A stretch of DNA of 64,000 nt from Eledone cirrhosa. Its lineage: Eukaryota. The position numbers were made by a program, and so were the translations under genes. The stretch spans positions 116,436,001 through 116,500,000 of the forward strand of contig OZ024744.1 of the NCBI GenBank assembly GCA_964016885.1, given 5' to 3'. The notes under the pieces are model-generated. The model was not told the DNA's origin and did not search any database. It saw only the letters and a program-made list of their open reading frames with translations. Shown piece by piece: positions 1 to 64,000 of the stretch; within the stretch, counting starts at the first letter, position 1; the number at the start of each line of letters is the position of its first letter.

Positions 1-3000
1 GTTTTACTGGTGTCAGTCATTAGACTGTGGCCATACTGGGGCACTACCTTGATATAGTCTACCATATCAACCTCACTACTGTTTTACTGGTGTCAGTCAT
101 TGGACTGTGGCCATTCTGGGGCACTAGCTTGATATAGTCTACCATATCAATCTCACTACTGTTTTACTGGTGTCAGTCATTAGACTGTGGCCATACTGGG
201 GCACTACCTTGAAATAGTCTACCATATCAACCTCAGTACTGTTTTACTGGTGTCAGTCATTAGACTGTGGCCATACTGGGGCACTACCTTGATATAGTCT
301 ACCATATCAACCTCAGTACTGTTTTACTGGTGTCTATCATTAGACTGTGGCCATACTGGGACACTACCTTGATATAGTCTACCATATCAATCTCAGTACT
401 GTTTTACTGGTGTCAGTCATTAGACTGTGGCCATACTGTAGTACTACCTTGATATATTCTACCATATCAACCTCAGTACTGTTTTGCTGGTGTCAGTCAT
501 TAGACTGTGGCCATACTGGGGCACTACCTTGATATAGTCTACCATATCAACCTCACTACTGTTTTACTGGTGTCTGTAATTAGAGTGTGGCCATACTGGG
601 CCACTACCTTGATATAGACAACCATATCAACCTCAGTACTGTTTTACTGGTGTCAGTCATTAGACTGTGGCCATACTGGGGCACTACCTTGATATAGACA
701 ACCATATCAACCTCAGTACTGTTTTACTGGTGTTAGTCATTAGACTGTGGCCATACTGGGGCACTACCTTGATATAGTCTACCATATCAACCTCAGTACT
801 GTTTTACTGCTATCAGTCATTAGAGTGTGGCCATACTGGGGCACTACCTTGTTATAGTCTACCATATCAACCTCAGTACTGTTTTACTGGTGTCAGTCAT
901 TAGGCTGTGGCCATACTGGGGCACTACCTTGATATAGTCTACCATATCAACCTCACTACTGTTTTACTGGTGTCAGTCATTAGACTGTGGCCATACTGGG
1001 GCACTACCTTGATATAGTCTACCATATCAACCTCAGTACTGTTTTACAGGTGTCAGTCATTAGAGTGTGGCCATACTGGGGTACTACCTTGATATAGTCT
1101 ACCATATCAATCTCAGTAATGTTTTACTGGTGTCAGTCATTAGACTGTGGCCATACTGGTGCTCTACCTTGATATAGTCTACCATATCAATCTCACTACA
1201 GTTTTACTGGTGTCCGTCATTAGACTGTGGCCATACTGGGGCACTACCTTGATATAGTCTACCATATCAACCTCAGTACTGTTTTACTGGTGTCATTCAT
1301 TAGAGTGTGGCCATACTGGGGCACTACCTTGATATAGTCTACCATATCAACCTCAGTACTGTTTTACTGGTGTTAGTCATTAGACTGTGGCCATAATGGG
1401 GCACTATCTTGATATAGTCTACCATATCAACCTCATTACTGTTTTAGTGGTGTTAGTCTTTAGACTGTGGCCATACTGAGGCACTACCTTGATATAGTCT
1501 ACCATATCAACCGCAGTACTGTTTTACTGGTGTCAGTCATTAGACTGTGGCCATACTGGGGCACTACCTTGATATAGTCTACCATATCAATCTCACTACT
1601 GTTTTACTGGTGTCAGACTGTGGCCATACTGGGGCACTACCTTGATATAGTCTACCATATCAACCACAGTACTGTTTTACTGGTGTCAGTCATTAGACTG
1701 TGGCCATACTGGGGAACTACCTTGATATAGTCTACAATATCAATCTCACTACTGTTTTACTGGTGTCAGACTGTGGCCATACTGGGGCACTACCTTGTTA
1801 TAGTCTACCATATCAACCTCAGTACTGTATTACTGGTGTCAGTCATTTGACTGTGGCCAATCTGGGGCACTACCTTGATATAGTTTACCATATCAACCTC
1901 AGTACTGTTTTACTGGTGTCAGTCATTAGAGTGTGGCCATACTGGGGCACAACCTGTATATGGTCTACCATATCAACCTCAGTACAGTTTTACTGGTGTC
2001 AGTTATTAGAGTGTGGCCATACCGGGGCACTACCTTGATATAGTCTACCATATCAACCTCAGTACAGTTTTACTGGTGTCAGTCATTAGACTGTGGCCAT
2101 ACTGGGGCATTACCTTGATATAGTCTACCATATCAATATCACTACTGTTTTATTGGTGCAGTCATTAGACTGTGGCCATACTGGGGTACTACCTTGATAT
2201 AGTCTACCATATCAACCTCAGTACAGTTTTACAGGTCTCAGTCATTAGAATGTGGTCATACTGGGGCACTACCTTGATATAGTCTACCATATCAACCTCA
2301 GTACTGTTTTATTGGTGTCAGTCATTAGACTGTGGCCATACTGGGGCACTACCTTCATATAGTCTACCATATCAACCTCACTACTGTTTTACTGGAGTCA
2401 GTCATTAGACTGTGGCCATACTGGGGCACTACCTTCATATAGTCTACCATATCAACCTCACTACTGTTTTACTGGAGTCAGTCATTAGACTGTGGCCATA
2501 CTGGGGCACAACCTTGATATAGTCTACCCTATCAACCTCAGTAGTGTTTTACTGGTGTCAGTCCTTAGATTGTGGCCATACTGGGGCACTACTTTGATAT
2601 AGTCTACCATATCAACCTCACTACCGTTTTACTGGTGTCAGTTATTAGACTGTGGCCATACTGGGGCACTACCTGTATACAGTCTACCATATCAACCTCA
2701 CTACTGTTTTACTGGAGTCAGTCATTAGACTGTGGCCATACTGGGGCACTACCTTGATACAGTCTACCATATCAATCTCAGTTCTGTTTTACTGTTGTCC
2801 GGCATTAGACTGTGGCCATACTCGGGCACTAGCTTGATGTAATCTACCATATCAATCTCACTACAGTTTTACTGGTGTCAGTCATTAGACTGGGGCCATA
2901 CTGTGGCACCACCTTGATATAGTCTACCATATCAACCTCAGTACTGTTTTACATCTGTCAGTCACTAGACTGTGGCCATACTGGGGCACTACCTTGATAT

Positions 3001-6000
3001 AGTCTACCATATCAACCTCAGTACTGTTTTACTGGTGTCAGTCATTAGACTGTGGCCATACTGGGGCACTACCTTGATATAGTCTACCATATCAACCTCA
3101 GTACTGTTTTACTGGTGTCAGTCATTAGACTGCGGCCATACTGGGGCACTACCTTGATATAGTCTACCATATCATCCTTGGTACTGTTTTACTGGTGTCA
3201 GTCATTAGAGTGTGGCCATACTGGGGCACTAGCTTGATATAGTCTACCATATCAACCTCAGTACTGTTTTACTGGTGTCAGTCATTAGACTGTGGCCATA
3301 CTGAGGTACTACCTTGATATAGTCTACCATATCAACCTCGGTTCAGTTTTACTGGTGTCATTCATTAGACTGTGGCCATACTGGGGTACTACCTCGATAT
3401 AGTCTACCATATCAACCTCAGTACAATTTTACAGGTCTCAGTCATTAGACTGTGGTCATACTGGGGCACTACGTTGATATAGTCTACCATATCAACCTCA
3501 GTACTGTTTTATTGGTGTCAGTCATTAGACTGTGGCCATACTGGGGCACTACCTTCATATAGTCTACCATATCAACCTCACTACTGTTTTACTGGAGTCA
3601 GTCATTAGACTGTGGCCATACTGGGGCACAACCTTGATATAGTCTACCCTATCAACCTCAGTAGTGTTTTACTGGTGTCAGTCATTAGATTGTGGCCATA
3701 CTGGGGCACTACTTTGATATAGTCTACCATATCAACCTCACTACCGTTTTACTGGTGTCAGTTATTAGATTGTGGCCATACTGGGGCACTACCTTGATAC
3801 AGTCTACCATATAAACCTCACTACTGTTTTACTGGTGTCAGTCATTAGACTGTGGCTATACTGGGGCACTACCTTGATATAGTCTACCATATCAAGCTCA
3901 GTACTGTTTTACTGGTGTCAATCATTAGACTGTGACTATACTGGGGCACTACCTTGATATAGTCTACCATATCAACCTCACTACTGTTTTACTGGTTTCA
4001 GTCATTAGACTGTGGCCATACAGGGGCACTACCTTGATATAGTCTACCATATCAACCTCAGTTCCGTTTTACTGTTGTCCGGCATTAGACTGTGGCCATA
4101 CTGGGGCACTAGCTTGATGTAATCTACCATATCAATCTCACTACAGTTTTACTGGTGTCAGTCATTAGACTGGGGCCATACTGTGGCACCACCTTGATAT
4201 AGTCTACCATATCAACTTCAGTACTGTTTTACTGGTGTCAGTCATTAGACTGTGGCCATACTGGGGCACTACCTTGATACAGTCTACCATATCAACCTCA
4301 GTACTGTTTTACATCTGTCAGTCACTAGACTGTGGCCATACTGGGGCACTACCTTGATATAGTCTACCATATCAACCTCAGTACTGTTTTACTGGTGTCA
4401 GTCATTAGACTGTGGCCATACTGGGGCACTACCTTGATATAGTCTACCATATCAACCTCAGTACTGTTTTACTGGTGTCAGTCATTAGACTGCAGCCATA
4501 CTGGGGCACTACCTTGATATAGTCTACCATATCATCCTCAGTACTGTTTTACTGGTGTCAGTCATTAGAGTGTGGCCATACTGGGGCACTAGCTTGATAT
4601 AGTCTACCATATCAACCTCACTACTGTTTACTGGTGTCAGTTATTAGACTGTGGCCATACTGAGGTACTACCTTGATATAGTCTACCATATCAACCTCGG
4701 TTCAGTTTTACTGGTGTCATTCATTAGACTGTGGCCATACTGGGGCACTACCTTGATATAGTCTACCATATCAACCTCAGTACTGTTTTACTGGTGTCAG
4801 TCATTACACTGTGGTCATACTGGGGCACTACGTTGATATAGTCTACCATATAAATCTCAGGACTGCTTTACTGGTGTCAGTCGTTAGACTGAGGCCATAC
4901 TGGGGCACTACCTTGATATAGTCTACCATATCAACCTCATTACTGTTTTACTGGTGTCAGTCATTGGACTGTGGCCATACTGGGGCACTACCTTGATATA
5001 GTCTACCATATCAACCTCAGTACAGTTTTACAGGTCTCAGTCATTAGGCTGTGGTCATACTGGGGCACTACCTTGATATAGTCTACCATATCAACCTCAC
5101 TACTGTTTTACTGGTGTCAGTCATTAGACCGTGGCCATACTGGGGCACTACCTTGATATAGTCTACCATATCAACCTCTGTACTGTTTTACTGGTGTCAG
5201 TCATTAGACTGTGGCCATACTGGGGCACTACCTTGATATAGTCTACCATATCAACCTCAGTACTGTTTTACTGGTGTCAGTCATTAGACTGCGGCCATAC
5301 TGGGGCACTACCTTGATATAGTCTACCATATCAACTTCACTACTGTTTTACTGGTGTCAGTCATTAGACTGTGTCCGTACTGGGGCTCTACCTTAATATA
5401 GTCTACCATATCAACCTCAGTACTGTTTTACTGGTGTCAGTCATTAGACTGTGGCCATAATGGGGCACTATCGTGATATAGTCTACCATATCAACCTCAG
5501 TACTGTTTTACTGGTGTCAGTTATTAGACTGTGGCCATACTGGGGCAAAACCTTGATATAGACAACCATATCAATCTCACTACTGCTTTACTGGTGTCAT
5601 TCATTAGACTGTGGCCATACTGGGGCACTACCTTGATATAGTCTCCCTTATCAACCTCAGTGAGTTTTTTACAGTTGTCATTCATTAGACTGTGGCCATA
5701 CTGGGGTACTACCTTGATATAGTCTACCATGTCAACCTCAGTACTGTTTTACTGGTTTCAGTCATTAGACTGTGGCCATACTGGGGCACCACCTTGATAT
5801 AGTCTACCATATCAATCTCAGTACTGTTTTACTGGTGTCAGTCATTAGACTGTGGCCATCCTGGGGCACTACCTTGATATAGTCTACCATATCAACCTCA
5901 GTACTGTTTTACTGGTGTCAGTCATTAGACTGTGGCCATACTAGGGCACTACCTTGATATAGTCTACCTTATCAACCTCAGTGAGTATTTTACTGTTGTC

Positions 6001-9000
6001 ATTCATTAGACTGTGGCCAGACTGGGGCACTACCTTGATATAGTCTACCATGTCAACCTCAGTACTGTTTTACTGGTGTCAGTCATTAGACTGTGGCCAT
6101 ACTGGGGCACTACCTTGATATAGTCTACCATGTCAACCTTAGTACTGTTTTACTAGTGTCAGTCATTAGACTGTGGCCATACTGGGGCACTACCTTGATA
6201 TAGTCTTCCATATCAACCTCAGTACTGTTTTACTGGTGTCAGTCATTTGACTGTTGCCATACTGAGGCATTACCTTGATATTGTCTACCATATCAACCTC
6301 AGTACTGTTTTACTGGTGTCAGTCATTAGACTGTGGCCATACTGGGGCACTAACTTGATATAGTCTACCATATCAACCTCAGTAGTGTTTTCTTGGTGTC
6401 AGTCAATAGACTGTGGCCATACTGGGTCACTACCTTGATATAGTCTACCATATCAACCTCAGTAGTGTTTTCTTGGTGTCAGTCAATAGACTGTGGCCAT
6501 TCTGGGTCACTTCCTTGATATAGTCTATCATATCAACCTCACTACTGTTTTACTGGTGTCAGTCATTAGACTGTGGTCATACTGGGGCACTACCTTGATA
6601 TAGACTACCATGTCAACGTCAGTACTTTTTTACTGGTGTCAGTCATTAGACTGTGGCCATACTGGGGCACTACCTTGATATAGTCTACCATATCAATCTC
6701 AGTACTGTTTTACTGGTGTCAGTCATTAGACTGTGTCCATACTGGGGCACTACCTTGATATAGTCTACCATATCAACCTCAGTACTGTTTTACTGGTGTC
6801 AGTCATTAGATTGTGGCTATACTGGGGCACTACCTTGATATAGTCTACCATATCAATCTCACTAATGTTTTACTGGTGTCAGTCATTAGACTGTGGCCAT
6901 ACTGGGGCACTACCTTGATATAGTCTACCATATCATCCTCAGTACAGTTTTACTGGTGTCAGTCATTACTCTGTGGCCATACTGGGGCACTACCTTGATA
7001 TAGTCTACCATATCAACCTCAGTATTGTTTTACTGGTGTCAGTCATTAGACAGTGGCCATTCTGGGGCACTACCTTGATATAGTCTACCATATCAACCTC
7101 AGTACTGTTTTACTGGTGTCAGTCATTAGACTGTGGCCATACTGGGGTACTACCATGATATAGTCTTCCATATCAACCTCAGTACTGTTTTACTGGTGTC
7201 AGTCATTTGACTGTGGCCATACTGAGGCATTACCTTGATATTGTCTACCATATCAACCTCAGTACTGTTTTACTGGTGTCAGTTATTAGACTGTGGCCAT
7301 ACTGGGGCACTACCTTGATATAGTCTACCATATCAACCTCAGTACTGTTTTACTGGTGTCAGTTTTTAGACTGTGGCCATACTGGGGCACCACCTTGATA
7401 TAGTCTACCATATCCACCTCACTACTGTTTTACTGGTGTCAGTTATTACGCTGTGGCCATACTGGGGCACTAACCTTGATATTGTCTACCATATCAACCT
7501 CAGTACTGTTTTACTGGTGTCAGTCATTAGAATGTGGCCATACTGGGGCACTACCTTGATATAGTCTACCATATCAACCTCAGTAGTGTTTTCTTGGTGT
7601 CAGTCAATAGACTGTGGCCATACTGGGGCACTACCTTGATATAGTCTACCATATCAACCTCAGTACTCTTTCACTGGTGTCAGTCATTAGACTGTGGCCA
7701 TACTGGGGCACTACCTTGATATAGTCTACCATATCAACCTCTGTACTGTTTTACTGGTGTCAGTCATTAGACTGTGGCCATACTGGGGCACTACCTTGAT
7801 ATAGTCTACCATATCAACCTTACTACTGTTTTACTGGTGTCAGTCATTAGACTGTGTCCATACTGGGGCTCTACCTTAATATAGTCTACCATATCAACCT
7901 CACTACTGTTTTACTGGTGTCAGTCATTAGACTCTGGCCATATTGGGGCACTACCTTGATATAGTCTACCATATCAACCTCAGTACTGTTTTACTGTTGA
8001 CAGTCATTAGATTGTGGCCATTCTGGGGCACTACCTTGATATAGTCTACCATATCAACCTCACTACTGTTTTACTGGTGTCAGTCATTAGACTGTGGCCA
8101 TACTGGGGCACTACCTTGATATAGTCTACCATATCAACCTCACTACTGTTTTACTGGTGTCAGTCATTAGACCGTGGCCATACTGGGGCACTACCTTGAT
8201 ATAGTCTACCATATCAACCTCTGTACTGTTTTACTGGTGTCAGTCATTAGACTGTGGCCATACTGGGGCACTACCTTGATATAGTCTACCATATCAACCT
8301 CTGTACTGTTTTACTGGTGTCAGTCATTAGACCGTGGCCATACTGGGGCACTACCTTGATATAGTCTACCATATCAACCTCTGTACTGTTTTACTGGTGT
8401 CAGTCATTAGACTGCGGCCATACTGAGGCACTACCTTGATATAGTCTACCATATCAACTTCACTACTGTTTTACTGGTGTCAGTCATTAGACTGTGGCCA
8501 TACTGGGGCACTACCTTGATATAGTCTACCATATCAACCTCAGTGAGTATTTTACTGTTGTCATTCATTAGACTGTGGCCATACTGGGGCACTACCTTGA
8601 TATAGTCTACCATATCAACCTCAGTACTGTTTTACTGGTGTCAGTCATTAGACTGTGGCCATACTGGGGCACTACCTTGATATAGTCTTCCATATCAACC
8701 TCAGTACTGTTTTACTGGTGTCAGTCATTTGACTGTGGCCGTACTGGGGCACTACCTTGATATAGTCTACCATATCAACCTCAGTACTGTTTTACTGGTG
8801 TCAGTCATTAGACTGTGGCCATACTGGGGCACTAACTTGATATAGTCTACCATATCAACCTCAGTAGTGTTTTCTTGGTGTCAGTCAATAGACTGTGGCC
8901 ATACTGGGTCACTACCTTGATATAGTCTACCATATCAACCTCAGTAGTGTTTTCTTGGTGTCAGTCAATAGACTGTGGCCATACTGGGTCACTACCTTGA

Positions 9001-12000
9001 TATAGTCTATCATATCAACCTCACTACTGTTTTACTGGTGTCAGTCATTAGACTGTGGTCATACTGGGGCACTACCTTGATATAGACTACCATGTCAACG
9101 TCAGTACTGTTTTACTGGTGTCAGTCATTAGACTGTGGCCATACTGGGGCACTACCTTGATATAGTCTACCATATCAATCTCAGGACTGTTTTACTGGTG
9201 TCAGTCATTAGACTGTGGCCATACTGGGGCACTACCTTGATATAGACTTCCATATCAACCTCAGTACTGTTTTACTGGTGTCAGTCATTAGATTGTGGCT
9301 ATACTGGGGCACTACCTTGATATAGTCTACCATATCAATCTCACTAATGTTTTACTGGTGTCAGTCATTAGACTGTGGCCATACTGGGGCACTACCTTGA
9401 TATAGTCTACCATATCATCCTCAGTACAGTTTTACTAGTGTCAGTCATTACTCTGTGGCCATACTGGGGCACTACCTTGATATAGTCTACCATATCAACC
9501 TCAGTACTGTTTTACTGGTGTCAGTCATTAGACTGTGGCCATTCTGGGGCACTACCTTGATATAGTCTACCATATCAACCTCAGTACTGTTTTACTGGTG
9601 TCAGTCATTAGACTGTGGCCATACTGGGGCACTACCATGATATAGTCTTCCATATCAACCTCAGTACTGTTTTACTGGTGTCAGTCATTTGACTGTGGCC
9701 ATACTGGGGCACTTCCTTGATATAGTCTACCATATCAACCTCAGTACTGTTTTACTGGTTTCAGTTATTACGCTGTGGCCATACTGGGGCACTAACCTTG
9801 ATATTGTTAACCATATCAACCTCAGTACTGTTTTACTGGTGTCAGTCATTAGAATGTGGCCATACTGGGGAACTACCTTGATATAGTCTACCATATCAAC
9901 CTCAGTAGTGTTTTCTTGGTGTCAGTCAATAGACTGTGGCCATACTGGGGCACTACCTTCATATAGTCTACCATATCAACCTCACTACTCTTTCACTGGT
10001 GTCAGTCATTAGACTGTGGCTATACTGGGGCACTACCTTGATATAGTCTACCATATCAACCTTACTACTGTTTTACTGGTGTCAGTCATTAGACTGTGTC
10101 CATACTGGGGCTCTACCTTAATATAGTCTACCATATCAACCTCACTACTGTTTTACTGGTGTCAGTCATTAGACTCTGGCCATATTGGGGCACTACCTTG
10201 ATATAGTCTACCATATCAACCTCAGTACTGTTTTACTGTTGACAGTCATTAGACTGTGGCCATACTGGTGCACTACCTTGATATAATCTAACATATCAAC
10301 CTCAGTAGTGTTTTACTGATGTCAGTCATGAGATTGTGGCCATACTGGGGCACTACCTTGATATAGTCTACCATATCAATCTCACTACATTTTTACTGGT
10401 GTCAGTCATTAGACTGTGGCCATACTGGGGCACTACCTTGATATTGTCTACCATATCAACCTCAGTACTGTTTTCTTAGAGTCAGTCAATAGACTGTGGC
10501 CATAGTAGGGCACTACCATGATATAGTCTACCATATCAACCTCAGTACTGTTTTACTGGTGTCAGTCATTATACTGTGGCCATACTGGGGCACTACCTTG
10601 ATATAAGCTACCATATCAACCTCACTACTGTTTTACTGGTGTCAGTCATTATACTGTGGCCATACTAGGACACTACCTTGATATAGTCTACCATATCAAC
10701 CTCAGTACTGTTTTACTGGTGTCAGTCATTAGACTGTGGCCATACTGGGGCACTAACTTGATATTGTCTATGATATCAACCTCACTACTGTTTTACTGGT
10801 GTCAGTTATTAGACTGTGGCCATACTGGGGCACTACCTTGTTATAGTCTACCATATCAACCTCAGTAGTGTTTTCTTGGTGTCAGTGAATAGACTGTGGC
10901 CATACTGGGGCACTGCCTTGATATTGTCTAACATATCAATCTCAGTACTGTTTTACTGGTGTCAGTCATTAGACTGTGGCCATACTGGGGCACTACCTTG
11001 ATATAGTCTACCATATCAACATCACTACAGTTTTACTGGTGTCAGTATTTTGGCTGTTGTCATACTGGGGCACTACCTTGATATAGTCTACCATATCAAC
11101 CTCAGTACTGTTTTACTGGTGTCAGTCATTAGACTGTGTCCATACTGGGGCTCTACCTTAATATAGTCTACCATATCAACCTCACTACTGTTTTACTGGT
11201 GTCAGTCATTAGACTCTGGCCATATTGGGGCACTACCTTGATATAGTCTACCATATCAACCTCAGTACTGTTTTACTGTTGACAGTCATTAGACTGTGGC
11301 CATACTGGTGCACTACCTTGATATAATCTAACATATCAACCTCAGTAGTGTTTTACTGATGTCAGTCATGAGATTGTGGCCATACTGGGGCACTACCTTG
11401 ATATAGTCTACCATATCAATCTCACTACATTTTTACTGGTTTCAGTCATTAGACTGTGGCCATACTGGGGCACTACCTTGATATTGTCTACCATATCAAC
11501 CTCAGTACTGTTTTCTTGGAGTCAGTCAATAGACTGTGGCCATAGTAGGGCACTACCATGATATAGTCTACCATATCAACCTCAGTACTGTTTTACTGGT
11601 GTCAGTCATTAGACTGTGGCCATACTGGGGCACTACATTGATATAGTCTACCATATCAACCTCAGTACTGTTTTACTGGTGTCAGTCATTAGACTGTGGC
11701 CATACTGGGACACTACCTTATATAGTCTACCATATAAACCTCAGTATTGTTTTACTGGTGTCAGTCATTAGATTGTGGCCATACTGGGGCACTACCTTGA
11801 TATAGTCTACCATATCAACCTCAGTACAGTTTTACTGGTGTCAGTCATTAGACTGTGGCTATGCTGGGGCACTACCTTGATATAGTCTACCATATCAACC
11901 TCAGTACTGTTTTACTGGTGTCAGTCATTAGACTGTGGCCATACTGGGGCACTACATTGATATAGTCTACCATATCAACCTCAGTACTGTTTTACTGGTG

Positions 12001-15000
12001 TCAGTCATTAGACTGTGGCCATACTGGGACACTACCTTGATATAGTCTACCATATCAACCTCAGTACTGTTTTACTGGAGTCAGTCATTAGACTGTGGCC
12101 ATACTGGGGCGCTACCTTGATATAGTCTCCCTTATCAACCTCACTACTGTTTTACTGGTGTCAGTCATTAGACTGTGGCCATACTGGGGCACTACCTTGA
12201 TATAGTCTACCATATCAACCTAAGTACTGTTTTACAGGTGTCAGTTATTAGACTGTGGCCATACTGGGGCACTACCTTGATATAGTCTAACATATCAACC
12301 TCACTACTGTTTTACTGGTGTCAGTCATTAGACTGTGGCCATACTGGGGCAATACCTTGATATAGTCTACCATATCAACCTCAGTACTGTTTTACTGGTG
12401 TCTATCATTAGACTGTGGCCATACTGGGACACTACCTTGATATAGTCTACTATATCAACATCAGTACTGTTTTACTGGTGTCAGTCATTAGACTGTGGCC
12501 ATACTGGGGCACTAACTTGATATTGTCTACCATATCAACCTCACTACTGTTTTACTGGTGTCAGTTATTAGACTGTGGCCATACTGGGGCACTGCCTTGA
12601 TATTGTCTAACATATCAATCTCAGTACTGTTTTACTGGTGTCAGTCATTAGACTGTGGCCATACTGGGGCACTACCTTGATATAGTCTACCATATCAACA
12701 TCACTACAGTTTTACTGGTGTCAGTATTTTGGCTGTTGTCATACTGGGGCACTACCTTGATATAGTCTACCATATCAACCTCAGTACTGTTTTACTGGTG
12801 TCAGTCATTAGACTGTGGCCATACTGGGGCACTACATTGATATAGTCTACCATATCAACCTCAGTACTGTTTTACTGGTGTCAGTCATTAGACTGTGGCC
12901 ATACTGGGACACTACCTTATATAGTCTACCATATAAACCTCAGTATTGTTTTACTGGTGTCAGTCATTAGATTGTGGCCATACTGGGGCACTACCTTGAT
13001 ATAGTCTACCATATCAACCTCAGTACAGTTTTACTGGTGTCAGTCATTAGACTGTGGCTATGCTGGGGCACTACCTTGATATAGTCTACCATATCAACCT
13101 CAGTACTGTTTTACTGGTGTCAGTCATTAGACTGTGGCCATACTGGGGCAGTACATTGATATAGTCTACCATATCAACCTCAGTACTGTTTTACTGGTGT
13201 CAGTCATTAGACTGTGGCCATACTGGGACACTACCTTGATATAGTCTCCCTTATCAACCTCACTACTGTTTTACTGGTGTCAGTCATTAGACTGTGGCCA
13301 TACTGGGGCACTACCTTGATATAGTCTACCATATCAACCTAAGTACTGTTTTACAGGTGTCAGTTATTAGACTGTGGCCATACTGGGGCACTACCTTGAT
13401 ATAGTCTAACATATCAACCTCACTACTGTTTTACTGGTGTCAGTCATTAGACTGTGGCCATACTGGGGCACTACCTTGATATAGTCTACCATATCAACCT
13501 CAGTACTGTTTTACTGGTGTCAGTCATTGGACTGTGGCCATTCTGGGGCACTACCTTGATATGGTCTACCATATCAACCTCACTACTGTTTTACTGGTGT
13601 CAGTCATTGGACTGTGGCCATTGTGGGGCACTAGCTTGATATAGTCTACCATATCAACCTCAGAACTGTTTTACTGGTGTCAGTCATTGGACTGTGGCCA
13701 TTCTGGGGCACTACCTTGATATAGTCTACCATATCAACCTCACTACTGTTTTACTGGTGTCAGTCATTGGACTGTGGCCATTCTGGGGCACTACCTTGAT
13801 ATAATCTACCATATCAACCTCACTACTGTTTTACTGGTGTCAGTCATTGGACTGTGGCCATTCTGGGGCACTAGCTTGATATAGTCTACCATATCAACCT
13901 CACTATTGTTTTACTGGTGTCAGTCATTAGACTGTGGCCATACTGGGGCACTACCTTGATATAGTCTACCATATCAACCTCACTACTGTTTTACTGGTGT
14001 CAGTCATTGGACTGTGGCCATTCTGGGGCACTAGCTTGATATAGTCTACCATATCAATCTCACTACTGTTTTACTGGTGTCAGTCATTAGACTGTGGCCA
14101 TACTGGGGCACTACCTTGAAATAGTCTACCATATCAACCTCAGTACTGTTTTACTGGTGTCAGTCATTAGACTGTGGCCATACTGGGGCACTACCTTGAT
14201 ATAGTCTACCATATCAACCTTACTACTGTTTTACTGGTGTCAGTCATTAGACTGTGGCCATACTGGGGCACTACCTTGATATAGTCTACCATATCAACCT
14301 CAGTACTGCTTTACTGGTGTCCGTCATTAGACTGTGGCCATACTGGGGCACTACCTTGATATAGTCTACCATATCAACCTCACTACTGTTTTACTGGTGT
14401 CAGTCATTGGACTGTGGCCATTCTGGGGCACTAGCTTGATATAGTCTACCATATCAATCTCACTACTGTTTTACTGGTGTCAGTCATTAGACTGTGGCCA
14501 TACTGGGGCACTACCTTGAAATAGTCTACCATATCAACCTCAGTACTGTTTTACTGGTGTCAGTCATTAGACTGTGGCCATACTGGGGCACTACCTTGAT
14601 ATAGTCTACCATATCAACCTTACTACTGTTTTACTGGTGTCAGTCATTAGACTGTGGCCATACTGGGGCACTACCTTGATATAGTCTACCATATCAATCT
14701 CAGTACTGTTTTACTGGTGTCCGTCATTAGACTGTGGCCATACTGGGGCACTACCTTGATATAGTCTACCATATCAACCTCACTACTGTTTTACTGGTGT
14801 CAGTCATTGGACTGTGGCCATTCTGGGGCACTAGCTTGATATAGTCTACCATATCAATCTCACTACTGTTTTACTGGTGTCAGTCATTAGACTGTGGCCA
14901 TACTGGGGCACTACCTTGAAATAGTCTACCATAACAACCTCAGTACTGTTTTACTGGTGTCAGTCATTAGACTGTGGCCATACTGGGGCACTACCTTGAT

Positions 15001-18000
15001 ATAGTCTACCATATCAACCTCACTACTGTTTTACTGGTGTCAGTCATTGGACTGTGGCCATTCTGGGGCACTAGCTTGATATAGTCTACCATATCAATCT
15101 CACTACTGTTTTACTGGTGTCAGTCATTAGACTGTGGCCATACTGGGGCACTACCTTGAAATAGTCTACCATATCAACCTCAGTACTGTTTTACTGGTGT
15201 CAGTCATTAGACTGTGGCCATACTGGGGCACTACCTTGATATAGTCTACCATATCAACCTCAGTACTGTTTTACTGGTGTCTATCATTAGACTGTGGCCA
15301 TACTGGGACACTACCTTGATATAGTCTACCATATCAATCTCAGTACTGTTTTACTGGTGTCAGTCATTAGACTGTGGCCATACTGTAGTACTACCTTGAT
15401 ATATTCTACCATATCAACCTCAGTACTGTTTTGCTGGTGTCAGTCATTAGACTGTGGCCATACTGGGGCACTACCTTGATATAGTCTACCATATCAACCT
15501 CACTACTGTTTTACTGGTGTCTGTAATTAGAGTGTGGCCATACTGGGCCACTACCTTGATATAGACAACCATATCAACCTCAGTACTGTTTTACTGGTGT
15601 CAGTCATTAGACTGTGGCCATACTGGGGCACTACCTTGATATAGACAACCATATCAACCTCAGTACTGTTTTACTGGTGTTAGTCATTAGACTGTGGCCA
15701 TACTGGGGCACTACCTTGATATAGTCTACCATATCAACCTCAGTACTGTTTTACTGCTATCAGTCATTAGAGTGTGGCCATACTGGGGCACTACCTTGTT
15801 ATAGTCTACCATATCAACCTCAGTACTGTTTTACTGGTGTCAGTCATTAGGCTGTGGCCATACTGGGGCACTACCTTGATATAGTCTACCATATCAACCT
15901 CACTACTGTTTTACTGGTGTCAGTCATTAGACTGTGGCCATACTGGGGCACTACCTTGATATAGTCTACCATATCAACCTCAGTACTGTTTTACAGGTGT
16001 CAGTCATTAGAGTGTGGCCATACTGGGGTACTACCTTGATATAGTCTACCATATCAATCTCAGTAATGTTTTACTGGTGTCAGTCATTAGACTGTGGCCA
16101 TACTGGTGCTCTACCTTGATATAGTCTACCATATCAATCTCACTACAGTTTTACTGGTGTCCGTCATTAGACTGTGGCCATACTGGGGCACTACCTTGAT
16201 ATAGTCTACCATATCAACCTCAGTACTGTTTTACTGGTGTCATTCATTAGAGTGTGGCCATACTGGGGCACTACCTTGATATAGTCTACCATATCAACCT
16301 CAGTACTGTTTTACTGGTGTTAGTCATTAGACTGTGGCCATAATGGGGCACTATCTTGATATAGTCTACCATATCAACCTCATTACTGTTTTAGTGGTGT
16401 TAGTCTTTAGACTGTGGCCATACTGAGGCACTACCTTGATATAGTCTACCATATCAACCGCAGTACTGTTTTACTGGTGTCAGTCATTAGACTGTGGCCA
16501 TACTGGGGCACTACCTTGATATAGTCTACCATATCAATCTCACTACTGTTTTACTGGTGTCAGACTGTGGCCATACTGGGGCACTACCTTGATATAGTCT
16601 ACCATATCAACCACAGTACTGTTTTACTGGTGTCAGTCATTAGACTGTGGCCATACTGGGGAACTACCTTGATATAGTCTACAATATCAATCTCACTACT
16701 GTTTTACTGGTGTCAGACTGTGGCCATACTGGGGCACTACCTTGTTATAGTCTACCATATCAACCTCAGTACTGTATTACTGGTGTCAGTCATTTGACTG
16801 TGGCCAATCTGGGGCACTACCTTGATATAGTTTACCATATCAACCTCAGTACTGTTTTACTGGTGTCAGTCATTAGAGTGTGGCCATACTGGGGCACAAC
16901 CTGTATATGGTCTACCATATCAACCTCAGTACAGTTTTACTGGTGTCAGTTATTAGAGTGTGGCCATACCGGGGCACTACCTTGATATAGTCTACCATAT
17001 CAACCTCAGTACAGTTTTACTGGTGTCAGTCATTAGACTGTGGCCATACTGGGGCATTACCTTGATATAGTCTACCATATCAATATCACTACTGTTTTAT
17101 TGGTGCAGTCATTAGACTGTGGCCATACTGGGGTACTACCTTGATATAGTCTACCATATCAACCTCAGTACAGTTTTACAGGTCTCAGTCATTAGAATGT
17201 GGTCATACTGGGGCACGACCTTGATATAGTCTACCATATCAACCTCAGTACTGTTTTATTGGTGTCAGTCATTAGACTGTGGCCATACTGGGGCACTACC
17301 TTCATATAGTCTACCATATCAACCTCACTACTGTTTTACTGGAGTCAGTCATTAGACTGTGGCCATACTGGGGCACTACCTTCATATAGTCTACCATATC
17401 AACCTCACTACTGTTTTACTGGAGTCAGTCATTAGACTGTGGCCATACTGGGGCACAACCTTGATATAGTCTACCCTATCAACCTCAGTAGTGTTTTACT
17501 GGTGTCAGTCCTTAGATTGTGGCCATACTGGGGCACTACTTTGATATAGTCTACCATATCAACCTCACTACCGTTTTACTGGTGTCAGTTATTAGACTGT
17601 GGCCATACTGGGGCACTACCTGTATACAGTCTACCATATCAACCTCACTACTGTTTTACTGGAGTCAGTCATTAGACTGTGGCCATACTGGGGCACTACC
17701 TTGATACAGTCTACCATATCAATCTCAGTTCTGTTTTACTGTTGTCCGGCATTAGACTGTGGCCATACTCGGGCACTAGCTTGATGTAATCTACCATATC
17801 AATCTCACTACAGTTTTACTGGTGTCAGTCATTAGACTGGGGCCATACTGTGGCACCACCTTGATATAGTCTACCATATCAACCTCAGTACTGTTTTACA
17901 TCTGTCAGTCACTAGACTGTGGCCATACTGGGGCACTACCTTGATATAGTCTACCATATCAACCTCAGTACTGTTTTACTGGTGTCAGTCATTAGACTGT

Positions 18001-21000
18001 GGCCATACTGGGGCACTACCTTGATATAGTCTACCATATCAACCTCAGTACTGTTTTACTGGTGTCAGTCATTAGACTGCGGCCATACTGGGGCACTACC
18101 TTGATATAGTCTACCATATCATCCTTGGTACTGTTTTACTGGTGTCAGTCATTAGAGTGTGGCCATACTGGGGCACTAGCTTGATATAGTCTACCATATC
18201 AACCTCAGTACTGTTTTACTGGTGTCAGTCATTAGACTGTGGCCATACTGAGGTACTACCTTGATATAGTCTACCATATCAACCTCGGTTCAGTTTTACT
18301 GGTGTCATTCATTAGACTGTGGCCATACTGGGGTACTACCTCGATATAGTCTACCATATCAACCTCAGTACAATTTTACAGGTCTCAGTCATTAGACTGT
18401 GGTCATACTGGGGCACTACGTTGATATAGTCTACCATATCAACCTCAGTACTGTTTTATTGGTGTCAGTCATTAGACTGTGGCCATACTGGGGCACTACC
18501 TTCATATAGTCTACCATATCAACCTCACTACTGTTTTACTGGAGTCAGTCATTAGACTGTGGCCATACTGGGGCACAACCTTGATATAGTCTACCCTATC
18601 AACCTCAGTAGTGTTTTACTGGTGTCAGTCATTAGATTGTGGCCATACTGGGGCACTACTTTGATATAGTCTACCATATCAACCTCACTACCGTTTTACT
18701 GGTGTCAGTTATTAGATTGTGGCCATACTGGGGCACTACCTTGATACAGTCTACCATATAAACCTCACTACTGTTTTACTGGTGTCAGTCATTAGACTGT
18801 GGCTATACTGGGGCACTACCTTGATATAGTCTACCATATCAAGCTCAGTACTGTTTTACTGGTGTCAATCATTAGACTGTGACTATACTGGGGCACTACC
18901 TTGATATAGTCTACCATATCAACCTCACTACTGTTTTACTGGTTTCAGTCATTAGACTGTGGCCATACAGGGGCACTACCTTGATATAGTCTACCATATC
19001 AACCTCAGTTCCGTTTTACTGTTGTCCGGCATTAGACTGTGGCCATACTGGGGCACTAGCTTGATGTAATCTACCATATCAATCTCACTACAGTTTTACT
19101 GGTGTCAGTCATTAGACTGGGGCCATACTGTGGCACCACCTTGATATAGTCTACCATATCAACTTCAGTACTGTTTTACTGGTGTCAGTCATTAGACTGT
19201 GGCCATACTGGGGCACTACCTTGATACAGTCTACCATATCAACCTCAGTTGTGTTTTACATCTGTCAGTCACTAGACTGTGGCCATACTGGGGCACTACC
19301 TTGATATAGTCTACCATATCAACCTCAGTACTGTTTTACTGGTGTCAGTCATTAGACTGTGGCCATACTGGGGCACTACCTTGATATAGTCTACCATATC
19401 AACCTCAGTACTGTTTTACTGGTGTCAGTCATTAGACTGCGGCCATACTGGGGCACTACACTGATATAGTCTACCATATCATCCTCAGTACTGTTTTACT
19501 GGTGTCAGTCATTAGAGTGTGGCCATACTGGGGCACTAGCTTGATATAGTCTACCATAGCAACCTCACTACTGTTTACTGGTGTCAGTTATTAGCCTGTA
19601 GGCATACTGAGGTACTACCTTGATATAGTCTACCATATCAACCTCGGTTCAGTTTTACTGGTGTCAGTCATTACACTGTGGTCATACTGGTGCACTACGT
19701 TGATATAGTCTACCATATAAATCTCAGGACTGTTTTACTGGTGTCAGTCGTTAGACTGAGGCCATACTGGGGCACTACCTTGATATAGTCTACCATATCA
19801 ACCTCACTACTGTTTTACTGGTGTCAGTCATTGGACTGTGGCCATACTGGGGCACTACCTTGATATAGTCTACCATATCAACCTCAGTACTGTTTTACTG
19901 GTGTCAGTCATTAGACTGTGGCCACACTGGGGTACTACCTTGATATAGTCTACCATATCAACCCCAGTACAGTTTTACAGGTCTCAGTCATTAGACTGTG
20001 GTCATACTGGGGCACTACCTTGATATAGTCGACAATATCAACCTCAGTACTGTTTTACTGGTGTCAGTCATTAGACTGTGGCCATACTGGGGTACTACTT
20101 TAATATAGTCTACCATATCAACCTCACTACTGTTTTACTGGTGTCAGTCATTAGACCGTGGCCATACTGGGGCACTACCTTCATATAGTCTACCAAATCA
20201 ACCTCAGTACTGTTTTATTGGTGCAGTCATTAGCCTGTGGCCACACTGGGGTACTACCTTGATATAGTCTACCATATCAACCTCAGTACAGTTTTACAGG
20301 TCTCAGTCATTAGACTGTGGCCATACTGGGGTACTACTTTAATATAGTGTACCATATCAATCTCAGTACTCTTTTACTGGTGTCAGTCATCAGACTGTGG
20401 CCATACTGGGGCACTACCTTGATATAGTCTACCATATCAACCTCAGTACTGTTTTACTGGTGTCAGTCATTAGACTGTGGCTATACTGGGGCCCTACCTT
20501 GATATAGTCTACAATATCAACCTCACTACTGCTTTACTGGTGTCAGTCATTGGACTATGGCCATACTGGGGTACTGGCTTGATATAGTCTACCATATCAA
20601 CCTCAGTACTGTTTTACTGGACTCAGTCATTAGACTGTGGCCATACTGGGGCACTACCTTTATATAGTCTCCCATATCAACATCAGTACTGTTTTACTGG
20701 TGTCAGTCATTGGACTGTGGACATACTGGGGCACTAGCTTGATATAGTCTACCATATCAACCTCAGTACTGTTTTACTGGTGTCTATCATTAGACTGTGG
20801 CCATACTGGGACACTACCTTGATATAGTCTACAATATCAATCTCAGTACAGCTTTACTGGTGTCAGTCATTAGACTGTGGTCATACTGGGGCACTACCTT
20901 TATATAGTCTACCATATAAATCTCAGGACTGTTTTACTGGAGTCAGACATTAGACTGTGGCCATACTGGGGCACTACCTTGATATAGTCTACCATATTTA

Positions 21001-24000
21001 CCTCAGTATAGTTTAACTGGGGTCAGTCATTAGACTGTGGCCATACTGGGGCACGAGCTTGATATAATCTACCATATTAATCTCACTACAGTTTTACTGT
21101 TGTCAGTCATTAGACTGGGGCCATACTGTGACACCACCTTGATATAGTCTACCATATCAACCTCAGTACTGTTTTACTGGTGTCAGTCATTAGACTGTGG
21201 CCATACTGGGGCACTACCTTGATACAGTCTACCATATCAACCTCAGTACTGTTTTACATCTGTCAGTCACTAGACTGTGGCCATACTGAGGTACTACCTT
21301 GATATAGTCTACCATATCAACCTCACTACTGTTTTACTGGACTCAGTCATTAGACTGTGGCCATACTCGGGTACTACCTTGATATAGTCTACCATATCAA
21401 CCCCAGTACTGTTTTACTGGTGTCAGTCACTAGACTGTGGCCATACTGGGGCACTACCTTGATATAGACTACCATATCAACCTCAGTACTGTTTTACTAG
21501 TGTCAGCCATTAGACTGTGGCCATACTGAGGTACTACCTTGATATAGTCTACCATATCAACCTCGGTTCAGTTTTACTGGTGTCATTCATTAGACTGTGG
21601 CCATACTGGGGCACTACCTTGATATAGTCTACCATATCAATATCACTACTATTTTATTGGTGCAGTCATTAGACTATGGCCACACTGGGGTACAATCTTG
21701 ATATAGTCTACCATATCAACCTCAGTACAGTTTTACAGGTCTCAGTCATTAGACTGTGGTCATACTGGGGCACTACCTTGATATAGTCTACCATATCAAC
21801 CTCAGTACTGTTTTACTGGTGTCAGTCATTAGACTGGGGCCATACTGGGGTACTACTTTAATATAGCCTACCATATCAACCTCACTACTGTTTTACTGGT
21901 GTCAGTCATTAGACTGTGGCCATACTGGGGCACTACCTTGATATAGTCTACTATATCAACCTCAGTAGTGTTTTACTGGTGTCAGTCATTTGATTGTGGC
22001 CATACTGGGGCACTACTTTGATATAGTCTACCATATCAACCTCACTACCGTTTTACTGGTGTCAGTTATTAGACTGTGGCCATACTGCGGCACTACCTTG
22101 ATACAGTCTACCATATCAACTGCACTACTGTTTTACTGGTGTCAGTCATTAGACAGTGACCATACTGGGGCACTAACTTGATATAGTCTACAATATCAAC
22201 CTCACTACTGCTTTACTGGTGTCAGTCATTGGACTATGGCCATACTGGGGCACTAGCTTGATATAGTCTGCTATATCAACCTCAGTACTGTTTTACTGCA
22301 GTGAGTCATTAGACTGTGGCTATACTGGGGCACTACCTTTATATAGTCTACAATATCAACATCAGTACTGTTTTACTGGTGTCAGTCATTGGACTGTGGC
22401 CATACTGGGGCACTACCTTGATATAGTCTACCATATCAACCTCAGTACTGTTTTATTGGTGTCAGTCATTATACTGTGGCCACACTGGGGCACTACCTTG
22501 TTATAGTCTACAATATCAATCTCAGAACAGCTTTACTGGTGTCAGTCATTAGACTGTGGTCATACTGGGGCACTACCTTGATATAGTCTACCATATAAAT
22601 CTCAGGACTGTTTTACTGGAGTCAGTCATTAGATTGTGGCCATACTGGGGCACTACCTTGATATAGTCTACCATATTAACCTCAGTATAGTTTTACTGGG
22701 ATCAGTCATTAGACTGTGGCCATACTGGGGCACTAGCTTGATATAATCTACCATATCAATCTCACTACAGTTTTACTGGTGTCAGTCATTAAAATGGGGC
22801 AATACTGTGGCACCACCTTGATATAGTCTACCATATCAACCACAGTACTGTTTTACTGGTGTCAGTCATTAGACTGTGGCCATACTGGGGTACTACCTTC
22901 ATATAGTCTACCATATCAACCTCACTGCTGTTTTACTGGAGTCAGTCATTAGAGTTTGGCCATACTGGGGTACTACCTTGATATACTCTACTATATCAAC
23001 CTCAGTACTGTTTTACTGGCGTCAGTCATTAGACTGTGACCATACTGGGGTACTAACTTGATATAGTCTACAATATCAACCTCACTACTGCTTTACTGGT
23101 GTCAGTCATTGGACTATGGCCATACTGGGGCACTAGCTTGATATAGTCTGCTATATCAACCTCAGTACTGTTTTACTGCAGTCAGTCATTAGACTGTGGC
23201 CATACTGGGGCACTACCTTTATATAGTCTACAATATCAACATCAGTACTGTTTTACTGGTGTCAGTCATTGGACTGTGGCCATACTGGGGCACTACCTTG
23301 ATATAGTCTACCATATCAACCTCAGTATTGTTTTACTGGTGTCAGTCATTAGACTGTGGCCATACTGGGGCACTACCTTGATATAGTCTACCATATTAAC
23401 CTCAGTATTGTTTTACTGGTGTCCGTCATTAGACTGTGGCCATACTGGGGCACTACCTTGATATAGTCTACCATATCAACTTCAGAACTGTTTTACTGGT
23501 GTCAGTCATTAGACTGTGGCCATACTGGGGCACTAGCTTGATATAGTCTGCTATATCAACCTCAGTACTGTTTTACTGCAGTCAGTCATTAGACTGTGGT
23601 CATACTGGGGCACTACCTTGATATAGTCTACCATATAAATCTCAGGACTGTTTTACTGGAGTCAGTCATTAGACTGTGGCCATACTGGGTCACTACCTTG
23701 ATATAGTCTACCATATTAACCTCAGTACTGCTTTACTGGTGTCAGTTATTAGACTGTGGCCATACTGAGCGACTACCATGATATAGTCTACCATATCAAC
23801 CTCAGTACTGTTTTACTGGTGTCAGTCATTAGACTGTGGCCATAATGGGGCACTACCTTGATATAGTCTACCATATCAAACTCAGTACTGTTTTACTGGT
23901 GTCAGTCATTAGACTGTGGCCATAATGGGGCACTACCTTGATATAGTCTACCATATCAACCGCAGTACTGTTTTACTGGTGTCAGTCATTAGACTGTGGC

Positions 24001-27000
24001 CATAATGGGGCACTACCTTGATATAGTCTACCATATCAACCGCAGTACTGTTTTACTGGTGTCAGTCATTAGACTGTGGCCATAATGGGGCACTACCTTG
24101 ATATAGTCTCCTATATCAGCCTCTGTACTGCTTTACTGGTGTCAGTCATTAGACTGTGGCCATACTGGGGTACTACCTTGATATAGTCTACCATATCAAC
24201 CGCAGTACTGTTTTACTGTTGGCAGTCATTAGACTGTGGATATACTGGGGCACTACCTTGATATAGTCTACCATATCAACCTCAGTACTGTTTTACTGGT
24301 GTCAGTCATTAGACTGTGGCCATACTGGGGCATTACCTTGATATAGTCTACCATATCAACCTCAGTACAGTTTTACTGGTGTCAGATATTAGACTGTGGC
24401 CATACTGGGGCACCAACATGATATAGTCTACCTTATCAACCTCAATGACTGATTTACTGGTCTCAGTCGTTACACTGTGGCCATACTGGGGCACTACCAT
24501 GATATAGTCTACCATATACACCTCAGTACTGTTTTACTGGTGTCAGTCATTAAAGTTTGGCCATACTGGGGCACTACCTTGATATAGTCTACCATATCAA
24601 CCTCAGTACTGTTTTACTGGTGTCAGTCATTAGACTGTGGCCATACTGGGGCACTACCTTGATACAGTCTACCATATCAACCTAACTACTGTTTTACTGG
24701 TGTCAGTCTTTAGAATGTGGCCATACTGGGGCACTACCTTGATATAGTCTACCATATCAACCTCACTACAGTTTTACTGATGTCAGTCATTAGACTGTGG
24801 CCATACTGGGGCACTACCTTGATATAGTCTACCATATCAACCTCAGTACTGTTTTACTGATGTCAGTCATTAGATTGTGGCCATACTGGGGCACTACCTT
24901 GATATAGTCTACCATATCAATCTCACTACTTTTTACTGGTGTCAGTCATTAGACTGTGGCCATACTGGGGCACTGCTTTGATATATTCTACCATAACAAC
25001 CACACTACTGTTTTACTGGTGTCAGTCATTAGACTGTGGCCAGACCGGGGCACTACCTTGATATAGTCTACCATATCAACCTTGGTTCAGTTTTACTGGT
25101 GTCAGTCATTACACTGTGGTCATACTGGGGCACTACGTTGATATAGTCTACCATATAAATCTCAGGACTGTTTTACTGGTGTCAGTCGTTAGACTGAGGC
25201 CATACTGGGGCACTACCTTGATACAGTCTACCATATCAACCTCACTACTGTATTACTGGTGTCAGTCATTAGACTGTGGCCATACTGGGGCACTACCTTC
25301 ATATAGTCTACCATATCAACCTCACTACTGTTTTACTGGAGTCAGTCATTAGAGTTTGGCCATACTGGGGCACTACCTTGATATAGACTACCATATCAAC
25401 TGCACTACTGTTTTACTGGTGTCAGTTATTAGACTGTGGCCATACTGGGGCACTACCTTTATATAGTCTACCATATCAACCTCAGTACTGTTTTACTGGT
25501 GTCAGTCATTAGACTGTGACCATACTGGGGCACTAACTTGATATAGTCTACAATATCAACCTCACTACTGCTTTACTGGTGTCAGTCATTGGACTATGGC
25601 CATACTGGGGTACTGGCTTGATATAGTCTACCATATCAACCTCAGTACTGTTTTACTGGACTTAGTCATTAGACTGTGGCCATACTGGGGCACTACCTTT
25701 ATATAGTCTCCCATATCAACATCAGTACTGTTTTACTGGTGTCAGTCATTGGACTGTGGACATACTGGGGCACTAGCTTGATATAGTCTACCATATCAAC
25801 CTCAGTACTGTTTTACTGGTGTCTATCATTAGACTGTGGCCATACTGGGACACTACCTTGATATAGTCTACAATATCAATCTCAGTACAGCTTTACTGGT
25901 GTCAGTCATAAGACTGTGGTCATACTGGGGCACTACCTTGATATAGTCTACCATATAAATCTCAGGACTGTTTTACTGGAGTCAGACATTAGACTGTGGC
26001 CATACTGGGGCACTACCTTGATATAGTCTACCATATAAATCTCAGTACAGCTTTACTGGTGTCAGTCATTAGACTGTGGTCATACTGGGGCACTACCTTG
26101 ATATAGTCTACCATATAAATCTCAGGACTGTTTTACTGGAGTCAGACATTAGACTGTGGCCATACTGGGGCACTACCTTGATATAGTCTACCATATTAAC
26201 CTCAGTATAGTTTAACTGGGGTCAGTCATTAGACTGTGGCCATACTGGGGCACTAGCTTGATATAATCTACCATATTAATCTCACTACAGTTTTACTGTT
26301 GTCAGTCATTAGACTGGGGCCATACTGTGACACCACCTTGATATAGTCTACCATATCAACCTCAGTACTGTTTTACTGGTGTCAGTCATTAGACTGTGGC
26401 CATACTGGGGCACTACCTTGATACAGTCTACCATATCAACCTCAGTACTGTTTTACATCTGTCAGTCACTAGACTGTGGCCATACTGAGGTACTACCTTG
26501 ATATAGTCTACCATATCAACCTCACTACTGTTTTACTGGACTCAGTCATTAGACTGTGGCCATACTGGGGTACTACCTTGATATAGTCTACCATATCAAC
26601 CCCAGTACTGTTTTACTGGTGTCAGTCTTTAGAGTGTGGCCATACTGGGGCACCACCTTGATATAGTCTACCATATCAACCTCAGTACTGCTTTACTGGT
26701 GTCAGTCATTAGACTGTTGGCATACTGGGGCACTACCTTGATATAGTCTACCATATCAACCTCACTACTGTTTTACTGGTATCAGTCATTAGATCGTGGT
26801 CATACTGGGGCACTACCTCGATATAGTCTACCATATCAACATCAGTACTTTTTACTGGTGTCAGTCTTTAGAGTGTGGCCATACTGGGGCACTACCTTGA
26901 TATAGTCTACCATATCAACCTCAGTACTGCTTTACTGGTGCCAGTCATTAGACTGTGGCCATACTGAGGCACTACCTTGATATTGTCTACCATATCAACC

Positions 27001-30000
27001 ACAGTAGTGTTTTACTGGTGTCAGTCATTAGACTGTGGCCATACTGGGACACTGCCTTGATATAGTCTACCATATCAACCTCAGTACTGTTTTACTGGTG
27101 TCAGTCATTAAATTGTGGCCATACTGGGGCACTACCTTGATATAGTCTACCATATCAACCTCAGTACTGTTTTACTGGTGTCAGTCATTAGACTGTGGTC
27201 ATACTGGGGCACTACCTTGATATTGTCTACCATATCAACCTCAGTACTGTTTTACTGGTGTCAGTTATTAGACTGTGGCCATACTGGGGCACTACCTTGA
27301 TATAGTCTACCATATCAAACTCAGTAATGTTTTACTGGTGTCAGTCTTTGGACTGTGGCCATACCGGGGCACTACCTTGATATAGTGTACCATATCAACC
27401 TCACTACTGTTTTACTGGTGTCTGTAATTAGAGTGTGGCCATACTGGGCCACTACCTTGATGTAGTCTACCATATCAAACTCAGTACTGTTTTACTGGTG
27501 TCAGTCATTAGACTGTGGCCATACTAGGGCACTACCTTGATATAGACAACCATATCAACCTCAGTACTGTTTTACTGGTGTTAGTCATTAGACTGTGGCC
27601 ATACTGGGGCACTACCTTGATATAGTCTACCATATCAACCTCAGTACTGTTTTACTGCTGTCAGTCATTAGAGTGTGGCCATACTGGGGCACTACCTTGT
27701 TATAGTCTACCATATCAACCTCAGTACTGTTTTACTGGTGTCAGTCATTAGGCTGTGGCCATACTGGGGCACTACCTTGATATAGTCTACCATATCAAAC
27801 TCACTACAGTTTTACTGGTGTCAGTCATTAGACTGTGGCCATACTGGGGCACTACCTTTATATAGTTTACCATATCAACCTCACTACTGTTTTACTGGTG
27901 TCAATCATTAGACTGTGGCCATACTGGGGAACTACCTTGATATAGATTACCATATCAATCTCAGTACTGTTATACTGGTGTCAGTCATTAGAGTGTGGAC
28001 ATACTGGGGCACTACCTTGATATAGTCTACCATATCAACCTCAGTAGTGTTTTACTGGTGTCAGTCATTAGATTGTGGCCATACTGGGGCCCTACTTTGA
28101 TATAGTCTACCATATCAACCTCACTACCGTTTTACTGGTGTCAGTTATTAGACTGTGGCCATACTGGGGCACTACCTTGATACAGTCTACCATATCAACC
28201 TCACTACTCTTTTACTGGTGTCAGTCATTAGACTGTGGCTATACTTGGGCACTACCTTGATATAGTCTACCATATCAACCTCAGTACTGTTTTACTGGTG
28301 TCACTCACTAGACTGTGACTATACTGGGGCACTACCTTGATATAGTCTACCATATCAACCTCACTACCATTTTACTGGTGTCAGTTATTAGACTGTGGCC
28401 ATACTGGGGCACTACCTGTATACAGTCTACCATATCAACCTCACTACTGTTTTACTGGTGTCAGTCATTAGACTGTAGCCATACTGGGGCACAACCTTGA
28501 TATAGTCTACCATATCAACCTCAGTTCTGTTTTACTGTTGTCCAGCAATAGACTGTGGCCATACTGGGGCACTAGCTTGATGTAATCTACCATATCAATC
28601 TCACTACAGTTTTACTGGTGTCAGTCATTAGACTGGGGCCATACTGTGGCACCACCTTGATATAGTCTACCATATCAACTTCAGTACTGATTTACTGGTG
28701 TCAGTCATTAGACTGTGGCCATACTGGGGCACTACCTTGATACAGTCTACCATATCAACCTCAGTACTGTTTTACATCTGTCAGTCACTAGACTGTGGCC
28801 ATACTGGGGCACTACCTTGATATAATCTACCATATCAAACTCAGTACTTTTTTACTGGTGTCAGTCATTAGACTGTGGCCATACTGGGGCACTACCTTGA
28901 TATAGTCTACCATATCAACCTCAGTAATGTTTTACTGGTGTCAGTCATTAGACTGCGGCCATACTGGGGCACTACCTTGATATAGTCTACCATATCATCC
29001 TCAGTACTGTTTTACTGGTGTCATTCATTAGAGTGTGGCCATACTGGGGCACTAGCTTGATATATTCTACCATATCAACCTCACTACTGTTTACTGGTGT
29101 CAGTTATTAGACTGTGGCCATACTGAGGTACTACCTTGATATAGTCGACCATATCAACCTCGGTTCAGTTTTACTGGTCTCATTCATTAGACTGTGGCCA
29201 TACTGGGGCACTACCTTGATATAGTCTACGATATCAACCTCAGTACTGTTTTACTGGTGTCAGTCATTACACTGTGGTCATACTGGGGCACTACGTTGAT
29301 ATAGTCTACCATATAAATCTCAGGACTGTTTTACTGGTGTCAGTCGTTAGACTGAGGCCATACTGGGGCACTACCTTGATATAGTCTACCATATCAACCT
29401 CACTACTCTTTTACTGGTGTCAGTCATTGGACTGTGGCCATACTGGGGCACTACCTTGAGATCGTCTACCATATCAACCTCACTACTGTTTTACTGGTGT
29501 CAGTCATTAGACTCTGGCTATACTGGGGCACTACCTTGATATAGTCTACCATATCAACCTCAGTACTGTTTTACTGGTGTCACTCACTAGACTGTGACTA
29601 TACTGGGGCACTACCTTGATATAGTCTACCATATCAACCTCACTACCATTTTACTGGTGTCAGTTATTAGACTGTGGCCATACTGGGGCACTACCTGTAT
29701 ACAGTCTACCATATCAACCTCACTACTGTTTTACTGGTGTCAGTCATTAGACTGTGGCCATACTGGGGCACAACCTTGATATAGTCTACCATATCAACCT
29801 CAGTTCTGTTTTACTGTTGTCCAGCAATAGACTGTGGCCATACTGGGGCACTAGCTTGATGTAATCTACCATATCAATCTCACTACAGTTTTACTGGTGT
29901 CAGTCATTAGACTGGGGCCATACTGTGGCACCACCTTGATATAGTCTACCATATCAACTTCAGTACTGTTTTACTGGTGTCAGTCATTAGACTGTGGCCA

Positions 30001-33000
30001 TACTGGGGCACTACCTTGATACAGTCTACCATATCAACCTCAGTACTGTTTTACATCTGTCAGTCACTAGACTGTGGCCATACTGGGGCACTACCTTGAT
30101 ATAATCTACCATATCAAACTCAGTACTTTTTTACTGGTGTCAGTCATTAGACTGTGGCCATACTGGGGCACTACCTTGATATAGTCTACCATATCAACCT
30201 CAGTACTGTTTTACTGGTGTCAGTCATTAGACTGCGGCCATACTGGGGCACTACCTTGATATAGTCTACCATATCAACCTCAGTACTGTTTTACTGGTGT
30301 CAGTCATTAGACTGTGGCCATACTGGGGCACTACCTTGATATAGTCTACCATATCATCCTCAGTACTGTTTTACTGGTGTCATTCATTAGAGTGTGGCCA
30401 TACTGGGGCACTAGCTTGATATATTCTGCCATATCAACCTCACTACTGTTTACTGGTGTCAGTTATTAGACTGTGGCCATACTGAGGTACTACCTTGATA
30501 TAGTCGACCATATCAACCTCGGTTCAGTTTTACTGGTGTCATTCATTAGACTGTGGCCATACTGGGGCACTACCTTGATATAGTCTACGATATCAACCTC
30601 AGTACTGTTTTACTGGTGTCAGTCATTACACTGTGGTCATACTGGGGCACTACGTTGATATAGTCTACCATATAAATCTCAGGACTGTTTTACTGGTGTC
30701 AGTCGCTAGACTGAGGCCATACTGGGGCACTACCTTGGTATAGTCTACCATATCAACCTCACTACTGTTTTACTGGTGTCAGTCATTGGACTGTGGCCAT
30801 ACTGGGGCACTACCTTGAGATCGTCTACCATATCAACCTCAGTACTGTTTTGCTGGTTTCATTCATCAGACTGTGGCCATACTGGGGCACTACCTTGATA
30901 TAGTCTACCATATCCACCTCAGTACTGTTTTACTGGTGTCAGTCATTAGACTGTGGCCACACTGGGGTACTACCTTGATATAGTCTACCATATCAACCTC
31001 TGTACAGTTTTACAGGTCTCAGTCATTAGACTGTGGTCATACTGGGGCACTACCTTGATATAGTCTACCATATCAACCTAAGTTCTGTTTGACTGTTGTC
31101 CGGCATTAGACTGTGGCCATACTGGGGCACTAGCTTGATGTAATCTACCATATCAATCTCACTACAGTTTTACTGGTGTCAGTCATTAGACTGGGACCAT
31201 ACTGTGGCACCACCTTGATATTCTCTACCATATCAACCTCAGTACTGTTTTACTGGTGTCAGTTATTAGACTGTGGCCATACTGGGGCACTACCTTTATA
31301 TAGTCTACCATATCAACCTCAGTACTGTTTTACTGGTGTCAGTCATTAGACTGTGACCATACTGGGGCACTAACTTGATATAGTCTACAATATCAACCTC
31401 ACTACTGCTTTACTGGTGTCAGTCATTGGACTATGGCCATACTGGGGTACTGGCTTGATATAGTCTACCATATCAACCTCAGTACTGTTTTACTGGACTT
31501 AGTCATTAGACTGTGGCCATACTGGGGCACTACCTTTATATAGTCTCCCATATCAACATCAGTACTGTTTTACTGGTGTCAGTCATTGGACTGTGGACAT
31601 ACTGGGGCACTAGCTTGATATAGTCTACCATATCAACCTCAGTACTGTTTTACTGGTGTCTATCATTAGACTGTGGCCATACTGGGACACTACCTTGATA
31701 TAGTCTACAATATCAATCTCAGTACAGCTTTACTGGTGTCAGTCATAAGACTGTGGTCATACTGGGGCACTACCTTGATATAGTCTACCATATAAATCTC
31801 AGGACTGTTTTACTGGAGTCAGACATTAGACTGTGGCCATACTGGGGCACTACCTTGATATAGTCTACCATATAAATCTCAGTACAGCTTTACTGGTGTC
31901 AGTCATTAGACTGTGGTCATACTGGGGCACTACCTTGATATAGTCTACCATATAAATCTCAGGACTGTTTTACTGGAGTCAGACATTAGACTGTGGCCAT
32001 ACTGGGGCACTACCTTGATATAGTCTACCATATTAACCTCAGTATAGTTTAACTGGGGTCAGTCATTAGACTGTGGCCATACTGGGGCACTAGCTTGATA
32101 TAATCTACCATATTAATCTCACTACAGTTTTACTGTTGTCAGTCATTAGACTGGGGCCATACTGTGACACCACCTTGATATAGTCTACCATATCAACCTC
32201 AGTACTGTTTTACTGGTGTCAGTCATTAGACTGTGGCCATACTGGGGCACTACCTTGATACAGTCTACCATATCAACCTCAGTACTGTTTTACATCTGTC
32301 AGTCACTAGACTGTGGCCATACTGAGGTACTACCTTGATATAGTCTACCATATCAACCTCACTACTGTTTTACTGGACTCAGTCATTAGACTGTGGCCAT
32401 ACTGGGGTACTACCTTGATATAGTCTACCATATCAACCCCAGTACTGTTTTACTGGTGTCAGTCTTTAGAGTGTGGCCATACTGGGGCACCACCTTGATA
32501 TAGTCTACCATATCAACCTCAGTACTGCTTTACTGGTGTCAGTCATTAGACTGTTGGCATACTGGGGCACTACCTTGATATAGTCTACCATATCAACCTC
32601 ACTACTGTTTTACTGGTATCAGTCATTAGATCGTGGTCATACTGGGGCACTACCTCGATATAGTCTACCATATCAACATCAGTACTTTTTACTGGTGTCA
32701 GTCTTTAGAGTGTGGCCATACTGGGGCACTACCTTGATATAGTCTACCATATCAACCTCAGTACTGCTTTACTGGTGCCAGTCATTAGACTGTGGCCATA
32801 CTGAGGCACTACCTTGATATTGTCTACCATATCAACCACAGTAGTGTTTTACTGGTGTCAGTCATTAGACTGTGGCCATACTGGGACACTGCCTTGATAT
32901 AGTCTACCATATCAACCTCAGTACTGTTTTACTGGTGTCAGTCATTAAATTGTGGCCATACTGGGGCACTACCTTGATATAGTCTACCATATCAACCTCA

Positions 33001-36000
33001 GTACTGTTTTACTGGTGTCAGTCATTAGACTGTGGTCATACTGGGGCACTACCTTGATATTGTCTACCATATCAACCTCAGTACTGTTTTACTGGTGTCA
33101 GTTATTAGACTGTGGCCATACTGGGGCACTACCTTGATATAGTCTACCATATCAAACTCAGTAATGTTTTACTGGTGTCAGTCTTTGGACTGTGGCCATA
33201 CCGGGGCACTACCTTGATATAGTGTACCATATCAACCTCACTACTGTTTTACTGGTGTCTGTAATTAGAGTGTGGCCATACTGGGCCACTACCTTGATAT
33301 AGTCTACCATATCAAACTCAGTACTGTTTTACTGGTGTCAGTCATTAGACTGTGGCCATACTAGGGCACTACCTTGATATAGACAACCATATCAACCTCA
33401 GTACTGTTTTACTGGTGTTAGTCATTAGACTGTGGCCATACTGGGGCACTACCTTGATATAGTCTACCATATCAACCTCAGTACTGTTTTACTGCTGTCA
33501 GTCATTAGAGTGTGGCCATACTGGGGCACTACCTTGTTATAGTCTACCATATCAACCTCAGTACTGTTTTACTGGTGTCAGTCATTAGGCTGTGGCCATA
33601 CTGGGGCACTACCTTGATATAGTCTACCATATCAAACTCACTACAGTTTTACTGGTGTCAGTCATTAGACTGTGGCCATACTGGGGCACTACCTTTATAT
33701 AGTTTACCATATCAACCTCACTACTGTTTTACTGGTGTCAATCATTAGACTGTGGCCATACTGGGGAACTACCTTGATATAGATTACCATATCAATCTCA
33801 GTACTGTTATACTGGTGTCAGTCATTAGAGTGTGGACATACTGGGGCACTACCTTGATATAGTCTACCATATCAACCTCAGTAGTGTTTTACTGGTGTCA
33901 GTCATTAGATTGTGGCCATACTGGGGCCCTACTTTGATATAGTCTACCATATCAACCTCACTACCGTTTTACTGGTGTCAGTTATTAGACTGTGGCCATA
34001 CTGGGGCACTACCTTGATACAGTCTACCATATCAACCTCACTACTCTTTTACTGGTGTCAGTCATTAGACTGTGGCTATACTTGGGCACTACCTTGATAT
34101 AGTCTACCATATCAACCTCAGTACTGTTTTACTGGTGTCACTCACTAGACTGTGACTATACTGGGGCACTACCTTGATATAGTCTACCATATCAACCTCA
34201 CTACCATTTTACTGGTGTCAGTTATTAGACTGTGGCCATACTGGGGCACTACCTGTATACAGTCTACCATATCAACCTCACTACTGTTTTACTGGTGTCA
34301 GTCATTAGACTGTGGCCATACTGGGGCACAACCTTGATATAGTCTACCATATCAACCTCAGTTCTGTTTTACTGTTGTCCAGCAATAGACTGTGGCCATA
34401 CTGGGGCACTAGCTTGATGTAATCTACCATATCAATCTCACTACAGTTTTACTGGTGTCAGTCATTAGACTGGGGCCATACTGTGGCACCACCTTGATAT
34501 AGTCTACCATATCAACTTCAGTACTGATTTACTGGTGTCAGTCATTAGACTGTGGCCATACTGGGGCACTACCTTGATACAGTCTACCATATCAACCTCA
34601 GTACTGTTTTACATCTGTCAGTCACTAGACTGTGGCCATACTGGGGCACTACCTTGATATAATCTACCATATCAAACTCAGTACTTTTTTACTGGTGTCA
34701 GTCATTAGACTGTGGCCATACTGGGGCACTACCTTGATATAGTCTACCATATCAACCTCAGTAATGTTTTACTGGTGTCAGTCATTAGACTGCGGCCATA
34801 CTGGGGCACTACCTTGATATAGTCTACCATATCATCCTCAGTACTGTTTTACTGGTGTCATTCATTAGAGTGTGGCCATACTGGGGCACTAGCTTGATAT
34901 ATTCTACCATATCAACCTCACTACTGTTTACTGGTGTCAGTTATTAGACTGTGGCCATACTGAGGTACTACCTTGATATAGTCGACCATATCAACCTCGG
35001 TTCAGTTTTACTGGTCTCATTCATTAGACTGTGGCCATACTGGGGCACTACCTTGATATAGTCTACGATATCAACCTCAGTACTGTTTTACTGGTGTCAG
35101 TCATTACACTGTGGTCATACTGGGGCACTACGTTGATATAGTCTACCATATAAATCTCAGGACTGTTTTACTGGTGTCAGTCGTTAGACTGAGGCCATAC
35201 TGGGGCACTACCTTGATATAGTCTACCATATCAACCTCACTACTGTTTTACTGGTGTCAGTCATTGGACTGTGGCCATACTGGGGCACTACCTTGAGATC
35301 GTCTACCATATCAACCTCACTACTGTTTTACTGGTGTCAGTCATTAGACTCTGGCTATACTGGGGCACTACCTTGATATAGTGTACCATATCAACCTCAC
35401 TACTGTTTTACTGGTGTCTGTAATTAGAGTGTGGCCATACTGGGCCACTACCTTGATATAGTCTACCATATCAAACTCAGTACTGTTTTACTGGTGTCAG
35501 TCATTAGACTGTGGCCATACTAGGGCACTACCTTGATATAGACAACCATATCAACCTCAGTACTGTTTTACTGGTGTTAGTCATTAGACTGTGGCCATAC
35601 TGGGGCACTACCTTGATATAGTCTACCATATCAACCTCAGTACTGTTTTACTGCTGTCAGTCATTAGAGTGTGGCCATACTGGGGCACTACCTTGTTATA
35701 GTCTACCATATCAACCTCAGTACTGTTTTACTGGTGTCAGTCATTAGGCTGTGGCCATACTGGGGCACTACCTTGATATAGTCTACCATATCAAACTCAC
35801 TACAGTTTTACTGGTGTCAGTCATTAGACTGTGGCCATACTGGGGCACTACCTTTATATAGTTTACCATATCAACCTCACTACTGTTTTACTGGTGTCAA
35901 TCATTAGACTGTGGCCATACTGGGGAACTACCTTGATATAGATTACCATATCAATCTCAGTACTGTTATACTGGTGTCAGTCATTAGAGTGTGGACATAC

Positions 36001-39000
36001 TGGGGCACTACCTTGATATAGTCTACCATATCAACCTCAGTAGTGTTTTACTGGTGTCAGTCATTAGATTGTGGCCATACTGGGGCCCTACTTTGATATA
36101 GTCTACCATATCAACCTCACTACCGTTTTACTGGTGTCAGTTATTAGACTGTGGCCATACTGGGGCACTACCTTGATACAGTCTACCATATCAACCTCAC
36201 TACTCTTTTACTGGTGTCAGTCATTAGACTGTGGCTATACTTGGGCACTACCTTGATATAGTCTACCATATCAACCTCAGTACTGTTTTACTGGTGTCAC
36301 TCACTAGACTGTGACTATACTGGGGCACTACCTTGATATAGTCTACCATATCAACCTCACTACCATTTTACTGGTGTCAGTTATTAGACTGTGGCCATAC
36401 TGGGGCACTACCTGTATACAGTCTACCATATCAACCTCACTACTGTTTTACTGGTGTCAGTCATTAGACTGTGGCCATACTGGGGCACAACCTTGATATA
36501 GTCTACCATATCAACCTCAGTTCTGTTTTACTGTTGTCCAGCAATAGACTGTGGCCATACTGGGGCACTAGCTTGATGTAATCTACCATATCAATCTCAC
36601 TACAGTTTTACTGGTGTCAGTCATTAGACTGGGGCCATACTGTGGCACCACCTTGATATAGTCTACCATATCAACTTCAGTACTGATTTACTGGTGTCAG
36701 TCATTAGACTGTGGCCATACTGGGGCACTACCTTGATACAGTCTACCATATCAACCTCAGTACTGTTTTACATCTGTCAGTCACTAGACTGTGGCCATAC
36801 TGGGGCACTACCTTGATATAATCTACCATATCAAACTCAGTACTTTTTTACTGGTGTCAGTCATTAGACTGTGGCCATACTGGGGCACTACCTTGATATA
36901 GTCTACCATATCAACCTCAGTAATGTTTTACTGGTGTCAGTCATTAGACTGCGGCCATACTGGGGCACTACCTTGATATAGTCTACCATATCATCCTCAG
37001 TACTGTTTTACTGGTGTCATTCATTAGAGTGTGGCCATACTGGGGCACTAGCTTGATATATTCTACCATATCAACCTCACTACTGTTTACTGGTGTCAGT
37101 TATTAGACTGTGGCCATACTGAGGTACTACCTTGATATAGTCGACCATATCAACCTCGGTTCAGTTTTACTGGTCTCATTCATTAGACTGTGGCCATACT
37201 GGGGCACTACCTTGATATAGTCTACGATATCAACCTCAGTACTGTTTTACTGGTGTCAGTCATTACACTGTGGTCATACTGGGGCACTACGTTGATATAG
37301 TCTACCATATAAATCTCAGGACTGTTTTACTGGTGTCAGTCGTTAGACTGAGGCCATACTGGGGCACTACCTTGATATAGTCTACCATATCAACCTCACT
37401 ACTGTTTTACTGGTGTCAGTCATTGGACTGTGGCCATACTGGGGCACTACCTTGAGATCGTCTACCATATCAACCTCACTACTGTTTTACTGGTGTCAGT
37501 CATTAGACTCTGGCTATACTGGGGCACTACCTTGATATAGTCTACCATATCAACCTCAGTACTGTTTTACTGGTGTCACTCACTAGACTGTGACTATACT
37601 GGGGCACTACCTTGATATAGTCTACCATATCAACCTCACTACCATTTTACTGGTGTCAGTTATTAGACTGTGGCCATACTGGGGCACTACCTGTATACAG
37701 TCTACCATATCAACCTCACTACTGTTTTACTGGTGTCAGTCATTAGACTGTGGCCATACTGGGGCACAACCTTGATATAGTCTACCATATCAACCTCAGT
37801 TCTGTTTTACTGTTGTCCAGCAATAGACTGTGGCCATACTGGGGCACTAGCTTGATGTAATCTACCATATCAATCTCACTACAGTTTTACTGGTGTCAGT
37901 CATTAGACTGGGGCCATACTGTGGCACCACCTTGATATAGTCTACCATATCAACTTCAGTACTGTTTTACTGGTGTCAGTCATTAGACTGTGGCCATACT
38001 GGGGCACTACCTTGATACAGTCTACCATATCAACCTCAGTACTGTTTTACATCTGTCAGTCACTAGACTGTGGCCATACTGGGGCACTACCTTGATATAA
38101 TCTACCATATCAAACTCAGTACTTTTTTACTGGTGTCAGTCATTAGACTGTGGCCATACTGGGGCACTACCTTGATATAGTCTACCATATCAACCTCAGT
38201 ACTGTTTTACTGGTGTCAGTCATTAGACTGCGGCCATACTGGGGCACTACCTTGATATAGTCTACCATATCAACCTCAGTACTGTTTTACTGGTGTCAGT
38301 CATTAGACTGTGGCCATACTGGGGCACTACCTTGATATAGTCTACCATATCATCCTCAGTACTGTTTTACTGGTGTCATTCATTAGAGTGTGGCCATACT
38401 GGGGCACTAGCTTGATATATTCTGCCATATCAACCTCACTACTGTTTACTGGTGTCAGTTATTAGACTGTGGCCATACTGAGGTACTACCTTGATATAGT
38501 CGACCATATCAACCTCGGTTCAGTTTTACTGGTGTCATTCATTAGACTGTGGCCATACTGGGGCACTACCTTGATATAGTCTACGATATCAACCTCAGTA
38601 CTGTTTTACTGGTGTCAGTCATTACACTGTGGTCATACTGGGGCACTACGTTGATATAGTCTACCATATAAATCTCAGGACTGTTTTACTGGTGTCAGTC
38701 GCTAGACTGAGGCCATACTGGGGCACTACCTTGGTATAGTCTACCATATCAACCTCACTACTGTTTTACTGGTGTCAGTCATTGGACTGTGGCCATACTG
38801 GGGCACTACCTTGAGATCGTCTACCATATCAACCTCAGTACTGTTTTGCTGGTTTCATTCATCAGACTGTGGCCATACTGGGGCACTACCTTGATATAGT
38901 CTACCATATCCACCTCAGTACTGTTTTACTGGTGTCAGTCATTAGACTGTGGCCACACTGGGGTACTACCTTGATATAGTCTACCATATCAACCTCTGTA

Positions 39001-42000
39001 CAGTTTTACAGGTCTCAGTCATTAGACTGTGGTCATACTGGGGCACTACCTTGATATAGTCTACCATATCAACCTAAGTTCTGTTTGACTGTTGTCCGGC
39101 ATTAGACTGTGGCCATACTGGGGCACTAGCTTGATGTAATCTACCATATCAATCTCACTACAGTTTTACTGGTGTCAGTCATTAGACTGGGACCATACTG
39201 TGGCACCAACTTGATATAGTCTACCATATCAACCTCAGTACTGTTTTACTGGTGTCAGTCATTAGACTGTGACCATACTGGGGCACTACCTTGATACAGT
39301 CTACCATATCAACCTCAGTACTGTTTTACATCTGTCAGTTACTAGACTGTGGCCATACTGGGGCACTACCTTGATATAGTCTACCATATCAACCTCAGTA
39401 CGGTTTTACTGGTGTCAGTCATTAGACTGTGGCCATACTGGGGCACTACCTTGATATAGTCTACCATATCAACCTCAGTACTGTTTTACTGGTGTCAGTC
39501 ATTAGAGTGTGGCCATACTGGGGCACTACCTTGATATAGTCTACCATATCAATCTCAGTACTGTTTTACTGGTGTCAGTCATTACACTGTGGTCATACTG
39601 GGGCACTACCTTGATATAGTCTACCATATAAATCTCAGGACTGTTTTACTGGTGTCAGTCGTTAGACTGTGGCCCTACTGGGGCACTACCTTGATATAGT
39701 CTACCATATCAACCTCACTACTGTTTTACTGGTGTCAGTCATTGGACTGTGGCCATACTGGGGCACTACCTTGATATAGTCTACCATATCAACCTCAGTA
39801 CTGTTTTACTCGTTTCATTCATCAGACTGTGGCCATACTGGGGCACTACCTTGATATAGTCTACCATATCAACCTCAGTACTGTTTTACTGGTGTCAGTC
39901 ATTGGACTGTGGCCATACTGGGGCACTACCTTGATATAGTCTACCATATCAATATCACTACTGTTTTATTGGTGCAGTCATTAGCCTGTGGCCACACTGG
40001 GGTACTTCCTTGATATAGTCTACCATATCAACCTCAGTACAGTTTTACAGGTGTCAGTCATTAGACTGTGTTCATACTGGGGCACTACCTTGATATAGTC
40101 TACCATATCAACCTCAGTACTGTTTTACTGGTGTCAGTCATTAGACTGGGGCCATACTGGGGTACTACTTTAATATAGTCTACCATATCAACCTCACTAC
40201 TGTTTTACTGGTGTCAGTCATTAGACTGTGGCCATACTGAGGCACTACCTTCATATAGTCTACCATATCAACCTCACTACTGTTTTACTGGAGTCAGTCA
40301 TTAGAGTTTCGCCATACTGGGGTACTACCTTGATATAGTCTACCATATCAACCTCAGTACAGTTTTACTGGTGTCAGTCATTAGCCTGTGGCCATACTGG
40401 GACACTACCTTGTTATAGTCTACCATATCAATCTCACTACTGTTTTACTGGTGTCAGTAATTAGACTGTGGCCATACTGGGGCTCTACCTTGATACAGTC
40501 TACCATATCAACCTCAGTACTGTTTTACTGGTGTCAGTCATTAGATTGTGGCCATACTGGGGCTCGACCTTGATATTGTCTACCATATCAAACTCAGTAC
40601 TGTTTTACTAGTGTCAGTCATTAGACTGTGGCCATACTGGGGCACTACCTTGATATAGTCTACCATATCAACCTCAGTACTGTTTTACTGGTGTCAGTCA
40701 TTAGACTGTGGCCATACTGGCCCACTACCATGTTATAGTCTACCATATCAACCTCAGTACTGTTTTACTGGAGTCAGTCATTAGACTGTGGCCATACTGG
40801 GGCACTACCTTTAAATAGTCTACCATATCAACATCAGTACTGTTTTACTGGTGTCAGTCATTAGACTATGGCCATACTAGGGCACTCCCTTGATATAGTC
40901 TACCATATCAACCTCAGTACTGTTTTACTGGTGTCTATCATTAGACTGTGGCCATACTGGGGCACTACCTTGATATAGTCTACCATATCAATCTCAGTAC
41001 TGTTTTTCTGGTGTCAGTCACTAGATTGTGGCCATACTGGGGCACTACCTTGATCTAGTCTACCATATCTAACTCAGTACTTTTTTACTGTCGTCAGTCA
41101 TTAGACTGTGGTCATACTGGGGCACTACCTTGATATTGTCTACCATATCAACCTCAGTACTGTTTTACTGGTGTCAGTTATTAGACTGTGGCCATACTGG
41201 GGCACTACCTTGATATAGTCTACCATATCAAACTCAGTAATGTTTTACTGGTGTCAGTCTTTGGACTGTGGCCATACCGGGGCACTACCTTGATATAGTC
41301 TACCATATCAACCTCAGTACTGTTTTACTGGTGTCAGTCATTAGACTGTGGCCATACTGGGGCACTACCTTGATATAGTCTACCATATCAACCTCACTAC
41401 TGTTTTACTGGTGTCTGTAATTAGAGTGTGGCCATACTGGGCCACTACCTTGATATAGTCTACCATATCAAACTCAGTACTGTTTTACTGGTGTCAGTCA
41501 TTAGACTGTGGCCATACTAGGGCACTACCTTGATATAGACAACCATATCAACCTCAGTACTGTTTTACTGGTGTTAGTCATTAGACTGTGGCCATACTGG
41601 GGCACTACCTTGATATAGTCTACCATATCAACCTCAGTACTGTTTTACTGCTGTCAGTCATTAGAGTGTGGCCATACTGGGGCACTACCTTGTTATAGTC
41701 TACCATATCAACCTCAGTACTGTTTTACTGGTGTCAGTCATTAGGCTGTGGCCATACTGGGGCACTACCTTGATATAGTCTACCATATCAAACTCACTAC
41801 AGTTTTACTGGTGTCAGTCATTAGACTGTGGCCATACTGGGGAACTACCTTGATATAGATTACCATATCAATCTCAGTACTGTTATACTGGTGTCAGTCG
41901 TTAGAGTGTGGCCATACTGGGGCACTACCTTGATATAGTCTACCATATCAACCTCAGTACTGTTTTACTGGTGTTAGTCATTAGACTGTGGCCATAATGG

Positions 42001-45000
42001 GGCACTATCTTGATATAGTCTACCATATCAACCTCATTACTGTTTTAGTGGTGTTAGTCTTTAGACTGTGGCCATACTGGGGCACTACCTTGATACAGTC
42101 TACCATACCAACCTCAGTACAGTTTTACAGGTCTCAGTCATTAGACTGTGGTCATACTGGGGCACTACCTTGATATAGTCTACCATATCAACCTCAGTAC
42201 TGTTTTATTGGTGTCAGTCATTAGACTGTTGCCATACTGGGGCACTACCTTCATATAGTCTACCATATCAACCTCACTACTGTTTTACTGGAGTCAGTCA
42301 TTAGACTGTGGCCATACTGGGGCACTACCTTGATATAGTCTACCCTATCAACCTCAGTAGTGTTTTACTGGTGTCAGTCATTAGATTGTGGCCATACTGG
42401 GGTACTACTTTGATATAGTCTACCATATCAACCTCACTACCGTTTTACTGGTGTCAGTTATTAGACTGTGGCCATACTGGGGCACTACCTTGATACAGTC
42501 TACCATATCAACCTCACTACTGTTTTACTGGTGTCAGTCATTAGACTGTGGCTATACTGGGGCACTACCTTGATATAGTCTACCATATCAACCTCAGTAC
42601 TGTTTTACTGGTGTCACTCATTAGACTGTGACCATACTGGGGCACTACCTTGATATAGTCTACCATATCAACCTCACTACCGTTTTACTGGTGTCAGTTA
42701 TTAGACTGTGGCCATACTGGGGCACTACCTGGATACAGTCTACCATATCAACCTCACTACTGTTTTACTGGTGTCAGTCATTAGACTGTGGCCATACTGG
42801 GGCACTACCTTGATATAGTCTACCTTATCAACCTCAGTACTGTTTTACTGGTGTCAGTCATTAGACTGTGGCCATACTGGGGTACTACCTAGATATAGTC
42901 TACCATATCAACCTCAGTTCGGTTTTACTGTTGTCCGGCATTAGACTGTGGCCATACTGGGGCACTAGCTTGATGTAATCTACCATATCAATCTCACTAC
43001 AGTTTTACTGGTGTCAGTCATTAGACTGGGGCCATACTGTGGCACCACTTTGATATAGTCTACCATATCAACTTCAGTACTGTTTTACTGGTGTCAGTCA
43101 TTAGACTGTGGCCATACTGGGGCACTACCTTGATACAGTCTACCATATCAACCTCAGTACTGTTTTACATCTGTCAGTCACTAGACTGTGGCCATACTGG
43201 GGCACTACCTTGATATAGTCTACTATATCAACCTCAGTACTGTTTTACTGGTGTCAGTCATTAGACTGTGGCCATACTGCGGCACTACCTTGATATAGTC
43301 TACCATATCAACCTCAGTACTGTTTTACTGGTGTCAGTCATTAGACTGCGGCCATACTGGGGCACTACCTTGATATAGTCTACCATATCATCCTCAGTAC
43401 AGTTTTACTGGTGTCAGTCATTAGAGTGTGGCCATACTGGGGCACCAGCTTGATATAGTCTACCATATCAACCTCACTACTGTTTACAGGTGTCAGTTAT
43501 TAGACTGTGGGCATACTGAGGTACTACCTTGATATAGTCTACCATATCAACCTCGGTTCAGTTTTACTGGTGTCATTCATTAGACTGTGGCCATACTGGG
43601 GCACTACCTTGATATAGTCTACCATATCAACCTCACTACTGTTTTACTGGTGTCAGTCATTGGACTGTGGCCATACTGGGGCACTACCTTGACATAGTCT
43701 ACCATATCAACCTCAGTACTGTTTTACTGGTGTCAGTCATTAGACTGTGGCCATACTGGAGCACTACTTTGACATAGTCTACCATATCAACCTCAGTACT
43801 GTTTTACTGGTGTCAGTCATTAGAGTGTGGCCATACTGGAGCACTACCTTGACATAGTCTACCATATCAACCTCAGTACTGTATTACTGGTGTCAGTCAT
43901 TTGACTGTGGCCATACTGGGGCACTACCTTGATATAGTTTACCATATCAACCTTAGTACTGTTTTACTGGTGTCAGTCATTAGAGTGTGGCCATACTGGG
44001 GCACAACCTTTATATGGTCTACCATATCAACCTCAGTACAGTTTTACATGTGTCAGTTATTAGAGTGTGGCCATACCGGGGCACTACCTTGATATAGTCT
44101 ACCATATCAACCTCAGTACAGTTTTACTGGTGTCAGTCATTAGACTGTGGCCATACTGGGGCACTACCTTGATATAGTCTACCATATCAATATCACTACT
44201 GTTTTATTGGTGCAGTCATTACACTGTGGCCATACTGGGGTACTACCTTGATATAGTCTACCATACCAACCTCAGTACAGTTTTACAGGTCTCAGTCATT
44301 AGACTGTGGTCATACTGGGGCACTACCTTGATATAGTCTACCATATCAACCTCAGTACTGTTTTATTGGTGTCAGTCATTAGACTGTTGCCATACTGGGG
44401 CACTACCTTCATATAGTCTACCATATCAACCTCACTACTGTTTTACTGGAGTCAGTCATTAGACTGTGGCCATACTGGGGCACTACCTTGATATAGTCTA
44501 CCCTATCAACCTCAGTAGTGTTTTACTGGTGTCAGTCATTAGATTGTGGCCATACTGGGGTACTACTTTGATATAGTCTACCATATCAACCTCACTACCG
44601 TTTTACTGGTGTCAGTTATTAGACTGTGGCCATACTGGGGCACTACCTTGATACAGTCTACCATATCAACCTCACTACTGTTTTACTGGTGTCAGTCATT
44701 AGACTGTGGCTATACTGGGGCACTACCTTGATATAGTCTACCATATCAACCTCAGTACTGTTTTACTGGTGTCACTCATTAGACTGTGACCATACTGGGG
44801 CACTACCTTGATATAGTCTACCATATCAACCTCACTACCGTTTTACTGGTGTCAGTTATTAGACTGTGGCCATACTGGGGCACTACCTGGATACAGTCTA
44901 CCATATCAACCTCACTACTGTTTTACTGGTGTCAGTCATTAGACTGTGGCCATACTGGGGCACTACCTTGATATAGTCTACCTTATGAACCTCAGTACTG

Positions 45001-46220
45001 TTTTACTGGTGTCAGTCATTAGACTGTGGCCATACTGGGGTACTACCTAGATATAGTCTACCATATCAACCTCAGTTCGGTTTTACTGTTGTCCGGCATT
45101 AGACTGTGGCCATACTGGGGCACTAGCTTGATGTAATCTACCATATCAATCTCACTACAGTTTTACTGGTGTCAGTCATTAGACTGGGGCCATACTGTGG
45201 CACCACTTTGATATAGTCTACCATATCAACTTCAGTACTGTTTTACTGGTGTCAGTCATTAGACTGTGGCCATACTGGGGCACTACCTTGATACAGTCTA
45301 CCATATCAACCTCAGTACTGTTTTACATCTGTCAGTCACTAGACTGTGGCCATACTGGGGCACTACCTTGATATAGTCTACTATATCAACCTCAGTACTG
45401 TTTTACTGGTGTCAGTCATTAGACTGTGGCCATACTGCGGCACTACCTTGATATAGTCTACCATATCAACCTCAGTACTGTTTTACTGGTGTCAGTCATT
45501 AGACTGCGGCCATACTGGGGCACTACCTTGATATAGTCTACCATATCATCCTCAGTACAGTTTTACTGGTGTCAGTCATTAGAGTGTGGCCATACTGGGG
45601 CACCAGCTTGATATAGTCTACCATATCAACCTCACTACTGTTTACTGGTGTCAGTTATTAGACTGTGGGCATACTGAGGTACTACCTTGATATAGTCTAC
45701 CATATCAACCTCGGTTCAGTTTTACTGGTGTCATTCATTAGACTGTGGCCATACTGGGGCACTACCTTGATATAGTCTACCATATCAACCTCACTACTGT
45801 TTTACTGGTGTCAGTCATTGGACTGTGGCCATACTGGGGCACTACCTTGACATAGTCTACCATATCAACCTCAGTACTGTTTTACTGGTGTCAGTCATTA
45901 GACTGTGGCCATACTGGAGCACTACTTTGACATAGTCTACCATATCAACCTCAGTACTGTTTTACTGGTGTCAGTCATTAGAGTGTGGCCATACTGGAGC
46001 ACTACCTTGACATAGTCTACCATATCAACCTCAGTACTGCCTTACTGATTTCAGTCGTTAGACTGTGTCTATGCTGGGGCACTAAAGTGATTTAAAGCTT
46101 TCAGTAATGACACTGTCGCCATACTGGGGCACTACACTGTTTTACTGCTTTCACTCATTATACTGTGACCATACTGGGGCACTAGACTGTTTTACTGCTT
46201 TCAGCCATTAGACTGTGGCA
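1..46220. repeat. 80-bp satellite DNA array (~575 monomers), open at the left window edge
   Basis: Head-to-tail monomer GTTTTACTGGTGTCAGTCATTAGACTGTGGCCATACTGGGGCACTACCTTGATATAGTCTACCATATCAACCTCA(G/C)TACT in one orientation, usually with 0-4 substitutions per copy. Occasional 73-, 79- and 81-bp variants occur. Canonical to ~46040, degenerate 46041-46220. Confidence 0.99.
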
Positions 46221-46372
46221 CCTAATTTCCTTAACCCTTTAGCATTTAAACCGGCCGCATCTAGCTAGAATTCTCTCACCTCTTTTTGTTCAAACTGGCC
46301 ACTTATACTGATGTTAAGGTACTGTTCCTAAAATAAATAATATCAAAATAAATAATATCAAAATCTCATAGA

Positions 46373-46528
46373 AGGTTGGACTCCATGCTTTCTAGCATAG
46401 TTACATCCCTTTACAGTTTGAGTTCAAATCCCGCCATGGTTAACTTTGCCTTTCATCCTTACGGGGTCGATAAAATAAAGTACCAGTAATGCACTGGGTA
46501 ATTGCTGGCCTTGTGCCTAAAGTAGAAA
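46373..46528 (+). mobile_element. 5'-truncated tRNA-derived SINE fragment
   Basis: B-box-like GAGTTCAAATCC (46420-31) is followed by GCCTTTCATCCTTACGGGGTCGATAAAATAAAGTACCAG, which resembles the Deu/Nin-type SINE central domain (recognised from memory). CATAGA flanks it at 46367-72 and 46529-34 as a candidate TSD. Confidence 0.7.
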
Positions 46529-46540
46529 CATAGATTTGAT

Positions 46541-47374
46541 ATTATGTGAGATAATTATGTTAGGTAAAGCATTTACTGTGAAAATACAATAGTATATATA
46601 GAGTAATGTAAATGTTATGTGAGGTAATTATGTGAGGTAAAGTCTTTACTGTGAAAATACAATAGTATATATAGAGTAATGTAAATGTTATGTGAGATAT
46701 TATGTAAGGTAAAGCCTTTACTGTGAAAATACAATAGTATATATAGAGTAATGTAAATGTTATGTGAGATATTATGTGAGGTAAAGCCTTTACTGTGAAA
46801 ATACAATAGTATATATAGAGTAATGTAAATGTTATGTGAGATATTATGTAAGGTAAAGCCTTTACTGTGAAAATACAATAGTATATATAGAGTAATGTAA
46901 ATGTTATGTGAGATATTATGTGAGGTAAAGACTTTACTGTGAAAATACAATAGTATATATAGAGTAATGTAAATGTTATGTGAGCTATTATGTGAGGTAA
47001 AGTCTTTACTGTGAAAATACAATAGTATATATAGAGTAATGTAAATGTTATGTGAGGTAAAGCCTTTACTGTGACAATACAATAGTATATATAGAGTAAT
47101 GTAAATGTAATGTGAGATATTATGTGAGATAAAGCCTTTACTGGAAAATACAATAGTATATATAGAGTAATGTAAATCTTATGTGAGGTAATTATGTGAG
47201 GTAAAGACTTTACTGTGAAAATACAATAGTATATATAGAGTAATATAAATGTTATGTGAGGTAATTATGTGAGGTAAAGCTTTTACTGTGAAAATACAAT
47301 AGTATATATAGAGTAATGTAAATGTTATGTGAGGTAAAGCCTTTACTGTGACAATACAATAGTATATATAGAGT
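46541..47374. repeat. 72-bp AT-rich tandem array, left arm (~12 copies)
   Basis: Unit TATGTGAGATATTATGTGAGGTAAAGCCTTTACTGTGAAAATACAATAGTATATATAGAGTAATGTAAATGT, with 60- and 73-bp variants. It explains the 24-aa periodic ORFs in the track. Confidence 0.97.
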
Positions 47375-47380
47375 GGTTTC

Positions 47381-47386
47381 TTTATT
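47381..47386 (-). promoter_or_regulatory. Polyadenylation signal AATAAA at the retrotransposon 3' end
   Basis: TTTATT on + lies 6 nt from the junction with the 72-bp array. No poly(A) tail follows. Confidence 0.6.
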
Positions 47387-47611
47387 TGCCACTAGGGCAC
47401 AAAAGGTAGGGACAGATACAAGGGGGGAAGTTTACATATAATTAACGAGTACAAAAATATAACAATGAAATAACAACAACAAACGAAGTCCTCAATAGGG
47501 AGGGGGCATTAACATGGGTCGCACACACCCCGGAAAAAATGTGCAACCCTTCTCCTCAGGAGCACAAAGAGTAGGTGCTTCCCTCGTCTCCTCTTTTTCC
47601 TCTTCTTTCAC

Positions 47612-47893
47612 CTACAGGCTGATATAGAGAGAAGACCCATTCACTCTGGCCATTCTCCCTACTTTCACCCACCTTTCATAAAACTTGCTGGGGTAGAGCA
47701 CCTCTCTCTCCATTCTGATCCTTCTTTTAAAATGGTATTTGAAAAAGGGGACCAGTTGTTGGCCGGAGAGAAAGGTGTCTGACCTCAGCCCTTTCAGCCT
47801 CGTCCACCATACAACTTCTTTAGCCATGGCTACCACACAGAGAAAAACCGCCTCTCCTTCGTTTTTGAAAACGGGAGACGGTTTGATCGTGAC
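47612..47893 (-). pseudogene. Out-of-frame C-terminal continuation of ORF2
   Basis: The alternate frame reads VTIKPSPVFKNEGEAVFLCVVAMAKEVVWWTRLK...SL*, matching the AKxxIWxxR-type motif found after the zinc finger in Tx1/L1 ORF2. One added base at ~47894 (TCC AT- GTC) would join it to ORF2. Confidence 0.75.
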
Positions 47894-50800
47894 ATGGACT
47901 CGGTGGTCAACCGGATTGGTCCCACCCTCGACAGTAGTCGTTCCACATAGCCCCACAGGTCAGCAATGCCTGGGCAGTGTACGAATGCGTGCGCAACGGT
48001 TTCGTCATCATGCACGCATCTCGGACAGATCTTATTCAAAGGATCTCTACCCAGGCTCCCATGCCTGTGGAGCCTGTCTCGAACGGGTAGAGCCCCTCGG
48101 TAGCACTGCCAAGCCAGGGACTTTTGGAAGTTGTCCATCGGTCCAGGGCCAAACGTCCTACCGAACAGACTGGCCAGTTCATCTTCCTCCATGCCTAGAG
48201 CTTCTCCGAGAGCATCGTCGCACCTGCTGCGTACCAACCCTCTATAGAATGTCGAGGTGGAGTCTCCACTGATTGCCGGGTCCGCTTTCCAGAGGGCCGT
48301 GAGCGCCTGGGCACATTCAATGTGCCAGTCGCCCACTTTTCTCGGTCTTTGCTTGACCCAGGATTGCAGCTCGGTGAGCGAGACGAGTCTGGAAAAGGCT
48401 CGCCTCACAAACGGGGCCCACACCGGTTGACCGGTGAGGAATACCTGGAGGTGCCGTAGCCTTAATGCGTGTTTACGCATCTGTAGCCACGGCATCCCCA
48501 GCCCTCCTTTCGAAGGGTGTTGACAGCAGATGGATCTCCTCACCAAAGGGGTCCGCTTGTTCCAAAGAAATTGGAACAGCGCGCACTCCATTTTGGCGAG
48601 TCTTTTCACTGGGCAAGGCACGACGGTCAAGCGGTAGTAGATGACGGATGCTATATAAGTATTCGCCACCTCCGCTCGACCTTTCAGGGATAGTTTGCAC
48701 TGGGCCCACTTCTGGGTGAGTGCAAACACCCTGGCCGTTACCTCGTTCCAGTTTTTCTCCACCTGGAGGTCTGGTCCGAACCAGACCCCAAGCAGCTTCA
48801 CCGGGCCCTCCGTCCAGCGTCCGACGACGTCGTTGGAGGGCATCGGTTTGCCTCTCCATGTTCCGAGTTGCAAACCGACGGACTTGTCCCGGTTCAGCTT
48901 GGCTCCTGTAAACCTTTCATATTCCTCCAGTAAGGTGCCGATCTCACCGATTTGCGAGGTTTTCGACACCATTACTGTCACGTCATCGGCGTAGGCCGAC
49001 GCCGCTTTCTGCAATCCCGGTTCCAAAGGGATGCCCTGCAACCGCTCCAACTTCCGCAGTAGTGGCTCAAGAGCCAGCACATACAGTAGGGAGGAGAGAG
49101 GGCATCCCTGTCGGATGGATCGCATGATTTGGAACGGCTCCGAGAGGTGGCCGTTCACCTTGACCCTTGAGCAGACGTTGCTGCTGTGCATCGCAGCAAT
49201 CCAACCCCTGAAAACGGGTCCGAAGCCTGCCGCCGCGAGCACCGCATCCAGGTAACGATGGTCAACCCTATCGAAAGCTTTAGATTGATCCAAGTTGATC
49301 AGGGCCCCACCAAAGCCGGGTTCATTCCCTACCCTCTCTATGATGTATCGCATAAGGTGGAGATTGTCGTGAATGGACCTGGACGGGATTGCGCATGTCT
49401 GCGCTTCTCCCACCAGGTTTCCAACGACAAGCGCCAACCTCTTTGCTAACACCTTGGCCAAAATCTTTAACTCTGTATTTAGCAGAGTTATGGGCCTGAA
49501 GTTACTTATGTCATCCCCCTTGTTCTCATCCTTCCTCACCAGCGTAACTACGCCCTTGGTCACAGAACTGGGAATTCTCCCGTTCTGCTGCCAGTTGCAG
49601 TAGACCGCTTCGAGGATATCGGAGAACAAGTCCGGCATCGCTACATATAGCTCGTATGGTAGACCATCGAGACCCGGGGATTTGCGTTTGCCGCATTGGC
49701 TCAGCGCCGCCCCTATCTCAGCAGCTGAAATCGTCCTTTCGCAGGACTTCGCCTCCGCGTCCGAGAGGCGCGGCAGACCGTCGAGGTATGGATTGAAATC
49801 CATAGTCTCACCCGGCGCGCCGCCCCTCTCGAACAGTCGTGCAAAGTGCCGCTGAAAGGCCGCACACATCTGCCCAGGTTCAAGGATCACACGCCCATCC
49901 TGGTCCTTCAAAGACCGAATCGTGGACTTGTTCCCACTTTTTGCCTCTGTCACTCGGGCCCAGCTCACAGCTTTGGCTCCCTCATTACCCAGAGCACGTA
50001 TTTTACTCCTGACAACGCAGCCTTCATGCTTCACCTCAAAGAACTGGTCTAAGGCCATTCTTGATGCCAGCACGCCGGCTACATTGCCACTCCTAATCGC
50101 CTCTTCTACTCTATCTACTAATTCCCTTTCCGTCTTGTTCCTATCCCTTGCTAATTCCTGACTAAAACCTATCGATTCTATTCTAATTGCTCTCTTAAGA
50201 GAGCTCCACCACCTGTTGTTGACAATTGCCCCTGTCAAACTCTGCTTAACTAACGTGCTAATCCGTTTACTGTAAGCTTTGCTTCTCGGTAAGGACAAGT
50301 TCAGCTTCCAGTAACCGGGTCCCTGTCTATGGGTTCTATCAAGGTTGGCTATGCAGGTCACTAACTTGTGATCCGAATAGTCAACCATGAACATTTTTGG
50401 ACAGCTAAATGTGTCCCTATCGTTCTCTCTAACTAGGACCCTATCTAGGTACGACCTAGATGTTCCACTGCGATTGGTCCACGTCCATAGTGGTACAGTC
50501 GGAAAATCTAGTCGATATCTATCGGCCAGGTCAAATCGGCCGATTAACCTTTTGAGGCTTTTACACCCCCCTCTATTGGCACATGCCCCTACATAGTCCC
50601 AACGTGCATCCAGGATACCATTCCAGTCCCCCACTAAAAGCAAGGAGCGGGACGTTCCCAGAAAAGTTTCCAGACGTTGGAAGTATTCCGGCCGCGCTGC
50701 CCAAAAAGGGGCGTACACAGCTATTAGTCTAAGGGCTCCACTTTCACTACTGCCGACGTCTAAAACCACCAGTCGACCCTCCGGGTCCAGGTGCACCTTC

Positions 50801-51048
50801 TGTATGGCGAGGCCCAGGTGTTTTCGCAGCAGAACGACAACTCCACCCCCACCCTCCGGTTGACAGAGAGATGCGAAGATCTCAAAGTCGTCGAAGAGGG
50901 GCGCCAGTTGGTGCTCGCTGCTGATCCTGGACTCGCAAATAGCCATTACATCCATTCTATGCGACCTGAGATCGTTTAAAAGTTTGCCTTGTTTCCAAGA
51001 CAGTCCCAGGCCGCGTACATTTAGACACCCAACTCTTATATCAGCCAT
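47830..51048 (-). CDS. ORF2: APE endonuclease - reverse transcriptase - C-terminal zinc finger (Tx1-like), C-terminus frameshifted
   Basis: APE motifs CLNVRGL, ICESR, VYAP, VGDWN, YLDRVLV, SDHK and linker GYWKLN. RT motifs SPGLDG, NFRPITLLNTELKILAKVLAKRL, LDQSKAFDRVDH, IRQGCPLS, YADD. Zinc finger CPRC...ETVAHAFVHC. 1072 aa. Confidence 0.95.
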   Translation of the reverse strand: MADIRVGCLNVRGLGLSWKQGKLLNDLRSHRMDVMAICESRISSEHQLAPLFDDFEIFASLCQPEGGGGVVVLLRKHLGLAIQKVHLDPEGRLVVLDVGSSESGALRLIAVYAPFWAARPEYFQRLETFLGTSRSLLLVGDWNGILDARWDYVGACANRGGCKSLKRLIGRFDLADRYRLDFPTVPLWTWTNRSGTSRSYLDRVLVRENDRDTFSCPKMFMVDYSDHKLVTCIANLDRTHRQGPGYWKLNLSLPRSKAYSKRISTLVKQSLTGAIVNNRWWSSLKRAIRIESIGFSQELARDRNKTERELVDRVEEAIRSGNVAGVLASRMALDQFFEVKHEGCVVRSKIRALGNEGAKAVSWARVTEAKSGNKSTIRSLKDQDGRVILEPGQMCAAFQRHFARLFERGGAPGETMDFNPYLDGLPRLSDAEAKSCERTISAAEIGAALSQCGKRKSPGLDGLPYELYVAMPDLFSDILEAVYCNWQQNGRIPSSVTKGVVTLVRKDENKGDDISNFRPITLLNTELKILAKVLAKRLALVVGNLVGEAQTCAIPSRSIHDNLHLMRYIIERVGNEPGFGGALINLDQSKAFDRVDHRYLDAVLAAAGFGPVFRGWIAAMHSSNVCSRVKVNGHLSEPFQIMRSIRQGCPLSSLLYVLALEPLLRKLERLQGIPLEPGLQKAASAYADDVTVMVSKTSQIGEIGTLLEEYERFTGAKLNRDKSVGLQLGTWRGKPMPSNDVVGRWTEGPVKLLGVWFGPDLQVEKNWNEVTARVFALTQKWAQCKLSLKGRAEVANTYIASVIYYRLTVVPCPVKRLAKMECALFQFLWNKRTPLVRRSICCQHPSKGGLGMPWLQMRKHALRLRHLQVFLTGQPVWAPFVRRAFSRLVSLTELQSWVKQRPRKVGDWHIECAQALTALWKADPAISGDSTSTFYRGLVRSRCDDALGEALGMEEDELASLFGRTFGPGPMDNFQKSLAWQCYRGALPVRDRLHRHGSLGRDPLNKICPRCVHDDETVAHAFVHCPGIADLWGYVERLLSRVGPIRLTTESMSRSNRLPFSKTKERRFFSVW

Positions 51049-51069
51049 GTTGGTTAAAAGAGGAAGGAC

Positions 51070-52440
51070 CTACCTGTTCGGCTCCTGAGGAGCAGGTTGC
51101 ACAATATCCATGGGCGTATTGGAGGGGCTGTTTGGTGGGGTGTTGTTCTGTGGTGGAGTGGGGGTGTTTGGTGAGGTGTGGGTGGGGAAACGTTTCAAGA
51201 GGACACGGTTATAGGGTCGAGTACATGTTTTCCCCACGTCCTCAGGAAAGTTCTCTCTTAGTTTTGCATAGGTGTCCATTGGGAGTCTTATCATTTTTAA
51301 ATGCGGTTTGTTGGCCGCGCTTGCAAAGAATTGCCCTTCAGTTTCCACCAAAGGGTCTTTGTGTATTGTTTTTACTAGTTCTTTGTTATTTGTGTTAATG
51401 TATGTATACTGTTTTATTTGTGTTGTGTTTGTTTGTTGTTCTTGTGTGTGCTTACGTTTTGTTGTATGTGTTATGTTTTGGGGTGGGGCGGATTTTGTTT
51501 GTTCTGTTTGTTTTGTTTTTGTTGGTGGTTGTGTGTTTGTTTCGTTTATGTTCGAGTGGTGCTTTCTTTTTTTCCTTTTTACAGGTTGGAAGGGTTCCCC
51601 CTCTTCGTCACTAGGTGCCGTTTCCGCTGGGTCCTCGTCCGTGCTGTCGGGTAGTGGTGTATTTTGGGGTTTTGTTGTATTTGTGTGTGTTTTGGGAGTT
51701 GTTTTGGGTGGGGCCGTGTCTTGTGTTATTTTTCCGTGTTGTTTTTGTTGTTGTTGTGGTGGTGGTGGTGGTGGCGGTGGTGGTGTGTGGGGTGTAGGCA
51801 AAAGAGCCTTTTTTTTTGTCAATTGAGGACAAGCAGCCCTTAGATGACCCCTGCTTGAACAGTAGTAACATATGGGCCTCCTACCCTCGGCTGAAATATA
51901 TATAAATGTTTCTCCATCGAGGGACACCCTCTGTGGTATTCTAGCTATTCGTTCTGGTCTCATTTGGACCAGAACCTCCACGCTCAAACCGCCGAAAACG
52001 TCTGTGGTGACTTCTCCTACTGAAAGGATTCCGTCCTCGTCTTCTAAAAATCCTGTTAGTACCCAGGAAATGCATGCATTTGGCCGGATTCCGGAAACCC
52101 TTATCTTCTGCGTTCTTTTCCCTAAATATGTGGGGAAAAATGTATGTAGCTTTGAAACAATTGGCGCCACAGAGTATTTCCTGGCCGTCAATTGATCCTT
52201 CATTAGGACCGTTATATTCCCATAGAGTGGCCCTTTTTGTATGAACGATATATCACTCCACACATTTTTTAGGACCAGCTCAATCTCTTTTTGGGATAAT
52301 TGAGTTGGTTTCCTTGTTATGTTGGAAATTGTTCTGAAAGATATCGTTCTTAGCGTCGTGTCTCTTTTGATTTCTTGTGGGGAGGTGATTGTGAAGTCTC
52401 CTCCTTCTTCGAAAGTTACATACTGTTTCGCTTCCTTCAT
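51070..52440 (-). CDS. ORF1: gag-like nucleic-acid-binding protein with zinc knuckle
   Basis: Contains CYYCSSRGHLRAAC (CX2CX4HX4C), a Pro/Gln/Thr-rich region and basic KRKKRK, directly upstream of ORF2. The frame is open upstream of the called ATG back to a TAG at 52575-73 and includes SFAQAVRK. Confidence 0.9.
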   Translation of the reverse strand: MKEAKQYVTFEEGGDFTITSPQEIKRDTTLRTISFRTISNITRKPTQLSQKEIELVLKNVWSDISFIQKGPLYGNITVLMKDQLTARKYSVAPIVSKLHTFFPTYLGKRTQKIRVSGIRPNACISWVLTGFLEDEDGILSVGEVTTDVFGGLSVEVLVQMRPERIARIPQRVSLDGETFIYISAEGRRPICYYCSSRGHLRAACPQLTKKKALLPTPHTPPPPPPPPPQQQQKQHGKITQDTAPPKTTPKTHTNTTKPQNTPLPDSTDEDPAETAPSDEEGEPFQPVKRKKRKHHSNINETNTQPPTKTKQTEQTKSAPPQNITHTTKRKHTQEQQTNTTQIKQYTYINTNNKELVKTIHKDPLVETEGQFFASAANKPHLKMIRLPMDTYAKLRENFPEDVGKTCTRPYNRVLLKRFPTHTSPNTPTPPQNNTPPNSPSNTPMDIVQPAPQEPNR

Positions 52441-52448
52441 CTTTTCTC

Positions 52449-52790
52449 TCAGAGTTGTAATGTCCAGTTGCTTGCAGGTTTGTGTTTTCCGGACCGCCTG
52501 TGCAAAGGAGGCACCAGTAGTGGGTTCGCTTTGTTTGGTGTTATCGTTATTTTTCCTTGGTTGGTGTTGTGACTATTGCTGTTATTGTCGTTGTTGTTTT
52601 TGTCTGCGTTTATGTGACTTTCTGGGTTTTCACCCATTTTTACAAATTTTTCTTTTAATTCCGTGTTCCATATTTCTTTTGCAGAAGTGAGGAGGGAAGA
52701 CTTAGAGCCTTGTGCTTCTAGCTTCTCTGTATCACCTTTCTTAGGGGGCGTGGCTTTCACGTTAGGATGAGATGTGAAAATTCCGTCCAT
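52449..52790 (-). pseudogene. Probable frameshifted N-terminus of ORF1 (MDGIFTSHPN...)
   Basis: The ATG at 52790 opens a frame overlapping the ATG-less upstream extension of the ORF1 frame. A single -1 shift between ~52572 and ~52520 would fuse the two. Confidence 0.55.
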
Positions 52791-53001
52791 TTCTATTAGT
52801 TTGCCGTAATAAGTTTTTAACTGGAAAATTCGCCCCAAAAAGGGGCGAAAATAAATAAACTCAAAGTTTGACGACCAAGGCAAGGGGTTAACGTATATTA
52901 CAGTATAAAAAAAATTAATCAAAACTCACTTTTGAGTAAGTAAATCCGACTCGGTAGCCGAGCTTGTTCACACACGTCAACACACGTCTCTCGTATACGA
53001 G

Positions 53002-53581
53002 ATGTTATGTGAGATATTATGTGAAGTAAAGCCTTTACTGTGAAAATACAATAGTATATATAGAGTAATGTAAATGTTATGTGAGGTAATTATGTGAGGT
53101 AAAGCCTTTACTGTGAAAATACAATAGTATATATAGAGTAATGTAAATGTTATGTGAGATATTATGTGAGGTAAAGCCTTTACTGTGAAAATACAATAGT
53201 ATATATAGAGTAATGTAAATGTTATGTGAGATATTATGTGAGGTAAAGCTTTTACTGTGAAAATACAATAGTATATATAGAGTAATGTAAATGTTATGTG
53301 AGGTATTATGTGAGATAAAGACTTTACTGTGAAAATACAATAGTATATATAGAGTAATGTAAATGTTATGTGAGATATTATGTGAGATAAAGACTTTACT
53401 GTGAAAATACAATAGTATATATAGAGTAATGTAAATGTTATGTGAGATATTATGTGAGATAAAGACTTTACTGTGAAAATACAATAGTATATATAGAGTA
53501 ATGTAAATGTTATGTGAGATATTATGTGAGGTAAAGCCTTTACTGTGAAAATACAATAGTATATATAGAGTAATGTAAATG
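53002..53581. repeat. 72-bp AT-rich tandem array, right arm (~8 copies), running into the right TIR
   Basis: Same unit and orientation as 46541-47374. The last copy ends AGAGTAATGTAAATG and continues directly into CTAAAGGGTTAA. Confidence 0.97.
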
Positions 53582-53593
53582 CTAAAGGGTTAA

Positions 53594-53945
53594 GGTAGAT
53601 GGAAACCAGGGTTGGAGCTAGGACACAGCCCTGTTTCAGCCCTCCAGATTAGAAAAGTGCGTTCTCCCATTTTATCATGAAGCGTGACAATAAGGTCAAC
53701 AAAGTGATTTGGGAAGCCAAAGTGAAGCAGCACAGACCACACTGCCGGCTCAGTAACCGAAGTCTTTGTGAAAGTCCCAGAAGTTGAATACAAATGGCTG
53801 CTGCCCTCACACACCTTCTCCTCGCATGTCATATCAAGAGTTACCCAGGATTGTTGAAACCACATCGAGATTCTGGGAAAATTTAAGATTTTACTGGAAA
53901 TCTTACCGGCAATGGTGAGCAGGGAGAAACCGTGATAATTGTTGT
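53594..53945 (-). pseudogene. Decayed RTE-clade LINE reverse transcriptase fragment
   Basis: Translates as NNYHGFSLLTIAGKI... (compare NYRGISLLSIAGKI), then VWSVLLHFGFPNHFVDLIVTLHDKM, then after a frameshift GLKQGCVLAPTLVSIYL, which stops at the TTAA. Confidence 0.85.
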
Positions 53946-54895
53946 TCACTGACCGGTGTCCGAAGATGGTGATGATGTTGTTGTAAACTGACCGGTGTCC
54001 GAAGATGGTGATGATGTTGTTGTAAACTGACCGCCGGTGTCCGAAGATGGTGATGATGTTGTTGTAAACTGACCGCCGGTGTCCGAAGATGGCGATGATG
54101 TTGTTGTACACTGACCGCTGTCCGAAGATGGCGATGATGTTGTTGTACACTGACCGCCGGTGTCCGAAGATGGCGATGATGTTGTTGTACACTGACCGCT
54201 GTCCGAAGATGGCGATGATGTTGTTGTAAACTGACCGCCGGTGTCCGAAGATTATGATGATGATGTTGTAAACTGACCGCTGTCCAAAGATGGCGATGAT
54301 GTTGTTGTACATTGACCGCTGTCCGAAGATGGTGATGATGATGTTGTACACTGACCGGTGTCCGAAGATGGTGATGATGATGTTGTACACTGACCGCTGT
54401 CCGAAGATGGCGATGATGTTGTTGTAAACTGACCGCTGTCCGAAGATGGTGATGATGTTGTTGTACACTGACCGCTGTCCGAAGACGGCGATGATGTTGT
54501 TGTAAACTGACCGCTGTCCAAAGATGGCGATGATGTTGTTGTAAACTGACCGCTGTCCGAAGATGGTGATGATGTTGTTGTACATTGACCGCTGTCCAAA
54601 GATGGCGATGATGTTGTTGTAAACTGACCGCTGTCCGAAGATGGTGATGATGTTGTTGTACATTGACCGCTGTCCAAAGATGGCGATGATGTTGTTGTAA
54701 ACTGACCGCTGTCCGAAGATGGTGATGATGTTGTTGTACATTGACCGCTGTCCAAAGATGGCGATGATGTTGTACACTGACCGCTGTCCGAAGATGGCGA
54801 TGATGTTGTTGTAAACTGACCGCTGTCCGAAGATGGTGATGATGTTGTTGTACATTGACCGCTGTCCAAAGATGGCGATGATGTTGTATACTGAC
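53939..54895. repeat. 36-bp minisatellite (~26 copies, with 33- and 39-bp variants)
   Basis: Unit ACTGACCGCTGTCCGAAGATGG(T/C)GATGATGTTGTTGTA(A/C)-like, embedded in the RTE remnant. Confidence 0.97.
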
Positions 54896-55177
54896 AGGAG
54901 GAAGAGTCATCCATAGTTTGACAGGTTGCAGTTGAGAGTTTCTCAAGAGATCATCTGGGGTTTGAGGCTGAAAAGTTCATATTGTTATTGCAGCTCACCC
55001 CAATCTAGGTTTAGCTGGCCGCCTATAATCAGTGCTTGGCAAGGCTCTGGTGATACATCTTTCATAAATTGGGTCCTTGTCAACAATCCAGAATATGACA
55101 GTTTTTTTAACCTTGGATGTTGCCAGATTGTTTTATGGTGAGTTGGAAAACAGAAGAGGAAGTTTGTAACGCCCAGG
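54896..55177 (-). pseudogene. Decayed RTE-clade APE endonuclease / linker fragment
   Basis: My translation, with frameshifts: LGVTNFLFCFPTHHKTIWQHPRLKK/CHILDC (compare ITNT.F...KTTW.HPRSK.WH.LDY), then KDV/ITRALPSTDYR (compare TDHR), then DDLLRNSQLQPVKLWMTLPP. Confidence 0.75.
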
Positions 55178-58100
55178 CCGAGGATGACCTGCCAGAGATG
55201 GTGATTATCAGTGAGATGACCTACTACAGATGGTGATTGTCACTGTGATGACCTGTCAGAGATGGTGATTGTCAGTGAGATGACCTGCCAGAGATGGTGA
55301 TTGTCACCAAGGATGACCTGCCATTGATGGTGATTGTCACCAAGATAACCTGCCAGAGATGGTGATTGTCACTGAGATGACCTGTCAGAGATGGTTATTG
55401 TCACCAAGGATGACCCGCCAGAGATGGTGATTGTCAATGAGATGACCTGTCAGAGATGGTGATTGTCACCAAGATAACCTGCCAGAGATGGTGATTGTCA
55501 CCAAGGATGACCTGCCAGAGATGGTGATTGTCACTGTCATGACCTGCCAGAATGGTGATTGTCACCAAGGTTGACCTGCCAGAGATGGTGATTGTCACTG
55601 TGATGACCTGCCAGAGATGGTGATTGTCATTGTGATGACCTGCAAAAGATGGCGATTGTCACCAAGGATGACCTGCCAGAGATGGTGATTGTCACTGTGA
55701 TGACCTGCCAGAGATGGTGATTGTCACCAAGGATGGCCTGCCAGAGATGGTGATTGTCACCAAGGATGGCCTGCCAGAGATGGTGATTGTCACCAAGGAT
55801 GACCTGCCAGAGATGGTTATTGTCACTGTGATGACCTGCCAGAGATGGTGATTGTCAGTGAGATGACCTGCCAGAGATGGTGATTGTCATTGTGATGACC
55901 TGCAAGAGATGGCGATTGTCACTGTTGATGACCTGCCTGAGATGGTGATTGTCACCAAGGATGACCTGCCAGAGATGGTGATTGTCACTGAGATGACCTG
56001 TCAGAGATGGTGATTGTCACTGTCATGACCTGCCAGAATGGTGATTGTCACCAAGGATGACCTGCCAGAGATGGTGATTGTCACTGAGATGACCTGCCAG
56101 AGATGGTGATTGTCACTGTGATGACCTGCCAGAGATGGTGATTGTCACCAAGGATGACCTGCCAGAGATGGTGATTGTCACTGTGATGACCAGCCAGAGA
56201 TGGTGATTGTCACTGAGATGACCTGTCAGAGATGGTGATTGTCACCAAGGATGACCTGCCAGAGATGGTGATTGTCAGTGAGATGACTTGTCAGAGATGG
56301 TGATTGTCACTGAGATGACCTGCCAGAGATGGTGATTGTCACTGTCATGACCTGCCAGCGATGGTGATTGTCACCAAGGATGAACTGCCAGAGATGGTGA
56401 TTGTCACTGAGATGACCTGCCAGAGATAGTGATTGTCACCAAGGATGACCTGCCAGAGATGGTGATTGTCACTGTGATGACCTGCCAGAGATGGTGATTG
56501 TCACTGTGATGACCTGCCAGAGATGGTGATTGTCACCAAGGATGACCTGTCAGAGAAGGTGATTGTCACCAAGGATGACCTGCCAGAGATGGTGATTGTC
56601 ACTGTGATGACCTGCCAGAGATGGTGATTGTCACTGTGATGACCTGTCAGAGATGGTGATTGTCACTGTGATGACCTGTCAGAGATGGTGATTGTCACCA
56701 ACGATGACCTGCCAGAGATGGTGATTGTCAGTAAGATGACCTGCTAGAGATGGTGATTTTCAGTGAGATGACCTGTCAGAGATGGTGATTGTCACTGAGA
56801 TGACCTGTCAGAGATGGTGATTGTCACTGAGATGACCTGCCAGGGATGGTGATTGTCACCAAGGATGACCTGCCAGAGATGGTGATTGTCAGTAAGATGA
56901 CCTGCTAGAGATGGTGATTTTCAGTGAGATGACCTGCTAGAGATGGTGATTGTCACTGAGATGACCTGTCAGAGATGGTTATTGTCACTGAGATGACCTG
57001 CCAGAGATGGTGATTGTCACCAACGATGACCTGCCAGAGATGGTGATTGTCACTGTCATGACCTGCTAGAGATAGTGATTGTCACTGTGATGACCTGCCA
57101 GAATGGTGATTGTCACTGTGATGACCTGCCAGAATGGTGATTGTCACCAAGGATGACCTGCCAGAGATGGTTATTGTCACTGAGATGACCTGCCAGAGAT
57201 GGTGATTGTCAGTGAGATGACCTGCCAGAGATGGTGATTGGCAGTGAGATGACCAGCCAGAGCTAGTGATTGTCACTGTGATGACCTGCCAGAGATGGTG
57301 ATTGTCAGTGAGATGACCTGCCAGAGATGGTGATTGTCAGAGATGACCTGTCAGAGATGGTTATTGTCACCAAGGATGGCCTGCCAGAGATAGTGATTGT
57401 CACTGTGATGACCTGTCAGAGATGGTGATTGTCAGTGAGATGACCTGCCAGAGATGGTGATTGTCATTGTGATGACCTGCAAGAGATGGCGATTGTCACT
57501 GAGATGACCTGCCAGAGATGGTGATTGTCACCAAGGATGACCTACCAGAGATGGTTATTGTCACTGTGATGACCTGCCAGATATGGTGATTGTCAGTGAG
57601 ATGACCTGCCAGAGATGGTGATTGTCACCAAGGATGACCTGCCAGAGATTGTGATTGTCACTGTGATGACCTGCCAGAGATGGTGATTGTCAGTGAGATG
57701 ACCTGCCAGAGATGGTGATTGTCATTGTGATGACCTGCAAGAGATGGCGATTGTCACTGTTGATGACCTGCCTGAGATGGTGATTGTCACCAAGGATGAC
57801 CTGCCATAGTTGATGATTGTCACCACGATAACTTGCCAGAGATGGTGATTTTCACTGTCATGACCTGTCAGAGATGGTGATTGTCACCAAGGATGACCTG
57901 CCAGAGATGGTGATTGTCACTGTGATGACCTGCCAGAGATGGTGATTGTCACCAACGATGACCTGCCAGAGATGGTAATTGTCACTGAGATGACCTGCCA
58001 GAGATGGTGATTGTCACTGAGATGACCTGCCAGAGATGGTGATTGTCACTGTGATGACCTGCCAGAATGGTGATTGTCACCAAGGATGACCTGCCAGAGA

Positions 58101-59793
58101 TGGTTATTGTCACTGAGATGACCTGCCAGAGATGGTGATTGTCACCAAGGATGACCTGCCAGAGATGGTGATTGTCACCAAGGATGACCTGCCAGAGATG
58201 GTGATTGTCACTGTGATGACCTGCCAGAGATGGTGATTGTCACTGTGATGACCTGCCAGAGATGGTGATTGTCACCAAGGATGACCTGCCAGAGATGGTG
58301 ATTGTCACTGTCATGACCTGCCAGAGATGGTGATTGTCACCAAGGATGACCTGCCAGAGATGGTGATTGTCACTGTGATGACCTGCCAGAGATGGTGATT
58401 GTCACTGAGATGACCTGCCAGAGATGGTGATTGTCACCAAGGGTGACCTGCCAGAGATGGTGATTGTCACCAAGGATGACCTGCCAGAGATGGTGATTGT
58501 CACTCTCATGACCTGCCAGCGATGGTGATTGTCACCAAGGATGACCTGCCAGAGATGGTGATTGTCACTGTGATGACCTGCCAGAGATGGTGATTGTCAC
58601 TGTGATGACCTGCCAGAGATGGTGATTGTCACCAAGGATGACCTGCCAGAGATGGTGATTGTCACTGTCATGACCTGCCAGAGATGGTGATTGTCACTGT
58701 GATGACCTGTCAGAGATGGTGATTGTCACCAACGATGACCTGCCAGAGATGGTGATTGTCAGTAAGATGACCTGCTAGAGATGGTGATTTTCAGTGAGAT
58801 GACCTGTCAGAGAAGGTGATTGTCACCAAGGATGACCTGCCAGAGATAGTGATTGTCACTGTGATGACCTGCCAGAGATGGTGATTGTCACCAAGGATGA
58901 CCTGCCAGAGATGGTGATTGTCACCAAGGATGACCTGCCAGAGATGGTTATTGTCAGAGATGACCTGTCAGAGATGGTTATTGTCAGTGAGATGACCTGC
59001 CAGAGATGGTGATTGTCAGTGAGATGACCTGCCAGAGATGGTGATTGTCAGTGAGATGACCTGCCAGAGATGGTGATTGTCAGTGAGATGACTTGTCAGA
59101 GATGGTGATTGTCACCAAGGATGACCTGCCAGAGATGGTGATTGTCACTGTCATGACCTGCCAGAGATGGTGATTGTCACTGAGATGACCTGCCAGAGAT
59201 AGTGATTGTCACTGTGATGACCTGCCAGAGATGGTGATTGTCACTGAGATGACCTGCCAGAGATAGTGATTGTCACTGTGATGACCTGCCAGAGATGGTG
59301 ATTGTCAACAAGGATGACCTGCCAGAGATGGTGATTGTCACTGAGATGACCTGCCAGAGATGGTGATTGTCACCAAGGATGACCTGCCAGAGATGGTGAT
59401 TGTCACTGTGATGACCTGCCATAGATGGTGATTGTCACCAAGGATGACCTGCCAGAGATGGTGATTGTCACTGTGATGACCTGCCAGAGATGGTGATTGA
59501 CACTGTCATGACCTGCCAGAGATGGTGATTGTCACTGTCATGACCTGCCAGAGATGGTGATTGTCACCAAGGATGACCTGCCATAGATGGTGATTGTCAC
59601 CAAGGATGACCTGCCAGAGATGGTGATTGTCACTGAGATGACCTGCCATAGATGGTGATTGTCACCAAGGATGACCTGCCAGAGATGGTGATTGTCACCA
59701 AGGATGACCTGCCAGAGATGGTGATTGTCACTGAGATGACCTGCCAGAGATGGTGATTGTCACTGTCATGACCTGTCAGAGATGGTGATTGTC
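55178..59793. repeat. 32/33-bp minisatellite (~140 copies)
   Basis: Constant GATGACCTGCCAGAGATGGTGATTGTCA followed by a variable 4-5 nt segment (CTGT, CTGA, GTGA, CCAAG, CCAAC, GTAA). Confidence 0.98.
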
Positions 59794-60218
59794 TAAAAGT
59801 TCCTTATACTCCGAAGAAGGGAATTTTAAGACCTGCATTACTTGGAGAGCAGAAGCAACAGTAACAACAAAAAACAAAAAACAAAGATTACCAACCGTGA
59901 CCATCCCCACTGAAAGTTTTCGTGAAATAGTCTTTTCAAGACTATACAGTGCATTTGAAATTGTCTCAAATTAAAGGATGAGTACTTTAGGCTTTGTTTT
60001 ATCATGAGTTAAGGCTCTAATGATTTTTCCCTGGATTTCTCTAAATTCTGTTGGATAAATCTATATCCTGATTCTTTTTCAATTGAGTTCGAATTATTTT
60101 TCCCATATCTTATGTTAACTATTTTCCCATTTTGACACTAGAGTCACTTATATATTATGGAATACTGTTAGCTTCTCGCTACAATAATTTCTATACTTTC
60201 ATTTATATATATATATAA

Positions 60219-60430
60219 CATCAACATCATTGTTTAACATTTATCTTCCACGCTAGCCTGGGTTTAGATGGGAATTGTCCCACTTGATGAAAGATTGGTC
60301 GGGTGACCATGTATCGCTCGTATAGGACTGTCTGGCAGGTTTTCTATGGCTGGATGCCCTTCCTAACACCAACCACGTTTACAGTGTGGACTGAGAGGTT
60401 TTTACCGTGTTTTTTGTTGTGACACCTACA
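60219..60430 (-). mobile_element. Retroposon (SINE or LINE 3'-end) fragment, copy 1
   Basis: A (CAT/CAA)n-like tail starts at 60219. GCTGGATGCCCTTCCTAACACCAACC (60349) followed by TTTACAGTG is shared with copy 2. Family assignment is from memory only. Confidence 0.55.
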
Positions 60431-60656
60431 CAACCTCATTTATTTTGAACTGGATGTTGTGGTACCAACATAACTTTACAGAGAAAGGGTGGTGTTGGTG
60501 GGAATGAGGTGGTGGAGTAGGGGTAGTGGGATGGGGTGTATGTTTGGTTAAGAGGTGCCTACTGACTGTAGGTTTCACTTTTGTAACATAGGCAAGGCGG
60601 GTCTTCTGTATTACTGCATAGTGCCAAAGATTTCGGACCAGTGAAATATATATATA

Positions 60657-60810
60657 TCATTTCATTCATTTATCATTTCATTTCATTTTACGTCCACTTT
60701 TCCCTGCTTGCAAGGGTGGGACGGGAACTGATTATTTCTACAGCTGGATGCCCTTCCTAACACCAACCTCATTTACAGTGAGTGCTGGGTGCTTTTTTGC
60801 CGTGGCACCT
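60657..60810 (-). mobile_element. Retroposon (SINE or LINE 3'-end) fragment, copy 2
   Basis: A (TCATT/TTCAT)n tail, then TTTACGTCCACTTTTCC, then the same GCTGGATGCCCTTCCTAACACCAACC core at 60743. Confidence 0.55.
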
Positions 60811-60854
60811 CCACGACCACTTTGCAGTGGAATGATACGGAACCCAGTCCCTAT

Positions 60855-60921
60855 CATCTCATTTCTACAGCTGAGTAAACTGGAGCAATGTGAAATAAAG
60901 TGTCTTGCTCAAGGAAACAAC
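60855..60921 (-). mobile_element. SINE fragment, CORE-like segment
   Basis: GAGTAAACTGGAGCAATGTGAAATAAAGTGTCTTGCTCAAGGAAACAAC resembles the reverse strand of the segment following the B-box in CORE-type SINEs (AAGTGACTTGCCCAAGG). Confidence 0.5.

Positions 60922-60945
<24 letters not shown>
60922..60945. repeat. (AT)n microsatellite
   Basis: Pure AT dinucleotide run. Confidence 0.9.
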
Positions 60946-60952
<7 letters not shown>

Positions 60953-61070
60953 GTTGGTAATTCAACAAATATAAATGTTTATAACTGATTCAGAACACTC
61001 AACAAGTTTTCTGGAGTATAATATATCAATGATATTAAATAAATGGAAACTATATTTATAAAACCATATT

Positions 61071-61131
61071 TATTCTATTATATATATTTCAAGGGTACCA
61101 ACATTTTGGTATGCTATCATCAGATAAAATA
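61071..61131 (-). ncRNA. Candidate minimal type I hammerhead ribozyme (degenerate stem II)
   Basis: The minus strand reads TATTTTAT-CTGATGA-TAGCATACCAA AATG TTGGTACCCTT-GAAA-TATATA-TA-ATAGAATA. Core boxes are intact, stem I is 8 bp, stem II contains TACCAA/TTGGTA, stem III is palindromic and the cleavage triplet is AUA. Confidence 0.6.
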
Positions 61132-62279
61132 CAGAATGTTTTATAAATATTTGACATAACCAATGATATACCTTAATGGTTCAAGTTTTTCCTGAAAAGT
61201 GAAGGGAAGCAAAAAAAAGTCAGATATTTCAAATTATTAAGATGAGTATGCAAATGAGGTTCATGTAAAAGGACTGAAAAAAACGTTATTTTAGATGCTA
61301 TGGAAAATTTAAATAATTATGATAAGTTATTGTATGCGTAGGAAAGAAGAGAAAGGAAGAAGGGCTAGGATTTACGTTCATTTTGGGGGAACAGATTTGT
61401 TACCTATATTATGAGTTATAATATTGTATATATAATCAATTAGATTATATGAAGAATTATGGTTGTAAGTATTTTTATCTTATTACATTAGGATAGGTTA
61501 TATGTATATAGATATCTATATATATATTAATAAATTGCGAATGTATTAATTGTTTATATATCAAATATGAGTTACGAAGGATTTTGAATTTGTACTTTAC
61601 TTAAAAAATAGGTGGTTCAAGTTGTGAGAGTAGAATAATTTGTAGATTCAAAAATTTTGTTCAACATTGAGAATGTTTCCAGAATATTGTTAATTTAACG
61701 AAGCTATATAGATTATCAAACAAAAAATCGTTATGTTTGCACGATTGAGAAGAATGTTTATGTTTGCAACGATTAAGAAAGGAAAGATAACTCCAATTTT
61801 GTTTGTTAACCATTAAAATTAGAGAAAAAATTATATATTATTTTGTGTGAGATCCATTATTTTAGTCGAAAGATGTGTGATTGTTAGGATAACAAAAAGA
61901 GAGAGGAAATATGTAATGTGTTTTTCGAAGAACTATCTTAAAGAGGATACATTTTCAGAACGTCATTTAAAGATTATCAATCTAGATCTAAAATATATTT
62001 ATAGGGATGTCCTTACAAAAAGAATGTCGGAATTAAAAATAATGTCAGAATTAAAATAATGTAGGAAATTAAAATATTAAGTATATATATTAAAAATATT
62101 ATAAATATTGGAGGTATAAAAAATTTCTGAAATATTAAAAATATAAAAAATATAAAAAAATATTTAAAAATATAAAAAATATTAAAAATAGTAAAAAATT
62201 TACATTTAAATTTTTTTAAACAAAATAGGATCATTTTGAAGGTTTATAGGGATATTATAAATTAAGAATAGTTCTGAAC

Positions 62280-62977
62280 GTGGAATTTTGGCGATGTTTG
62301 CAAGAAGAAAATAATTCTGTTCTGAGATTAATAGAGTTTTGACAGTTAATTATATAAAAAATTTCTTCGATACACAATTTACAGAATCCTGATAAAGCCG
62401 TATTTCAGTATGCATGTGCTTTTGAAATTTTTCTCCAAGATATTGAATATTCTATATTATTGTCTTTTAAATCCCATATAAGATGTGAAAGTGAAGTAGA
62501 AGATTTTTTATCAGATCTCCTGAGAGTATGATTATGGTTATTCCAGCGTTCTTTAAATTTTGTTGAAGTGGCACCAACATAGTTAAATATTTTGTCGCTA
62601 GTTTTAACTGTGCATTTATAAACTATGTTTTTGTCTAAACAATTATTTTGTAAAGGGCAGTTTGATTTGATTCTACAGTTACAATTACTAGAGTTATTGT
62701 TGTTCAGAACGGTACCATTATTCTGAGTATTGTTGTTAGAAATATTATTATTGCTATTTTGTTTAGTTTGGTTAGGGTTTAAATTTAAGTTTCTATTATT
62801 AATTCTATTTATATTTTGTGCGATGTTCATAGTAGTAGAGTAGGATAGTTTTATAGTGTGTCTGTTAAAAATAGAGTGGTATCTGTGGGCTTTAGGAAAA
62901 CATTTGTCTAGTGCTTTAAAGAATAGCTTTGCTAAAGGTGTTTTAATGTTTAATGAGAATGGGGGAGAGTACCAGAT
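62280..62977 (-). pseudogene. Penelope-like element 3' fragment: linker + GIY-YIG endonuclease (Neptune-like), one premature stop
   Basis: Reads IWYSPPFSLNIKT...DKCFPKAHRYHSIFNRHTIKLSYS...CNCRIKSNCPLQNNC...NIVYKC...YVGAT...FKERWNNH...TSLSHLIWDLK. After the TGA at 62407-05 it continues in frame as GFCKLCIEE...NLRTELFSSCKHR. Confidence 0.88.
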
Positions 62978-63206
62978 AAATGAACACTGGCGAGACCTTC
63001 AAGATAGAAAAGAATCATCAGTACTCCACCAACATGGTAAAATAGAACACAAGGGTAAATTAGAGAACATAGAAATAAAAATAGAATCTACACACAGAAA
63101 AGACGCAATGTTTAGACAAATCACAGAGGCAATAAACATAAATGAACTCCAACCAAAATTAAATAGAAAACATGAATGGAATAGCAACATCACAACTTAC
63201 AATTAA
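62973..63206 (+). pseudogene. C-terminal half of a second, different Penelope-like GIY-YIG endonuclease
   Basis: INEHWRDLQDRKESSVLHQHGKIEH...IKIESTHRKDAMFRQITEAININELQPKLNRKHEW fits the EH...S.L..H...R...EA..I....P.LN pattern. Confidence 0.7.
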
Positions 63207-63403
63207 GGACAAAATGAAAACACACACACATAGAACAAACAACCAACCAGTAACATGTAAATAAACAAATAAATGAACAAATAAAAACACACACAGACAC
63301 CCGGATGTAACACATGCGCAAACTAAGCACACAACACACACAAAAACAAGATGGCGTAGGACAGAACAAAGGAGAGGCACAAAACAAAGAAAAGAATGAC
63401 CCA

Positions 63404-63446
63404 GTCACTGAAGAGGTCACAGAATGTGCGACGAAAGAACTTTGAC
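63404..63446 (+). ncRNA. Candidate minimal type I hammerhead ribozyme in the Penelope 3' region
   Basis: GTCA-CTGAAGA-GGTCACAGAATGTGCGAC-GAAA-G AA C-TT-TGAC. Core boxes are present, stem I is GTCA/TGAC, stem II is imperfect, stem III is very short and the cleavage triplet is CUU. Confidence 0.5.
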
Positions 63447-63662
63447 AATATATGAACAACCGTCCGGTTGTGGAACCAACCAACCAACCAACCGCAAATT
63501 TATAAATTTTTAAATTTATAATTTAATTTATAATAAATTTGAGTGAAAGCAACTGGTGCGTGTGTTTCTTATTGGCAACATGACCCTCCCAAAGTATAAC
63601 AATATCGGTTTCAACACACGTTTTCAGATAAAGAATCTTGCTAAACAAATTCAGAAACGAAA

Positions 63663-63668
<6 letters not shown>

Positions 63669-63718
<50 letters not shown>
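63669..63718. repeat. (TA)n microsatellite
   Basis: About 25 pure TA units. Confidence 0.95.

Positions 63719-63722
<4 letters not shown>

Positions 63723-64000: not shown

Follow-up and report, generated by a model that had tools for sequence, protein, structure and literature searches.

The 64,000-nucleotide stretch of Eledone cirrhosa DNA analysed here (the window) carries a LINE lying within the tandem repeat of a TTAA-flanked TIR element. The original prediction had described this layout as TTAA and TIR, a 72-bp array, a 5.6-kb LINE, more array, and TIR and TTAA, and every part was found where it had been placed:

46231..46234, no strand: left TTAA target duplication; its outer letters differ between copies
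46235..46541, plus strand: left TIR (46235-46248, CCCTTTAGCATTTA) and left arm of a MITE classed as piggyBac-type
46373..46528, no strand: nested 156-bp dispersed repeat in the left arm, flanked by duplicated CATAGA (46367-46372 and 46529-46534)
46542..47374, plus strand: 72-bp array of 12 units on the LINE 3' side, ending ...ATATAGAGT at the putative first-strand nick
47375..53001, minus strand: Tx1-group non-LTR retrotransposon of 5,627 bp, without poly(A), ending AATAAAGAAACC
47612..51048, minus strand: ORF2 (APE endonuclease, RT, zf-RVT), open to 47833 in the window copy
51070..52790, minus strand: ORF1 with a CCHC zinc knuckle
53002..53031, minus strand: candidate RNA-borne 5' leader, target-repeat bases 1 to ~30, suggested by variant loss and a weak fold prediction
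53002..53581, plus strand: 72-bp array of 8 units on the LINE 5' side
53576..53589, minus strand: right TIR, overlapping the last 72-bp unit and mirroring the left TIR
53590..53593, no strand: right TTAA target duplication

The window TIRs form a perfect 20-nt inverted repeat once 2 flanking bases are included, and in the repeat register the 5'-side array begins 7 bases (AATGTAA) past the LINE 3' junction. The left arm is colinear with single-unit MITEs; the nested 156-bp repeat, which we take to be SINE-like, has 178 matches in the 101 loci examined and is missing from other MITE arms. Relative to young copies, the window LINE has one-base frameshifts near 47894 in ORF2 and near 52549 in ORF1, and ORF2 in the young copies runs to 1,145-1,152 open codons. 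The count of copies with open ORFs (22/74) is an upper bound, since the lenient thresholds also pass the frameshifted window copy.

TIR-bounded copies that lack the LINE occur both as ~228-bp single-unit copies and as arrays, so the 72-bp array is not unique to the window, and because the ~228-bp copies share the left arm and the right end of the window element, the two TIRs belong to one element and not to separate insertions. The subterminal 72 bp of the MITE is the unit that is expanded into arrays. Of 33 complete copies without the LINE, 24 are bounded by TTAA on both sides, with variable outer letters, and the MITE TIRs start with CCC; the sample of LINE-free arrays is small (7 complete arrays and those among 30 right ends). 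The MITE left end (TTAA, TIR and 5 nt) matches one terminus of the piggyBac transposase element L240 at 23/23 positions, and 2.57-kb PF13843 elements in the same genome have termini that match the left end at 23/23 or 22/23 positions and the right end at 21/22. As judged from sequence, the host MITE is a non-autonomous piggyBac-type element and an old one. A likeness of the 80-bp satellite to an octopus SINE was not confirmed.

The LINE belongs to a young family of about 300 copies in the E. cirrhosa genome (pairwise divergence 0-3.4%). Genome-wide, 255/258 exact 3' ends adjoin the same base of the 72-bp repeat, preceded by ATAGAGT, and 269 of the 302 5' ends adjoin the same 22 repeat nucleotides, while flank-free LINE queries placed 29/30 and 30/30 loci within the repeat. 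With reversed patterns as controls, each pattern search gave 0 matches, so that the arrangement of LINE and repeat is not due to chance. Tabulated on both sides, the flanks of the collected copies are not unrelated, and the proposal of an invertebrate LINE with a sequence-specific landing site in a repeat borne by a DNA transposon is borne out by a base and an orientation that are fixed in nearly all of the genomic copies. The copy L006/L077, considered as a clean off-target insertion, did not qualify as such: the 5' flank is a 17-unit array, the 3' flank agrees with the target over no more than its last ~13 bases, and the copy is probably rearranged.

The window LINE has the traits of the Tx1 group, namely two ORFs, a zinc knuckle in ORF1, APE, RT and a C-terminal zinc-binding domain in ORF2, sequence-specific insertion into a multicopy target and absence of poly(A). 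ORF2 shares 30% identity over 832 aa with Tx1L (P14381) and scores 291 bits to it; in a different program the scores are 185 bits for human L1 and 85 for R2. In the RT tree, whose root is arbitrary and which includes no true L1, the octopod clade is sister to a clade of P14381 and the fish proteins BAC82609 and BAC82605 (UFBoot 100); Tx1L clusters with a turtle protein and fish elements, and the window RT is neither nested in nor sister to Tx1L itself. The window RT nests instead among families that target (TATC)n, within the separate octopod clade, which upholds the suggestion that this case is independent of Xenopus Tx1L. These sister families, with 82-87% nucleotide identity, are still present in the same genome, and their 3' ends adjoin TATC/TA repeats in 25/25 cases and the 72-mer in none. 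On the evidence of this tree and these targets, 72-mer targeting, independent of Tx1L, is probably a recent switch from (TATC)n. The endonuclease hairpin loop differs little between the family (NRSGTSRS) and its TATC-targeting sisters (NRSGSSRS) and so hardly explains the switch, which counts against the reading favoured below. When diverged relatives were sought by protein search, the family's own copies saturated the results, and an ESM Atlas search returned only RT clusters without names.

Two types of junction are found. About 89/100 copies (~90%) retain the 5' end, and copies in which it is intact have no TSD and have lost 7 target bases; 10 of the first 100 3' ends belong to 5'-truncated copies, and 8/10 of these have duplications of 2-18 nt. 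A 65-bp TSD, also considered, was found at 0/49 informative loci and is rejected. In the truncated copies L183, L208 and L209 the adjoining next unit is non-canonical or absent, which indicates nicking without the need for a canonical leader.

The repeat unit beside the LINE 5' end has lost its local variants over about 30 bases. At unit positions 1-30, the 5'-adjacent unit retains 0/10 of the local variants (from 8 loci, partly linked), and control units retain 9/10, 8/10 and 7/9 of the same variants; within the 5'-adjacent unit, positions 31-48 retain 15/26. In agreement with this, the first 22 nt are exact in 79/86 junction units (the parsed first unit, with L212 and L213 excluded) vs 44/76 next units, in a set of 94 5' ends left after those sharing an identical 800-bp sequence had been dropped as duplicates, with the possible loss of some distinct loci. 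This variant loss points to a target leader carried on the RNA, as proposed for Drosophila R1A. The candidate leader is predicted to pair with the first ~35 nt of the LINE (z -4 for 231 nt); in a focused control 23/1000 shuffled leaders fold as well, a modest result, and other repeat windows fold equally well or better. An Rfam search of 46100-53700, HDV-like ribozymes included, gave no match up to E 1, a search that diverged ribozymes can escape. Contigs of runs X2, X3 and X5, possibly from the source sample, cover the 5' part of the LINE, one X3 and one X5 contig spanning the 5' junction, and cannot show transcript starts; run X1 gave short spurious pieces only.

The uniform 5' junction might also arise by TPRT targeting without any RNA leader, the second strand being cut 7 nt upstream and the protein picking canonical units. 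Although truncated, L106 shows the junction type of full-length copies, as a real second-strand cut at -7 would produce, and this counts against the leader; the R1A model has a cut at -9 (PMC2718515); and LINE-bearing arrays lie ~3.5% from one unit sequence and single-unit MITEs 12% from it, as target selection would lead one to expect. Nevertheless, the junction units of L069, L192, L207, L218 and L219 lack a position 1-30 variant that all 6 neighbours carry, and those of L069, L103 and L218 retain local variants further on, being chimeric and therefore not obtainable by the selection of a whole canonical unit; this explanation is unlikely. If the LINE copies spread chiefly as DNA, through unequal exchange or ectopic gene conversion involving separate 72-bp arrays, this would account for the high share of copies with a 5' end and for tandem runs, in which LINEs may be merely 65 bp apart (L118-L120). 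L216 and L320 have a common 5' flank of about 590 bp in different arms, and L093 and L113, sister LINEs in different arms, have units and repeat variants in common on both sides, a pattern that looks more like conversion and was counted against the leader. Conversion, however, predicts no asymmetry between the 3'-adjacent unit, which retains 8/10 local variants, and the 5'-adjacent one with its 0/10, and it is at odds with the TSDs on truncated copies and with the 0.9-1.6% difference between neighbouring copies within one array, so that as the main route it appears quite improbable.

Movement of MITE and LINE together as a composite piggyBac cargo element, which had been raised as a possibility for this locus, fared worst. 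The window copy has perfect TIRs with TTAA at both ends, and the genome holds piggyBac elements whose 561-aa transposase frames are open and whose termini are nearly those of the MITE. Among 36 composites of the about 300 copies, however, the MITE arms are 17.4% apart vs 1.28% for the LINEs, arm and LINE distances are not correlated (Mantel rho 0.03, p 0.42), and 0/630 arm pairs are under 5% apart (minimum 5.1%), so that no near-identical pair exists; LINEs only 0.09-0.25% apart lie in arms 9-26% apart, that is, near-identical LINEs sit in different host MITEs. Array length and insertion position also vary from locus to locus, and composites identical between their TTAAs but with different outer flanks were not found among these 36. 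Cargo movement as the main mode is thus highly improbable, although rare moves of this kind could escape a sample of 36.

We consider it probable that a young Tx1-group LINE inserts at a fixed site in the repeat of an old piggyBac-type MITE by TPRT, likely with an RNA that begins in the repeat, about 25-30 nt upstream of the element. The APE domain would nick past ...ATATAGAGT, and the nicked end would prime reverse transcription; a second-strand cut a few to ~18 nt downstream would account for the short duplications seen in truncated copies. Once a full cDNA has been made, the end of it that derives from the repeat would anneal to the next repeat unit, by which the 7 bases would be removed, the first ~30 bases of the unit replaced by the element's version and a uniform 5' junction formed; such annealing would favour full-length copies. 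The family may be a recent offshoot of relatives that target (TATC)n, a sequence similar to the MITE site, and the MITE would serve as a dispersed safe haven and not as a vehicle.

It is possible, if doubtful, that the LINE also farms its own target, in that transcripts would sometimes carry whole units and insertions import them into old MITEs; once such a LINE was lost from between its flanking units, and with slippage added, the 72-bp arrays that remained would be homogenised and offer better targets. Farming would account for the fact that array units of different loci lie so close to one sequence, vs about 10% from their majority for MITE arms and single units, and that the two 72-mers of L212 and L213, which lie in a 43-bp satellite, occur there at the LINE 5' ends alone. 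The LINE-free arrays L161 and L162 are local amplifications of a diverged unit, which counts against farming. Target selection could yield the same enrichment, and the 72-mers of L212 and L213 could predate the insertions.

Three points go beyond the original prediction: descent from (TATC)n-targeting elements, the existence of two junction types and the putatively overwritten 5' leader. Xenopus Tx1L sits in the internal tandem repeats of Tx1D and has a fixed TSD, whereas full-length octopod copies have a 7-bp deletion and an apparently overwritten leader. The octopod LINE also stands on a separate branch, with (TATC)n-targeting families as its closest relatives. The two arrangements are alike in host class: Tx1L is a Tx1-group APE-RT LINE, site-specific in a non-autonomous piggyBac transposon (PMC4494074, PMC1950540), Tx1D in the Tx1C composite being assigned to this class in PMC4494074. 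A cephalopod has converged on the Tx1L/Tx1D arrangement, and TE-in-TE targeting is caught at its origin; since microsatellite-targeting sisters survive in the same genome, the APE determinants of the switch are testable by domain swaps. Kibi and Koshi are microsatellite-specific Tx1 elements for (TC)n and (TTC)n (PMC4494074); the octopod sister families resemble them in this, but with (TATC)n and in another lineage, and the 72-mer family has moved from microsatellite to MITE.

Preference for non-autonomous DNA transposons is described for the crocodilian Tx1-Mar (Mariner-N4_AMi) and Tx1-9_AMi (Harbinger), for which hitchhiking was tested and rejected, and one SINEU-2B 5' extension resembles the target transposon (PMC4494074). 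Those families are old (85-87% to consensus) and show a regional preference (PMC4494074), whereas the octopod family is young, base-exact, invertebrate and directed to a tandem repeat; here too, in such a composite, hitchhiking and independent insertion could be told apart. A parallel to the 5' junction is melanogaster-type R1A, in which full-length copies have a precise 9-bp target deletion and truncated copies have TSDs, and whose transcript has been proposed to include 6-27 nt of upstream target (PMC2718515), as the octopod LINE combines a precise 7-bp deletion in full-length copies with TSDs in most truncated ones. For RNA-templated gene insertion, interest attaches to an APE LINE that is base-exact and keeps about 90% of its 5' ends intact. 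R1A, unlike the octopod LINE, belongs to the R1 clade and targets 28S rDNA, whereas the octopod target is a dispersed TE repeat, diverged enough that leader transfer can be read from local variants and that the genome keeps a record of the junction bases contributed by the element, evidence on the leader-annealing model that is hard to get from identical rDNA targets.

In the window, the Tx1-group LINE lies within the expanded 72-bp repeat of a TTAA-flanked, piggyBac-type MITE, in the following layout:

from 46231: left TTAA of the MITE, then a 14-bp TIR
MITE left arm, holding a nested 156-bp repeat
left 72-bp array: 12 units, between the left arm and the LINE
47375-53001, minus strand: the LINE
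right 72-bp array: 8 units, then the TIR
ending at 53593: right TTAA of the MITE

ORF1 of this copy has a CCHC knuckle and ORF2 the domains APE, RT and zf-RVT; each ORF carries a one-base frameshift relative to young copies. Among named proteins, the RT comes closest to one from Argonauta hians (67%), which makes an octopod the likely host. An 80-bp satellite fills positions 1-46084, at least 46 kb (577 copies, 90% matches), and degenerates to 50-bp units immediately ahead of the MITE; no convincing dispersed relative of it was found among the retrieved loci. On the other side, a 39-bp array (53939-54887) splits the sequence at 53594-55180, whose RT motifs we take to be RTE-like, with no support from Pfam, and a 32-bp array occupies 55183-59793. 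An open frame of 197 codons (62405-62998, minus strand), with no Pfam match, presumably resembles the C-terminal region of a Penelope-type element.

The assembly surveyed for LINE and MITE copies comprises 3.0 Gb, in which the window occupies G000:C28:116436001-116500000. When the flanks retrieved by flank-free queries were tabulated, they proved to be the MITE repeat, entered at an identical base and orientation by 29/30 LINE 3' ends and 30/30 5' ends, the window itself being one row in each set. In whole-genome counts, 255 of the 258 exact 3' ends are preceded by ATAGAGT, and 269 of the 302 exact 5' ends continue into the same 22 repeat bases; the repeat was also present at the 5' junction in all 20 extra loci, picked because they were exceptions at the 5' end or had no exact 3' end. 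The targeting is thus almost certainly real and base-exact, and the original prediction that the LINE uses a DNA-transposon-borne repeat as its landing site holds, with about 1% of the repeat junctions holding a LINE. In slightly older copies (L314-L333), the 3' junction AGAGT is followed by AA or GA, versus the usual GG, indicating that the last two LINE bases differ between subfamilies that all use one unchanging site. The sole copy without a 72-mer on its 3' side adjoins a short palindromic element within a TA/GA microsatellite (L077:1880-2070).

The basic form of the host MITE is about 228 bp with one unit (26 of 33 complete LINE-free copies), the unit being its subterminal 72 bp and overlapping the right TIR. 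The exact 29-nt pattern of the right end occurs 13,251 times in the genome, and exact unit-to-unit junctions 33,583 times. Whether a copy has a single unit, an array or a LINE, its arms diverge from the column majority by about 10%, and the MITE is therefore old. A family of 2.57-kb piggyBac transposase elements (L222-L230, L232, L233, L235, L237; termini near-identical, frames up to 561 aa) has two differing ends that match both MITE ends, and open 561-aa frames in several members; it is a candidate for an active partner of the MITE.

The further suggestion that the LINE moves as cargo of the MITE was not supported, since the 74 full-length LINEs differ pairwise by a mean of 1.24% (range 0-3.4%), whereas the left arms of the 36 LINE-bearing copies in which they could be parsed are 17.4% apart (minimum 5.1%). 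Arms are 9-26% apart even around LINE pairs differing by only 0.09-0.25%, and arm distance does not track LINE distance (Mantel rho 0.03, p 0.42), which points to young LINEs entering old MITE copies one by one; independent insertion is very probable, and occasional transposase-driven moves of the composite may occur as rare events. LINEs also form runs of up to six consecutive copies, in places with no more than 65 bp of repeat between them (G000:C10:40.72-40.75 Mb, C10:41.38-41.43 Mb and C1:4.22-4.26 Mb, on contigs of the same assembly), and copies on C1 and C2 concentrate close to contig ends. Units in LINE-bearing arrays deviate by about 3.5% from one unit sequence (positions 26-55), and those of single-unit MITEs by 12% from that sequence and 9.5% from their own majority. 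LINE-free arrays of near-standard units (L151, L159, L168, L170) and of diverged, locally amplified units (L161, L162, L166) both exist, so that arrays can form without import; the LINE might, more speculatively, also spread repeat units.

Among the first 100 LINE 3' ends in genome order, 89 have the 5' end, 10 are 5'-truncated and 1 is interrupted. Duplications of 2-18 nt, lengths that include microhomology and, for L208, a judgement by eye (3 nt), accompany 8/10 truncated copies; L204 has a 42-nt duplication, L106 a junction of full-length type, and L183 a single-unit MITE as host. In full-length copies the repeat register resumes 7 bases further on; a 65-bp TSD was rejected for them, adjacent units being identical in 0/49 informative loci. 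The unit adjoining the 5' end was examined for local variants, defined as those that at least 60% of the neighbouring units to either side have in common: at positions 1-30 it retained 0/10 (8 loci), against 9/10, 8/10 and 7/9 in three control units, and at positions 31-48 this 5'-adjoining unit retained 15/26. Several chimeric junction units are standard to about 25-30 and then local. The simplest reading of these losses and chimeras, and a probable one, is an RNA leader: the LINE RNA would carry about 25-30 nt of repeat, and the cDNA end would anneal to the next unit. A fold prediction pairs the leader with the first ~35 nt of the LINE, but comes out weak in the control (23/1000 shuffles equally good).

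Carry-over of repeat longer than the leader is suggested. Two 72-mers follow each LINE of L212 and L213, which are 0.43% apart, in a 43-bp satellite otherwise devoid of 72-mers; this satellite, at a contig start (G000:C20:1-17568), is made from the MITE right end including the TIR. L216 and L320 (G000:C1, ~10.98-11.03 Mb), with arms 74% identical, have in common a 5' flank of about 590 bp, made up of one unit and ~530 bp of non-repeat sequence; in L320 this is followed by 150 bp from the 5' end of a LINE and then by further units. Either 5' transduction involving a template switch or conversion is a possible cause. The two 5' units and one 3' unit variant common to L093 and L113 fit gene conversion equally well.

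Sister families, 82-87% identical and reached via a diverged copy in L077, have a recognisable 3' end in 25/30 loci; all 25 adjoin TATC or TA repeats, and none a 72-mer. Copies ending within 1.9 kb make up 12/25, versus 9/100 in the MITE-targeting family, in samples selected by different criteria. The window RT falls within the sister families (support 95/86), in a tree whose rows L308 and L313 are presumed to have the TATC/TA flanks. Adding Tx1L (P14381) along with two fish pol-like proteins, which we take to be Kibi/Koshi/Keno/Dewa-type deposits, places the octopod clade as sister to theirs (UFBoot 100) in a tree lacking a true L1 outgroup. On the LINE strand the MITE site reads ACTCTATATATACT, similar to the microsatellite site ATCTATATATCT, which makes it likely that the target changed recently from microsatellite to MITE.

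Among the matches listed in full-text searches, whose scope left out Repbase, Dfam and most subscription journals, none reported a TE-specific Tx1 element from a cephalopod, and none a target leader for a Tx1-group element. For Octopus vulgaris, 13 recently active L1-Tx1 families are described, with targets not among the details given in the available part (PMC13282606); its supplements could include the LINE family of the window. That Tx1 elements can target TEs is already known: the portion available of PMC4494074 describes Tx1 in the non-autonomous piggyBac Tx1D, Tx1-Mar in Mariner-N4_AMi, and Harbinger elements as hosts of Tx1-9_AMi; known systems are treated further, in the sections available, in PMC6719617, PMC1950540 and PMC8869645. 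In melanogaster-type R1A, according to the accessible text, full-length copies show a 9-bp deletion and truncated ones TSDs, and 6-27 nt of upstream target are proposed in the transcript, with leader annealing as suggested here (PMC2718515).
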